NCBI GenBank assembly: GCA_041673665.1
Contig: JBAYXF010000001.1
Location: 1 to 55,879 of the forward strand
Direction of reading: 5' to 3'
Source of the DNA: Alphaproteobacteria bacterium
Lineage (GTDB): Bacteria; Pseudomonadota; Alphaproteobacteria; Rs-D84
DNA length: 55,879 bases
Below the pieces are notes generated by a model, which was given only the letters and a program-made list of their open reading frames with translations, ran no database searches and was not told the origin of the DNA. This document shows, piece by piece, positions 1-55,879 of the stretch. The translations under genes were made by a program, and so were the position numbers. Positions within the stretch are counted from its first letter, which is position 1; the number at the start of each line of letters is the position of its first letter.

Positions 1-1
1 A

Positions 2-1309
2 ATGCGCGATAAAATGTGGGATATGGGATTTTCCGAATTTCAAACACCGCTTTTGGGGAACTCTTCACCAGAAGGCGCGCGTGATTTTATCGTGCCCAGT
101 CGTTTGCATCATGGAATGGTTTATGCGTTGCCCCAGGCACCACAACAATGGAAACAAATGATTCAGGTTTCTGGGTTTGACCGCTATTTTCAAATTGCAC
201 CATGTATGCGCGATGAAGATTTGCGCAGCGATCGTATGTTGGAATTTTATCAACTTGATTTAGAAATGTCTTTTGTAGAACGAGAACATGTTCAAGAAGT
301 TGCGGAAAACATAGTTGTTCCATTGATAAAAGAATTTGCGCCAAATGCAAAATTACATCCAGAAATTCCACAAATTCCATATGACGTGGCAATGCTGAAA
401 TATGGCATAGATCGCCCAGATTTACGTAATCCTATTGAAATATCTGATGTGTCGGAAATTTTCGCAGGCAGTGATTTCGGCATTTTTGCCGAGGCCGTTA
501 AAAATGGTTCAGTTGTCCGTGCAATTCCAGCGCCAGCATCATCGGATAAACCACGTTCTTGGTTTGATAAAATGGAAGGGTTTGCTAAAGAAGAACTGGG
601 ACTTGGTGGTCTGGCATACATTGTTTTTGCTGATGAACCAAAGGGGCCAGTGTCAAAAAAACTGGACGCGGATAGAATTGAAAAATTAAAAAAGATTGCC
701 GGTAATGGATCAACTTTATTTTTTGTATGCGACACGGAAAATGCGGCAGCCAAAGCAGCAGGTAAACTGCGGATTAAGCTGGGCGATGATTTAAACCTGA
801 TAAACCCAAATGAATTTCGTTTGTGTTGGGTTGTTGATTTTCCAATGTTTGAAGAAGACGAAAACTCGACAACCGGGGTTGCGTTCGGACACAATCCGTT
901 TTGCGCGCCACTGAATACAGAAAATATTGATTTATCCGATCCTTTAAAATTAAAGGCATCACAATATGATATTATTTTAAATGGTTGGGAAATTGGTGGG
1001 GGATCACTTCGTAATTATAATCCAGATATGATGTTAAAGTTGTTCAAAGTTGCCGGATATGGTGAAGACGTTGTTCGTGAAAAATTCGGCGGCCTTTATA
1101 AAGCATTTCAATATGGTGCGCCACCACACGGCGGTTTGGCCCTGGGGATAGAGAGAATAATATGTTTGTTGTTGGGGGAACCTAATTTAAGAGAGGTAAC
1201 GTTATTCCCAGCAAATCAACGTGGCCAAGATTTAATGATGGGGTCGCCCAGTGTGCCAACAGAACAACAACTTCGCGATGTTCATGTTCAGTTTAGAAAA
1301 AAGAGCTGA
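2..1309 (+). CDS. aspS: Aspartyl-tRNA synthetase, C-terminal 435 aa (5' end lies outside the window)
   Basis: Class II aaRS core motifs in the translation (FQIAPCMRDEDLRSDR, GWEIGGGSLR, GAPPHGGLALGIERI). The ORF is open at the window edge and a hairpin terminator follows. Confidence 0.93.
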   Translation: MRDKMWDMGFSEFQTPLLGNSSPEGARDFIVPSRLHHGMVYALPQAPQQWKQMIQVSGFDRYFQIAPCMRDEDLRSDRMLEFYQLDLEMSFVEREHVQEVAENIVVPLIKEFAPNAKLHPEIPQIPYDVAMLKYGIDRPDLRNPIEISDVSEIFAGSDFGIFAEAVKNGSVVRAIPAPASSDKPRSWFDKMEGFAKEELGLGGLAYIVFADEPKGPVSKKLDADRIEKLKKIAGNGSTLFFVCDTENAAAKAAGKLRIKLGDDLNLINPNEFRLCWVVDFPMFEEDENSTTGVAFGHNPFCAPLNTENIDLSDPLKLKASQYDIILNGWEIGGGSLRNYNPDMMLKLFKVAGYGEDVVREKFGGLYKAFQYGAPPHGGLALGIERIICLLLGEPNLREVTLFPANQRGQDLMMGSPSVPTEQQLRDVHVQFRKKS

Positions 1310-1336
1310 TAAGTAATATAAGAATACATCCCTGTT

Positions 1337-1360
1337 GCCCGCGGCATGCCGCGGGCTTTA
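1337..1360 (+). terminator. Rho-independent terminator after aspS
   Basis: Perfect GC-rich palindrome gcccgcggca/tgccgcgggc (1337-1356) followed by ttta, 28 nt after the aspS stop. Confidence 0.7.
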
Positions 1361-1380
1361 TAATTATATACAAAGAGAGA

Positions 1381-1668
1381 ATGAATATGTTGTGTTACGA
1401 AAAAATAGAACGTATTTCACGGACAATGTGCTTGACCCCATACCAGCTATATATGCTTGAAGTAAATGCAGACAAATATAATTTAAATAAATTGGTAAAA
1501 TATGGGACTGCCTTATATGCGCCCTATAAATGCGAAATCTGTCATGGTTTTATAGACAAGCTTAAAAAAATATTTTTTGGGCCATGTGCTGATTTAATAG
1601 GCCCAGATACACTTTTGGTTTTTAATACTCGTGGGATAAAAGCCAAGCGCTTTATGCCCAATAACTAA
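1381..1668 (+). CDS. Hypothetical protein, 95 aa
   Basis: ORF only. It has a weak purine-rich stretch (agagaga) before the ATG and no recognisable motif. It overlaps the asmA-like stop by 4 nt. Confidence 0.3.
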   Translation: MNMLCYEKIERISRTMCLTPYQLYMLEVNADKYNLNKLVKYGTALYAPYKCEICHGFIDKLKKIFFGPCADLIGPDTLLVFNTRGIKAKRFMPNN

Positions 1669-4190
1669 AACTGATTATGGGTTCTGATAAATTCTTCCAT
1701 ATATGGTATATCAATAGTTCGCATAATTTCAGCCAAAGAATATCTGTGTTCACCATTTGGCAATACTTTTAATGATATTGGTTTTTCTTGGACAGATGCG
1801 CCATGCATAAAGATATCAAGCTGTGCGGACAGTTTGCCTTCTTCTAGTTGTAAATTTCCATATATGTCGGTATGTCTGGCTTTTAATGATAACTTTTGAG
1901 TTGTTTCAAATTTTCCATGATTGTATTTACCAACTATGCGTAAAGTTTTAACTTTCGTTTTTCCACCGCTGATTGCATTAGCAATCGCATCTTCGGCGCT
2001 GGTATTTGTAATATCAGATATTTTGGCATAGAAAGCATCGGTTCCTATACCATTAAGAATCCCGCCATCAAAACTGAGCTCAACACTGCCCTTCATATTT
2101 TTCCAAAAATCATAGGCTATTTTTCCGTTGGTTTTCAATTCGGCCCCACCGGTTATAACAGAATCTGATATATTAAGAGGAGAATTCGTGTTCAACAAAG
2201 ATCCGACAAAGGCAAATCGGTTTAATTTTATCAGAACGCCATATTCGTTACCGCCAAGCCCTTTTAATGATACCAATAAACTGCCGCGGGCGTCATCTGT
2301 TATTGAAAAATCTTGGGTTCCGTCATGTAATGAATAGACAAAATTATCATACATCTCATTGCGCCAAATAATATCAGATGCAGTCAAAGAAATTCCGAGC
2401 CCTTTGATTTTAAATGGTGCTAAAACAGGTGCACCAGACAAAAACTGCATTTCATCATAGTTATCAAAATAGTGTTTATTTGCCAACAGATCAAGATTTA
2501 GACTGTCTGTTTTTAGCGTAATGTTTGCGCCATCAGCAACCCCATTGAACACATGTCCGGCCATTCGAATTTCTAAATCTTTGATAGACGAGGCAGAATA
2601 TTTTCCAGAAATTTCATAAGGGAATTTGTTTATAAAAGGCATATCAACGTCAGGATTGAATGCGTGCAGCAGCTCTAGCTCATTATTACCAGACAGAATA
2701 AATTTATCGTCTTCCAGTCTTAAATTCCATTTTTGTCCGTTTGGCATAAATGAAAAACTGTTGTTTTGCCATTTCATAAAACCGTTTTCGGCGCGCATAG
2801 ATTCCGGCAAGAAATTAAAAGTTTTTTTATTCAACCAATCTAAGTTTTTATCTTTTACAAAATCATATTTTATAATTTGGTGTTTGTTTATAATTTTTAT
2901 TTCGCCGCCCATATCTGCAAATTTAAAAACAATTGTTCCATCCGTTCCCAAGAAATTTAAAGAAGACACAAAGTCGAAATTTTCTGGCATCTTATTTTTT
3001 GAAGACAAAGTTATTTTAAACGAGCCATCATCTGAAACCAAGGTCCCATTTGCAGAGAGATTTTTATCATTATATTCATATTCGTCACAGCGCCATCTTT
3101 CGGGTGTTCCACTGAACAAACAATAAACGTTGGCGTCGTTTTTGGAAAATCTGATATTTAAATTTTGTGCACCGGTTCCCAAAATATTACCATTTATATT
3201 TCCACCAATCTTTTCGTTTTTGAAATCCAGGTTCTCTATAGTGATTCTATCATCGGTTCCAAATGCGTTTAATTTAACGTCTGAATAATAAGTATCGGAA
3301 AACTTTATATTTCCATGTAGGTTTAAATCAAGACGGGTGTTTTTTAATAAGGATTTTTTTGATAGCAAAAAGGACAGGTCAAAATACATATTGTCAGAAG
3401 ATAAATCTATTTTATTAAATGAGTCGTCGCCTGGTAAAATTATACTGCCATTGAATTTATCATTACCAATGGTTCCATTTATGTCAGAAAAATTAAATCC
3501 ATATTTCCCGTTCCAATCAACCTTCATGCTTAATGATACTGGCCTGTTAATGTCTGGCTCGAAAAATTCAAACCAAGAATTTATATCATCCGTATCTATG
3601 GACATATTAGCTGTTGCGCCGCCATTTGGTGTTAGTGTGCCGTCAATCTTTAGCCCTTCGTTTTTATTAGTAATTAAAAATTGATCACCATTTGTTTCCA
3701 GCAGATATTTATGCTGTTTTTCACGAATCCATGCGTTTATGTTTCCGTTTTTCAAAATTGCATCTAGAACTTTGAAATTTCTGCCCATAAAATTTATGTT
3801 GGAATCCGATATTTCTATGGTGCTGTCAAATTTTGATTTGGTTAATTCATAGATTGTAATGTTTGCACCATCTATATAAATTTTCCCGGTGGTTTCTGCA
3901 CGGTTTATATCAAATATTTTCATTAATGGGATTGTGAAAACAATAGAATCTATAGTTCCATTTGGAATACGAACATCATGAACAACAATATGTGCATTGC
4001 GCAGCAGGCTGATATTTATTCTGCCGTTTATTTTTGCATTAATCCCTGTTTGTGATTTTATAGTTTGCTCGAAATTTGGGCGCAAGTATTTTAAATCTAG
4101 CATGGGTGGAACAATAATAACCGCTAAAAACAGCATTAAAAATACCGATAAAATACTTAGAAATAGTTTACGACGATGACGTGCTTTCAT
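1665..4190 (-). CDS. AsmA family outer-membrane assembly protein
   Basis: 841 aa with a basic N-terminus and a single TM helix (KARHRRKLFLSILSVFLMLFLAVIIV). The rest is long and beta-rich, and the C-terminal region (SVELSFDGGILNGIG...) is typical of AsmA/AsmA_2 architecture. Confidence 0.72.
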   Translation of the reverse strand: MKARHRRKLFLSILSVFLMLFLAVIIVPPMLDLKYLRPNFEQTIKSQTGINAKINGRINISLLRNAHIVVHDVRIPNGTIDSIVFTIPLMKIFDINRAETTGKIYIDGANITIYELTKSKFDSTIEISDSNINFMGRNFKVLDAILKNGNINAWIREKQHKYLLETNGDQFLITNKNEGLKIDGTLTPNGGATANMSIDTDDINSWFEFFEPDINRPVSLSMKVDWNGKYGFNFSDINGTIGNDKFNGSIILPGDDSFNKIDLSSDNMYFDLSFLLSKKSLLKNTRLDLNLHGNIKFSDTYYSDVKLNAFGTDDRITIENLDFKNEKIGGNINGNILGTGAQNLNIRFSKNDANVYCLFSGTPERWRCDEYEYNDKNLSANGTLVSDDGSFKITLSSKNKMPENFDFVSSLNFLGTDGTIVFKFADMGGEIKIINKHQIIKYDFVKDKNLDWLNKKTFNFLPESMRAENGFMKWQNNSFSFMPNGQKWNLRLEDDKFILSGNNELELLHAFNPDVDMPFINKFPYEISGKYSASSIKDLEIRMAGHVFNGVADGANITLKTDSLNLDLLANKHYFDNYDEMQFLSGAPVLAPFKIKGLGISLTASDIIWRNEMYDNFVYSLHDGTQDFSITDDARGSLLVSLKGLGGNEYGVLIKLNRFAFVGSLLNTNSPLNISDSVITGGAELKTNGKIAYDFWKNMKGSVELSFDGGILNGIGTDAFYAKISDITNTSAEDAIANAISGGKTKVKTLRIVGKYNHGKFETTQKLSLKARHTDIYGNLQLEEGKLSAQLDIFMHGASVQEKPISLKVLPNGEHRYSLAEIMRTIDIPYMEEFIRTHNQF

Positions 4191-4234
4191 ATTCTTCTCT
4201 CCCTTGCATTTTCATTATAATGAATTATATTTAA

Positions 4235-6229
4235 ATGGTGAATAAAAAAGTTTTTAATCTTGAATCTGACTATCAGCCGTCTGGGGACCAACCCCAGGCG
4301 ATTTCTGAATTAGTGGCTGGTTTAACAGAAGGCAGGCTCAGTCAGGTTTTGTTGGGCGCGACCGGTACAGGTAAAACATTTACCATGGCAAATGTAATTG
4401 CGGAGCTTGGGCGACCCACAATGATTATGGCGCCGAACAAAATTTTAGCAGCGCAACTATATACAGAAATGAAATCATTTTTTCCAAAGAACTGTGTTGA
4501 ATATTTTGTTTCTTATTATGATTATTATCAGCCCGAGGCTTATATGCCAACAACGGATACATACATAGACAAAGATGCATCTATCAATGATCAATTGGAT
4601 CGCATGCGTCATTCTGCAACACGCGCTATGTTGGAAGAGCGCGACGTTATCGTTGTATCGTCAGTGTCCAGTATTTATGGCATGGGCAGCCCTGCGCAAT
4701 ATGCGGGCATGAAACAGATTTTTCGTAGTGGCGATAAAATTAGCAGCAGGGAAGTAATGCGTGCTTTGGTAGATATTCAGTATAAGCGAAATGATATTGG
4801 TTTCGATCGTGGAGAATTTCGCGTTCGTGGTGATATGATTGATGTTTTCCCATCACACGCAACAGACCGCGGATGGAAGTTGTCTTTTTTCGGTGATGAA
4901 ATAGAAGACATTTGGGAATTTGATATTTTAACTGGAGCAAAACAAAGAAAGCTGGATAGGGTTGCGATTTATCCAAATACTCATTATGCAACGCCCCAAC
5001 CAACAATAAGACAAGCGATTGGTGAAATCAGAAAAGATTTAGAAGCACGCTTGGAATATTTTCATAAAAACATGAAATATGTCGAAGAGCAAAGATTGCG
5101 GGAACGTACAAACTTTGACATTGAAATGATGGAGGCAACTGGAACCTGTCGCGGTATTGAAAATTATTCCAGATATTTATCAGGACGTAAACCGGGCGAA
5201 CCGCCACCAACTTTGTTTGAATATTTGCCAAAAGATGCAATTTTATTTGTTGATGAATCGCATGTTTCTGTTCCACAAATTGGCGCAATGTCCAAGGGGG
5301 ATGCCGCGCGTAAAAGCACATTATCCCAATATGGATTTCGTTTACCTTCGTGCGCGGATAATCGTCCACTTAAATTTGAAGAATGGGATGCGATGCGTCC
5401 ACAGACAGTTTTTGTTTCTGCAACGCCCGCAGATTGGGAATTGGAACAAGCAGGTGGTATAGTGGCCGAGCAAGTAATTCGCCCAACAGGATTATTGGAT
5501 CCAATGGTTGATGTTCGCCCAACTAAAAACCAAATTGATGATTTATTGCATGAGGTTAAAAATGCATCCGGTCGCGTTTTGATAACAACCTTGACTAAAA
5601 AGATGGCGGAACAGTTAACAGATTATTTAACCGAGCATGGCGTCCGTGCAAAATATTTACACAGTGATATTGAAACATTGGAACGTATTGAATTATTACG
5701 TGAATTGCGCATGGGTAAATTTGATGTCTTGGTCGGGATTAATTTACTGCGCGAAGGATTGGATGTTCCAGAATGCGAATTGGTTGCAATTATGGATGCT
5801 GATAAAGAAGGATTTTTGCGTTCTACGCGCTCACTTATTCAAACAATTGGTCGCGCCGCGCGCAACGAGAATGGTCGTGTAATTTTATATGCAGATACCA
5901 TTACACACAGTATGAAAGATGCTATGGACGAAACTGTGCGCAGACGCGAAAAGCAAATGGCTTATAACGCTGTGCATGGCATAACACCAAAAACTATTGT
6001 TAAATCCATATTTTCAGAAGTAACAGACAGGGAAGAAAAAACAGATAAAAAACGACAATTTGTTTACACCAAGGCTGGTGGAGTCCAGGACCGCGCGGGA
6101 TTGGAAAAAGAAATTAAAGTACTGCGTAAAAAGATGTTAAAGTATGCTGAAAATCTAGAATTTGAAGAAGCAAGCGTAGTTCGTGATATAATGAGAAAAA
6201 TGGAAGAAGATTTATTATTGTTGGAGTAG
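4235..6229 (+). CDS. uvrB: Excinuclease ABC subunit B
   Basis: Walker [10 protein letters not shown], helicase motifs (DESH, VSATP), and the C-terminal UVR domain ([11 protein letters not shown]). Confidence 0.97.
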
Positions 6230-6232
6230 GAT

Positions 6233-6631
6233 ATGGAAATCATTTTAAAAGATTTAAATGAAACAAGAAAATGGGCGGCTGAATTTGCGAAAACTTTGCG
6301 TGCACCAGCCGTTGTTGCATTACATGGCGATTTGGGAATGGGGAAATCAGAAATAGCGCGCGCGATAATTCAAACCCTGCGTGGTGCAGACACGGTTGTC
6401 CCCAGCCCAACATTTACATTGGTGCAAAATTATGATGGGATATCCCATTTTGATTTATACAGAATTTCAGATATTTCTGAACTGGAAGAAATTGGTCTGC
6501 AACATGCAATTGCAAATGATATTACATTGATTGAATGGCCAGAAATTGCAAAAGAATTTTTGCCGAAAAACACAATTCATATTTATTTAACTGAATTTGA
6601 TGATGGGCGTAAATTAAAAGTCCAAGAATAA
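6233..6631 (+). CDS. tsaE: tRNA threonylcarbamoyladenosine biosynthesis ATPase TsaE
   Basis: 132 aa with P-loop GDLGMGKSEIARAI, followed by SPTFTL and HFDLYR motifs typical of TsaE/YjeE. Confidence 0.8.
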   Translation: MEIILKDLNETRKWAAEFAKTLRAPAVVALHGDLGMGKSEIARAIIQTLRGADTVVPSPTFTLVQNYDGISHFDLYRISDISELEEIGLQHAIANDITLIEWPEIAKEFLPKNTIHIYLTEFDDGRKLKVQE

Positions 6632-7381
6632 TCCACAATGGTCGGTGGGTTTTTCGTCTAATCTTGGTCTCTTGTCTATATCACAATGCGAAACTAATTT
6701 TTGTGCAGTATGATTCGCCAGCCAATAATCTAATCGCAATCCATGATTTTTTTGAATACTGCCACCACGATATTCAATCCATGTCCATGGATTTTCAGTA
6801 TCTGGATTAAATTTACGATAACAATCTGTCCAGCCTGCATCCAGCCATGTTTGCATAATTTTACGTGCCGCTGGGGCAGATATACTGCTGCCTTCGTATT
6901 GTTTTGGGTTCCAAATATCTTCGTCTTTTATGGCGACATTAAAATCCCCACCAATCAGAATGGGTTCTTCGCTGTTCAATAATGGTTCAATGTGTCTGGT
7001 GAAATGCTGCATCCATTCAATTTTATACGGAAATTTTGGACTATCTATACTTTCGCCGTTTGGCATATAAACATTTATTAATCTGACACGACCATCAATA
7101 ACGCATTCAATCATACGCGCATTTATATCAGCGTACCCAGGCAGTCCGCGCGTTGTATCTTCGATAGAATGCTTGGAAAATACGGCAACACCATTCCATG
7201 ATTTTTGTCCGTAAATCTTTATATTATAACCCAAGTGCTCAAAAATAATATGCGGAAAGATATGGTCTTCTACCTTTAGTTCTTGAACCAATATTGTGTC
7301 ATATTCGCCGCTTTCGACAATTTTTAAAAAACTGTCCATATGGGCGCGGATAGAATTAATATTCAAAGATAACAGCTTCAT
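6614..7381 (-). CDS. xthA: Exodeoxyribonuclease III
   Basis: EEP nuclease signature (MKLLSLNINSIR, VQELK, GGDFNV, DHCGL). I place the start at the internal ATG at 7381 because homologues begin MKxxSxNxN. The track ORF extends to 7477. Confidence 0.88.
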   Translation of the reverse strand: MKLLSLNINSIRAHMDSFLKIVESGEYDTILVQELKVEDHIFPHIIFEHLGYNIKIYGQKSWNGVAVFSKHSIEDTTRGLPGYADINARMIECVIDGRVRLINVYMPNGESIDSPKFPYKIEWMQHFTRHIEPLLNSEEPILIGGDFNVAIKDEDIWNPKQYEGSSISAPAARKIMQTWLDAGWTDCYRKFNPDTENPWTWIEYRGGSIQKNHGLRLDYWLANHTAQKLVSHCDIDKRPRLDEKPTDHCGLFLDF

Positions 7382-7469
7382 TAAAAAACCTTTGCGTTTT
7401 TCTTGCCATTTGGCCTTTACAAGTCTATAATAATCATCGTCCAATATAAAAACAACAGGGAATTTTAAA

Positions 7470-9050
7470 ATGAACATGTATCAGTTTTTGGAAACAGTTG
7501 TATCGGAAGTACCGAACGATCTGTTTTTAACGCGTGAGAAAGTAACTTATTCAGAATTTAATGAAATGGTGAAAAAACGCGCAACAACTCTTTCGGAAAT
7601 GGGCGTGAAAAAGGATGACGTTGTTGGGATCTTGTCCCACAATATCCCAGAATTTCCAGTGTCGCTGTTTGCGATTTGGTATCTGGGTGGCCAGGTCTTG
7701 ATGTTAGACACAAACCTGACTCCGTTTGAGTATGACAATATGACCAAACAAACCAAGTGCAAATTGGTTTTGGCCGAAAAAAGCTTTTTTTATAAAGCTG
7801 CAGACTTCAATTTTTATGACATAACAAAAAAAGACGAAAAGCTCGGGTCTGGTATTAAACCAGCGGCCGTGGAATCAGAAGACATTGCAACGTTATCATT
7901 TACCTCTGGTTCTACCGGCAAACCAAAAATTGTGCCATTGACACATTATAATTTGGTTGAGTGTTCAGATTCATTAGAAGATATGGGTGCATGGTTAAGA
8001 AAAGGCGATACTTTCTACGGCTTTTTACCAATGTACCATGTGTTTGGTTTCGCAGTTGAAATACTTGCAACAATCCATTTTAGGGGGAATATTCTTTTGC
8101 AGCCAACAATAAATCCAAAAGATTTATTGGATGACTTTCAAAAATACCGTCCACAGATTATTCCGGCCGTTCCACGCTTGTGGGAAGTTTTCCGCAATAA
8201 AATCATAGATGGAATGAAACAGAAGAAAATATGGTGGTTGGCGTCTTTCGTTTTGAAATACGGACCATTGCTTAAAAAACTGGGATTGGGTTTCTTGGTA
8301 AAAAAGATTCAAAAACCTGTTTTGGCTGTATTTGGTGGACGTGCCCGTTTATTGGTTGCAGGTGGTGCCGCGGTTAAACCAGAAGTGGAAACTTTCTATG
8401 AGCGTTTGGGCTTGTCCTTTATCCAGGGTTATGGATTGACCGAAACGGTTGGACCAATTTGTATATCAAAGCCCGTTAAACACCGTGAACCATTTGCTTT
8501 TGGTGGTCCAATAACAAATAACGAAGCTGAAATCCGTTCTAAAAACGCCGAAGGCATCGGTCTTTTGTGGGTGCATGGACATCAAGTATTTAGTGGTTAT
8601 TTAAATAATCCAGAAGCAAACAAAGAAGTCTTTGATGACAAGGGCTTTTTCAATACTGGTGATTTGGTGTCAATGGATAAAAATGGCGAATTGCATTTTC
8701 ACGGACGTCAAAAACAAGTTATTGTTCTTGATTCTGGTAAAAATGTTTATCCAAATGAATTAGAGGCTTTGTTTATGGAAATCCCAGGCGTTAAAAACGT
8801 TGCTGTGTTTGAACATACAATCAAAGACAAAACGGTTGCTTATGGAGTTTTCCAAGTAGAAGATGATATGACATTTGATAAACTGAAAAAAGCAGTTGCA
8901 AATGCAAATAAAAAGATAGCCAGTTATAAATGGGTTACGCATTTTGCAATGACTAAAAAGGAATTACCATTAACCAGTACACAAAAAATTAAACACCATG
9001 TGGTGCGTAAAAATCTGATTGATGGCGAATATCCAGAAAGTCGCGATTAA
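7470..9050 (+). CDS. AMP-dependent synthetase/ligase (long-chain acyl-CoA ligase-like)
   Basis: AMP-binding motif LSFTSGSTGKPKIV, plus GYGLTET and TGD motifs and the C-terminal lysine region. Confidence 0.85.
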   Translation: MNMYQFLETVVSEVPNDLFLTREKVTYSEFNEMVKKRATTLSEMGVKKDDVVGILSHNIPEFPVSLFAIWYLGGQVLMLDTNLTPFEYDNMTKQTKCKLVLAEKSFFYKAADFNFYDITKKDEKLGSGIKPAAVESEDIATLSFTSGSTGKPKIVPLTHYNLVECSDSLEDMGAWLRKGDTFYGFLPMYHVFGFAVEILATIHFRGNILLQPTINPKDLLDDFQKYRPQIIPAVPRLWEVFRNKIIDGMKQKKIWWLASFVLKYGPLLKKLGLGFLVKKIQKPVLAVFGGRARLLVAGGAAVKPEVETFYERLGLSFIQGYGLTETVGPICISKPVKHREPFAFGGPITNNEAEIRSKNAEGIGLLWVHGHQVFSGYLNNPEANKEVFDDKGFFNTGDLVSMDKNGELHFHGRQKQVIVLDSGKNVYPNELEALFMEIPGVKNVAVFEHTIKDKTVAYGVFQVEDDMTFDKLKKAVANANKKIASYKWVTHFAMTKKELPLTSTQKIKHHVVRKNLIDGEYPESRD

Positions 9051-9054
9051 AAAA

Positions 9055-9080
9055 ACGCCCAGTTGGGCGTTTTTTATTTT
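9055..9080. terminator. Bidirectional rho-independent terminator between the acyl-CoA ligase and secB
   Basis: Stem acgccc/gggcgt with loop agtt, an A-run upstream and a T-run downstream. It lies between convergent genes. Confidence 0.75.
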
Positions 9081-9499
9081 TTATTTTTTTCTTCGTACAA
9101 CTTTTCGAAATCAATTGGTTGCATTGCAAATGGAGGAAATCCAGATTCGCCCGTCATACGCAAGATGATTGCGCGGATGCTGGGGAATAATAAACCAGGG
9201 ACTTCGATTAATAATGTTTTTTTCAAATCTGCTTCGTCTTCAGATTTTTCAACCTGGACCAGACCAGAATAAGTTGATTCAATTAAAAATATAGATTTAT
9301 CGCCTTGTTCTAGCTTGCTGTGTAGTTTAACCAGTAAGTCGACCATATAAATATTATTTTCAGTACCTTTGATTTGAATATCTAAATTGATATCCATTTT
9401 TGCCTGGCCATTTTCTTGTTTAAAGAAAAGTTCAGGTACGTTCGGAGATTCAAAAGAAAAATCTTTTAAAAATTGTGATATAAGTTGAAATTTGGCCAT
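9074..9499 (-). CDS. secB: Protein-export chaperone SecB
   Basis: 141 aa. The N-terminus (LKDFSFESPNVPELF) and the overall acidic beta-rich pattern match SecB. Confidence 0.85.
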   Translation of the reverse strand: MAKFQLISQFLKDFSFESPNVPELFFKQENGQAKMDINLDIQIKGTENNIYMVDLLVKLHSKLEQGDKSIFLIESTYSGLVQVEKSEDEADLKKTLLIEVPGLLFPSIRAIILRMTGESGFPPFAMQPIDFEKLYEEKNKK

Positions 9500-9579
9500 G
9501 GTGATTGCTCCTTTTTTCGGCTGCCGTTTTATGATAATATAACATAGATATGAAGTTTTTCAAGTACCAAGGATAAAAT

Positions 9580-10656
9580 ATGAGAAAATACTGGCTGTTT
9601 TTGTTTATGGGAATGACTCTTTTGTCGGGTTGTGGGGATTTAACTGGTTCCGGGTCTTCTGGTGGTGGCAGTGCCTCTATACCCTCAAATCTTAAGAAGA
9701 CATCGTTTAATTCTGTGCCTGGTTGGTATAATGATGATCACAGATATGCTTTGCAGGCCTTTAGAAATACATGCAAAGCCAGAATTCAATATTCTGGGCG
9801 CGTAATTCCCAGTCGTAAATTATTAGAAGACAAGTGTCGAATGTTACCCCGCGAATCTATAAGCGCTAATGCCGCCAGAACATGGTTTGAAAATAATTTT
9901 CAACCATATAAAGTTTATGATAATTCTGGCAAAGGAGAGGGGACATATACAGGATATTATTCGCCCGTTATCGCCGCATGTAAAAAGAAGACGGCCCAAT
10001 GTAATGAGCCTTTAATGAATGTTCCGACAGACGGACGAAATTATAAAGGTGTCAGCAAAGAAAGAATTGTAGAAAATAAAATTGGGCGGGTTTTATATTG
10101 GGCAAATATAGTTGATGTTCAAAATATTCAAATCCAGGGCAGTGGAATGTTAAAGCTGGAAGATGGCAGCTTGGTTAAATTAAATTTTGCCGGCGTAAAT
10201 GATTTGCCGTTTAAATCCATAGGTGATCAATTAAAACGCAAGGGCATCAAACCATCTGGGGGATATTCGTCCGAGGCTGTATGGAGTTATTTAAGAAAGC
10301 ATGAATCATTGGCACGAGAAATAATTTATAAAAATCCCAGATATGTATATTTCCAGGTTGCTAAATCGCATAATGTAATTGGGAAACTAGGAACCCCATT
10401 ATCTAAGATTCGTAGTGTTGCAATGGATGACAGTTTATATACATTGGGATTACCCGTATTTATAAACACGAATTTGTCGGTTGATGGTCGTAAATTCCAA
10501 AGACTGATGATCGCCCAAGATACCGGCAGCGCAATTCGTGGATGGATACGTGCGGATATATTCTTTGGCAGTGGTGACGAAGCGTATAAGTATGCTCATG
10601 GTCAACATTCCCAAGGGGAGATGTATATCTTGATGCCGAAAACATATGGGAATTAA
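9580..10656 (+). CDS. mltA: Membrane-bound lytic murein transglycosylase A (lipoprotein)
   Basis: Lipobox LLSGC. MltA and 3D-domain motifs are present (GYYSPV, IQGSG, AQDTGSAIRG, RADIFFG). Confidence 0.85.
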   Translation: MRKYWLFLFMGMTLLSGCGDLTGSGSSGGGSASIPSNLKKTSFNSVPGWYNDDHRYALQAFRNTCKARIQYSGRVIPSRKLLEDKCRMLPRESISANAARTWFENNFQPYKVYDNSGKGEGTYTGYYSPVIAACKKKTAQCNEPLMNVPTDGRNYKGVSKERIVENKIGRVLYWANIVDVQNIQIQGSGMLKLEDGSLVKLNFAGVNDLPFKSIGDQLKRKGIKPSGGYSSEAVWSYLRKHESLAREIIYKNPRYVYFQVAKSHNVIGKLGTPLSKIRSVAMDDSLYTLGLPVFINTNLSVDGRKFQRLMIAQDTGSAIRGWIRADIFFGSGDEAYKYAHGQHSQGEMYILMPKTYGN

Positions 10657-10972
10657 ACCGAATTTTAATGGCAGAATTTCAAGACCCCAAAGTTTGGGCG
10701 GGGTATTTGGTGGACTTTTAAAAATATTTGGTGCGCGCGCATCAGATGCTGATTTAGCGGCCAGATGGGATGAAATTTTGGGCGATGATTTATCCAAAAT
10801 TGGGAAGCTGGTCGGCGTAAGAAAAACAAAAGATAAAAAAATTAATATTTCAATAAAGCCGGCTTTTCCGGCCATGTCTACAGAATTATCGTATCGCGTG
10901 GATGAATTTCGCGTATGTATAAATAAATACTTTGGTTATGACGCGGTCGGGAAAATAATAATTAGAAAATAA
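10646..10972 (+). CDS. DUF721 (DciA-like) domain protein
   Basis: 108 aa. The pattern W-x2-ILG ... INISIKPAFPAMSTELSY ... INKYFGYDAV..I fits the DUF721 family layout. Confidence 0.55.
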   Translation: MGIKPNFNGRISRPQSLGGVFGGLLKIFGARASDADLAARWDEILGDDLSKIGKLVGVRKTKDKKINISIKPAFPAMSTELSYRVDEFRVCINKYFGYDAVGKIIIRK

Positions 10973-10973
10973 T

Positions 10974-11450
10974 TTAATATCTGGTTGTATTGCTGTGCGC
11001 TAATGCAATTGCAATTGCGTCCGCTTCGTCGGCAGTTTTTGGTTTTGCGGCTGGTAATAGAATCTTTACCATGGATGTGATTTGTGTTTTATCAGCATGA
11101 CCAGATCCGGTAATTGCTTTTTTAATAACATTTGGTTGGATTTCAAATACCGGAATTTCTTTGGTTCCAACGGCGACAATAGATGCAGCGCGTGCATGTC
11201 CCAATAATAATGTGCTGGTCGGATTATTATTTACAAATGTAATTTCAATGGCGCATTCATCCGGTGTATAAGTTTCACAAACACTTATAACTTCGTTAAA
11301 TATTTTTGCCAATCTTTTTTCTAGTGGATCTTTGGTCTTTGGTAAAATTACACCACTGGCTATATATTTGCGCGTTTGTCCCGCCGATTCAATAATCGCC
11401 CAACCAGTATGTAAAAGCCCCGGGTCAATCCCCAGAATTATTTTTGCCAT
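10974..11450 (-). CDS. ruvC: Holliday junction resolvase RuvC
   Basis: ILGIDPGLLHTGWAIIE N-terminus and C-terminal ADEADAIAIALAH motif. Confidence 0.93.
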   Translation of the reverse strand: MAKIILGIDPGLLHTGWAIIESAGQTRKYIASGVILPKTKDPLEKRLAKIFNEVISVCETYTPDECAIEITFVNNNPTSTLLLGHARAASIVAVGTKEIPVFEIQPNVIKKAITGSGHADKTQITSMVKILLPAAKPKTADEADAIAIALAHSNTTRY

Positions 11451-11451
11451 A

Positions 11452-12168
11452 TTATTCCGCCGCGGTGATTACATTTTGGACGTCATCATTTTCATCCAAT
11501 GCATCAACCAGCTTTTCCAATTTTGCGTATGTTTCATCGTCCAAATCCATCGGCATATTCGGCAGCCAAGTAAGCTCTGCTTTTTCTGGCTCGCCCAGTT
11601 TTTCATTTAATGCATTTTGGACTTGCATGAAATCATCTGGTTTTGTTTTTACGATATAACCTTCATCACTGGATTCTAAATCATCTGCACCAGCTTCCAT
11701 AATTGCCATGGTCATTTCATCTTCGCTTTTGGCAGCTGAAAGGGGATAATAAATTACCCCTGCGCGCGTGAACAAGAATGCAACACTGCCTTCTTCGCCC
11801 ATGTTGCCACCATTTTTTGCAAAGATATTTCGAACCTCTGGCACGGTTCTGCGTGGGTTATCGGTCATTGCCTCTACAATAATTGGCACATTACCTGGGC
11901 CATAGCCTTCATATCTAACGGATGAATATGTTTCTGCATTTGCGCCTTGGGATTTTTCAATTGCCCGCTTGATATTATCATTTGGCATAGAGTTTTTTCG
12001 TGCATTTAATATTGCCAAACGAAGACGTGGATTATTATCAGGGTTTTGGTCACCCAATTTTGCCGCCATGGTAATTTCGCGCGCCAGCTTTGTAAACAGT
12101 CCGCTGCGTGCCGCATCGGCCGCGCCCTTTTTATGCATAATATTGTGCCATTTGGAATGTCCGCTCAT
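11452..12168 (-). CDS. yebC: YebC/PmpR family DNA-binding regulator
   Basis: MSGHSKWHNIMHKKG start motif, so the start is placed at 12168. The track ORF extends 13 codons further, to 12207. Confidence 0.9.
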   Translation of the reverse strand: MSGHSKWHNIMHKKGAADAARSGLFTKLAREITMAAKLGDQNPDNNPRLRLAILNARKNSMPNDNIKRAIEKSQGANAETYSSVRYEGYGPGNVPIIVEAMTDNPRRTVPEVRNIFAKNGGNMGEEGSVAFLFTRAGVIYYPLSAAKSEDEMTMAIMEAGADDLESSDEGYIVKTKPDDFMQVQNALNEKLGEPEKAELTWLPNMPMDLDDETYAKLEKLVDALDENDDVQNVITAAE

Positions 12169-12218
12169 ATTTGACCTTTTGATTATTTGTTTTATAATGA
12201 ATGTCAAAAGGATAACAA

Positions 12219-12788
12219 ATGATTGGAAAATTGCAAGGAATTGTTGACTATATTGGCGATGATTATGTAATAATTATGGCTGGCGGCGTGGGATACAAGG
12301 TTTATACTGCCACAAATCTATGTATTGGCGATATGACAACATTATGGATTGAAACAATTGTTCGAGAAGATTCATTTCGTTTATTTGGTTTTGAAAGTAT
12401 TGCTGGCCAAGATTTGTTTAATAAATTAATTGGCGTCAGCGGCGTTGGACCAAAGGTTGCAATAAGTATTCTGGGTGCATTTCGTCCCGAAATATTAATG
12501 ACCGCAATTCAATGCGGGGACGCTAAAACAATAACCGCCGCACCAGGGGTTGGTAAAAAAGTTGCTGAAAAAATAATTGTAGAATTAAAAAGCAAATGCG
12601 CAGATTTCAAAATACAGGGCGCTGATGGCGGCATAAATAATGCACTGGGCGATTTATTGGCTGCGCTGGAATCATTGGGATATAGACGCACAGACGTTGC
12701 GGAACTTTCGCAAAAACTGATTCGCGAAAACCCAGCCCTGGACGTTGGTGCATTGGTCAGATTGGCACTGAAAGGGATTTGCAAATAA
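12219..12788 (+). CDS. ruvA: Holliday junction DNA helicase subunit RuvA
   Basis: MIGKLQG start, OB fold, and HhH motifs (GVSGVGPKVAISIL, PGVGKKVAEKI). Confidence 0.9.
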   Translation: MIGKLQGIVDYIGDDYVIIMAGGVGYKVYTATNLCIGDMTTLWIETIVREDSFRLFGFESIAGQDLFNKLIGVSGVGPKVAISILGAFRPEILMTAIQCGDAKTITAAPGVGKKVAEKIIVELKSKCADFKIQGADGGINNALGDLLAALESLGYRRTDVAELSQKLIRENPALDVGALVRLALKGICK

Positions 12789-14090
12789 ATGAAAGATACA
12801 ATTTTTGCATTATCTTCGGGGCGAGGCAAAGCGGGCGTTGCAGTTGTGCGCGTCAGTGGGAATAATTTACAAAAGCTGTTTAATAAAATTACAAATATTA
12901 AATCTGAAATTAAAAATCGTTATGCATATCTAACAGATTTGGTGGATGAAAACGGCGGCTTGATAGATAAAGCAATTGCGATTTATTTTCCCGCGCCAAA
13001 TTCTTTTACCGGCGAAGATGTTATAGAGTTTCATATTCATGGCAGCGCGGCGGTTTTACAAAAACTGTTTGCAACATTGACGGCACTCGGTGCGCGCATG
13101 GCAAAGCCCGGGGAATTTTCACGCCGTGCGTTTGATAATAATAAAATGGATTTAGCAGAGGCAGATGGGTTAAGCGCTTTGCTGGATGCACGCACAGATC
13201 GTCAGCGAATATTGGCGTTAAAATCTATGTCTGGTGGCGATAGTGCAAAGTTGGAAAACTGGCGCACACAAATGGTTGAAATTTCTGCTTATGCTGCCGC
13301 TATGTTGGATTATCCATCTGATGAATTACCGGAAAACATTGGCGAAAAATTGTTGGCGCAAACACAAAAATTACACGCCCAAATTTCAAATGCAATTTCG
13401 CGCAGCACGGCTGTGCGCGCAATCCAGGGCGGTTTTAACATTGCAATTGTTGGTCCTGTGAATGCTGGCAAATCATCATTATTTAATCGCTTGGTTGGAT
13501 CAGGACGCGCGATAGTCAGTGATATTCCGGGCACCACGCGTGATGTTGTTTCCGCGGATATTGATATGGACGGATACTTGGTGCGAATTTCCGATACAGC
13601 CGGACTTCGTGAAACAAATGATGAAATTGAAAAAATCGGAATTGCGCGCGCAAACGCAGAAATTCAAAATGCAGATTTAGTATTAAATGTTCAAAGCGCA
13701 AATAGCAAAGTTCAATTAAAAGATAATTGGATTAATATTGTAAATAAATCGGATTTATTGGATGAAGATTGCACTTTGCACTTTGCAAATTGCACATTAG
13801 TTTCCGCATTGACCGGCGATGGGATAGATAATTTATTGAAATTAATAAAAGAAAAAATGCATGCAATGCTGGATGGCGCGGAATCTGATATTGCCGTGAA
13901 TGAAAGAGCAAAGGCGCATCTGATTGCTGCCGAAAAAGAATTATCAAACGCAGAAAAACAAATAAAAAATATGGATTTGTTTGCCGAACATGTTCGCCAC
14001 AGCGCAGATGAAATCGGTCAAATATTGGGTGTTATTGGCGCAAGCGAAATTGCAGATTCTGTGTTCGGTAAATTATGTTTGGGCAAATAA
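12789..14090 (+). CDS. mnmE: tRNA modification GTPase MnmE
   Basis: IFALSSGRGKAGVAVVRVSG N-terminus, G-domain GPVNAGKSSLFN and DTAG, and C-terminal CLGK motif. Confidence 0.93.
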   Translation: MKDTIFALSSGRGKAGVAVVRVSGNNLQKLFNKITNIKSEIKNRYAYLTDLVDENGGLIDKAIAIYFPAPNSFTGEDVIEFHIHGSAAVLQKLFATLTALGARMAKPGEFSRRAFDNNKMDLAEADGLSALLDARTDRQRILALKSMSGGDSAKLENWRTQMVEISAYAAAMLDYPSDELPENIGEKLLAQTQKLHAQISNAISRSTAVRAIQGGFNIAIVGPVNAGKSSLFNRLVGSGRAIVSDIPGTTRDVVSADIDMDGYLVRISDTAGLRETNDEIEKIGIARANAEIQNADLVLNVQSANSKVQLKDNWINIVNKSDLLDEDCTLHFANCTLVSALTGDGIDNLLKLIKEKMHAMLDGAESDIAVNERAKAHLIAAEKELSNAEKQIKNMDLFAEHVRHSADEIGQILGVIGASEIADSVFGKLCLGK

Positions 14091-14158
14091 TACCACCCCA
14101 TACCTTTGTAATTTTTATTAAAATATGATACAATGCCTGGCGAAAAAGGGGCTTTGTT

Positions 14159-15352
14159 TTGGCATCAGAAAAATATCTTTCGATGAAGAAATCGGTAAAT
14201 GGGTTTTCGTTTGCAAACCTTGGTTTGTTTTATGGTTTTGGTAATGCGGTTGTAAATTCGGTTTATGCCCTGGTTTTAATGGATATTTTCCACAGCAGTT
14301 CTATCGTTGGTGTTTATACCTCGCTTTCTTATGGTTTGGTAATGTTATTAACCTTGACCACCAGTGAATTTTTTAAGCGATTTACTAAAACAAGAATATT
14401 TTATTCTTCTATGCTTATTGCTGGGATATTTGCATTTATGATGGCTTTTTCAATAAAGCCGATAACGTTTATTGTTTTGGATCAGCTTTCTTGGCTACCC
14501 TGGTTGCTTATTGGTGGGTGCATTCCATTATTCTTATCTGATTTTTCTAAAAAGACCGGTATGGATAAACTTAGTGGTCGGTATTATATGTGGTTGAATA
14601 TAGGTTCTACGATCGCCCCAATTATTGCGATGTTTTTTGCAGAAAACTATGGAAACAGATCTGCATATTTTGTGGCAAGTGCAATTATGCTTATTGGATT
14701 GATGTATTTTAGCAGTTATAAATTGGTGTCAGAAGATATGCCCATTAAAAAATTAATTCCACGCAGAACGCTTCATAGTATTATAAACAATATTCGTGTT
14801 TATTTTAAAAACTCCGGGTTACGAAAAGCGTATCTTATAAATTGTGGATATTATGCGGTATCAATTATAATGAGTATTTATATGCCCATAATTATTGTGG
14901 AAGAAAATGGCTTTTCAAAGGAAGTGCTGGGATATGTTTTGGCTGCATGTACTTTGCCCTATATTTTAATGGCGGCAATAATGCCGGTTATTTCCAAAAA
15001 ATTTGGGAAAAAGGTTTGTATTTCTGCGGGCTTTCTTATTTTTGCGACATTGGTAACGTTATCTGTTTTTGTAAATGGCTATACATTATTGGTGCTTTTT
15101 GTAGCATGGAATTTTGCGTTTGCGATGATAGAATCGTTACGCGATCTTTTGTTCTTTGATTCTGTTAATAATTCAGAGGCATCACGTTTTATCGGGATAT
15201 TTAATACAGGGGATAATGTTCCAAAATTTATAACTCCGATGATATGTGCAGGTGTAATTGCTCTTACTGGATCAACCAATTTTGTTTTGATAATTGCGGC
15301 GATTGTGGCCGTGTTATCGGCTTTTGTAATGATGTTGCCAGAGAAAAAATAA
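14159..15352 (+). CDS. MFS-type transporter
   Basis: About 12 predicted hydrophobic helices in 397 aa. The TTG start is uncertain; an in-frame ATG lies at 14183. No substrate is inferable. Confidence 0.65.
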   Translation: MASEKYLSMKKSVNGFSFANLGLFYGFGNAVVNSVYALVLMDIFHSSSIVGVYTSLSYGLVMLLTLTTSEFFKRFTKTRIFYSSMLIAGIFAFMMAFSIKPITFIVLDQLSWLPWLLIGGCIPLFLSDFSKKTGMDKLSGRYYMWLNIGSTIAPIIAMFFAENYGNRSAYFVASAIMLIGLMYFSSYKLVSEDMPIKKLIPRRTLHSIINNIRVYFKNSGLRKAYLINCGYYAVSIIMSIYMPIIIVEENGFSKEVLGYVLAACTLPYILMAAIMPVISKKFGKKVCISAGFLIFATLVTLSVFVNGYTLLVLFVAWNFAFAMIESLRDLLFFDSVNNSEASRFIGIFNTGDNVPKFITPMICAGVIALTGSTNFVLIIAAIVAVLSAFVMMLPEKK

Positions 15353-15410
15353 TTATTGCTAAATCCTGCTTTAATCGTTAGTATTTCTTTGATAATTCAA
15401 GGAGATTTTT

Positions 15411-16478
15411 ATGGCAAAAAAAGAAGCAGTAAAAGACACCCAGACATCAGCAAAAAACCCAGCATTAGAATCGGCATTGGCCCAAATTCAAAAGCAATTT
15501 GGTAAAGAAGCCATTATGAAAATGGGTGACGGGTCCCAGCAAAACATCGATGCAATTTCAACAGGTTCATTGGGGTTGGATATTGCGCTGGGGATCGGTG
15601 GATACCCACGTGGCAGAATTGTTGAAATTTATGGACCAGAAAGTTCTGGAAAAACAACATTGGCATTGCATGCTGTTGCCGAAGCGCAAAAGAAGGGCGG
15701 AACATGTGCATATATTGATGCAGAAAATGCTTTGGATCCATCATATGCTAAAAAATTGGGCGTTGATGTTTCAAATCTTATAGTTTCCCAACCATCTTCG
15801 GGCGAAGAAGGATTGGAAATTGCAAACACTCTTATTTCCAGCGGAGCCGTTGATGTTGTTGTTGTGGATTCTGTTGCGGCATTGATCCCAAAGGCGGAAT
15901 TAGAAGGAAACTTTGAAGATCATTTTATGGGAACAACTGCACGTTTGATGTCCCAGGCATTAAAGAAATTGGCGGGCAGTGTTTCGCGCAGCAATACTTT
16001 GCTGATATTTATTAATCAGATTCGTATGAAAATTGGCGTTATGTTTGGCAGTCCAGAAACCACATCTGGTGGTAATGCTTTGAAATTCTATGCATCTGTT
16101 CGCTTGGATATTCGTCGTATTGGCGCAATCAAGGATAAAGAAGATGTTGTTGGAAATGAAACCCGGGTCAAAGTTGTTAAAAATAAAGTTGCCCCACCTT
16201 TCCGTACAGTTGAATTTAAAATTATGTATGGCGAGGGGATTTCTCGCGAATCAGAAATCTTGGATATGGGCGTAAAAATGAATTTGATTGAAAAAGCAGG
16301 CTCGTTTTATTCATATAACTCAGAACGTATTGGCCAAGGAGAAGCAAACGCACGAAAATGGTTGAAAGATAATACAGAAGTGCAAAAAGAGCTGTTGGAT
16401 AAAATTATGTCAAAGTCCGCAGGCTTGGCCGAAGAAATGACAACTGGCCCAGAAGAAAAAGAAGAAGATGCAGAATAA
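15411..16478 (+). CDS. recA: Recombinase A
   Basis: [12 protein letters not shown] Walker [10 protein letters not shown], and L1/L2 loop regions. Full-length RecA. Confidence 0.98.
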
Positions 16479-16479
16479 A

Positions 16480-17127
16480 ATGAAAATTAAAAATATATTC
16501 TGGGATGTTGATGGTGTTCTGGCAGATTTAAATCATGCATACTATAAATTTTTAACGGGACATCAAAATTGGCGGAATAAATTTGATATATCCAGTTTTA
16601 GTGATTTACCAAAAGCCTTGCCAATTTCAAGCCCAGAGTTTGGAAGTCTGGAATTATTAACGCATCCAGAATTTGCGGAACAATTAAATCATGATTTTAT
16701 AACATCTGAATTTTTTGATGATCGTCCATTATATCCAGATACAAAGCCCGCTATTATCAGCTTGCATGATATGGGAATAAACCAAACCATAATGTCTGCG
16801 ACCGGTACGCCCGAAAGAAAAAAAGCAGTATTAAAATCTTTGTTTGATGGTTTGCCAATTGATATACGCGTTGCCCCACACGGGGAAGGAAAAGAAGCAA
16901 AAGAAAGTCATATGATAAAATATATGAATGAAAATAATTGGAATCCATCCGAAACAATATTGGTTGATGACAGACCATATAATTTACGTGCAGCAATTCG
17001 CGCCGGAATAAGACCAATTCGTTATCGCAGTGAATTTACAATTGATAATCCAATAGATTTAAAAACACCAGAATTTTTTAATTTAAAAGATTTGGTTGAA
17101 TATATAAAAAAGGAAAACGGGTTATGA
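16480..17127 (+). CDS. HAD-superfamily hydrolase, 5'(3')-deoxyribonucleotidase (NT5C)-like
   Basis: HAD motif I in NT5C form (WDVDGVLADL). The start is placed at the ATG at 16480, 2 nt after the recA stop; an alternative ATG at 16468 overlaps recA. Confidence 0.55.
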   Translation: MKIKNIFWDVDGVLADLNHAYYKFLTGHQNWRNKFDISSFSDLPKALPISSPEFGSLELLTHPEFAEQLNHDFITSEFFDDRPLYPDTKPAIISLHDMGINQTIMSATGTPERKKAVLKSLFDGLPIDIRVAPHGEGKEAKESHMIKYMNENNWNPSETILVDDRPYNLRAAIRAGIRPIRYRSEFTIDNPIDLKTPEFFNLKDLVEYIKKENGL

Positions 17128-17879
17128 AAACATGCGTAATAATACCTTGTAGAATGGCATCAGAAAGATTACCAGAAAAGTTTATACAAGATATAAATGG
17201 TAAAACTTTATTGCAACGTGTTTATGAAAATGTGTCAGCTGAATTTGGAAAAGATGATGTGTTTATCGCATTGGATGGTGAAAAGTTAGCAGCTCTTGCA
17301 CAATCATTTGGTGCAAAATTTATAATAACAGATCCGAATTGTCCATCTGGCACGGATCGTATTGCGCAGGCGCTGGAAACCATAGACCCAAATGGCGATA
17401 AATACGATTTTGTTATAAATTTTCAGGGCGATGATGTAAATGTTAATCCAAAAATAAGCAGTCGTCTTGCGCAAATATTGGAAAAGACAGGCGCAGATTT
17501 AGCAACGGTTGTTCAGCCAATAGACGATGAAAATATGATTATGAATCCATCTATTGTAAAGGTTGCTATGGTTCAATCAACGGGTCGTTGTTTATATTTT
17601 TCACGCAGTCCAATTCCATTTAACCGCAAGGTAGGATGCACAGACAAGGCTTTTTGGCACATTGGAATGTATGCGTATAATTTAAAGTCTTTGCGTAAAT
17701 TTGTTAAATTACCAGTTGGTGAATTAGAAAAATTAGAAAGCCTGGAACAACTAAGATTTTTGGAAAACGGCATGAGTGTTTTTGCCGGTATTTTAGAAGA
17801 TACCAGAATAAATACACAAGCTCCTGCTGATGTGAATACTGCAGAAGATTTAGAAGAAATGAGGAAATACATAAAATGA
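17124..17879 (+). CDS. kdsB: 3-deoxy-manno-octulosonate cytidylyltransferase
   Basis: N-terminal VIIPCRMASERLPEKF, plus NFQGDD and LEQLRFLENG motifs. Confidence 0.9.
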   Translation: MKTCVIIPCRMASERLPEKFIQDINGKTLLQRVYENVSAEFGKDDVFIALDGEKLAALAQSFGAKFIITDPNCPSGTDRIAQALETIDPNGDKYDFVINFQGDDVNVNPKISSRLAQILEKTGADLATVVQPIDDENMIMNPSIVKVAMVQSTGRCLYFSRSPIPFNRKVGCTDKAFWHIGMYAYNLKSLRKFVKLPVGELEKLESLEQLRFLENGMSVFAGILEDTRINTQAPADVNTAEDLEEMRKYIK

Positions 17880-18712
17880 AACATGTAAAAATTTCAGACA
17901 AGATTATATTTGGAAATGATTTGCCATTTGTTTTGATTGCTGGTCCATGCGCAATGGAAACACTGGATCATACAATGTTTATGGCAGAAAGTTTAATAAA
18001 GGTAACAGATAAATTGGGAATTCCATTTGTATTCAAAACCAGTTTTGATAAAGCAAATAGAACATCAATAACATCAAAGCGTGGTGCAGGTTTAGATTGT
18101 GCAATGAAGGTATTTGATGAAATCCGTAAAAAATTTGGTTGTGCTTGTATTACGGATATTCATTTGCCTGAGCAGGCAGAGATTGTTGCACCACATGTTG
18201 ATATGTTGCAAATACCGGCCTTTTTGGCACGTCAAACGGATTTGTTAGTTGCTGCTGCAAAAACAGGCAAGCCTGTTAATGTAAAAAAACCACAATGGTC
18301 CGCGCCACAGGATATGAAAGCTACATTGGGCAAAATGTACGATTCAGGAAATGATAAAATATTACTGTGTGAACGTGGAACCAGTTTTGGTTATAATAAT
18401 TATGTTGTTGATATGCGCAGTATCCCATGGATGTCTGCATTAGATGCACCAGTTGTAATTGATGCAACGCACGGGATTCAACAACCAGCCAGCAGTGGTT
18501 GCACCAGTGGCGGTGACAGACGTCTGGCACCAGTTATTGCACGTGCGGCATTGTCGGTTGGCGTTTCAGCGGTGTTCGTAGAAGTACATGATAATCCAGA
18601 TGTTGCCCCATGTGATGGACCAAATATGATTAAATTATCTGATATGGAAAATGAATTAAAGACTTGGAAAGATATAGATGCAATAGCAAAAGCAAATCCG
18701 ATAATTTTATAA
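17876..18712 (+). CDS. kdsA: 2-dehydro-3-deoxyphosphooctonate aldolase
   Basis: FKTSFDKANRTS, IPAFLARQTDL and DATH motifs. A 4-nt overlap with kdsB suggests coupling. Confidence 0.95.
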   Translation: MKHVKISDKIIFGNDLPFVLIAGPCAMETLDHTMFMAESLIKVTDKLGIPFVFKTSFDKANRTSITSKRGAGLDCAMKVFDEIRKKFGCACITDIHLPEQAEIVAPHVDMLQIPAFLARQTDLLVAAAKTGKPVNVKKPQWSAPQDMKATLGKMYDSGNDKILLCERGTSFGYNNYVVDMRSIPWMSALDAPVVIDATHGIQQPASSGCTSGGDRRLAPVIARAALSVGVSAVFVEVHDNPDVAPCDGPNMIKLSDMENELKTWKDIDAIAKANPIIL

Positions 18713-18716
18713 AAAA

Positions 18717-18740
18717 ACCGGCAAAAAGCCGGTTTTTTTA
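18717..18740. terminator. Bidirectional terminator between kdsA and typA
   Basis: Stem accggc/gccggt with loop aaaaa, flanked by an A-run and a T-run, between convergent genes. Confidence 0.75.
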
Positions 18741-20567
18741 ATTCTTTCTGGTTTTCTTTCTTGTATTTGAATCCAGTTCTTTTTTGCGAAGTCTGATGAT
18801 TTGTGGTGTAACCTCTACCAATTCATCGTCTTGGATATAAGACAGGGCTTCTTCCAGTGTAATTTTTCGTGGTGGCGCCAAGAATAATTTTTCATCGGCC
18901 GTTACACTGCGCATATTTGTTAATTCTTTACCTTTTATCGGATTTACTTCTAAATCATTTTCTTTGGTATGTTCGCCGATAATCATACCATTATAAACCA
19001 ATGTTTGTGGTTCAATAAACAATGTTCCGCGGGGTTGCAAATTAAACAAGGCATAAGTTGCAGTAGCGCCATTTTCCATAGATACCAATACTCCTGGTCT
19101 GTATGCTTCGATATCGCCACGATAAAAATCATATTTATCAAATATACGATTCATAATCCCAGTACCACGGGTATCAGTTCTAAATTCTGATAAATAACCA
19201 ATTAAACCACGTGATGGCGCAGAAAAAGTAATACGAGTTTTATCCACACCCGATGGTTTCATTTCAGAAATCATTCCTTTGCGTTTGGTCATTTTTTCAA
19301 TAACAACCCCAGAAAATTCATCATCAACATCAATAACGACATCTTCGATTGGTTCTAAACTATTATCGTTTTTATCTTTTTGAAACACAACGCGTGGGCG
19401 GGATACAGACAGTTCGAATCCTTCGCGGCGCATGGTTTCAATTAAAATCCCCAATTGTAATTCACCACGACCGGATACTTCGAACGCTTCGTTATTAGCG
19501 CTTTGTACAACGCGCAGCGCAATATTTGTTTCTGCTTCTTTGAATAATCTTTCGCCAATCATACGGCTGGTTAATTTTTTGCCACCGCTTTTTCCGGCCA
19601 GTGGGCTGGTGTTTACAAAGAATGTCATGGTCAGTGTTGGTGGATCAATTGGCAGTGCAGGTATTGGATCATTTACAGATGGATCGCATAATGTATCGGC
19701 AACGGTTGCTTTGCTAAACCCGGCAACAACGACGATGTCACCCGCGCTGGCTGTTTCCAGTGATACTTTTTCTATACCACGATGTTCAATGATTTTTGTA
19801 ATTTTGGCATTTTCAACAAACTCGCCCTGCATATTAATAGCTTTTACAGCCTGTCCAACACGCACAGTTCCAGATTCTATTTTTCCAGTTAAAATTCTGC
19901 CGACATATGGATCCGCCTCAAGTGTGGTTGCCAGCATACGAAATGGTGCATTGACTTCACATTTTCCAGATGTGCCGCAATCAGGCGCAGGAACATGATC
20001 AATAATCAATTGGAATAATGGGGTTAAATCTTTGCGCTCGTCGTTTAATTCGCGTACGGCCCAACCATCACGACCAACAGCATAAAGATATGGAAAATCT
20101 AATTGTGAATCCGTCGCACCCAATTTATCAAATAAATCAAATGTTTCACTGAGTACTTCTTCGGGACGCGCATCGCCTCGGTCAACTTTGTTTATACAAA
20201 CAATAGGACGCAGGCCCAATTTCAAAGCCTTGGATAATACAAATTTAGTTTGTGGCAATGGGCCTTCGGATGAATCGACCAATAAAACAACACCATCAAC
20301 CATGCTTAAAATACGTTCAACTTCGCCGCCAAAGTCGGCGTGTCCGGGTGTATCAACGATATTGATTTTATAATTTTTCCATAAAATACTGGTTGGTTTT
20401 GCAGAAATAGTAATTCCACGTTCGCGTTCCAAATCCCCGCTGTCCATTACACGGTCCGCGACACGTTCGTTTTCACGGAATGTGCCGGCTTGTTTTAACA
20501 TATTATTAACCAATGTTGTTTTGCCATGGTCAACGTGTGCGATAATCGCGATATTACGAATTTTCAT
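18738..20567 (-). CDS. typA: Translational GTPase TypA/BipA
   Basis: IRNIAIIAHVDHGKTTL, DTPGHADFGGEV and NKVDR motifs. Length (609 aa) and C-terminal domain fit BipA. Confidence 0.95.
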   Translation of the reverse strand: MKIRNIAIIAHVDHGKTTLVNNMLKQAGTFRENERVADRVMDSGDLERERGITISAKPTSILWKNYKINIVDTPGHADFGGEVERILSMVDGVVLLVDSSEGPLPQTKFVLSKALKLGLRPIVCINKVDRGDARPEEVLSETFDLFDKLGATDSQLDFPYLYAVGRDGWAVRELNDERKDLTPLFQLIIDHVPAPDCGTSGKCEVNAPFRMLATTLEADPYVGRILTGKIESGTVRVGQAVKAINMQGEFVENAKITKIIEHRGIEKVSLETASAGDIVVVAGFSKATVADTLCDPSVNDPIPALPIDPPTLTMTFFVNTSPLAGKSGGKKLTSRMIGERLFKEAETNIALRVVQSANNEAFEVSGRGELQLGILIETMRREGFELSVSRPRVVFQKDKNDNSLEPIEDVVIDVDDEFSGVVIEKMTKRKGMISEMKPSGVDKTRITFSAPSRGLIGYLSEFRTDTRGTGIMNRIFDKYDFYRGDIEAYRPGVLVSMENGATATYALFNLQPRGTLFIEPQTLVYNGMIIGEHTKENDLEVNPIKGKELTNMRSVTADEKLFLAPPRKITLEEALSYIQDDELVEVTPQIIRLRKKELDSNTRKKTRKN

Positions 20568-20640
20568 TTTTAACTTTCTTTTGGTTTATTTTATTGCGCG
20601 AAGCATCGTACATCAAAAAATATGAGTTTTCAAGTAGTTA

Positions 20641-20669
20641 AAAAAATAAATCCAGCATTTGCTGGATTT
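20641..20669 (-). terminator. Rho-independent terminator after serS
   Basis: Palindrome aaatccagca..tgctggattt (20648-20669). The A-run at 20641-20647 reads as a T-run on the minus strand downstream of the serS stop. Confidence 0.65.
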
Positions 20670-20689
20670 ATAATTGTTTTCGAGTTTTT

Positions 20690-21970
20690 TTACCCACCGA
20701 TTTTTTTGCGCCCACCCATTAATGGTTGCAGTGCTTTTGGAATGTTCACTGATCCATCTGCGTTTTGATGGTTTTCAATAACTGGCACAATCGCACGTGG
20801 CAGAGCAATGCCTGTATTGTTTAATGTCGCACAAAATTTGACCTCATTAGTACTGTTTTCGCGATAGCGGGTATTGGTTCTGCGCGCTTGAAATTCGCCA
20901 ATAGATGAACAACTGCCCAGTTCGCGATAGCGACCTTCGCTGGGGAACCATGTTTCTACATCATCCATTTTTATTTTATTGAATCCCATATCTCCCGTAG
21001 ATGTTGATAATATATGCCATGGCAATTCCAAGTCTGTTAAAATTTCGCACAAGTTATCCAACAATAATTGATGCATTTTTTCAGATTCTTCGGGCTTGCA
21101 GAAAATAAATTGTTCCACTTTATGAAATTGATAAAAACGAATTAGTCCACGTGTGTCTTTGCCAGCTGCACCTGCTTCTTTGCGATAACATGGTGAATAT
21201 CCAGCATACATAATTGGCAATTGTTTTTCATCCAGTATTTCATTTTGATGTAATGAATTAAGCGCGATTTCTGCGGTACCGGCTAAACATCTGTCAGTAT
21301 CATTCAGCACAAAAACATCATTTTTCATAACGGCTGGATCGCTGCCCAAGAAATGCCCAGCATTAAAAATTGCAGGAATTTTTGTAATTGCGGGAACTTG
21401 GATGAATGTAAATCCTTTAGCGATTAATTTTTGTATTACAAATGTTTGTATTGCCAGATCTAATTCCGCTGCTTCGCCTTTTAAACAATATGTTCTGGTG
21501 CCGCAAATTTCAGCAATTTTTTCAGGCATCCACCAATTATTTATATCCAATATTTCATAATGTGGTTTTGGTGTAAAATCAAAATTTCTTTTTTCGCCAA
21601 ATGTTTTTGTTACAACATTTGATTCTTCGTCTGGGCCAACAGGGGATGCGACATCTGGTATCTGTGGAACAGATAAAAGTAATTCGTTTAAAGCCGCCTC
21701 TTTTTCAGACAATTCTTTTAATTCATTGGCGATCTTTTCGCTGATTTCTTTGGAATTAGCAACCAGTGATTTACGTGCGTCGGCGTCAGCCTTGGCAATT
21801 TCGGCAGATATTTTATTTTTTTCAGCAGTTTCAGTTTGAGTGCTGGTTTTCAACGCACGAACGCGCGCGTCCAATTCCAAGATAATATCGGTGTTATCAT
21901 CAAAACCCTTGACCTGGCAAGCCCATTTTACTTTATCCGGGTTTTCACGAATGAATTTTATATCTAGCAT
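20690..21970 (-). CDS. serS: Seryl-tRNA synthetase
   Basis: N-terminal coiled-coil arm (MLDIKFIRENP...) and class II motifs (YRKEAGAAGKDTRGLIRFYQF, TLNNTGIALPRAIV). Confidence 0.96.
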   Translation of the reverse strand: MLDIKFIRENPDKVKWACQVKGFDDNTDIILELDARVRALKTSTQTETAEKNKISAEIAKADADARKSLVANSKEISEKIANELKELSEKEAALNELLLSVPQIPDVASPVGPDEESNVVTKTFGEKRNFDFTPKPHYEILDINNWWMPEKIAEICGTRTYCLKGEAAELDLAIQTFVIQKLIAKGFTFIQVPAITKIPAIFNAGHFLGSDPAVMKNDVFVLNDTDRCLAGTAEIALNSLHQNEILDEKQLPIMYAGYSPCYRKEAGAAGKDTRGLIRFYQFHKVEQFIFCKPEESEKMHQLLLDNLCEILTDLELPWHILSTSTGDMGFNKIKMDDVETWFPSEGRYRELGSCSSIGEFQARRTNTRYRENSTNEVKFCATLNNTGIALPRAIVPVIENHQNADGSVNIPKALQPLMGGRKKIGG

Positions 21971-21979
21971 ATCATCACC

Positions 21980-22276
21980 TTATAATTGAGAAATAAAGTC
22001 TGGAAATCCATTGTCTTCTTCGTCTAATTTTTCTTCGTTTGATTCAGAAGGCGTGGCACATTTTTCGTTCGGCCCACGTGAAGTATCTATTTTAGATTGT
22101 TCGTCACTTACAACACGTCCATAGTGTTCCGCCATTTGTAAAAGACGTTCGCGCTCAATTGCGTCAGGCGTTTGACGTGCCTGATCCATATATTGTTTGC
22201 GTTTCTGACGCAGACGATGACAACGTTGAATCATAAGTCCAACAGACATTTGTTTTTTATTATTATTATTTTGCAT
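21980..22276 (-). CDS. DUF4167-like small basic protein
   Basis: 98 aa with a basic N-terminus and a LLQMAEHYGRV segment resembling the AEHY core of DUF4167 proteins common in Alphaproteobacteria. Confidence 0.5.
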   Translation of the reverse strand: MQNNNNKKQMSVGLMIQRCHRLRQKRKQYMDQARQTPDAIERERLLQMAEHYGRVVSDEQSKIDTSRGPNEKCATPSESNEEKLDEEDNGFPDFISQL

Positions 22277-22366
22277 ATTTTTTCTTTTCTATAAGTGGAA
22301 ATAAATCGCTAGCAAATCATCAAATTGCTTTACGATAATAAATATATTACAACGAGTGAAAATCAA

Positions 22367-22395
22367 TTGCAATAATTTTTTTTTATGGCTATTAT
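22367..22395 (+). promoter_or_regulatory. Candidate sigma70-type promoter for the pilin-like gene trio
   Basis: TTGCAA (22367-22372), 17-nt spacer, TATTAT (22390-22395). A strong SD AGGAGGG (22406-22412) lies 7 nt before the TTG start at 22420. AT-rich context makes chance matches likely. Confidence 0.3.
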
Positions 22396-22419
22396 CACAG
22401 TGTGTAGGAGGGATGCACC

Positions 22420-23856
22420 TTGCAAAGCGAAGCCCGTGGAAATTTTTTATTACAAGCTTTGCTTGCGATTGCCCTGGTAATGTTTTTTATGCCCTTTGTG
22501 GCACAAAAATTATCATCAAAGAAAAACGATTCCGAATTAAGCGCAATTGCACGCCAAGCAAACAGTGCTGCATATGCTGCACGTGAATTTATAAAAGCAA
22601 GCAAAGACAATCTTGCTTATGGTCAGCAACACTTTAAAGATGATGATTTTACCGATTTATTGGAACCGTTTGGTCTACCTTTGGGATTTGTTACACAAAC
22701 CAGTGCAAACCAGGAAATATCTCTTTTTACGGGAAAAAAAGAATCTGAAATTTTAAGTGTGATAGTTTTGCGTGGCGGAAATTTATCGGAACTTAAAAAA
22801 AGGGAGCTGCTTACGCGCATTGGGCCGGACGCCGCCATCGCTGATGCAGATGGAATTTTACATGGGATCGGTGGTTGGGAAAAGAATCTGAAAGATTTTA
22901 AAATCAAGCCGGATGTTTCGGCTGTTTACATTTTAATCCCTTCAGATGATGATTTTTCGGAACTTGTTCGTAGAAAAGCAGAGAATCTGGCCCGGGCAAA
23001 ATTTCATACTAATTTAAACATGGGAAATTTTTCTATAAAAAATGTTGTTTCGTTGACCACAAGAAATGCAGAATTTGACGTTGCTAATTTTGATACACTT
23101 TCTATTACTGGTTCCGGCGGGGATAGAAAATTTAAAAACGATATAGGTGTGTTGTCCACAAAGCGTGCGGTATTTCAAAAGGGGAAGGATGACAACCCAT
23201 TAAGCATTTATCGTGGCGATCTAAAAGCAACTGCATTGTATGCTCAAACATTATTTAAATATGGATTGCCAGGAACCATTTATGCAAACAGTGCTTCGCT
23301 AAATTCTTTATCTATGTCTGCTGGGCATACAGGATTTTATGGTATGTATGATTGGGATGTCCACAGTGATGTTATCTTAAACAATGTTTCTATAGATACA
23401 GAATATTTAGAAGTAAATGGTTTTATAAACGCTTCGCGCGGGCAAGACGTTTTTATTGATCAAGATGAGTTAACTTATTTCAGTAAAAGCGGAGTAGAAA
23501 CAGAATCTATAACCACGGCATTTATAACCTTACGAGATCAAATATCCAGTGCGTTATTATCTGGCGACGATAGTGCTATAATTATGGATATCAGGCCGGC
23601 CGGAGTCTCCGTGCTTCCTGACATTTTAGTAGACACCATAGATAATGATAATTTTCAAATTCTTAAAAATCCGGACTTGGATGATGGGGAAGTTGTTACT
23701 TGTAGAAGTATAATTTCATCACTTTCATCATCATCAACTTATAATTCAAAATCAGTAATACAAAATATTATTTGCCAGTTTGTATTTTGGCAACGACTGG
23801 AACGCCGTATAGATATTAAACAATGTTTGATAGATGGAAACAGTGATTGTGGATAA
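22420..23856 (+). CDS. Large type IV pilin-like protein P1 (prepilin-type N-terminus, 478 aa)
   Basis: The TTG start is preceded by AGGAGGG. N-terminus is MQSEARG|NFLLQALLAIALVMFFMPF, with Gly at -1, Gln at +5 and a 20-residue hydrophobic helix. It is paralogous to the next two ORFs. Four Cys lie in the last 51 aa. Confidence 0.6.
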   Translation: MQSEARGNFLLQALLAIALVMFFMPFVAQKLSSKKNDSELSAIARQANSAAYAAREFIKASKDNLAYGQQHFKDDDFTDLLEPFGLPLGFVTQTSANQEISLFTGKKESEILSVIVLRGGNLSELKKRELLTRIGPDAAIADADGILHGIGGWEKNLKDFKIKPDVSAVYILIPSDDDFSELVRRKAENLARAKFHTNLNMGNFSIKNVVSLTTRNAEFDVANFDTLSITGSGGDRKFKNDIGVLSTKRAVFQKGKDDNPLSIYRGDLKATALYAQTLFKYGLPGTIYANSASLNSLSMSAGHTGFYGMYDWDVHSDVILNNVSIDTEYLEVNGFINASRGQDVFIDQDELTYFSKSGVETESITTAFITLRDQISSALLSGDDSAIIMDIRPAGVSVLPDILVDTIDNDNFQILKNPDLDDGEVVTCRSIISSLSSSSTYNSKSVIQNIICQFVFWQRLERRIDIKQCLIDGNSDCG

Positions 23857-25096
23857 TTGCATTGATAAAAAATATTTTTATAAAGAGCAAAAAGGTTCAG
23901 GGTTAATGGAAACCCTGCTGGCAATTGCAATTGTTGGTGCAATAATGCCCTTTGCCTATAATAGTGTAATGGATATGAGTCGCAAAGTCGCGGATGTATC
24001 TGAATCAAAACGTATTATTGCATGGCAAGATCCAGTTATGGCATATGTTCGTAAAAATCAGGCAGATTGGCCATCAAATGCCCAGGTAGAATTTGATGAG
24101 GAAGAGGTTGTTAATATTGGCACAGGAGATAATCGTTTGCTAAAACCATATGCTGGGTTTATTGAAAAACGCGAGGGTTCGGGGGGAATATCAATAAATG
24201 CATATCTTGCTTTTAAGCCGGTTGATATAAAAAAAGTAAGGGTTGCGAATATCGTTCAAAATATAGGTGTTGATGCCGCAATGGTGCAATCTGGCGGTGA
24301 AGCCGTCAGCCAAAGCGGGTGGAGTATTTCATCGGAATTATTTACAGAAGGTGATTTAATTTTCAGGGTTTCTGATATTTTGGGTGAAGACGATGTATAT
24401 AAATATTTACACAGAACATATCTGGATGATAAAGAATTAAATACTATGCGGCGAGATTTGGATATGGCAAAGAACAGTATATCTGGGGTTGGGAAAATAA
24501 CGGCGCAAACTATAAATGCAACAGGCGCAAAAGCCTGGTTTGTTAATTCTTCAAAAGTTATAACAAACGAAATCTTTTTCCCAGAGGGGATGACAATTGA
24601 TGCGTCCAAGGCCATATTTGGGTCTATAACAGTAAATGGCGACGTTAATGGTTTTAGAAAAATTACAGCAGATAAATTAAAACATGTTGGGACAATGTCC
24701 AGTGCTACATGGGCAACCAAGGGGGATATAATTGCGGACTCGGTCAATATAAATGGACCGGTACATGTTCAGCGTGATATGGTTGTAAAATCAGAAAGCG
24801 CACGGACAATTACTGGGTTTGCTGGAATTCGTACCCAGGCGGTTGCTACGCCATATTTATATGCGGACAATTTAATTTTCCAGGCAGGTTATGGAATAAC
24901 AATTTCCAGTGATTTATTATATTCTAGTTCTGGCGAATCAATCACAATAGGTAGCTGGAGGTTTCCATCAACAACAGGGCCGGGATTTTCAGAATTGATT
25001 TTGAAAAAAACAAGCGATGAAGAATTTGGAGAAGCGCTGGCAACGCCAGATAGTGAAGATTTTTCTCCGCTGATGACAAGCGGGTGGAAAGATTAA
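23834..25096 (+). CDS. Large type IV pilin-like protein P2 (420 aa)
   Basis: N-terminus ...DKKYFYKEQKG|SGLMETLLAIAIVGAIMPF, with Gly at -1 and Glu at +5. The leader aligns with that of P3, which favours the ATG at 23834 over the internal ATG at 23906. It overlaps the P1 stop by 23 nt. Confidence 0.6.
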   Translation: METVIVDNCIDKKYFYKEQKGSGLMETLLAIAIVGAIMPFAYNSVMDMSRKVADVSESKRIIAWQDPVMAYVRKNQADWPSNAQVEFDEEEVVNIGTGDNRLLKPYAGFIEKREGSGGISINAYLAFKPVDIKKVRVANIVQNIGVDAAMVQSGGEAVSQSGWSISSELFTEGDLIFRVSDILGEDDVYKYLHRTYLDDKELNTMRRDLDMAKNSISGVGKITAQTINATGAKAWFVNSSKVITNEIFFPEGMTIDASKAIFGSITVNGDVNGFRKITADKLKHVGTMSSATWATKGDIIADSVNINGPVHVQRDMVVKSESARTITGFAGIRTQAVATPYLYADNLIFQAGYGITISSDLLYSSSGESITIGSWRFPSTTGPGFSELILKKTSDEEFGEALATPDSEDFSPLMTSGWKD

Positions 25097-25112
25097 GTAA
25101 TTTATAAAATAA

Positions 25113-26417
25113 ATGAAAAACAAAAGAAAATTTTTTAAAAATGAATACGGCGGAATGATGTTAGAAATTCTGCTGTCGTTGGCAATTACAGTTGCTGTTG
25201 TTCCATTTGTTATGCGCGAGTTAAATAGTCGTACGCATCGTGCTGAAAATGTTCGTATTGCGCGCGATATCAGCGAGACTAAAGAAGCCTTGGAAAGATA
25301 TATGACTGCTCATAAACTCAAATTATTAGAGCCGTCTGGTCGTGTAGTTATCAAGGTTAAAATTAGTGATTTATCAGAATACGGAAACATTCCAAAAGAT
25401 CATGAAAAATTTCAAGCACGCATAATAAAATCTAGGAGTATCAGCGGGCGTACGGTGTTGTCTGGTATGGTTATATATGATTCTGCAGAGATATCGCCAA
25501 TTCGTACACGCGAAATAGCTGAACTGGGTGGGGAATCATCAGGGTTCATAGATAATAACCAAGCACATGGAGTATTTGGTACGTGGCATTCTAGAACAAA
25601 TATTTTTGATGCAACGTTCAGTAACAATTCTGTCGTAGAAAATACAAATACAATTTTGTCAGGTGGGGATTTTTTATGGAGGCTTCCTTCAAAAAATTCT
25701 CTTGATGCATCAATGTCAACAGACTTGCTAATCGGAGATAACAGTATAGAAGATGTTTCAACAATTGATACGTATGGGGCGAATTTTACAGAAATTTTAA
25801 AATCGGGTTTAATTAATGTAGAAACGGTTCAGATTACACCACGTGCGGAATTGTCTGCAGAATTAAATGTTTCCGGGGAAACGCTAGTAATCGGAGCATT
25901 AACATCAGATTCAAGAAGCGCAGAAATAAGCGGAAGTTTATCATTAACTGATACAGGTACAGTTTCAAAATTAGAAGCAAGAGAGATATGGGTTGGGGAT
26001 TTGACTTTGAACGGATTAACTATTAATGGCAGTGCCGAGCCAGCAATTTTAAAAGTTAGTAGCACGATAGATATTACAAGAGGAAAAATTACAACAACAA
26101 CAGCGACTATTGGATATACTGGATCTGTTTCTCCAAAGATTGTTGTAACAGACCGTATAGAAGATCCATCAAATTCTTCATATTATTGGGATTTAACAAC
26201 AGATAAAGCATCTTTTTCAGATGTTTACTGTGCTGAACTAAATCAGATATTAAAAACCGCAATTACTAATGAATCACAAACTATAAGAACCAAGACGGAA
26301 ACAATAATAAGGGCAATTGCCGCAAACAGCAATGCTACTATTTCTGATTATGTCAAGGCATTAAGTGAAATTCAAACCAGTGTAACAGCGAAATATAATA
26401 ACTTGAATTTAGACTAA
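25113..26417 (+). CDS. Large type IV pilin-like protein P3 (434 aa)
   Basis: N-terminus MKNKRKFFKNEYG|GMMLEILLSLAITVAVVPF, with Gly at -1 and Glu at +5. It shares internal motifs with P1 and P2. Confidence 0.6.
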   Translation: MKNKRKFFKNEYGGMMLEILLSLAITVAVVPFVMRELNSRTHRAENVRIARDISETKEALERYMTAHKLKLLEPSGRVVIKVKISDLSEYGNIPKDHEKFQARIIKSRSISGRTVLSGMVIYDSAEISPIRTREIAELGGESSGFIDNNQAHGVFGTWHSRTNIFDATFSNNSVVENTNTILSGGDFLWRLPSKNSLDASMSTDLLIGDNSIEDVSTIDTYGANFTEILKSGLINVETVQITPRAELSAELNVSGETLVIGALTSDSRSAEISGSLSLTDTGTVSKLEAREIWVGDLTLNGLTINGSAEPAILKVSSTIDITRGKITTTTATIGYTGSVSPKIVVTDRIEDPSNSSYYWDLTTDKASFSDVYCAELNQILKTAITNESQTIRTKTETIIRAIAANSNATISDYVKALSEIQTSVTAKYNNLNLD

Positions 26418-26451
26418 TTCTGGATAAAATAATATAAAAATAAAAAAGAAA

Positions 26452-26930
26452 ATGAAAATAACGTGCCCTTTTTGCAAAGTAAATTATTCTGTTCGTAATG
26501 ATAATAATCATACATACGAATGTGCTGTATGTGGTTGTGTTTGGCGGGCACCGATCATTCAAAAAAAATCAAAAATATTGGTTTTCTCATTATACTTTTT
26601 GGTTTATTACTGGCTGCTTTATCTTTGGCCGCCATGATTTTATGGTTCCCACTTGGAAAGCAAAACGCTTTATCTGTTTATATGGACTCTGCACAATCGG
26701 TTGGCGATGTTTTAATTGTTTCAGGCCAGATTGAAAATAAGTCAGAAAAATTACACGGTATACCAGATTTAATGATTGTAATAAAAGATGATAATGATAC
26801 AGAAATATCAACACAAAAGTTTGCGCCACCAGCACCATTATTAGATGCCGGGGAAAAAACAAATTTTTCGGTTCAGGTTCATAATGTCCCAGAAAAAATA
26901 GCAAAAGTTTCAGTAGAGTTAAATGATTAA
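26452..26930 (+). pseudogene. MJ0042-type zinc-ribbon / TM / DUF3426-like protein, interrupted by a -1 frameshift
   Basis: Frame A (26452-) encodes MKITCPFCKVNYSV...YECAVCGCVW, a CxxC...CxxC zinc ribbon. Frame B (through 26930) encodes the expected TM helix (IGFLIILFGLLLAALSLAAMILW) and a beta-rich DUF3426-like domain. The frames meet at the A8 tract. Confidence 0.7.
26561..26568 (+). repeat. A8 homopolymer at the frameshift point (A_AAA_AAA in the upstream frame)
   Basis: Read directly: cattc-aaaaaaaa-tcaaaaat. One additional A would fuse the two frames. Confidence 0.9.
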
Positions 26931-26949
26931 TATGCAAAAGGTATTTAAT

Positions 26950-27405
26950 ATGAAAAAAATCTTTTTAACTATTTTGTTTTCAATAATTTGTATGTCCGCA
27001 TATGCAGCAATAAGCGCGGTAAGTATATTTTCTACCAGTACAGACTGGGAAAGGGTTACAGGATTACGCTATAGCCAATTTGATGTTTCTTTTGTGCGCG
27101 ATAAATCATTGGGCAGTAAAGGGATGGAGATTTATTTTCTAGATGGATTTCCATGCATAGGACAGGCTGAAACAGCCAGGGCTTGGATTTCCCCCAGTAA
27201 TTTTTCAAGCAAGGATAAAAAGGCAAACATGAACATCAGTTGTGTGCAACGTCCGAAACAAATTCGATTTGCATGGCGCGAAGCGAATGAAAAAGATTCT
27301 CAATCTAAAACAACCGGCATAATGACTTGTCAGATAGCCGGGGATGGACGTGAAATAGAAATTTTATTAAGTGATTGCGTCAAGGGGAAAAACTGGAATG
27401 AGTAA
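26950..27405 (+). CDS. Secreted hypothetical protein (about 151 aa)
   Basis: Sec signal MKKIFLTILFSIICMSAYA|A, with four Cys in the mature part. The start is taken at the ATG at 26950 rather than the track start at 26923. Confidence 0.5.
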   Translation: MKKIFLTILFSIICMSAYAAISAVSIFSTSTDWERVTGLRYSQFDVSFVRDKSLGSKGMEIYFLDGFPCIGQAETARAWISPSNFSSKDKKANMNISCVQRPKQIRFAWREANEKDSQSKTTGIMTCQIAGDGREIEILLSDCVKGKNWNE

Positions 27406-28357
27406 TACAAGAATATTTATTGCGAAAGAGTCTGACGTCAGTTTGCGGATGGATAAATTTTTGGTATATAATATGCCAGAATTTTCACGCAGTGAAATAC
27501 AGAAATTTATTATTAAAAGAATTCCAGATACAGATGAAATAAAATTCTCTGAAAAAATTAAACTGGGGGACAAGGTAGAAGTTATAATCCCAGAAAAAGA
27601 ACATAATCAATTACTCCCCATAAATAAAAAAATCAAATTTGAAATAGATGTCTTGTTCGAAGACGATGATATTATTGTTATAAATAAACCACGTGCTGTT
27701 GCTATGTATCCTGGCGCGGGTCGTGAAACAGATACTTTGGTTCAGCGTGTTTTATCGCATACCAATTTGTCCGTCCAGGGCGGCCCAATGCGTCCAGGAG
27801 TTGTGCATCGTTTGGACAAAGATACCAGCGGAATCGTAATTTTTGCAAAATCTGATGCGGCATATCGCGTGCTTATTAAAACATTTGCCAGACATGATTT
27901 ATCACGCAAATATATTGCTTTTGTTTGGGGTATTCCCAATTGGACCGAGGCTGATATCAGTGGCAACATCGGGCGTAGTGCAAAAAATCGTCAAAAAATG
28001 ACAATGTTAAAAGTCGGGGGAAAACATGCAGAAACCAGTGTCGAGGTCATAGGTGCATGGTCTGACGTTGGAATTTCTAAATTGCGTTGTACTTTGTTTA
28101 CTGGGCGCACACATCAGATACGTGTACATTTATCTGCACATGGATTCCCATTGGTATGTGATCCATTATATGGACGTGGAAGTGCGCGATTGGGCAGTGT
28201 AAAAAATCCAGAATTATTAGATTTTATAAAAACACATCATGGGCAAATGTTGCATGCTGAGGTTCTGGAATTAAAACATCCAATAACTGGTGAAATTATA
28301 AAATTAAAAACTAAATTGCCAGATGATATGAAAGAGCTGCAAGAAATTCTGGGCTAG
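27398..28357 (+). CDS. rluD: RluA-family 23S rRNA pseudouridine synthase (RluD-like)
   Basis: N-terminal S4-like domain (RMDKFL), catalytic HRLDKDTSGIVIFAKS, and GRTHQIRVHL. The start is taken at the ATG at 27398. Confidence 0.88.
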   Translation: MSNTRIFIAKESDVSLRMDKFLVYNMPEFSRSEIQKFIIKRIPDTDEIKFSEKIKLGDKVEVIIPEKEHNQLLPINKKIKFEIDVLFEDDDIIVINKPRAVAMYPGAGRETDTLVQRVLSHTNLSVQGGPMRPGVVHRLDKDTSGIVIFAKSDAAYRVLIKTFARHDLSRKYIAFVWGIPNWTEADISGNIGRSAKNRQKMTMLKVGGKHAETSVEVIGAWSDVGISKLRCTLFTGRTHQIRVHLSAHGFPLVCDPLYGRGSARLGSVKNPELLDFIKTHHGQMLHAEVLELKHPITGEIIKLKTKLPDDMKELQEILG

Positions 28358-28363
28358 GTTTTT

Positions 28364-28858
28364 CTATTTTATATTTGCGGCCATTTCGGTCGCTATTTTT
28401 TTAACTGAAATCATATATGGATTTATACATCCCATGCATCCAGTTTTTTTATCACGAAAATCACAATATTGAATAAAGCCGTAACAAGTGCTTACCTTTG
28501 GGATTATGGTTATAATTTTTTGTGGTTCGAAATCATAAGGATTTAAAAAAAGTATATTGTCGTGAGACGAAGAAAGTCTTAAAGTTGGCATATCACAAAA
28601 ATCGCTGGAACAAGACCCCTTTAAAAATTCTGGAGATATTTTTGAAGTATCAATTTTTTGTATTTCTTTTGAAACCGTTTTTATAAAAAGTTCTTTTAAT
28701 TCAAAATAATATAATGTTTTTGATTTTATAATAATACTGTCAGATCCCGGCCAAACGTCGTTCATACAAACCCGTGTTTTTTTTAAATGGTGATTATCAG
28801 GAAATTGTATTTCTAAAGTCCCTGTATATTTTTCTTCTTTTGGTTCAATATTTGGCAT
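28364..28858 (-). CDS. Hypothetical Cys-rich protein, 164 aa
   Basis: ORF with no signal peptide and clustered cysteines (CSSDFC, CYGFIQYC, CMGC). No family recognised. Confidence 0.45.
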   Translation of the reverse strand: MPNIEPKEEKYTGTLEIQFPDNHHLKKTRVCMNDVWPGSDSIIIKSKTLYYFELKELFIKTVSKEIQKIDTSKISPEFLKGSCSSDFCDMPTLRLSSSHDNILFLNPYDFEPQKIITIIPKVSTCYGFIQYCDFRDKKTGCMGCINPYMISVKKIATEMAANIK

Positions 28859-28929
28859 TTGTTTACCTTATATTAATTGTTAATTAATATAGTAGCCCAA
28901 ATAAGAAGCTTGTCAATATTTAATCTTTT

Positions 28930-30480
28930 TTATCTGACTTCTACTTCATCAACTAATGTTCTGCTGACAGGGTTCATTTCCACTGGTTGAAATTCTGGAT
29001 CTATTACAGGTTCAGAACTGTCTTCGGGAAGTATGGTCACTTCTTCGGTTTGTGGCGTGATTTCTGATTCATCTATACCTTTTTCTCTGTAAGTTTTAGC
29101 ATGGTATTTCCCGCGCATACTTTCTGGTAATTTTAAATAATCCATTGGGTTTACCCCATCAGAAATTTTTATTTCAAAAGGTTTAGAACTGTTTTGTTTG
29201 GTGGCTTGGTACAACGGTTTTATAAAATTAGTCGTTGCCAGTTCTTTTACTTTTGGTGTTCCACTGCCGTCTAATGCCATTATTTGCAATGCTCTTTCTG
29301 ACATTCCATTTGGCTGTAATCTGATCAGTCCGTCCAAACCATGAAATCCAGATGGGTCGGTTAAAAATTCATTTGCATTACGTCCCGAAGATAATGCTTT
29401 TTTAGCAAGCATAGCAGCATCATATCCCATTGTACTGATTCTTTCTGGTTCTTTATCAATAATGGTACGATATGCATCTGCAAATTCTGGTGAAATTGGT
29501 GGCAGTGTGGCAAAATAAGCACCAGACATTGTTATATCACGAAACATTTCTGTGTTATCCCACATTGCGGTTCCATAGAACTTAACCTTTTTTGATGGTA
29601 CATCAAAATAACGCATGAACGAACCCAATGCTTTGGAATCAGTTGCGTTCCCCAAGAATAGAATAGAATCATATGAAACATTACCAATGGTGTCTGATTT
29701 TTTTCTGTCTTCTAGTTGTGTGTTTACAAATTCTTTATCTGACTCTGAAATTGTTTGGTTCATTAATATGTCCGACAAGATTTCTTTGGCCCGGGTATTT
29801 GCATCATTTCTTGCATTAAATATGGCTGCTTTTTCAGCTGTGCTTTTCATATTGTCCATATTTCCGGGGGTATAATAATAAAATCCGGCAACATCCAGTC
29901 CATAAATGTTTGCAGCATCCAGTGCGGTATTACCCATAATATATCCAGCTGTATTATCCGGAACAATGAATACAGCTTGCTTTTTGCCATCGATTGTCAT
30001 TCTGCGGATAATTGTTTCCACACTTTGTGTTGGTATCAAAGACATTGTTAAAATGCCATTCCCAAGAACACTGGCATTAGAGCTGAACGATAAAACAGGG
30101 ATATCAGAGCCTACGTGTTCGTGTAATAAATCAACATCTTCGGAAAAAATGGGACCGATTATCAAGTCGGGTTTATTTGCCAAAGCAGACTCTATTTGTT
30201 GTGTTTTTTCAATCGCAGAACCGGATAAATCTGTAAATCTTACATCGATATTATCTACTCTGCTTTGGATAAATGCCATTTGAACACTGGTTTTAACAGA
30301 TGTCCCCAAATCAGATGCAGGTAATAAAACAGCAATGTTTTTTTGGCCCATTGATTCAAAATTTGGAGTATCCAAATTAGTTGCATCTCTGATTTGAACG
30401 GGTTGTGTCCCAGTACAGGAGGACAAAGCCCCAAGCGCAAAGCACATATACAAAGAGTTTTTTAATTTTTTTATAAACAT
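28930..30480 (-). CDS. Penicillin-binding protein activator LpoA-like lipoprotein (periplasmic-binding-protein type I fold)
   Basis: Lipobox LSSC and an LivJ/Peripla_BP_6-like body. It is divergent from rsmI, the same arrangement as lpoA (yraM)-rsmI (yraL) in E. coli. Confidence 0.6.
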   Translation of the reverse strand: MFIKKLKNSLYMCFALGALSSCTGTQPVQIRDATNLDTPNFESMGQKNIAVLLPASDLGTSVKTSVQMAFIQSRVDNIDVRFTDLSGSAIEKTQQIESALANKPDLIIGPIFSEDVDLLHEHVGSDIPVLSFSSNASVLGNGILTMSLIPTQSVETIIRRMTIDGKKQAVFIVPDNTAGYIMGNTALDAANIYGLDVAGFYYYTPGNMDNMKSTAEKAAIFNARNDANTRAKEILSDILMNQTISESDKEFVNTQLEDRKKSDTIGNVSYDSILFLGNATDSKALGSFMRYFDVPSKKVKFYGTAMWDNTEMFRDITMSGAYFATLPPISPEFADAYRTIIDKEPERISTMGYDAAMLAKKALSSGRNANEFLTDPSGFHGLDGLIRLQPNGMSERALQIMALDGSGTPKVKELATTNFIKPLYQATKQNSSKPFEIKISDGVNPMDYLKLPESMRGKYHAKTYREKGIDESEITPQTEEVTILPEDSSEPVIDPEFQPVEMNPVSRTLVDEVEVR

Positions 30481-30526
30481 TGAAAATCCCTAAATTCAAT
30501 GTAATAATAAAACAAAAGGAGCCAAA

Positions 30527-31369
30527 ATGCAATCAGGTCTTTATATTATTGGCACCCCTGTTGGTAATTTGGGTGATATGTCCACGCGGGCAGTCGAAGT
30601 TTTGCGAGATGTGGATTTAATTGCCGCCGAAGATACCAGGGTATTTGGGAAATTGGCATCTCATTTTGATATTAAAACACATAGAATTGCGTTGCATGAT
30701 CATAATGAACGCGAAATGACCGAAAAAATCACAGATATGATTGCTGGCCGCCGTAGTGTTGATGGTGCCCAAGTTTTAGAGGGGACAATCCCAGGCGCCG
30801 CCATAGCGTTGGTGTCTGATTCAGGAATGCCTACGATCAGTGATCCAGGCTTTCGCATTGTTCGTGAGTGTCGCAGACAGGGCTTGGATGTTTTTGTTGT
30901 TCCAGGACCTACGGCTGTAATCAGTGCGCTGGCACTTTCTGGATTTCCAACGGACAAGTTTACTTTTTGCGGGTTTTTTAAAGATGAGAAACATTTACGC
31001 GAAGATAATAAAATCAGACATACACTTGTTTATTACGAAAGCCCGAACAGGGTGCAAGATACATTGGAAACCATGGCACGAATAATGCCGGAAAGGCGCG
31101 TTGCGGTTGTTCGTGAAATTACAAAAATTCACGAAGAAACTGTTATCGGATATCCAGCGGAATTAAAAAGCCGTGATGATTGGCGCGGCGAAATTGTTAT
31201 TGTTATTGAACCAGCGCCAGATGTAAAAATGAGTGATGATGAAATTTCCAAGATAGTTCGTGATGTTGTATCTGGTCCAACAAAATCAGCCGCGGCAGAA
31301 ATTGCCGCCCGCAGTGGAATATCAAAAAAAGAAGCATATAAAAAGTTACTAGGGGAAAAAGATGAATAA
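30527..31369 (+). CDS. rsmI: 16S rRNA (cytidine1402-2'-O)-methyltransferase
   Basis: LYIIGTPVGNLGDMSTRAVEVL..IAAEDTR, and SDSGMPTISDPG (tetrapyrrole-methylase fold). Confidence 0.93.
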   Translation: MQSGLYIIGTPVGNLGDMSTRAVEVLRDVDLIAAEDTRVFGKLASHFDIKTHRIALHDHNEREMTEKITDMIAGRRSVDGAQVLEGTIPGAAIALVSDSGMPTISDPGFRIVRECRRQGLDVFVVPGPTAVISALALSGFPTDKFTFCGFFKDEKHLREDNKIRHTLVYYESPNRVQDTLETMARIMPERRVAVVREITKIHEETVIGYPAELKSRDDWRGEIVIVIEPAPDVKMSDDEISKIVRDVVSGPTKSAAAEIAARSGISKKEAYKKLLGEKDE

Positions 31370-32084
31370 TATAGAAAATAAAAAAGTTCTTATAACTGGT
31401 GGATCCGAGGGGTTGGATAAAGCGCTTGCAAAAAAAATGCATGATATGGGCGCCTCGGTTACAATTTTATCTCGCAGCGAAGCCAAATTAAAATTGGTTG
31501 CATCAGAAATAGGCTGTAAATATATTATTTGTGATATTACGAATTTAGAAGATTGTAAAAAAGTAAAACAAGAAATTGGCGATATTGATATTTTGATAAA
31601 TAATGCCGGGGTTTGGACAGATGACAATTTAGAAAAAACAAATCCAGAAAAGATAGCCTCGACGCTTCAAGTTAATATAATTGGTGCTATTCAAATGACC
31701 AGTATGTTTTTACCAAGAATGAAAGAATTAAATCATGGAACAATTTTCTTTACTAATTCAATCAGCGGAAGATTTCCCATAGCTGACCCAGAAGCCAGAA
31801 CTTATAGCGCGTCTAAATGGGGGTTGCGTGGTTATGCAGAGGCATTAAAAGAAGATTTAAAAAATACAAAGATAAAGGTAATTCAAATTCATCCATGTGG
31901 ATTTGATACAAATATTTTTGAATCTAGCGGATGGGATAAAAATATTTCGCATAATCAGCCGTGGATGACCAGTACAGAAAATATTGCAAATGCTGCTATG
32001 TTTTCATTGAATCAACCAGATGATATAAATATAAGCTCGATTGTTATAGATAAATCGCCCAGTAATCCAGATATGAATCAATAA
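31362..32084 (+). CDS. Short-chain dehydrogenase/reductase family oxidoreductase
   Basis: TGGSEGLD Rossmann motif, NNAG, and catalytic YSASK. Confidence 0.85.
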   Translation: MNNIENKKVLITGGSEGLDKALAKKMHDMGASVTILSRSEAKLKLVASEIGCKYIICDITNLEDCKKVKQEIGDIDILINNAGVWTDDNLEKTNPEKIASTLQVNIIGAIQMTSMFLPRMKELNHGTIFFTNSISGRFPIADPEARTYSASKWGLRGYAEALKEDLKNTKIKVIQIHPCGFDTNIFESSGWDKNISHNQPWMTSTENIANAAMFSLNQPDDINISSIVIDKSPSNPDMNQ

Positions 32085-32093
32085 GAGTAAAAA

Positions 32094-32657
32094 ATGATAA
32101 AATTTGTAGGAAGTTTTGAAACGGTTAAATCTTTGCCCAGGACTCATTTTCCCGAATACGCTTTTATTGGGCGCAGTAATGTTGGAAAATCGTCCCTGAT
32201 AAATGCAATCGCGGGCAGTGTTATTGCGCGCACATCAAAAACACCGGGACGAACACAATCATTAAACTTGTTTAATTTTGATGACAGGGTTGCGGTTATG
32301 GATTTACCGGGTTATGGCTATGCAAAAATATCCAAAGTTGAAACCGAAAGATGGCTGGCAAGACTGGAAGAATATTTGCTTGATCGCGATCAATTAAAAA
32401 TTCTTTTTATTTTAATTGATGCGCGTCATGAATTAAAAAAGTCAGATTTAGAAATTATGGATTTTTGTGATTTTAATGCAATTCGTTATCAAATTGTTTT
32501 AACCAAAGTTGACAAGTCAAATAAATCAAAAATCGCAGATATAAAATCAGAAATATTATCAAACCCCCATCCGGCTGCGTCTACAGAGGTTTTAGAAACG
32601 TCTGCAGAAAAAGGTTTTGGCATAGAAGGGATCAGGAAAATAATTGGCATTAAATAA
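32094..32657 (+). CDS. engB: Ribosome biogenesis GTP-binding protein YihA/EngB
   Basis: GRSNVGKSSLINA, DLPGYGYA and TKVDK motifs. Confidence 0.9.
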   Translation: MIKFVGSFETVKSLPRTHFPEYAFIGRSNVGKSSLINAIAGSVIARTSKTPGRTQSLNLFNFDDRVAVMDLPGYGYAKISKVETERWLARLEEYLLDRDQLKILFILIDARHELKKSDLEIMDFCDFNAIRYQIVLTKVDKSNKSKIADIKSEILSNPHPAASTEVLETSAEKGFGIEGIRKIIGIK

Positions 32658-35049
32658 GAAAAATATATTTTGTGCGTCTAATCCCACAAAACTGACCGAG
32701 GTATTGTGGTCTTTTTTATCTGATCATGATTTTTCAAACGATGTAATATTTTTACCCAGCAGGCGTGCGATACGCGTTGTTGAGGAGTTTATAACCTTTA
32801 AATCAGGAAATGCTGTTTTATTGCCCAAATTAGTCGCGCTTGGGGAAAGTCCAGAAGACGAAGAAGAAATAATTACCGGGGATGATGTTGTTTCAAATAT
32901 AGAACGTATGCTGGTTCTTTCAAAATTGTTATCTGCTGCCGAAAGCCGGTCTTTTTCATCTGTTTTACCAATCGCGCGCGATTTAATCCGTATGCAAGAT
33001 TATATTGAAAACGAGCAGGACGAAAACAATAAAACCAAAATAGATTGGGAATCATTAGTTGATGAAAAATTCGCAACGCATTTTCAAAAAAAGGCAAAAT
33101 TTTTATCGTTGGCAGACAGTGTTTTACCATCAATTTTTCCAGATAAAATTACAGAGTCTGCAAAACGAAATATGGATATTCGTGATTGGATTGGTCGCGA
33201 ATTTTCGGGACAGGTTATAGTATGTGGCAGTACGGCATCTGTTCCGGCTACATCGGATTTGATGGAGTATATTGCATTGTTGCCAAATGGTAAAATAATT
33301 TTACCTGGAAAGATTACAGGCACGAAAATTAAAGATATAGATATTTGTAATCCATATTATTCAGAATATAAATTTTTACAAAAAATTGGAATTAGCCCAG
33401 ACAAAGTAATTGAAATTAATGTTGGTAAATCAAATATAGATTTTTTTAACTCGGCTTTTGATAATAATCAATCACCCATGGATATTCAATTTATACCCTT
33501 TACCCGTATAGATTGTGCACGCGAATCAGAAGAGGCCATGGCAACCGCGGAAATAGCGTCTCGTGCGATAAATAATAACAAGTCTGTTTTGGTTATTACG
33601 CCCGATGCGGCCGGAAATCAACGTTTAAAAGAAGCGTTTGCGCATCGCGATTTGGTGGCTGATTTTTCGGGTGGAACATCTGGGACAATGACTTTGTTTG
33701 GTCGTAATGTATTAAATAAATTTGATGAATTGGGCGAGTTAAAAATTGAAAACGCATTTAATTTTATCAATGGTTTTAATTTAGATTTTGCCGAAGATGA
33801 TTTGCCAATAATTGAAAAGATAAAAGAAATATCAGACATTTTATGCAAGCATGGAATCATTCTAAGCTTGTCCGATTTACGGGCAATTATTATGGACGTT
33901 TTATCATCAGTGCATATTCGGCCCGTTTTAAATTCTGAATCGAAAATTCGTGTTTTAGGAACCATAGAATCGCGTATGCAAACTGCAGACGTTGTTATTT
34001 TAACCGGATTGAACGAAGGTATGTTCCCAGCCATTGGATATGAAAATCCATGGTTGCCACGCCGCATTGCACAGCAGATTGGTTTGCCGCCACCAGAACG
34101 CAAAGTATCATTGATGGCATTGGATTTTATAAATTTATCAAATGGCTTGGACGTTTATTGGTTGCGTTCAAAGACAGCGGGCGGAACACAAACGACAGAG
34201 TCTAGATTCTTATCAAGAATAGAAGTTGCATTAAGAAATAAAGATTTAGATGCTAAAAAAGCAGATAAAATTCTAAACATAGTTCGTGGTTTTGATATGG
34301 TTGCACCAAATCCGCTTGACTATTCAAGTCCAACACCGCCGGCAGACAGAAGGCCTGTGTATGTAACAAAGCTGGAATTATTAATACATAACCCATATGC
34401 GTTTTATGCGAATCATATTTTGGGTTTGCGACCCAAAGATGATTGGTGGATAACCGCAAGCGCCAAAGATTTTGGAACATTGGTTCACGGTGTAATAGAA
34501 CATGTCGCGAGAAATTCAAATGAAATAAAAAGTCTGGTTCAGTTAATGGATGAAAAAGCCCGGGAAATTTTACCAGATGGCAGTGTGTTGTTTCATTTTT
34601 GGCATAAACGATTTGTTGAAATGGAATCAGAAATCCAAAAAATGTTAAAAGATTCGATTGGTGGGAAATCAGAAATTGAAATGGAAACAAAAATAGTTGG
34701 GCGTACGGTTCGTGCAATTGCTGATCGTGTTTGGGATAGTGTGGTTATGGATATTAAAACAGGCAAAGCTCCAAATAAATCACAGCTAGAGCAGGGGAAT
34801 ATGCCGCAATTACCGTTAGAGGCTTTTATGCGCGGTGCACGTATAATCCAGTTTTTGCAATTGCAAAATAATAACATAAAATTAATTGAATATTCAGGCG
34901 AACAGTTACAAAGAATGGTGGAAGCATCCGTTCAAAAAGCATCAGAATTATTTGGTAGGTACAGCAAGGATTTTGAGCCGTACGAATACTATGAAACCAG
35001 TGATCAAAAATATAAAGCGTATGATGATCTGGCGCGCATCAAAGATTGA
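32644..35049 (+). CDS. addB: AddB-like PD-(D/E)XK nuclease family protein (double-strand break repair)
   Basis: 801 aa with no helicase Walker motifs. The C-terminal nuclease core runs GTLVHGVIEH ... DRVWDSVVMDIKTGK ... QLPLEA. TTG start. No addA follows it. Confidence 0.6.
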   Translation: MALNKKNIFCASNPTKLTEVLWSFLSDHDFSNDVIFLPSRRAIRVVEEFITFKSGNAVLLPKLVALGESPEDEEEIITGDDVVSNIERMLVLSKLLSAAESRSFSSVLPIARDLIRMQDYIENEQDENNKTKIDWESLVDEKFATHFQKKAKFLSLADSVLPSIFPDKITESAKRNMDIRDWIGREFSGQVIVCGSTASVPATSDLMEYIALLPNGKIILPGKITGTKIKDIDICNPYYSEYKFLQKIGISPDKVIEINVGKSNIDFFNSAFDNNQSPMDIQFIPFTRIDCARESEEAMATAEIASRAINNNKSVLVITPDAAGNQRLKEAFAHRDLVADFSGGTSGTMTLFGRNVLNKFDELGELKIENAFNFINGFNLDFAEDDLPIIEKIKEISDILCKHGIILSLSDLRAIIMDVLSSVHIRPVLNSESKIRVLGTIESRMQTADVVILTGLNEGMFPAIGYENPWLPRRIAQQIGLPPPERKVSLMALDFINLSNGLDVYWLRSKTAGGTQTTESRFLSRIEVALRNKDLDAKKADKILNIVRGFDMVAPNPLDYSSPTPPADRRPVYVTKLELLIHNPYAFYANHILGLRPKDDWWITASAKDFGTLVHGVIEHVARNSNEIKSLVQLMDEKAREILPDGSVLFHFWHKRFVEMESEIQKMLKDSIGGKSEIEMETKIVGRTVRAIADRVWDSVVMDIKTGKAPNKSQLEQGNMPQLPLEAFMRGARIIQFLQLQNNNIKLIEYSGEQLQRMVEASVQKASELFGRYSKDFEPYEYYETSDQKYKAYDDLARIKD

Positions 35050-36189
35050 TTATTTTAATCCCAGTTTATGTCTTAATGAATGGCGCATATTACGCGAAGA
35101 GATGAAAGTTAAAATAATATTTCCCAACCATTTTGGTATAACTCGTTTTTTTTCTTTGTAAATTTTTAAAAATTTATCCATTTCTTTTTTATCTGCTTTG
35201 CTATCTGTATTATAAATAAAGCCGTAATCTTTGAAAAATCTTTGCAGGTTTTTATTTATTCCGATTATGCATGCGGGACAAGTATTTTTCTTTTTTGAAT
35301 ATGGATCAATAGAAGTATCAATATAATAAGAATTTATATTTTTTAACTTATCAATCATAATTTGCATTACCAATGGATTGTTATATCTGTGCAGACAAAT
35401 TAAATCAATTCCATCTTTGGCAAACAACGACAGATGCAATCCGGTGCCTTCGACCCCAGCAATTACATCCGCACCTTTCATTAATTGTATTTGTTTTTGA
35501 AGCGGCATAACATCCCAGCCAGTCTTGGTTGGAATTTGTGGATGTATAATCTTAAAACCGGCTTTTTTGAATATTTTTTCTATTTGATCTTCGCCCAAAA
35601 CCATATTGTTTGTAAATTTTGTCCGGGACAGATAAATCTTTTTTGGTGACTTTGGATCTGGCTTTACAGCGTCTGCAATCTTTTTAAATGTTTCACTGAA
35701 TTTTTTATTCGCATATAATTTTGTATAATTAAAAGAAGAATCAGGAACTAAAACATTTTTGAATCTGACGGGAGTATTAACAAATAAAAGTTTTTTAATT
35801 CCCATTAATTTATAAAACTCTTTCCCATTTGGTGCCAGAGGGCCATTGGTGACAATAACAAAAGTATGATTTTTATATTTTTTATCTAATATGGGCCATG
35901 CGCGTGAAAAACTGTTCGCAAGAAAGTGCCCAATAAAATCCTCGCCATACCCTAGTAAAATAATATCTTCATCAACATAAGGTGTGTTTTTATTTATTTT
36001 TTTGCTGTTCTTTACATGCCTAACTTTTTGTGAACAAAGTTTAATGTTTGCATTGTGTAAAGAAATAGTGGCATTTGGGATAACGCTGATTTTCAGTGAT
36101 TCATTTATATCTGGTTTTGCGTTAAAGCATTTAAGAAATTTATCTTTCGTAGCGATAAGATATCTGGTGGGATCTTTTAATGGTTTCAT
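35050..36189 (-). CDS. Glycosyltransferase family 61 (DUF563)-like protein
   Basis: GHFLANSFSRAWP near the N-terminal half and IYLSR...GFKIIHPQ...QIQLMKGADVIAGVEGTGLHLSLF, resembling the GT61 C-terminal pattern. It overlaps the lolD stop by 4 nt. Confidence 0.5.
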   Translation of the reverse strand: MKPLKDPTRYLIATKDKFLKCFNAKPDINESLKISVIPNATISLHNANIKLCSQKVRHVKNSKKINKNTPYVDEDIILLGYGEDFIGHFLANSFSRAWPILDKKYKNHTFVIVTNGPLAPNGKEFYKLMGIKKLLFVNTPVRFKNVLVPDSSFNYTKLYANKKFSETFKKIADAVKPDPKSPKKIYLSRTKFTNNMVLGEDQIEKIFKKAGFKIIHPQIPTKTGWDVMPLQKQIQLMKGADVIAGVEGTGLHLSLFAKDGIDLICLHRYNNPLVMQIMIDKLKNINSYYIDTSIDPYSKKKNTCPACIIGINKNLQRFFKDYGFIYNTDSKADKKEMDKFLKIYKEKKRVIPKWLGNIILTFISSRNMRHSLRHKLGLK

Positions 36190-36908
36190 CCGACAATTCC
36201 ATCTTTGATAGTAATAATTCTGTCAGCGCGTTTTGCCAGGCTCATATCGTGTGTTACGAATAACATAGACATATGTGTTTTTTTCGTCAGTGATAATAAT
36301 AAATCAAAAACATTTGAAGCATGCGCGGGATCCAGCGATCCTGTTGGTTCATCTGCCAGAACGATTTCTGGTTCGTTTGCTAATGCGCGTGCAACCGCGG
36401 TGCGTTGTTGTTCCCCACCGGACATTTCAGATGGTCTGTGATCACTACGGTGTAAAACATTTGCAGCTTTTAATAATTTTTTTGCACGGATGCGCGCGGC
36501 ATCTTCGTCCATATCATTTGCCAGCATGGGCAACATTACGTTTTCAAGCGCAGTAAACTCTTCCAGCAAATTATGACGTTGATAAACAAACCCCAGTTTT
36601 TTACGACGAATTGTTGTTCGCTGATCTTCGTTCATTTTATTAACTGGTGTACCCGCAATTGTAATTTGTCCCCCGCTGGGCTTTTCAAGTAATCCAACGC
36701 ATTGTAATAAAGTAGATTTACCGCAACCCGATGGTCCAACCAGTGCAACAATTTCCCCGCGCATTAATTCAAATCCGCCACCACGTAAAATGTTTAATGG
36801 TTGGCCAGCCTCTATAAAAGATTTTTTAATACCAACAACCGACATTATACATGCGCGCTTTTTTACAGATGATATAGATTTTAATATTGATGCTGCCATT
36901 TTATTCAT
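36186..36908 (-). CDS. lolD: Lipoprotein-releasing ABC transporter ATP-binding protein
   Basis: Walker A GPSGCGKSTLL, signature MSGGEQQR, and Walker B IVLADEPTGSLD. It is adjacent to a LolC/E permease. The start is ambiguous (36908, 36899 or 36845). Confidence 0.85.
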   Translation of the reverse strand: MNKMAASILKSISSVKKRACIMSVVGIKKSFIEAGQPLNILRGGGFELMRGEIVALVGPSGCGKSTLLQCVGLLEKPSGGQITIAGTPVNKMNEDQRTTIRRKKLGFVYQRHNLLEEFTALENVMLPMLANDMDEDAARIRAKKLLKAANVLHRSDHRPSEMSGGEQQRTAVARALANEPEIVLADEPTGSLDPAHASNVFDLLLSLTKKTHMSMLFVTHDMSLAKRADRIITIKDGIVG

Positions 36909-38154
36909 TCCTTAAAACTTCTACCGGATCGGTTTTAGCGGCTTTCCACGCAGGGTAAAGGGTCGCTAAAAATGCCAGTGCAATTGCAACAAATGCAATT
37001 CCAAACACATTCCAAAATTCTAGTCTGGATGGTAATTCAGATAAAAAATATAATTCTGCTGGGAATAAATCACGTCCAGTCATCCATTGTATAAACTGGC
37101 GTATTGGTTCAATGTATTTTGCGACCAGAACGCCCAATACAGTTCCCGTTGTAGCGCCCAGCATTCCAATACTGCTGCCGCATAAAATAAATATTTTCAT
37201 CATGCTGTGGCGTGAAACACCAAATGTACGCAGAACCGCAATATCGCGCGATTTGTCTTTGACCAACATAACCAGGCTGGATACGATATTAAATGCAGCA
37301 ACGATTACGATAAGCAGTAAAATTAAAAACATTACGTTTGATTCAACCTGCAACGCACCAACAAAGCCACGATTTAAATCACGCCAATCACGAACCACAA
37401 ATCCGGTTGGCAGACTGGCGGACAAAGCGTCGCGAACATCCGTTGTTTTTTCAGGATTTTTTAAAAATAAATCGATATGTGAAACGCCATCAGGAGAGTT
37501 CAAGAATTTTTGTGCAGTTTCTAATGGCATAAAGATATATCCAGAATCATATTCATACATACCCGCAAAGAATGTTGTAGCAACCGGATAAGACTGTATC
37601 CGTGGGATTGTTCCAAATGCAGTCGCAGTGCCGCCATTTGCGCTGATAAGTGTAGCATTATCATTTCTGGTGAGATTCAAGTTTCTGGCAAGCGATGCAC
37701 CCATTGCCAATTGTCCGTTATTGATCTTTGCCAGTGGTGTTCCATAAATTTTTGTGCCGGCTTGGAATTTTCTTTCCAAATCAGACATCCTGATTCCGCG
37801 AACCATTGCGCCAGAATTCTTCCCGTCCGCAGACACCATTACTTGCCCTTCTAGAACCGGAATAATATCAGTGGTATTAGCAGCGACAATTTTATTGTCT
37901 TTCATCTTTCCAATCAGATAATCAAAGTCCTGAATTGCGCCGTCTTGGTGATAAACAACAACGTGTCCGTTCATACCAACAATACGCGAAAGCAGGGTGT
38001 CGTGAAAACCGCTCATTACGGACATAACGACGATAAGTGTTGCAACGCCCAGTGCAATTCCCAGCAAAGATACCCAAGAAACCACGCTGCCGAAACCACG
38101 CCCTTTGGCCCTTAAATATCTGAATGCAATTTTCTTTTCAAGACGACTAAACAT
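36901..38154 (-). CDS. lolE: Lipoprotein-releasing system permease LolC/LolE
   Basis: 417 aa with MacB-like periplasmic domain plus FtsX topology. N-terminus FRYLRAKGRGF is typical of LolC/E. Confidence 0.85.
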   Translation of the reverse strand: MFSRLEKKIAFRYLRAKGRGFGSVVSWVSLLGIALGVATLIVVMSVMSGFHDTLLSRIVGMNGHVVVYHQDGAIQDFDYLIGKMKDNKIVAANTTDIIPVLEGQVMVSADGKNSGAMVRGIRMSDLERKFQAGTKIYGTPLAKINNGQLAMGASLARNLNLTRNDNATLISANGGTATAFGTIPRIQSYPVATTFFAGMYEYDSGYIFMPLETAQKFLNSPDGVSHIDLFLKNPEKTTDVRDALSASLPTGFVVRDWRDLNRGFVGALQVESNVMFLILLLIVIVAAFNIVSSLVMLVKDKSRDIAVLRTFGVSRHSMMKIFILCGSSIGMLGATTGTVLGVLVAKYIEPIRQFIQWMTGRDLFPAELYFLSELPSRLEFWNVFGIAFVAIALAFLATLYPAWKAAKTDPVEVLRNE

Positions 38155-38156
38155 TT

Positions 38157-38771
38157 TTATTCCTTAAAATCATCAGGGTTTATATTTAATTCTGTTTTTA
38201 TTCTGTGCTCTAACCTTTTTTGAATTTCATCAAAAACTTGCAATAAAGCCGGTTCTGAAGCAAACATATCACGATAAGACTTGCTGAAATACCATTTCCA
38301 ATAAACCCCATTATCATAAGAACCAATATGATCCAACGTCTTTGAAAATAATGTTTGGAAACATACATCTAATCTATCAAGCATTTTTACAAATTTTGAT
38401 TCTGGTGTTTTTTGTTCCTCGTATTCTTGCCATAAAGTTTCAAACTCTGAATTATTCAGCAATTTTGTAAATTCATTCATTATTTCAGTTTCGTCTTTTT
38501 CTTTTTTTTCACGTGCCGCATCATCATTTAATGTTTTATGCGCTGGAATATCATGAGATTTACTTTCTGGCAAGTCGTGCGCAGCACAAAGTTTTAAAAC
38601 GCGTTCCATATTAAGTGTTACGGATGCTTTTGGAACAAATGTTATCGCCATCAATGACAGCATAAAACAATGTGCAGCCACAGATTGTTGTTCCCCATCG
38701 GACATTCTGGTTGTGCGTTTTTCATAATGTAAATGTTCCGCTGTTTTAAAAAATTCAATAATATTATTCAT
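38157..38771 (-). CDS. HD-domain phosphohydrolase (YfbR-like 5'-nucleotidase family)
   Basis: QSVAAHCF...AAHDLPESKSHDIP matches the H...HD...D pattern of HD_3 proteins. The start is taken at the ATG at 38771, overlapping the upstream stop by 8 nt. Confidence 0.6.
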   Translation of the reverse strand: MNNIIEFFKTAEHLHYEKRTTRMSDGEQQSVAAHCFMLSLMAITFVPKASVTLNMERVLKLCAAHDLPESKSHDIPAHKTLNDDAAREKKEKDETEIMNEFTKLLNNSEFETLWQEYEEQKTPESKFVKMLDRLDVCFQTLFSKTLDHIGSYDNGVYWKWYFSKSYRDMFASEPALLQVFDEIQKRLEHRIKTELNINPDDFKE

Positions 38772-40074
38772 CCAAATACTCGCGCAGTTTATCTCCGGAA
38801 AGTTCAGCGGCCGGTTCATCGTCCGCAGAGTCTACGATTGAAATAACACGTGGGCTCATGAATATCACCAATTCTGCAAATGGGTTTATTAATGTTTCAG
38901 ATGTTGTTACAAAGCTGTGTGTTGGGATGCCGATAATTACATAATTATCACCCAGTTTTGTTGGAACGTTAAAACTGGCCAGTTCCCCAGCGGTTGTACG
39001 CAGTGCAATTTTCGCATCTACTTTTTTCATATCGGCGTATTTTCCATATTTACCAGTTGCGCCAACGATTAAATCAGTTTCCAATCTGTCTTCGCGTGAG
39101 CATTGACCAATATCAAATCTGCTTTGCCAGCCGTTTGGTATTACAAATGTTCCCTGGGAAATTAAAACTACATTTGCTTGGTCGGATAAAAATGTTTGTA
39201 ATGTTTTTGTGTTTATTTCTGGGGATACAACCAGCAATCTGCCAACAACGCCAGGGATAGACATTTTGACATTCTTTTCCCCAAATGCGGGCAGCATATT
39301 CATCCAAACAATTGGATTGTCGGTACGTGGATATACACGGTATACATCCATATCCCATGCAACCAAGAATTTTTTATTTCCGATATCGGAAACGATATCA
39401 CGAACTTTCTTTTCGATTTGATAATTCCCTTCGAACGCCAAGGTTTTATCTTCCCAGTTAGTTATTAAATTACGCAAGTCAGCACCATGCATTGCATCAA
39501 TTAATGCCATGATTACGTATTGATCTTTAGGCATTTTCATCAGCCATTTTCCACGACTGGAAATACGAAGCTCTCTGGTGTCGTCGTCATAGGTATAGTA
39601 AGTTTTACCAAGTTTACAAATTAGTTCTACGGCGTCTTCTAGTGTTCCAGATGTAATCTCACCACTGATTAAGTCAGGTAATTTCTCACTGGCAACAATT
39701 TTAATTTTTGTTCCATCAAGTAATTTTTCCAAAACAGCTGGTACATTTTTTTTCTGGAAAGAAAAATTTTCTACAGCAAAATCTGGAAGATTATCGCCCT
39801 TGTTCAAACGAACAATTTCAACGGGCGTTGTTGGCAGAACAGATAATATACTTTGGTTGTCCCAATCAACTTTGCATCGTTTTGGCAAATCAATTGCAAA
39901 TTTTTGTGCGGTATCTGTTGTTAAAGCAGCCTTGCGTGGAAAGATCGGAACAGAATGTTCGTCCACTACAATGTTTTCAACCACTTGGACAGTGTCATAT
40001 TGTTGTTGATTTCGACTTTGAAATTGTTGGCATGCACCAACAAATAAAATCAAAAGCAAATATAATTTTCTCAT
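38764..40074 (-). CDS. Outer-membrane lipoprotein with a divergent secretin-like C-terminal domain
   Basis: Lipobox LFVGAC. The C-terminal half reads NVVLISQGTFVIPNGWQSRFDIG ... ASFNVPTKLGDNYVIIGIPT ... FAELVIFMSPRVISI. This parallels the secretin pattern (vLssP.i.t.nn..a.i.vG ... t.v.v.dG.tvviGGl ... eLlifitPrii). Confidence 0.4.
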   Translation of the reverse strand: MRKLYLLLILFVGACQQFQSRNQQQYDTVQVVENIVVDEHSVPIFPRKAALTTDTAQKFAIDLPKRCKVDWDNQSILSVLPTTPVEIVRLNKGDNLPDFAVENFSFQKKNVPAVLEKLLDGTKIKIVASEKLPDLISGEITSGTLEDAVELICKLGKTYYTYDDDTRELRISSRGKWLMKMPKDQYVIMALIDAMHGADLRNLITNWEDKTLAFEGNYQIEKKVRDIVSDIGNKKFLVAWDMDVYRVYPRTDNPIVWMNMLPAFGEKNVKMSIPGVVGRLLVVSPEINTKTLQTFLSDQANVVLISQGTFVIPNGWQSRFDIGQCSREDRLETDLIVGATGKYGKYADMKKVDAKIALRTTAGELASFNVPTKLGDNYVIIGIPTHSFVTTSETLINPFAELVIFMSPRVISIVDSADDEPAAELSGDKLREYLDE

Positions 40075-40083
40075 TTTGGTCCC

Positions 40084-40392
40084 TTATATATTCATAACAC
40101 GTTCAAATTCTTCGAGTGTCATTTCATAGATTGGTTTATTACTGGGGGTAATCAAATTTTTTGCACCCTGAAATTCGGTTTGATATTTTTTTATCAATGC
40201 TTTTAATTTGGCGTCGGTGGGATTTATTTTTTCGCCGTACGCATTCAGCATTTCCAGAACATCTGCCGCAAAAAAGCGCCCCGTATAATTTTCAGCTGCG
40301 ATACCACCTTTTTGGGTACGTATTGCGGCGGATAAAATTTTCAAAGCCTCATAAAATCCGGCTATACGGATATATCTTTCTTCCGCGGTCAT
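40084..40392 (-). CDS. Hypothetical cytoplasmic protein, 102 aa (first gene of the secretin-like/lol operon)
   Basis: ORF only, predicted helical. It lies 9 nt upstream of the lipoprotein gene on the same strand. Confidence 0.4.
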   Translation of the reverse strand: MTAEERYIRIAGFYEALKILSAAIRTQKGGIAAENYTGRFFAADVLEMLNAYGEKINPTDAKLKALIKKYQTEFQGAKNLITPSNKPIYEMTLEEFERVMNI

Positions 40393-40492
40393 TTATTGCT
40401 CCTTCCTGTGTTTGCATTATAGAATTAAAAAGCCAGCTTTCGCAAGCGTAAAAGGAGAAATTATAAGGAATAAGTTATAAGGGAAATTTATA

Positions 40493-40522
40493 TTGCTAAA
40501 AATTTAATTTTTCAGTTATAAT
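40493..40522 (+). promoter_or_regulatory. Candidate sigma70-type promoter directly abutting the lipoprotein ORF
   Basis: TTGCTA (40493-40498), 18-nt spacer, TATAAT (40517-40522). The ATG at 40530 is only 7 nt downstream and no SD is visible. Confidence 0.2.
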
Positions 40523-40529
40523 CTAAATT

Positions 40530-40919
40530 ATGAAAAGAACTTTTGTCCTTGTTGCTTTATCGTTTGCGCTTTTGGTGGGATGTTCATCTGCTAATCGTGG
40601 ATCCATTGACGATGCGACGGTTTTAAATTGGGAAAATGATATGGTTACGACCGAACAATTTGTTCGTGATCATAAAAATTGTTTGGGAATAACACGTTCC
40701 CCTTATGAACCCAGATCTAGATTAGCCAAGCTTATCAGCCCAAATCAATCCAGTTTGATGCCAGATTGGGATGGCTTATGGGTGACTTTTCAATCCAATG
40801 AAAATAAAGACATCGGGCAGCGTTCTTTGATGTCGGTTCCTCCTAATTCCAGCTCCAGATCAGTTGGGGCGTATCGTAAATGTATGATGCGTCGTGGTTA
40901 TTTGTTGCGCGCAAATTAA
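40530..40919 (+). CDS. Hypothetical lipoprotein, 129 aa
   Basis: Signal peptide with lipobox LLVGC. No recognised domain. Confidence 0.5.
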   Translation: MKRTFVLVALSFALLVGCSSANRGSIDDATVLNWENDMVTTEQFVRDHKNCLGITRSPYEPRSRLAKLISPNQSSLMPDWDGLWVTFQSNENKDIGQRSLMSVPPNSSSRSVGAYRKCMMRRGYLLRAN

Positions 40920-40958
40920 ACGATAAATTTTTTCTCTTTTATGATATAATTTAATTCA

Positions 40959-41642
40959 ATGAAAAACAGATTTGTATTTTGGTTGATATCCAGTCTTACC
41001 GTCATACTTGTAATTTATGTAGCGGTTCGCGTCAGTATAGTATTATTGGGGTTGGGCGGAACATTATCAGATATAAAAAAACTTACAGTTTATTCCAGTA
41101 ATGGTGAAACGGCCGATATAATTGAGCGTTTGGGCATCACCCCTGGAACCAAACATATTGATTTGGACGATATTCTGGCAAAGGTTTCTGAAGATCCCGA
41201 TCTTTCCGGGGTTGCAATTCGACGCTTGCCAAATGGCGAAATTAATGTTCGTGCCGATATGCGGGTTGTTGTCGCGGGTTGGACAGATGGGGAAAAATAT
41301 TATCCTTTGGACAATAATGGGGTCCCAATTAATAGAGCGTTACCAACAAGACCGGAAAATACTCTGATTTTTTCAGGTAAGGTTCCAAAAGATATATCAA
41401 AAATAATAAACATAGTAAAGCACACCCCTGGGCTTTTCAGTCGCATTGACAGAATGGAATTTATAGAAGATAGACGCTGGAACATTTTTTTATTAAACGG
41501 AATTAAAATTATGTTGCCCGAAGAAAATTTTGAAGAAGCTATAAAAAAAATTGATAAAACTAACAAACAAAATATGATTTTGGACAGACAGATAAAATTG
41601 CTGGATATGCGGGATTTATCAAGACCATTGGTGAAATTATAA
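40959..41642 (+). CDS. ftsQ: Cell division protein FtsQ
   Basis: N-terminal TM helix, POTRA-like region, and RWNIFLLNGIKIMLPEEN motif. It lies immediately upstream of ftsA. Confidence 0.8.
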   Translation: MKNRFVFWLISSLTVILVIYVAVRVSIVLLGLGGTLSDIKKLTVYSSNGETADIIERLGITPGTKHIDLDDILAKVSEDPDLSGVAIRRLPNGEINVRADMRVVVAGWTDGEKYYPLDNNGVPINRALPTRPENTLIFSGKVPKDISKIINIVKHTPGLFSRIDRMEFIEDRRWNIFLLNGIKIMLPEENFEEAIKKIDKTNKQNMILDRQIKLLDMRDLSRPLVKL

Positions 41643-41648
41643 ACAAAT

Positions 41649-43421
41649 ATGAATTTAACAGAAGGCTCTTTTTTGTGTTTAGATATAGGTTCGGGCGGGG
41701 TGCACGCGGTCGCTGCACGGGTTTGTTTTGGACGGCTTAAAGTTTCATCAAATATATATGTTGAATCCAGGGATATTGTGTATGCGGTCAAGACGGCGGT
41801 GGATAATTTAGAAGAACAAATAGGGGCCAGATTCGACAAGGCGTTTGTTACGGGAAATTTCGGAGAAATTAAATCAGAAATTTTTTCAAGAAAAAGCGTA
41901 TGGGAAACAGAACGAAAAATTACACCAAATGATATTCTAGAACAAATATCAGATGTTACCCAAGATGATATTTCTGTATTACATATAATGCCTTTACGTT
42001 ATGATTTAGGGGGTGCGCGAAATCTTTCTAACCCGCTGGGGCATATTGATCATGCATTGCATTCGGTGTTTAATGTAATTGCTTATTTGAACAAGGGTTT
42101 AATGCGCGCAAAATCTGCGTTGCATGCTGCACATCTAGAGTCCGAAGGTTTTTTCGATCCGATGTTTTTGCTGGGATTGTCTGCGCGCAAAGCATCAGAA
42201 AATTCTGTATTCATAGATTTTGGCGCAGAATTTACCAGCGTTTCTATGTGGACCGCGCGTGGGCCGATGTTGATTAAAAAAATACCAATGGGCGGGATTG
42301 ATATTACAAGGGCAATTGCTAATACTTTTAATTTACCAATTATAGAAGCAGAAAGATTAAAAATTTCCAGCATGAATCTGGAACAATCTGATATGGATAG
42401 ATTTACTCCGGCGGATTCTAAATATGATATAACCAGATTTGATGTGAACGAAATAGCAAGCAGTGTTTTTTCTGAAATTATATGTCAGGTTGGTGATGTT
42501 TTAAGCACAGGAATAGAAAAATATAATCCAGAACGACTGTATGTAAGTGGTGGTGGCTCTGGTACTAACGGATTAGAAAAGTTTTTAAAAAAAGAATTTG
42601 GTATGCCGGTTAAAAATATGGGCTCGTTCGGTATAGTTAATTCATTGGCAGAATTTGTATGGAATACTGAATCTGAAAGGGTCAAAGGATATTTAGAACG
42701 CAGAAAAAAATGGGAAAAATTTTTTAACTTTTTAGCAGCACCATTGAATTGGAGATTTTATCCACGTCGTAAAAAAATTATTCCGATTATGCCCAGTACT
42801 TTATGTTGGGACATGCGAAGTTCAGACACTTATGCCAGATTTGAATCTGCAGATATCAGTATGATTCATGTTGATATAATGGATGGATTTTATGTTGAAA
42901 GAATTGCCAGTGGAATTGATGAACTTCGATTCATACGTGCGCATACCGCGGCTCATTTACACGTTCATTTAATGACGGAAAACCAGGCGACTTGGACGAA
43001 AGAAGCGATTGAATGTGGTGCGGACACAATTATTGTTTCAACCGGAACAAATGGTGTAATTCGTGCGTTAAAAGAAATACAATCTGCGGGAAAACGTTCT
43101 GGAATTGCGTTACATCCAGAATCTTCGTTAGAAGTTATAGCCCCAGTTTTAAGGGGTGTTGATGAAGTAATGGTAATGTCAGTTATCCCAGGAGAATCAG
43201 GACAAGAGTTTATAGAAGAGTCAATATCAAGAATTGCTTCTCTTGCTAATACCAGACGCAAACATGGATTAAAATTTAAAATTTCTGTTGATGGCGGAAT
43301 AAATCCGGAAACGGCGAAAAAATGTTGGGCGGCTGGCGCGGATTTTCTAGTCTCTGGCAGTTTTTTAAGTGGTGCTCCAGATTTTGCCGTAGCGGTGCAA
43401 GAACTTTTGGAAAAAAAGTAG
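41649..43421 (+). CDS. ftsA: FtsA-like cell division protein fused in frame to a ribulose-phosphate 3-epimerase-like domain
   Basis: aa 1-350 are an actin-fold FtsA (LDIGSGGVHAV, 1C/SHS2 region ITPNDI..VLHIMPLRYDLGG, GGIDITRAIA, LYVSGGGSG). aa 351-370 (RRKKWEKFFNFLAAPLNWRF) look like the FtsA amphipathic membrane-targeting helix. aa 375-590 carry RPE motifs (IHVDIMDG, HVHLM, MSVIPGESGQEF, VDGGI, GADFLVSGS). No stop codon separates the parts. Confidence 0.7.
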   Translation: MNLTEGSFLCLDIGSGGVHAVAARVCFGRLKVSSNIYVESRDIVYAVKTAVDNLEEQIGARFDKAFVTGNFGEIKSEIFSRKSVWETERKITPNDILEQISDVTQDDISVLHIMPLRYDLGGARNLSNPLGHIDHALHSVFNVIAYLNKGLMRAKSALHAAHLESEGFFDPMFLLGLSARKASENSVFIDFGAEFTSVSMWTARGPMLIKKIPMGGIDITRAIANTFNLPIIEAERLKISSMNLEQSDMDRFTPADSKYDITRFDVNEIASSVFSEIICQVGDVLSTGIEKYNPERLYVSGGGSGTNGLEKFLKKEFGMPVKNMGSFGIVNSLAEFVWNTESERVKGYLERRKKWEKFFNFLAAPLNWRFYPRRKKIIPIMPSTLCWDMRSSDTYARFESADISMIHVDIMDGFYVERIASGIDELRFIRAHTAAHLHVHLMTENQATWTKEAIECGADTIIVSTGTNGVIRALKEIQSAGKRSGIALHPESSLEVIAPVLRGVDEVMVMSVIPGESGQEFIEESISRIASLANTRRKHGLKFKISVDGGINPETAKKCWAAGADFLVSGSFLSGAPDFAVAVQELLEKK

Positions 43422-43527
43422 AAAAAGAAACAAATAATTTTTTTTTATTTTAATATGTCCTTTTTTAACTTTTCTCTTTTTATTATTTTCTTTCTATGAT
43501 AAAATATGATAAAGAAATGGTGGGAAT

Positions 43528-46272
43528 ATGAGAATAAAAAAAGCAATTATTGTTGGTTTAGTGCTACCTTTGGTATCAGAAATCTGTTCAATGTCAGCTG
43601 GGGCTGTAACTTATATGACGACGGCTTCGTCGCGTCCAAGTACGACTGCACGCATGCCGACGTTGTCATACAGCGCGTCGTCCAGCACATCGTCCAGCAC
43701 GACATCAACAAATGCTGGCTTGCTTGCAACTTGTGCAAATCCATTGCCAGATCGTTTGACATCGGGACGTTGTATCGACAGATATGATTCTTGTTTGCGT
43801 CAGGATAACGTTTGTGGTGAACATTTTGAACTTTGCTATAATTTAAAACAATTTAATAAATCTCGTATTATGTGCCAAGAATATTTGGCGCAATGTCCAG
43901 CCGAAGCAGTTAAAGCAATATTTGGAAATTCTGTAACGACATCTAATGATTTGTTGTCGGCAAACCGCACCATGTGTGATGGGGAATCTCTTTTGACCAA
44001 AAGAACATTTTCACCAGCGTTGGGCGATATTGGGGTTGCCGCCGACAGTCGTATAGACTTGGCCATTAAAGAGGGTAAAAACTGGGCAGCCGCTAACAGT
44101 GTTAAAACATGTAATAAAATTGCGGACGCTTGTATACAAAATGCTTGTAAGAAATCCCCACAAAAATGTATTTCTTTGGATGGGTTTTCTGACATAGATG
44201 CATCTGAAATGGTTAATATCGCCACATCTGGCGAAACTACATTGCGTATAAATGCAGATATGCTGACAATGTGGCTTAATAATATGGCATGGGATGGTGA
44301 TAATGTTAAAAATTACATCAAAGAACAATGCCGTGATACTGTTGGTTCTAATGAGTGGTGCTTTATGGTCACAAATGGTACGCCGGCGAAAGAAGTTGAT
44401 TTAACCGACAGCTTTAATATTCAAGAAGTTTACCAAGATATTATGTATAATGGCGTTGGTGCTCGTTGGAAAATGGCACAGTCCAAGATAAAAGAATGGG
44501 CTGCATTAGCAACTAAGAAATCCGTAGAACAATGTAAAGATGCAATGACAGATTGTGCCGTGAATGCTTGTGGTGAAGGATCCAAGGCCCGTTGCTATGG
44601 TTTGGCTAAAGATGGCAATACTGTCAGTATAAAAAATAAAGCTGGTTCTGATATTACAGGCCAATGTGAAAATTTGATTGAAAATAATCAATATTGTAAA
44701 GATGTATTCCGTAATAAAGATACGGGCGAAGATGGTGACGTTTGGGCAGCGGTATGGACCGAGGACTTAATGGGCGCAATTGTCGGATTGGATTCAGATT
44801 TACAAAAAGCATTTAACGAAGCAGCAGTTGCTCAAATGCGTAGCAGTTGCCAGGCTCAGGCTGAAAAATGTGTAGAAAGTGAATGTGGAACAGATTTCTC
44901 GCGTTGCTTTATTACCAGTATAGAGGCAAAGAAAAATAGCAGTGTTTCTTTTTCTGAGGGTTCAGCAATAAGCAGCAATTTATATGCTGGTGGATTTGAT
45001 GAAGTTTTGGCACGTAACTTGTGTATGTTAAAGATTAAAAAATATACAGATTGTATAGATTACTTTGATGTTCAGTATGCCAAGGCAACAACCGGGACCA
45101 GTGCAGATTCTTGGGGAACGTCAAGCAATGTTCGTAATGCATGGCTAGATGCTGCAAATAGTGATTCTGCAGATAAGGTTTGCCGTGTATCGGAAACTTA
45201 TATAGATCAAGTTGATGAATCTGGAAATGCTGTTGATACTACTAAAAAATTAGCACCTAAGGTTAAAACTTGTGCTACACAAGAACGTAGTATATTTGAT
45301 GGTTTATTGTCAGATATCAGCAAACGTGCTAATTCTGTATTAGAACGCGAAGCAAATGATCTTAAGAATGCATGTGAAAATAGCAATGCCAAGGGTTCAA
45401 CCGGTAAAAATTATATTTGGGCGGCTTTGTCTGACTTGGATTCATCCGATGAATATGATGGGTTCAGCGATGTTACTGCAACCAGTAATCCGTTTGACGG
45501 GTTCTGTGCGGTCAAGGTAACGATCCGTTCCAACAATTCCAAGGTAAACGATGCGCTGGGTAGTGATAAATATATGTATTACCCAAAGGGTACATCTATG
45601 CAATGTTTGGGTTTGACAACAAGCGAGTTGGAAAAAGTTGAACGTGCAGTTGCATCAGATGTTAATTTCTGCGGCAAAGGCGAAACAGCATCAACAGGCG
45701 GATGTGTAGAAAAATTGTCCGGGTTGCAAAAAACCCTTCGGATTGGTGGCGCAACAATTGCTGGTGTGGCAGTCGGCGGTTTGGGTGGAACCTTGGCAGG
45801 GAATGCTTTGGGGAACGCTACTACAAAAAGTAGCAAGCTGTCCGCTGCAGATACTGCTTTATATGCAGACTGTCAAAGCTGTTTTAAAGCAGGGGGTAAA
45901 GGATATAGTGGATTACAAGCATGTGTAGCTGTTGATGATCCAGATAACCCAGATGCAACCGAAGCATTAGCAAAATGTAATAACAAAATAAGCGAACTAC
46001 AAGCAAAGAGAGGCACTGGTAAAAAATCTGGCAGTAGTGGTTTGTTAAATATGTCTAGTACTGGTGGTAAAATAGGCGCTATTGCTGGTGCAGGGCTTGG
46101 TGGTTTAGCCGGTGGACTTCTTGCTGGTAATGCTATCAAGGAAAATGCAGATACAAAGCTTGAAGATGCACGGCAACAAGCCATAGCAGACTTTAATGCT
46201 AACACAGATATAAATTGTTATATCAATGGCAAAAAAGTCGCATCGTATGGTCAGGATATGATTGTTAAATAA
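43528..46272 (+). CDS. Large secreted cysteine-rich protein with C-terminal glycine-zipper segments (914 aa)
   Basis: Signal peptide MRIKKAIIVGLVLPLVSEICSMSAGA, then a Ser/Thr-rich linker. There are 38 Cys in the mature part, including repeated C-x6-C-x4-C-x6/7-C modules. Two Gly-zipper hydrophobic stretches are present (IGGATIAGVAVGGLGGTLAGNALG and GGKIGAIAGAGLGGLAGGLLAGNAI). A strong terminator follows. Confidence 0.6.
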   Translation: MRIKKAIIVGLVLPLVSEICSMSAGAVTYMTTASSRPSTTARMPTLSYSASSSTSSSTTSTNAGLLATCANPLPDRLTSGRCIDRYDSCLRQDNVCGEHFELCYNLKQFNKSRIMCQEYLAQCPAEAVKAIFGNSVTTSNDLLSANRTMCDGESLLTKRTFSPALGDIGVAADSRIDLAIKEGKNWAAANSVKTCNKIADACIQNACKKSPQKCISLDGFSDIDASEMVNIATSGETTLRINADMLTMWLNNMAWDGDNVKNYIKEQCRDTVGSNEWCFMVTNGTPAKEVDLTDSFNIQEVYQDIMYNGVGARWKMAQSKIKEWAALATKKSVEQCKDAMTDCAVNACGEGSKARCYGLAKDGNTVSIKNKAGSDITGQCENLIENNQYCKDVFRNKDTGEDGDVWAAVWTEDLMGAIVGLDSDLQKAFNEAAVAQMRSSCQAQAEKCVESECGTDFSRCFITSIEAKKNSSVSFSEGSAISSNLYAGGFDEVLARNLCMLKIKKYTDCIDYFDVQYAKATTGTSADSWGTSSNVRNAWLDAANSDSADKVCRVSETYIDQVDESGNAVDTTKKLAPKVKTCATQERSIFDGLLSDISKRANSVLEREANDLKNACENSNAKGSTGKNYIWAALSDLDSSDEYDGFSDVTATSNPFDGFCAVKVTIRSNNSKVNDALGSDKYMYYPKGTSMQCLGLTTSELEKVERAVASDVNFCGKGETASTGGCVEKLSGLQKTLRIGGATIAGVAVGGLGGTLAGNALGNATTKSSKLSAADTALYADCQSCFKAGGKGYSGLQACVAVDDPDNPDATEALAKCNNKISELQAKRGTGKKSGSSGLLNMSSTGGKIGAIAGAGLGGLAGGLLAGNAIKENADTKLEDARQQAIADFNANTDINCYINGKKVASYGQDMIVK

Positions 46273-46276
46273 AAAA

Positions 46277-46298
46277 AGCCGGCGAAAGCCGGTTTTTT
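46277..46298. terminator. Bidirectional rho-independent terminator
   Basis: Stem gccggc/gccgg with GAAA tetraloop, an A7 run upstream and a T6 run downstream. It lies between convergent genes. Confidence 0.8.
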
Positions 46299-46316
46299 AA
46301 TAAATATTTATACAGA

Positions 46317-46826
46317 TTATTTTTTAAACCATTTTTTTAAATCATCATAAGCAGCAGAAATTTTTGTAAATTCTGATGCTGCAGCGCTTTTATTTTTTGC
46401 AGTATCTGGATGACATGTTTTTGCAAGTGTGCGATATTTTGCCGATATTTCACGCCAATTTGCGGTTGGGGGCAGGTCAAAGACTTTTAATGCGTTTGAC
46501 ACTGCAGCAGGCGCACGGACAGGGCGTTTACGTGCAGATGTTGTATCAAATGCGCTGCGGCCATTTAAAAAATTGCGCAGAAAATCTATATATTCTGCAT
46601 TTGCTGCTTCTGCGGCTGCACGATCTTTGTCGGAAATTCCAAATGTTTCGCGTTCCCAATCTTGTTCAATTTCATCATTGCTCATCCCAGCATAATAATT
46701 CCAATTTTTATTGTATTCTGCAGCATGCTCTTTGCAGAACCAGTAATATTCGTTCAGGTTGCGTGATTTAGGGGCGCGACATACGCCCGCCTTGGTACAA
46801 CCTTTAAAATCACATTTTTTAATCAT
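46317..46826 (-). CDS. J-domain protein with N-terminal Cys-rich zinc-finger-like region
   Basis: C-terminal J domain with an HPD tripeptide (YRTLAKTCHPDTAK). N-terminal region is CDFKGCTKAGVCRAP..YWFCKEHAAEYNKNWN, an architecture common in Alphaproteobacteria. Confidence 0.75.
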   Translation of the reverse strand: MIKKCDFKGCTKAGVCRAPKSRNLNEYYWFCKEHAAEYNKNWNYYAGMSNDEIEQDWERETFGISDKDRAAAEAANAEYIDFLRNFLNGRSAFDTTSARKRPVRAPAAVSNALKVFDLPPTANWREISAKYRTLAKTCHPDTAKNKSAAASEFTKISAAYDDLKKWFKK

Positions 46827-47680
46827 TTTTTATCTTTCTTTGCCATTGGATGATGAACAAATACGGCTTCTTTTAACTTTTCTGGCATTACGTGGGTATA
46901 AATTTGTGTTGTTGCTATGTCCTCGTGTCCCAACATCATTTGGATTGCGCGTAAATTTGCCCCATTTGCAAGCAGGTGTGATGCAAACGAATGCCTTAAA
47001 ACGTGCGGACTGACACGGCTGGGCGAAATGCCGGATAAAACCGCGCATTTTTTTAGAATTTTGCAAAACCCATCACGTGTAATATGCCCAGTTTTAGACA
47101 CAGATGGGAAAATATATTTAGATTTTTCCCCTCCGCGTATTTCTAGCCATTTTTCCAATGCTGCTTGGGCACCGGAATGCATAGGAACCATTCGTTCTTT
47201 TGCACCTTTGCCGTGAATCAATAATTTATCGCCAAGTATAGCGGCCATGGGAAGTTCGCACAACTCGGAAACACGCAGCCCCGAAGCATATAATAATTCC
47301 ATCATTGCCCGCAGACGTACAGAATTTCTGGTGTCGCCAGCATTAGAAATCAATAACTCTATTTCGTGCTCGGTTAAAAACTTTGGTAATTTCTTTTGTT
47401 TTTTTGGCAGTTCCAGCCCATCTGACGGATTGTCACGAATTATTTTTTCAGTCGCTAAAAATTTGTAAAAACCACGTAATGCACTGGTCTTTCTGGCAAT
47501 AGATGCGGGCGTTTCATGCAGATTGGCCAGATACTTTTGCAGCTGGGATTTATTTGCAGATGACAGGGCCCCAATGGCTTCGCTTGCCATGCGCAGATCG
47601 CGACCATATGCTTCTAGTGTTTTAGCACTGCGACCTTTTTCAGCTGCCAACATTTCCAAGAATATTTCAATATGATTCAT
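46823..47680 (-). CDS. xerD: Tyrosine recombinase XerD
   Basis: N-terminal SAM-like region FLEMLAAEKGRSAKTLEAYGRDL. Catalytic region is LRHSFASHLL...MLGHEDIATTQIYTHV. Confidence 0.85.
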   Translation of the reverse strand: MNHIEIFLEMLAAEKGRSAKTLEAYGRDLRMASEAIGALSSANKSQLQKYLANLHETPASIARKTSALRGFYKFLATEKIIRDNPSDGLELPKKQKKLPKFLTEHEIELLISNAGDTRNSVRLRAMMELLYASGLRVSELCELPMAAILGDKLLIHGKGAKERMVPMHSGAQAALEKWLEIRGGEKSKYIFPSVSKTGHITRDGFCKILKKCAVLSGISPSRVSPHVLRHSFASHLLANGANLRAIQMMLGHEDIATTQIYTHVMPEKLKEAVFVHHPMAKKDKK

Positions 47681-47802
47681 TTTAAAACGACTTCGGTGAC
47701 ATTACGTATGGGTGGAAATGATATTATCATTAAAACCAATAATGTCGCGATTAATATAATCAATAACCATTTTTTAAAATTAGTTTTTTTGTTTTTTCTC
47801 AT
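47677..47802 (-). CDS. Small membrane peptide, 41 aa (not in the supplied ORF track)
   Basis: My own translation is MRKNKKTNFKKWLLIILIATLLVLMIISFPPIRNVTEVVLK. The ATG lies 1 nt after the lptG-like stop and its TGA overlaps the xerD ATG (ATGA). It has a basic N-terminus and one TM helix. Confidence 0.35.
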   Translation of the reverse strand: MRKNKKTNFKKWLLIILIATLLVLMIISFPPIRNVTEVVLK

Positions 47803-47803
47803 T

Positions 47804-48871
47804 TTATATTGCCTCGAATGATACAATCCACATTGCTGCGAAAGTAGTTATAATAAGTGGTGGTAATCCCGCGGCCAGAATCGTTGGTAGTGCGCCGCTG
47901 GTGCCCAATGCACTGAATACATTCATAACAAAATATAATACAAAACATACCATAATTCCCATGCTAAATTTCATCCCAAAAGAAAAATTTCTGCGTTCGC
48001 GAGTTTGCGAAAATGCAGTCCCAAGGGTTGTCATTGCGATCAGTGTTAATGGTAAAAATAGCAGCGTCCAAAACTGGGTTAAATGTGCACGAACAGGCAG
48101 ACCTATTTGTTGCATGTTTCTTATCATTTTTGGCAGTCGCCAAAATGATACTTGGTCAGGCTTAAGATGTTTTTCAAGAAAGTTTTTTGGTGTTGCCTGG
48201 GAAAAATGAGACCAACTTTCCATTTGTGATGGTATACCATCTGTGCCAAAGACACGGGCAGATTTTGCAGAAATTTCACCGTCTGACATTACAAGTTCTT
48301 TGGTTTCAACCCGTTGTAAAAATTTTAAATTAACATCTTGTAATAATACTGAAACATTAGAAAAAATAAGATTACCATTCTTTGCTTGTTTTACAACTTT
48401 GGCGCGCATAATGAACGATCCGTCTTTCCCAGACTCGTGAACCCATATTGCATTATCTGAAAGATTAAAATTATCTATGTCTATATTTATGGAATTTTTT
48501 TTGACTGCGTATGGATTTACAACACACGTAGTAAACATCCCGATAAAAAAGGCAGTAAATAAAAAAGGTTTAATTTTTTGCCATGGTGATAATCCAGCCC
48601 CAGAAATAATTACCGATTCGGAAGATTTTGTTAAATTATAAGACGTAAGCAGGGTTCCCATAAATACGGCAATGGGTAGAAATATAGGGATGTATTCCAG
48701 TAAACTAAAAAAAGAAACATTTGCTGCAGCAAGTGCAGTCCCTTCGCGGGGCAGTTTTTCTACAAAAGTTATAGCAAATATAATTCCCGATATAATCAAC
48801 AAAACCAGGCCCAGCCCAGATAAAAATCGTTTAGATAGGAATACTGTTAAAATTTTTGGCTTTATTCTCAT
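47804..48871 (-). CDS. lptG: LPS export ABC transporter permease (LptF/LptG family)
   Basis: 355 aa with YjgP/YjgQ topology: TM helices flanking a periplasmic beta-jellyroll region. The N-terminus resembles LptG (..FAITFVEKL). Confidence 0.6.
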   Translation of the reverse strand: MRIKPKILTVFLSKRFLSGLGLVLLIISGIIFAITFVEKLPREGTALAAANVSFFSLLEYIPIFLPIAVFMGTLLTSYNLTKSSESVIISGAGLSPWQKIKPFLFTAFFIGMFTTCVVNPYAVKKNSINIDIDNFNLSDNAIWVHESGKDGSFIMRAKVVKQAKNGNLIFSNVSVLLQDVNLKFLQRVETKELVMSDGEISAKSARVFGTDGIPSQMESWSHFSQATPKNFLEKHLKPDQVSFWRLPKMIRNMQQIGLPVRAHLTQFWTLLFLPLTLIAMTTLGTAFSQTRERRNFSFGMKFSMGIMVCFVLYFVMNVFSALGTSGALPTILAAGLPPLIITTFAAMWIVSFEAI

Positions 48872-48908
48872 AATTTTTTAATTATAATCCGCATTAAAAG
48901 GAAAATCT

Positions 48909-49376
48909 ATGGAAAAAAAGCCAATATCAAAGCAGGGGTTCGAAGCATTAAATGCCGAGTTAAAGCATTTGCGTGAAGTTGATCGACCAGAAATTATCAA
49001 AGTTGTTCAATGGGCCCGGTCTTTGGGGGACTTGTCCGAAAATGCGGATTATACAGGCGCCAAAGAAAAACAACGTATTATAGATTCAAGAATAAAGTTT
49101 CTAGAAGACTATATTAAACAAGCAATGATTATTGATTTAGATACGTTGTCCGGAAATCGTATTACATTTGGTGCATCTGTTGTTGCCGAAGATTCAGATG
49201 GTAATTTAATGCAATGCAAAATTTTGTCTGATGTAGAGGCTGATGGCAAAGCTGTTATTGCTTGCACCAGTCCAGTTGGACGATCCTTTATTGGAAAATG
49301 TGTTGGGGATACTTGTTTGGTTCATACCCCAAGTGGCGAAAAAGAGTATGAAATAATAGAGGTAAAGTTTAAATAA
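48909..49376 (+). CDS. greA: Transcription elongation factor GreA
   Basis: GDLSENADYTGAKEKQ coiled-coil tip motif and a C-terminal FKBP-like domain. Confidence 0.93.
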   Translation: MEKKPISKQGFEALNAELKHLREVDRPEIIKVVQWARSLGDLSENADYTGAKEKQRIIDSRIKFLEDYIKQAMIIDLDTLSGNRITFGASVVAEDSDGNLMQCKILSDVEADGKAVIACTSPVGRSFIGKCVGDTCLVHTPSGEKEYEIIEVKFK

Positions 49377-49377
49377 A

Positions 49378-51039
49378 ATGTCAGTTCGCATATTACCTGA
49401 TTTTTTAATAAATCAAATCGCCGCAGGCGAGGTGGTCGAACGTCCAGCCAGCGTTGTAAAAGAACTGGTTGAAAATGCGCTGGATGCCGGCGCGGATCAA
49501 ATAGTTGTTGATGTTATTGATGGGGGCAGAACCCTTATATCTGTTATTGATAACGGACGGGGGATGGACAGAACAGATTTAGCAAACAGTATAAAACGCC
49601 ATGCCACCAGCAAATTACCGTCGGACGATTTGTTAAATATAAACTTTATGGGTTTTCGCGGCGAAGCATTACCATCAATTGCCAGTGTCAGCGATATGAC
49701 AATTGACACAAATGGTTTAGTGTTAAATGCCACGACCGGCGAAATTAAACCAAGTTCTTGGGAATCAGGAACACGTATTCGCGTTGAAAATTTGTTTGCA
49801 AAAACACCGGCCAGATTAAAATTTTTACGCAGTGATCGTGCTGAAATGATGTCCGTGACAGAGGTTGTAAAACGCTTGGCCATGGCGCGACCAGATGTTG
49901 GATTTACACTAAATAATAAATGGCGCTTTTCAAAGGGACAACCTTTGATTGAAAGAGTTATTGCGGTTATTGGTGATGAAGCAGAAGGCCGTATGTTGGA
50001 AATAAATCATGAAAGTAATGGCTTAAAAATTTATGGGTTTTCATCAGAACCAACATTTAGGAAAGCATCATCCATAGATCAATATTTATTTGTAAATGGC
50101 CGCCCTGTAAAAGATAAAGTTTTAATTGGCGCATTACGTGCAGCCTATATGGACGTTATGCATGCACGTGAATTTCCGTTATGTGCGTTATATCTGAATA
50201 TATCCCCACGCGAAGTTGATGTGAATGTATCCCCGTCCAAGACCGAGGTTCATTTTCTAGAACCGGCCCATGTTCGTGGATTTATAATTAAAACATTGCG
50301 AAATGCTTTGGCTGTACCAATGGCCGAATTTGTGCCCCAGGGTGAAATTCCAACGCCTATATTAAATCATCAACAAATGTTTAATCATAACGACGATTTT
50401 TTTCTTGTTCGTGAAATGGGAAAAGAAAAGATCCAGCCACAAAAAAATGAAAATAATTGCCTTCAATCTTCGTCTTTTCCATTGGGTCGGGTAATTGGTC
50501 AGATTGGTAACAAGTATATTTTATCAGAAAGCGAAAAAGGATTGATAATAACTGATCAGCATGCAGCACATGAAAGAATTACATATGAAAAATTAAGAAC
50601 TCATAAAATTAAAACGCAAAGTTTATTGGTTCCAATGGTTATTAAATTAAAGCCCGAAGAAGTATCAGCTGTTTTAGAAGTATTAGAAGAATTGCAAGAA
50701 AGCGGGTTGGTCTTGTCTGAATTTGGCGAAGATTCTATAGCAATTAATGAAAAGCCGGCAGATTGGGATTTAGATTGGGCAGCATTATTAAAAAATATCG
50801 CGGCCGAGGTTTTGTCAAACGGGCATTCGTCCCAGCTGAATGAAAAACTGCATTTGAAACTGGCGAATTATGCGTGTCATCATTCGGTGCGGGCAGGGCA
50901 AAGATTAACCCAAGAATCAATGGATTCCTTATTACGCGATATTGAACAGACCGAAAGGGGCGGGGAATGCAATCATGGTCGTCCAGTTTATAAATTGATT
51001 TCTTTCGCCGAATTAGATGGTTGGTTTGAAAGAATCTGA
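49378..51039 (+). CDS. mutL: DNA mismatch repair protein MutL (endonuclease-type)
   Basis: GHKL N-terminus (NQIAAGEVVERPASVVKELVENALDAGA). C-terminal endonuclease motifs are DQHAAHERITYE, ACHHSVRAG and CNHGRP. Confidence 0.95.
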   Translation: MSVRILPDFLINQIAAGEVVERPASVVKELVENALDAGADQIVVDVIDGGRTLISVIDNGRGMDRTDLANSIKRHATSKLPSDDLLNINFMGFRGEALPSIASVSDMTIDTNGLVLNATTGEIKPSSWESGTRIRVENLFAKTPARLKFLRSDRAEMMSVTEVVKRLAMARPDVGFTLNNKWRFSKGQPLIERVIAVIGDEAEGRMLEINHESNGLKIYGFSSEPTFRKASSIDQYLFVNGRPVKDKVLIGALRAAYMDVMHAREFPLCALYLNISPREVDVNVSPSKTEVHFLEPAHVRGFIIKTLRNALAVPMAEFVPQGEIPTPILNHQQMFNHNDDFFLVREMGKEKIQPQKNENNCLQSSSFPLGRVIGQIGNKYILSESEKGLIITDQHAAHERITYEKLRTHKIKTQSLLVPMVIKLKPEEVSAVLEVLEELQESGLVLSEFGEDSIAINEKPADWDLDWAALLKNIAAEVLSNGHSSQLNEKLHLKLANYACHHSVRAGQRLTQESMDSLLRDIEQTERGGECNHGRPVYKLISFAELDGWFERI

Positions 51040-51113
51040 TAACCGCTAAATTTCTATTTACAAAACCCTAAATTTTTACTATAAATCGTTCATAAACCAA
51101 GGAGAAAACTTAT

Positions 51114-51413
51114 ATGAATACAGATGTTATGAACACCGTAATGCCACCAGCGCCAAAAAATGATGTTTGGGGCATGGTTATTTATTGTGCTATTATTTTC
51201 GGAATTATTTATTTCTTTATGATTATGCCAAACAAGCGCCGTATGAAAGAATATCAAAAAATGGTAGACGGCTTAAAGGTTGGTAATCGTATTTTAGCCG
51301 CAGGTATATATGGTACAATTAAAAAAATTGGTGAAAAAACCATAGAGCTTGAAGTTGCCAAAGGCGTAGTCATAGAAGTTTCAAAAAACGCAGTTGCAAA
51401 TATAGAAAAATAA
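51114..51413 (+). CDS. yajC: Preprotein translocase subunit YajC
   Basis: Single TM helix then MPNKRRMKEYQKM..LKVGNRILAAGIYGTI. SD aaggag lies upstream, and the gene lies upstream of secDF. Confidence 0.88.
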   Translation: MNTDVMNTVMPPAPKNDVWGMVIYCAIIFGIIYFFMIMPNKRRMKEYQKMVDGLKVGNRILAAGIYGTIKKIGEKTIELEVAKGVVIEVSKNAVANIEK

Positions 51414-51435
51414 ATTTTAAATCAAGGCTTTTGTT

Positions 51436-52992
51436 ATGCTGAAAAAAATCGTAATAATACTGGTTGCTGTATTCGGTGTATTGTTGGCTGTACCAACAAT
51501 GTTTCCAAATTCAGCAAAACATTTCCCATCTTGGATACAGCCAATATCTTTGGGATTGGATCTGAAAGGTGGCGCGCAATTATTGTTAGAAGTTGATACA
51601 GATACAATGTTGCATGAAAAGTCTGTTCAATTGTATGACGAAGCGCGTACAGCAATGATCAATCGTGATAAGGGTGTTATTCGTTTTTCAGATTTGCGTA
51701 ATATAAATGGCACAGTATCTTTGGTTGTTCGTAGCAAGGACGATATTTCCAAAGCGCGCGGTCGTCTGCGCAGTGAATTGGGCGAAGGTGTGGATATAAA
51801 TGTAGATGGCAGCAAAGTAACATTATCATATTCTGAAAAACAACGTGCTCAAATTATAGAAGATGCGTTATCGCGCAGTATTGAAATTGTTCGTCGTCGT
51901 ATTGATGCGCTGGGAACAAAAGAGCCGTCAATTCAATCACAGGGCGGAAAATACATATTGGTTCAATTGCCTGGTGTTGATAATCCAGAACGTATAAAAG
52001 AATTAATTGGTCAAACAGCAAAAATGACTTTTCATTTGGTAAATGAAGATATTTCGGCCGATCAAATGGCACATGGTCATGCGCCCAGCGGAACAGAATT
52101 TTTGCCATTGATGAATATGCCGAGTCAGGTTGTGCCTGTTTATTCGCGCGTAGAGGTTTCCGGGGAATCATTAACTGATTCCAAGGCTGATTTGGATCAA
52201 CAAAATAATATGCCTGTTGTTACAACGGTATTTGATTCAACAGGCGCGCGTAAGTTTGCGCGTTTAACAACAGAACATGTTGGTGAAAGATTTGCAATTG
52301 TTTTGGATGGCAAGGTTTTGTCTGCCCCAAATATTCGTGAACCAATCCCAGGTGGTCGTGGTCAAATTTCCGGTGGATTTACTTTGCAAGAAGCGAAAGA
52401 TTTGGCCGTTCTTTTACGCAGTGGTGCATTGCCAGCGCCATTACGCGTTATAGAAGAACGCTCGGTTGGTGCCGGTTTGGGTGCGGACACAATTGCGGCC
52501 GGGAAACTGGGCAGTATAATTGGCGCCGCATTTATTATGCTATTTATGTTGCTGATTTATCGTGGGTTTGGAATTAATGCCGATGTTGTTTTATTGGTTA
52601 ATTTGATGACGATAGTTGGAATATCTGCATTGCTGGGTGCAACCTTGACGTTGCCGGGAATTGCCGGGATAACATTAACATTGGGTATGGCAGTTGATGC
52701 GAATATTCTGCCGTTTGAACGAATTCGTGATGAACTGCGTACAGGGGCATCCCCATTACGTGCAGTTGATATCGGATTTGATCGTGCACTTAAAACAGTT
52801 ATTGATGCGAATTTAACCACGCTTATTTGCGCATTGGTTTTATTCCAATTCGGTGCAGGGCCAATTCGTGGTTTTGCAGTAACTTTGTCTATTGGTATTA
52901 TTACGACTTTGTTTACCTGTATCCCGTTATCAAAGATGCTGATAGATTTTCAGATGAAAGGAAAAAATAGAAAAGTTGGTTTTGAAAAATAA
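51436..52992 (+). CDS. secD: Protein translocase subunit SecD
   Basis: LGLDLKGG, a large periplasmic domain, and a C-terminal 6-TM RND-like bundle. Confidence 0.95.
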   Translation: MLKKIVIILVAVFGVLLAVPTMFPNSAKHFPSWIQPISLGLDLKGGAQLLLEVDTDTMLHEKSVQLYDEARTAMINRDKGVIRFSDLRNINGTVSLVVRSKDDISKARGRLRSELGEGVDINVDGSKVTLSYSEKQRAQIIEDALSRSIEIVRRRIDALGTKEPSIQSQGGKYILVQLPGVDNPERIKELIGQTAKMTFHLVNEDISADQMAHGHAPSGTEFLPLMNMPSQVVPVYSRVEVSGESLTDSKADLDQQNNMPVVTTVFDSTGARKFARLTTEHVGERFAIVLDGKVLSAPNIREPIPGGRGQISGGFTLQEAKDLAVLLRSGALPAPLRVIEERSVGAGLGADTIAAGKLGSIIGAAFIMLFMLLIYRGFGINADVVLLVNLMTIVGISALLGATLTLPGIAGITLTLGMAVDANILPFERIRDELRTGASPLRAVDIGFDRALKTVIDANLTTLICALVLFQFGAGPIRGFAVTLSIGIITTLFTCIPLSKMLIDFQMKGKNRKVGFEK

Positions 52993-53003
52993 AGGATTTA
53001 GTT

Positions 53004-53864
53004 ATGCAATTGCATTTTATGAAATATCGTAAATTATCGTATTGGATTTCGGGCGCGTTGGTTTTGATATCAATTTTATCACTCGGTTTTCGTGGTTTAA
53101 ATTATGGTATTGATTTTGCAGGTGGAATTTCTATGGAGGTTTCATCAAAAGCATCTGATTATACAATTGATAAAATGCGTAAAGATTTGGCCGCGTTCAA
53201 GCCAGAGTTGCAATCTGTATCAGGCGGAAATGTTTTGGTCCGCATAGGTCTGGAAAAGGGCGCCAGCGAAGACATGCAAAACAAGGCAGTTGCAGATATA
53301 AAAAATATCTTTGGCGATCGTGTCTCTTATAATCAGGTTCAAATTGTTGGTCCAAAAATAGGTGGGGAACTTATTCGTGGTGGTATATTGGCTGTATTGT
53401 TTTCGTTCTTGTTGATGAGCCTTTATGTTTGGATAAGGTATAAGGGCGGATATGCTGTTGGGTCTTTGATCTCACTGGTTTTGGACTTTATCTTGATGTT
53501 TGGATTTTTCAGCGTTATTGGAATGGAATTTAATCAAACATCTATTGCGGTTATTTTAATGGGTATAGGATATTCTATAAATGATAAAGTTGTGAACTAT
53601 GACCGAATAGAAGAAAACGCAAAACGTTATCATAAAATGCCACAAGGCGAGTTAATAGATTTATCCGTAAATGAAATGTTGCGTAGAACAGTTTTGACCA
53701 GCACAACTACGTTGCTTGGTATGATTGCCTTGTATTTATTTAGTGGTTCTGCTTTGCAGGACTTTTCTCTGTCCATGATTTTTGCTATAATTATGGGGAC
53801 ACTGACATCCGTTTACATTTCTAATGTTGTTCTGTATCACTTTGATTTAAGAAAGGATAATTAA
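53004..53864 (+). CDS. secF: Protein translocase subunit SecF
   Basis: GIDFAGG motif and 6-TM topology, adjacent to secD. Confidence 0.93.
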   Translation: MQLHFMKYRKLSYWISGALVLISILSLGFRGLNYGIDFAGGISMEVSSKASDYTIDKMRKDLAAFKPELQSVSGGNVLVRIGLEKGASEDMQNKAVADIKNIFGDRVSYNQVQIVGPKIGGELIRGGILAVLFSFLLMSLYVWIRYKGGYAVGSLISLVLDFILMFGFFSVIGMEFNQTSIAVILMGIGYSINDKVVNYDRIEENAKRYHKMPQGELIDLSVNEMLRRTVLTSTTTLLGMIALYLFSGSALQDFSLSMIFAIIMGTLTSVYISNVVLYHFDLRKDN

Positions 53865-53888
53865 GGACAATAAAGGGAAGGAGAAAAA

Positions 53889-55394
53889 ATGAGAAAGTTA
53901 TTTTTAATAGTTGCATTTTGTTTTTTGCCCTTTATTGCATCGGCATCTGATTTTTTTGACCCAGAAATATCAGTGATAGACGGCATCAAAGTACATGAAA
54001 CTTCCGCATTTTTTGCAGAGGTTTTTGAAAAGTTATCAGATGCAGATTTTGCGGGGAAAGATATCAGAACCGCCATAGAGTCTTTAGAGACTTTATCCCC
54101 AGGTGTTAAAATTGCTACAACTGATAGTCGTATAGTAATTGTTCATGCTGGTGATATGATTGGAAATTGGCCACGTCCGTCGGATAACGACTGGAAGGGG
54201 TTGGGGGAAATTACAACAGCGTTATTGTTAAAGATACGTGAATCAGACCCAAAGATTGCTGAACAGTCTGGGGATATTTTTGGCTCTGTGGCTGTTGATA
54301 CAATTATACATTCTTTGGATAAAAATGGACGTTATGTTACATCAATAAAAATTGATGATGGTAAAATTTTAACCAGTGCGGGGTTGCAGGGTAAGCGTGA
54401 CCAGTTGGGTAATTGGCGTGTCGAGGGCGTAGTAAGAGATTCCCAAGCAGATGAATCTGGAATAAAAGAGAGCGATTTAATTGTTGGGATAAACGGAAAA
54501 GATATTAAAAGTATGTCTGATTCTGAATTAGCGGCAACATTCGAAGGATTAAATTCTGGAACATTAAAGCTAAAAGTTGCAACACCAGCAGGAACCAAGA
54601 AAATAGTTTTGCGTCGTGCAAGTGTTATTATGGCAGATGCAGATATAATCTGGAGACAGGCTACCCCAGACCAGAAAATAAAAATTCTTGAAATCGTAGT
54701 TTATAATGTGTCTGAAAATTCAGTTGCTATAATAAACGAAGCATTACATAAATACACAGAAGCATCAGGAATAATTTTAGATATGCGAATTGCACATGGC
54801 GGTGATGAGCGTGCAGCTGCGAAGTTGTCCGGATTATTTTTAGGTGCAGTACCAATTATGCGTATTGATGATGGGGGAAAGGAAGAACTGGAAGTAATCC
54901 CAGGAGGGGCCGCCATAACAGATGTACCCGTTGTGGTTTTACTGTCTAATCAGACCCAGGGAACAGCCGAAGCAATTGCGCTTGCCTTTAATGATAATGC
55001 CCGTGGTGTATTGGTTGGAACACCGACAGCAGCAAATGCAAAATTGGTTAAAAAAACAGAATTATCAAATGGGGCTGCGCTTGAAATAGGAAGTCGCAGC
55101 ATTAAAAGCGGTCGTGGCACTATGATTGATGAACGTGGGGTTTTCCCGTTAGTTTGCTTGTCTAATATCAGAAATGACATTCAACAAAATGCGTTCTTTG
55201 TGAATATTCTTAATGGGGACTTTAATGCTATAAACTTTAATGGCGATGAATCTGCAGATGCAAGCGCCATCAGAAAAGGGTGCCCAAATATAAAATCTGG
55301 TGAAGACGAAGATGCTGTTGCATTGGCTGTATCAATAGAACTTTTGACCGATAAAAAGGCATATAAAAAATTACTGGAAAATGTTTCTAAATAA
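53889..55394 (+). CDS. S41 (C-terminal processing peptidase)-like periplasmic protein with PDZ domain; catalytic dyad apparently not conserved
   Basis: Signal peptide, a PDZ-like segment (VVRDSQADESGIKESDLIVGINGKDI) and an S41 core (IILDMRIAHGG, PVVVLLSNQTQGTAEAIALAFNDNARGVLVGTPT). The SASASE and FGKG catalytic motifs are replaced. Confidence 0.62.
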   Translation: MRKLFLIVAFCFLPFIASASDFFDPEISVIDGIKVHETSAFFAEVFEKLSDADFAGKDIRTAIESLETLSPGVKIATTDSRIVIVHAGDMIGNWPRPSDNDWKGLGEITTALLLKIRESDPKIAEQSGDIFGSVAVDTIIHSLDKNGRYVTSIKIDDGKILTSAGLQGKRDQLGNWRVEGVVRDSQADESGIKESDLIVGINGKDIKSMSDSELAATFEGLNSGTLKLKVATPAGTKKIVLRRASVIMADADIIWRQATPDQKIKILEIVVYNVSENSVAIINEALHKYTEASGIILDMRIAHGGDERAAAKLSGLFLGAVPIMRIDDGGKEELEVIPGGAAITDVPVVVLLSNQTQGTAEAIALAFNDNARGVLVGTPTAANAKLVKKTELSNGAALEIGSRSIKSGRGTMIDERGVFPLVCLSNIRNDIQQNAFFVNILNGDFNAINFNGDESADASAIRKGCPNIKSGEDEDAVALAVSIELLTDKKAYKKLLENVSK

Positions 55395-55879
55395 AAATAA
55401 TAAACTTAAATGGAAATTAATCCTTATTTCGACCATTGTTGTAATGGCTTTGTGTCTAATAGGGGTGTTTTGGCTGGATGTTCCTCTTTTTGTTTTTATA
55501 CGGCGTTTTGATGGCATATGGTCCAAGGTGTTTGATGTTGTCTTTGCTTCTAAAATATGGATCAGATTAGCATTTTTTGCATTGGCAATAGCTTTAGTTT
55601 TTAATACCAAAAAGATTATCAGCCAAATAAAAAATCTAAAAGAATATACTTTTCGTAATTTATGGGAAAATCGTGGAAAGATTTTTAATAACAAATGGGT
55701 AATTGCATCATTTTCTGTCTTTTGTTCCGTTTTTATAGCGGGGATAATTGGTAAAATACTTAAAATTTCTATAGGGCGCATGAGACCAATATTTTTAGAA
55801 GCATTGGGTCAAACTGGTTTTTTCCCATTTACAAATGAATGGGCATTTAATTCTATGCCGTCTGGGCATGCAATTACAT
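55381..55879 (+). CDS. PAP2-family phosphatase (partial, 3' end outside the window; not in the supplied ORF track)
   Basis: My own translation from the ATG at 55381 begins MFLNKNNKLKWKLILISTIVVMALCLIGVFWLD. It continues to KILKISIGRMRP (PAP2 motif C1, KxxxxxxRP) and SMPSGHA (motif C2, PSGH). It is open to the window edge and overlaps the upstream stop by 14 nt. Confidence 0.65.
   Translation, partial: MFLNKNNKLKWKLILISTIVVMALCLIGVFWLDVPLFVFIRRFDGIWSKVFDVVFASKIWIRLAFFALAIALVFNTKKIISQIKNLKEYTFRNLWENRGKIFNNKWVIASFSVFCSVFIAGIIGKILKISIGRMRPIFLEALGQTGFFPFTNEWAFNSMPSGHAIT

Follow-up and report, generated by a model that had tools for sequence, protein, structure and literature searches.

Organization of the locus

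The window (i.e., the whole 55,879-nt stretch of DNA that was analysed) carries an open reading frame at positions 43528–46272, which encodes a cysteine-rich protein of 914 residues, as a previous sequence-only reading had proposed. The product is identical to a deposited MAG protein, WC137_00215, annotated as hypothetical. The features of the gene, its flanks and its product are as follows.

43422–43527, forward strand: AT-rich intergenic leader with a Shine-Dalgarno-like GGTGGG at 43519–43524 (sequence read directly)
43528–46272, forward strand: coding sequence of the 914-residue cysteine-rich protein, stop codon included (ORF reading)
43528–43605, forward strand: putative signal peptide, aa 1–26 (MRIKK, hydrophobic core, SAGA; predicted cleavage before V27), from the n/h/c-region layout and an A-x-A conserved across homologues
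43606–43731, forward strand: disordered N-terminal stretch, aa 27–68, with a family motif and a Ser/Thr-rich linker (conservation; pLDDT <40)
43732–44037, forward strand: domain D0, aa 69–170, a helical six-Cys ladder plus C69 and C150 (pattern; pLDDT >90)
44038–45117, forward strand: three tandem helical six-Cys repeats, R1 (aa 171–300), R2 (aa 301–410) and R3 (aa 411–530) (pattern; hhalign; pLDDT >90)
45118–45732, forward strand: domain D4, aa 531–735, mixed alpha/beta, seven Cys (alignment; AlphaFold model)
45742–45816, forward strand: glycine zipper 1, aa 739–763 (sequence; conservation)
45817–46062, forward strand: fast-evolving insert, aa 764–845, a helical hairpin with four Cys (C782-x2-C785, C799, C817) and a basic C-terminal end (pLDDT 87–93 over aa 770–830)
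46063–46269, forward strand: portable C-terminal module, aa 846–914, consisting of zipper 2, a helix (aa 866–891) and a beta-hairpin (homology by hhalign)
46273–46298, unstranded: bidirectional intrinsic terminator hairpin (folding energy compared with shuffles)

The AT-rich upstream region and the very strong terminator noted in the sequence-only reading are both confirmed. The A+T content of the leader is 83%, compared with 62% for the whole window; no strong sigma-70 consensus was found in this interval (43422–43527), within which the promoter is presumed to lie. The terminator hairpin has a folding energy of -16.3 kcal/mol (z = -4.7; none of 200 shuffles folds as well) and is shared with a convergent DnaJ-domain gene on the minus strand (46317–46826).

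The gene is preceded by genes encoding FtsQ (40959–41642) and an FtsA-like protein fused to ribulose-phosphate 3-epimerase (41649–43421). The ftsA::rpe fusion had gone unmentioned in the sequence-only reading, which placed the gene where ftsZ would be expected. The placement is coincidental. Although in the window the gene immediately follows ftsQ and the ftsA-like gene, in most of the order (approximately 65 species) it is found elsewhere, after an rluD-like gene. In three other Rs-D84 genomes, the site after ftsA::rpe is empty or otherwise occupied, being followed by tsaE or an unrelated gene. Since the position is not conserved, the gene does not qualify as an ftsZ replacement; the notion of a cell-division protein that, placed last in the ftsQ-ftsA cluster, takes over the function of FtsZ is hardly credible for an exported protein in which Pfam and NCBIfam detect no tubulin/FtsZ domain.

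A protein family of the order Rs-D84

A family search among 1.84 billion representatives retrieved 114 clusters, and relatives are present in the genomes of 231 GTDB species. All records with a credible organism name come from uncultured gut alphaproteobacteria or from ‘Ca. Enterousia’. The distribution of the retrieved sequences confines the family to Rs-D84, an order of gut alphaproteobacteria with reduced genomes (‘Ca. Enterousia’ and relatives), in which the protein is encoded by a conserved single-copy gene. A few family records are labelled Bacteroidota, and these labels look wrong. Members of Rs-D84 occur widely in the guts of humans, livestock, birds and termites, have genomes of 0.7–1 Mb, have never been cultured, and lack most biosynthesis and standard transporters. 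The lineage has been described as having genomes under 1 Mb, as devoid of respiration and as probably partner-dependent (PMC12306168).

The family hallmarks, all found in the window protein, are the signal peptide, the N-terminal motif [AS]-R-P-S ... R-x-P-[ST], an invariant cysteine framework (C89...C616), two glycine zippers and a tail motif. Known families are not matched. Pfam and NCBIfam searches with the full protein yielded nothing significant (Gly-zipper_Omp, E = 3.1, 8.3 bits against a cut-off of 25), a PDB sequence profile search returned no significant match, and Foldseek found no match for the AlphaFold model (best E, 1.9 in PDB and 0.32 in BFVD). The sequence-only reading had likewise recognised no family. 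The protein thus defines a previously undescribed family that is not detectably related to any known family or solved fold.

The signal peptide and the cysteine-rich body

The layout of the N terminus supports a Sec-type signal peptide with an A-x-A cleavage site. A cysteine within this peptide, C20, is not conserved and is absent in many homologues. C20 was considered as a lipobox cysteine and rejected, as its context, VSEIC, is not a lipobox, and the conserved A-x-A signal-peptidase-I site comes after it. The family motif lies in the disordered stretch that follows. R36, P37, R42 and P44 show complete or near-complete conservation across homologues; the initial part of the motif, x-R-P-[STA], occurs in 109 of 153 sequences, and in 97 of these it is followed by the R-x-P-[ST] part. 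The Ser/Thr-rich linker that had been described after the Sec signal spans aa 34–62 and follows the motif.

The protein contains 39 cysteines. As C20 is in the signal peptide, 38 are left in the mature chain, and the even count of 38 given earlier holds for this chain. In the AlphaFold2 model (mean pLDDT 78.6; core >90), the body of approximately 660 residues is confidently predicted to be mostly alpha-helical, and to consist of a six-Cys N-domain, three six-Cys repeats and an alpha/beta domain. The N-domain, D0, which is duplicated in the ‘Enterousia’ branch, features the ladder C82-x6-C89-x6-C96-x6-C103-x12-C116-x6-C123. The first four cysteines of this ladder had been described as a variant module, and are found as described.

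Each of the repeats R1, R2 and R3 is composed of a C-x6-C-x4-C-x6/7-C module followed, 23–53 residues downstream, by a C-x9-C pair. The three modules (C195-x6-C-x4-C-x6-C214, C336-x6-C-x4-C-x7-C356 and C441-x6-C-x4-C-x6-C460) map exactly where the sequence-only reading had located them, and the corresponding pairs are 268/278, 380/390 and 499/509. All 18 cysteines are invariant in 75 homologues, which are only approximately 25% identical overall, and the pattern is therefore far beyond chance. The repeats are related to each other, as evidenced by hhalign comparisons of R2 and R3 (probability 88%, E = 3e-6), R1 and R2 (E = 7e-4), and R1 and R3 (E = 4e-4). In D4, every aligned member retains C616, C660 and C693; the D4 region of the divergent member P0108 has just three cysteines.

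Glycine zippers, insert and C-terminal module

The twin glycine zippers that had been proposed at aa 739–763 and 846–867 (45742–45816 and 46063–46128) turn out to be exact i+4 glycine ladders, formed by G741/745/749/753/757/761 in zipper 1 and by G846/850/854/858/862 in zipper 2. In an 18-member alignment, G750, G753, G754 and G758 of zipper 1 are at least 90% conserved, and runs of at least four small residues at i+4 spacing are present in most family members. The zippers are not helical in the AlphaFold model (pLDDT 28–44, i.e., below 50). The zippers are separated by 79 residues in the window protein and by 73 to 286 residues across the family.

The intervening insert is poorly conserved, with identities of 8–25% among members. 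In the comparison with the closest relative, dN/dS is 0.72 in the insert and 0.03–0.05 in the body, the insert evolving approximately 25–60 times faster. The rate in the insert is near neutral, whereas purifying selection on the body is very strong among close relatives.

Zipper 2 belongs to a module that is not confined to this family. Homologous C-termini are carried by three exported Rs-D84 proteins that are otherwise unrelated, L088:4379-6346, L092:1828-3279 and L093:2476-3258 (hhalign probability 97.2%, E = 4e-11); the zipper, the helix and the Cys-hairpin form a unit reused by other envelope proteins of the lineage. These paralogues have a single zipper, placed between a probably periplasmic passenger and the tail. 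The passenger of L093 matches Pal over the whole domain (E = 5e-4) and is a Pal-like peptidoglycan-binding domain. The tail beta-hairpin has the form I895-x-C897-Y-I-x-G ... Y-G-x-D, in which I895 and C897 are invariant; in approximately 1.3 Mb of six-frame translation, the motif I-x-C-x-I-G-G...Y-G-D occurs only in the cysteine-rich family and in one paralogue. The Sec-type signal with its A-x-A, together with a C-terminal module common to exported proteins including a Pal-like binder, supports the view of an exported envelope protein.

Cysteine pairing

Cysteine counts vary across the family, ranging from 27 to 41 in the body and from 0 to 8 in the insert, but their parity does not. In 70 of 75 members, the body has an odd number of cysteines, the insert an even number, and the tail exactly one; the two most divergent members also follow this pattern. 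Counted from the N-terminal motif onward, the cysteines are even in number in 99 of 109 sequences. Mature cysteine counts are also mostly even in the other exported proteins of the window. The conservation of parity region by region favours disulfides over metal sites, and the presence of a single histidine in the whole protein makes haem or His/Cys metal sites unlikely. The disulfide-stabilised protein foreseen in the sequence-only reading is in this way supported indirectly but strongly.

It is very improbable that the cysteines are metal or iron-sulfur ligands, which would make the protein a metal store or a redox protein of the periplasm. The spacing of the four-Cys modules is only superficially like that of metal-binding sites, and, although the anoxic gut habitat makes disulfide formation harder to explain, inserts with two or six cysteines and a strict regional parity with varying counts do not fit four-ligand sites. 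No CxxCH motif is present, and the cysteines, which lie approximately two turns apart along the modelled helices, have the geometry of helix staples.

After export, essentially all cysteines would thus pair into approximately 19 disulfides, stapling the helices of the body and closing the insert. The odd cysteine of the body, probably located in D4, may pair either with the single tail residue C897 or intermolecularly. For two of the three tail-module paralogues, the mature cysteines are 26+1 and 2+1, and the tail cysteine has no intramolecular partner, which makes a body-to-tail disulfide not secure. No gene for a disulfide-forming system was found within the 55,879-nt window. As the lineage is anaerobic and lacks respiratory chains, a classical quinone-dependent DsbB is not expected, and the route to approximately 19 disulfides in such an organism is a question that can be tested.

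Possible membrane placement and functions

The organism has LptG, MltA, LolC/LolD-like (MacB/FtsX-type ABC) proteins, and proteins resembling AsmA and LpoA, which identifies it as a diderm. Alpha-helical GxxxG zippers have been described in outer-membrane proteins (bioRxiv 10.64898/2025.12.22.696046). By analogy with SlyB, YfgH and YiaD, the C-terminal module may hold the protein at a membrane, most likely the outer one, and the conserved body would sit in the periplasm as a rigid, protease-resistant scaffold. Residence in the outer membrane would agree, indirectly, with the marginal hydrophobicity of the zippers, with the absence of a positive-inside bias and with the Pal-like passenger of a paralogue. 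On balance, we regard the protein as probably, if by no wide measure, a Sec-exported, disulfide-stapled envelope scaffold held at the membrane, probably the outer membrane, by a lineage-specific glycine-zipper anchor. Among the modular envelope proteins that are specific to Rs-D84, the gene product is best explained as the universal one.

The zippers could instead be ordinary transmembrane helices of the cytoplasmic membrane, which would make the protein an inner-membrane-anchored periplasmic one, featuring either a hairpin with a cytoplasmic insert or a spanning zipper 2 with a cytoplasmic tail. With a signal peptide at the start and a hydrophobic segment near the C-terminus, the layout would be that of a standard type-I protein, for which no particular biogenesis is required; Lys/Arg residues come right after zipper 2 (KKNQ in the paralogues), and a cytoplasmic tail would account for the unpaired tail cysteine of two paralogues. 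We nevertheless deem this arrangement unlikely. Summed Hessa-type insertion energies (19 residues, family average) are +4.45 kcal/mol for zipper 1 and +3.94 kcal/mol for zipper 2, well above the values of approximately -1 to -5 kcal/mol obtained for true single-span anchors of the same window. The K+R count of the insert side, 3.65, is lower than that of the body/tail side, 4.61, and there is hence no positive-inside bias toward the insert. Moreover, the number of insert cysteines is even in 74 of 75 members, which argues against a cytoplasmic insert, and the conserved odd cysteine of the body would stay unpaired. If both zippers span a membrane, the shared module must be oriented in opposite ways in this protein and in the paralogues. 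If, conversely, its orientation is fixed, with the Pal-like passenger in the periplasm and the tail outside, the body falls on the side of the tail, i.e., outside. The protein could then be, along the lines of the sequence-only reading, a surface-displayed adhesin or contact protein, the zippers being in the outer membrane and the folded body being moved across it, possibly through a cryptic secretin and pseudopilin-like proteins encoded nearby, to attach to a partner or host cell. The gene is located directly after a prepilin-like cluster (g22–g27) in approximately 65 species, and a secretin-fold lipoprotein is encoded 3.4 kb away in the clade of the window; over long distances, the gene is the fastest-evolving of its neighbourhood (48–53% identity, compared with 60–85% for neighbours), and dependence on partner cells has been proposed for the lineage (PMC12306168). 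Against this, the adjacency to g22–g27 is broken by the rluD-like gene and is not the same in all clades, neither a secretion ATPase nor a platform protein nor a prepilin peptidase was seen, and the survey reports type IV pili only for UBA9783, another of its three lineages, and not for Rs-D84 (PMC12306168). A body dN/dS of 0.03 between close relatives is also unusual for an exposed adhesin, and the sole fast part would then be periplasmic. Surface display, along with the route suggested for it, is accordingly a rather doubtful option.

A membrane-permeabilising device, in which the paired zippers insert in the membrane of a partner cell and oligomerise into a pore or conduit, much like glycine-zipper toxins, while the body acts as a stable delivery scaffold, seems quite improbable. 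Proteins that switch between a soluble and a membrane-inserted state typically have long, marginally hydrophobic (GxxxG)n ladders, and glycine-zipper switchers of this kind include VacA, Caulobacter CdzC/D, and several T6SS and T7SS effectors. The lineage is also reported to lack standard nutrient transporters (PMC12306168). Profile matches to YaxA and XaxA (E = 0.19–0.27) are weak and non-significant; resemblance to ClyA and XaxA/YaxA in the PDB profile search (E = 0.19–1.1) does not reach significance, and no pore-forming toxin was found by Foldseek. No immunity-like gene is adjacent, and the presence of the module at the end of a Pal-like peptidoglycan binder speaks for self-anchoring and not for attack. 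A further possibility, speculative but conceivable, is that the module represents a previously unknown alpha-helical system that sorts and anchors Sec-exported disulfide-rich proteins to the outer membrane in an order with a parasitic or epibiotic way of life, the split zipper crossing it and showing a fast-changing, disulfide-closed tip on the surface, as a contact or conduit device toward partner cells. Were this true, approximately 19 disulfides would be made in an unconventional manner in an anaerobe without respiratory quinones.

The protein is of interest for several reasons. The occurrence in 231 species genomes, the confident fold with no relative and the reused anchor module make the 914-residue protein a concrete handle on the envelope biology of Rs-D84, as a marker, as an antigen for enrichment or imaging, and as a test case. 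Should the module turn out to anchor proteins in the outer membrane by alpha-helices, it would join the very few such anchors of bacteria, within the class that gave rise to mitochondria, organelles with many helical anchors in their outer membrane.

Comparison with known systems

Short conserved C-terminal modules on unrelated exported passengers of one lineage are also found in the T9SS CTD, PEP-CTERM, GlyGly-CTERM and MYXO-CTERM sorting domains, and MYXO-CTERM also has an invariant cysteine. In contrast with these domains, the order here is zipper, helix and Cys hairpin, the terminal basic cluster is absent, and an associated sortase-like enzyme is not known for the Rs-D84 module. OmcB and OmcA of Chlamydia are, likewise, exported and unusually cysteine-rich envelope proteins of a reduced-genome, host-dependent bacterium, and are thought to give rigidity through disulfides. 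Pfam, NCBIfam and Foldseek reveal no sequence or fold similarity to the 914-residue protein; moreover, the Rs-D84 lineage has peptidoglycan enzymes, and parity points to a mainly intramolecular pairing.

Cysteine pairs spaced approximately two helical turns apart (C-x6-C, C-x9-C) in predicted helix-turn-helix units are shared with twin-Cx9C (CHCH) proteins and with the Helicobacter Sel1-like Hcp proteins, which suggests that the helices of such units are pinned together by disulfides. Only the principle of cysteine pairs on adjacent helices is common, as CHCH and Sel1 give no Pfam match here even at E values up to 10. The pattern in the Rs-D84 family is C-x6-C-x4-C-x6/7-C, the repeat is larger (approximately 110–130 residues, six Cys) and the setting is the bacterial envelope.

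SlyB, YfgH, OsmB, YiaD and the Rickettsia 17-kDa antigen (PF05433, PF13488) also feature hydrophobic GxxxG helices in exported proteins of diderms. The isolated C-terminus of the 914-residue protein scores 14.4 and 11.6 bits against PF13488 and PF05433, respectively, below the cut-offs of 25 and 24.2, and sub-threshold matches occur in only 3–4 of 22 members. SlyB and YiaD have a lipoprotein signal, whereas the 914-residue protein lacks a lipobox. Proteins of the SlyB/YiaD type form a tight two-TM hairpin; here, the C-terminal zippers are split by an insert of 73–286 residues, and the paralogues are single-zippered. Glycine-zipper outer-membrane families also lack the conserved helix and Cys beta-hairpin that follow the zippers here, as well as a counterpart of the 660-residue cysteine-rich body. 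YiaD combines its zipper with an OmpA-like domain, and the L093 paralogue has the same pair, consisting of the module and an OmpA/Pal-like domain.

Architecture of the cysteine-rich protein

The 914-residue protein encoded at 43528-46272 (+) is probably an exported, disulfide-stapled envelope protein, with a predicted fold that is novel. Two glycine zippers flank an insert that evolves fast, and the C-terminus is a portable module, probably an anchor. The protein is characteristic of a gut lineage that is uncultured and has reduced genomes. The features noticed in the sequence-only reading are real, and more structured than could be seen at that stage.

Elements of the 914-residue chain, from N to C terminus
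Signal peptide: first element; MRIKK, a hydrophobic core and SAGA before V27
Disordered stretch: after the signal peptide; conserved motif [AS]-R-P-S ... R-x-P-[ST]
D0: C-x6-C ladder with 6 Cys; duplicated in the Enterousia branch
R1-R3: three tandem repeats, each featuring C-x6-C-x4-C-x6/7-C plus C-x9-C
D4: 7 Cys, three of them universal
Zipper 1 (aa 739-763), insert (aa 764-845), zipper 2 (aa 846-867) and a helix: in this order after D4
Beta-hairpin: last element; invariant I895 and C897

The protein contains 39 cysteines, one of which (C20) lies within the N-terminal signal peptide, leaving the 38 counted earlier. C20 is outside any lipobox and is not conserved, and a lipoprotein was accordingly rejected. 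The three four-Cys modules described before start at C195, C336 and C441, and the variant ladder C82-x6-C89-x6-C96-x6-C103 is likewise in place. Each four-Cys module is followed, 23-53 residues downstream, by a C-x9-C pair (268/278, 380/390 and 499/509). Alignment of the repeats by hhalign matched R2 to R3 (probability 88%, E 3e-6), while R1 is weaker. Both zippers are perfect i+4 glycine ladders within hydrophobic segments, the first including 6 Gly (G741 to G761) and the second 5 Gly (G846 to G862). The AT-rich upstream region corresponds to a 106-bp spacer (83% A+T, against 62% window-wide). The very strong terminator is a hairpin of -16.3 kcal/mol (z = -4.7) that closes the gene and also serves the convergent DnaJ-domain gene.

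As the sequence-only reading had it, no family is recognisable: the full-length sequence had no significant match in Pfam or NCBIfam. PDB searches with two family profiles (A2 and A3) returned compositional matches only, such as the prion hydrophobic core and designed binders, and the matches to YaxA/XaxA were non-significant. Searching 5.8 billion proteins with the A2 profile revealed neither new members nor a named relative, and no paralogues of the full protein were found nearby. A model obtained with AlphaFold2 from a 75-sequence family alignment has a mean pLDDT of 78.6 and a pTM of 0.60. In this model, residues 70-730 are largely alpha-helical, mostly with pLDDT > 90, and D4, the last domain of the body (D0 to D4), is mixed alpha/beta. 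Residues 770-830 of the insert form a confident helical hairpin, and the tail is a helix plus a beta-hairpin. Values of pLDDT < 50 are confined to the N-terminal 63 residues, a few loops and both zippers. Foldseek searches with the full model found no match in the PDB (best E 1.9, TM < 0.13) or in BFVD (best E 0.32).

Cysteine parity and disulfides

The parity of cysteines in the body, insert and tail of 75 full-length members was used as a disulfide test. Numbers vary from 27 to 41 in the body and from 0 to 8 in the insert, and the tail has a single cysteine. The body count is odd in 71/75 members and the insert count even in 74/75; the odd/even/one pattern holds in 70/75, which fits the disulfide stabilisation proposed in the sequence-only reading. 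It is kept in the two most divergent members, P0108 (29/0/1) and P0115 (35/2/1), and the cysteine total after the N-terminal motif is even in 99/109 sequences. Cysteines have therefore been gained and lost pairwise within each region, a pattern that would be expected of disulfides, unlike four-ligand metal sites. The protein has one His.

Mature cysteine counts in the other exported proteins of the window (2, 4, 4, 0, 1, 4, 0, 3, 2 and 2) are mostly even, a weak hint of an oxidising envelope. No Dsb or thioredoxin-type gene was detected by Pfam among the 31 proteins of the window, which covers ~6% of the genome.

A fast-evolving insert

The insert is the least conserved part of the protein (8-25% identity), and its length ranges from 73 to 286 residues. 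Relative to L008, the closest relative of the window protein, dN is 0.011 in D0-R3, 0.025 in D4 and 0.67 in the insert, and dN/dS is 0.03, 0.05 and 0.72, respectively. The dS of the insert is also elevated (0.94, compared with about 0.4-0.5 elsewhere). Body and insert are decoupled order-wide: pairs that are 93-97% identical in the body often share just 22-40% identity in the insert. In a few pairs, the inserts are more similar than the bodies, which suggests that inserts may have been exchanged.

A portable C-terminal module

The unit formed by zipper 2, the helix and the Cys beta-hairpin (aa 846-914) is shared with other exported proteins. We identified three such proteins, the first after ftsA::rpe in an Enterousia genome and the others by a metagenome scan with the first.

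L088:4379-6346: 655-aa exported protein with the zipper and tail of the 914-residue protein, the tail reading I-K-C-T-I-G-G-Q-x-V-A-E-Y-G-D
L092:1828-3279: 483 aa, a different 26-Cys passenger plus the module
L093:2476-3258: 260 aa, passenger aligning with the peptidoglycan-associated lipoprotein Pal across the whole domain

The L093 passenger matches Pal in PDB entry 2hqs_H (E 5e-4), and Pfam OmpA below threshold (E 0.003). Profile comparison related the C-termini of the three proteins to the main family (probability 97.2%, E 4e-11). Six-frame translation of ~1.3 Mb revealed no tail motif outside the 914-residue family and one paralogue with the module. Because unrelated exported passengers carry the module, and one of them must touch peptidoglycan, the simplest reading is that it anchors or sorts proteins in the envelope.

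The mature paralogues contain 26+1 (L092), 2+1 and 15+1 cysteines, so that in the former two the tail cysteine has no intramolecular partner. A bond between C897 and the body, at first considered certain, is thus only one possibility; an intermolecular bond of C897 is another.

The three proteins, along with L091:1324-3906, another exported Rs-D84 protein, are built from the same kit of Pro/Thr-rich repeats, glycine-zipper stretches, Cys-rich domains and the C-terminal module. The L091 and L088 proteins have their zipper region and Cys-rich domain in common, but the module is absent from L091. In the Pal-like L093 protein, the module occupies the place where a lipid anchor would be. This pairing echoes E. 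coli YiaD, which combines a zipper with an OmpA/Pal-like domain. YiaD is an outer-membrane glycine-zipper lipoprotein, as are SlyB, YfgH and OsmB (bioRxiv 10.64898/2025.12.22.696046). A 678-aa exported, Gln-rich protein with many cysteines (L003:13021-15057, +) is encoded two genes downstream of an Enterousia orthologue. Its C-x6-C-x4-C-x4-C stretch (CNAVILRCAQPKCANGGC) recalls the modules of the 914-residue protein.

Location in the envelope

An inner-membrane hairpin with a cytoplasmic insert is disfavoured by the even cysteine parity of the insert, by charge distribution and by insertion energies. K+R amounts to 3.65 on the side of the insert, against 4.61 on that of the body and tail, which is no positive-inside bias. 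The summed insertion energies of the zippers are +4.45 and +3.94 kcal/mol, compared with about -1 to -5 kcal/mol for single-span anchors of genuine inner-membrane proteins in the same window. These three lines favour zippers that are translocated by Sec and function outside the inner membrane, and an inner-membrane anchor is quite unlikely. AlphaFold did not model the zippers as helices.

In the paralogues, a single zipper separates passenger and tail. If both zippers of the 914-residue protein spanned a membrane, its module would have the opposite orientation to that of the paralogues. An initial reading, in which an insert spanning the outer membrane was under diversifying selection, was downgraded because of this topology conflict and because near-neutral drift, with the pairing of cysteines as sole constraint, is compatible with the dN/dS of 0.72; positive selection is hence not claimed. 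Display at the surface as a contact protein is unlikely, and a membrane-permeabilising device is very improbable. An outer-membrane-associated periplasmic scaffold is the best-supported reading, which we rate slightly better than even.

Genomic context

Genes of the window surrounding or related to the context of the 914-residue gene
22420-27405 (+): g22, g23 and g24, three paralogous 420-478-aa proteins with prepilin-type N-termini
38764-40074 (-): 436-aa lipoprotein, lipobox LFVGAC
40084-40392 (-): 102-aa protein
40530-40919 (+): 129-aa lipoprotein
41649-43421 (+): FtsA-like actin-fold protein (Pfam FtsA) fused to a complete ribulose-phosphate 3-epimerase, 590-aa ORF

In the clade of the window (12 loci, down to about 48% identity), the gene order is ftsQ, ftsA::rpe and the 914-residue gene, followed on the other strand by a DnaJ-domain gene, a XerD-like integrase gene and lptG. 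In ~65 Enterousia-type species, the gene is preceded instead by a homologue of the g22-g27 cluster (context g22-g27/rluD). In other genomes of the order, tsaE or the 655-aa module-bearing paralogue is found after ftsA::rpe. Neither conserved context is an obvious operon partner, and since contexts differ across the order, the site beside division genes is no functional clue. The position where ftsZ would be expected, remarked on earlier, is therefore coincidental, and replacement of FtsZ was rejected, given the domain content and the synteny. Among distant relatives, the gene has diverged faster than any other in its neighbourhood (48-53% identity, compared with 60-85% for the neighbours).

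The FtsA::rpe fusion is kept across the order (587-592 aa in L001, L004, L005, L088, L089 and L090), and its orthologues show weak PilM_2 matches. No ftsZ follows it in any locus seen.

Distribution of the family

The 914-residue protein is deposited as hypothetical in the 'Alphaproteobacteria bacterium' MAG, of which the window is an entire contig (55,879 bp). A full scan of 1.84 billion representative proteins yielded 114 family clusters, 75 at E < 1e-30, and the C-terminal signature is common to all inspected clusters. A search by sequence pattern, with each GTDB species represented by one genome, found relatives in 231 genomes, from human, ruminant, bird, rabbit and termite guts, many of which are named 'Candidatus Enterousia'. 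The lineage is the order Rs-D84, described as having genomes < 1 Mb and incomplete glycolysis, as lacking a respiratory chain and standard transporters, and as probably dependent on partners (PMC12306168). The small genome size is illustrated by contigs of related genomes (716,531 bp for OZ246409.1, 886,885 bp and 958,618 bp), of which at least one is labelled circular. Since the window encodes LptG, AsmA-like, MltA, LpoA-like and LolC/LolD-like ABC proteins, the organism is a diderm with peptidoglycan. Across the whole 56-kb contig, a tRNA scan was negative and no Rfam family reached threshold.

Loci L006-L009, which carry the gene at 67-89% identity and share flanking genes, were deposited as 'uncultured Muribaculaceae bacterium', and the more distant L079 (27% identity) as 'Bacteroides fragilis'; these records are probably mis-binned or mislabelled. 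The most divergent member found, P0108 (901 aa, with an insert lacking Cys), is located on contig Ga0466694_086586 (locus L087). Phage-like genes (terminase, head-tail connector, capsid and lysozyme) flank it on both sides, and a dnaB gene is also nearby.

Secretin-like and prepilin-like neighbours

The 436-aa lipoprotein is 64-70% identical order-wide and has > 1,200 homologues, all annotated as hypothetical; a Pfam search relaxed to E 10 returned no match. AlphaFold gave a model that is weak overall (mean pLDDT 53), with residues 80-230 at about 85-90. Foldseek matched it almost only to secretins, including BfpB (E 7e-5), EscC (5.6e-4), PilQ (5.9e-4), GspD, XcpQ and InvG. Its C-terminus, AELVIFMSPRVIS, may resemble the secretin end motif. 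A cryptic liposecretin is the probable identity of the protein.

A hydrophobic helix preceded by Gly at -1 and Glu at +5 is present in 60/61 g23 orthologues and in each of the 63 g24 orthologues whose motif is detectable; in g22, the +5 residue is Gln. Next to g22-g24 are the genes of a weakly DUF3426-like protein and of a 160-aa exported protein. In ~65 species, this prepilin-like cluster is immediately followed by the Cys-rich gene. The published survey of the lineage mentions type IV pili for UBA9783 only, and not for Rs-D84 (PMC12306168).

The 102-aa protein and the 129-aa lipoprotein, encoded between the secretin-like gene and ftsQ, have no family match. Both are 75-97% identical within the clade of the window, and identity in the one Enterousia genome compared (L088) is 80% for the 129-aa lipoprotein and 44% for the 102-aa protein.
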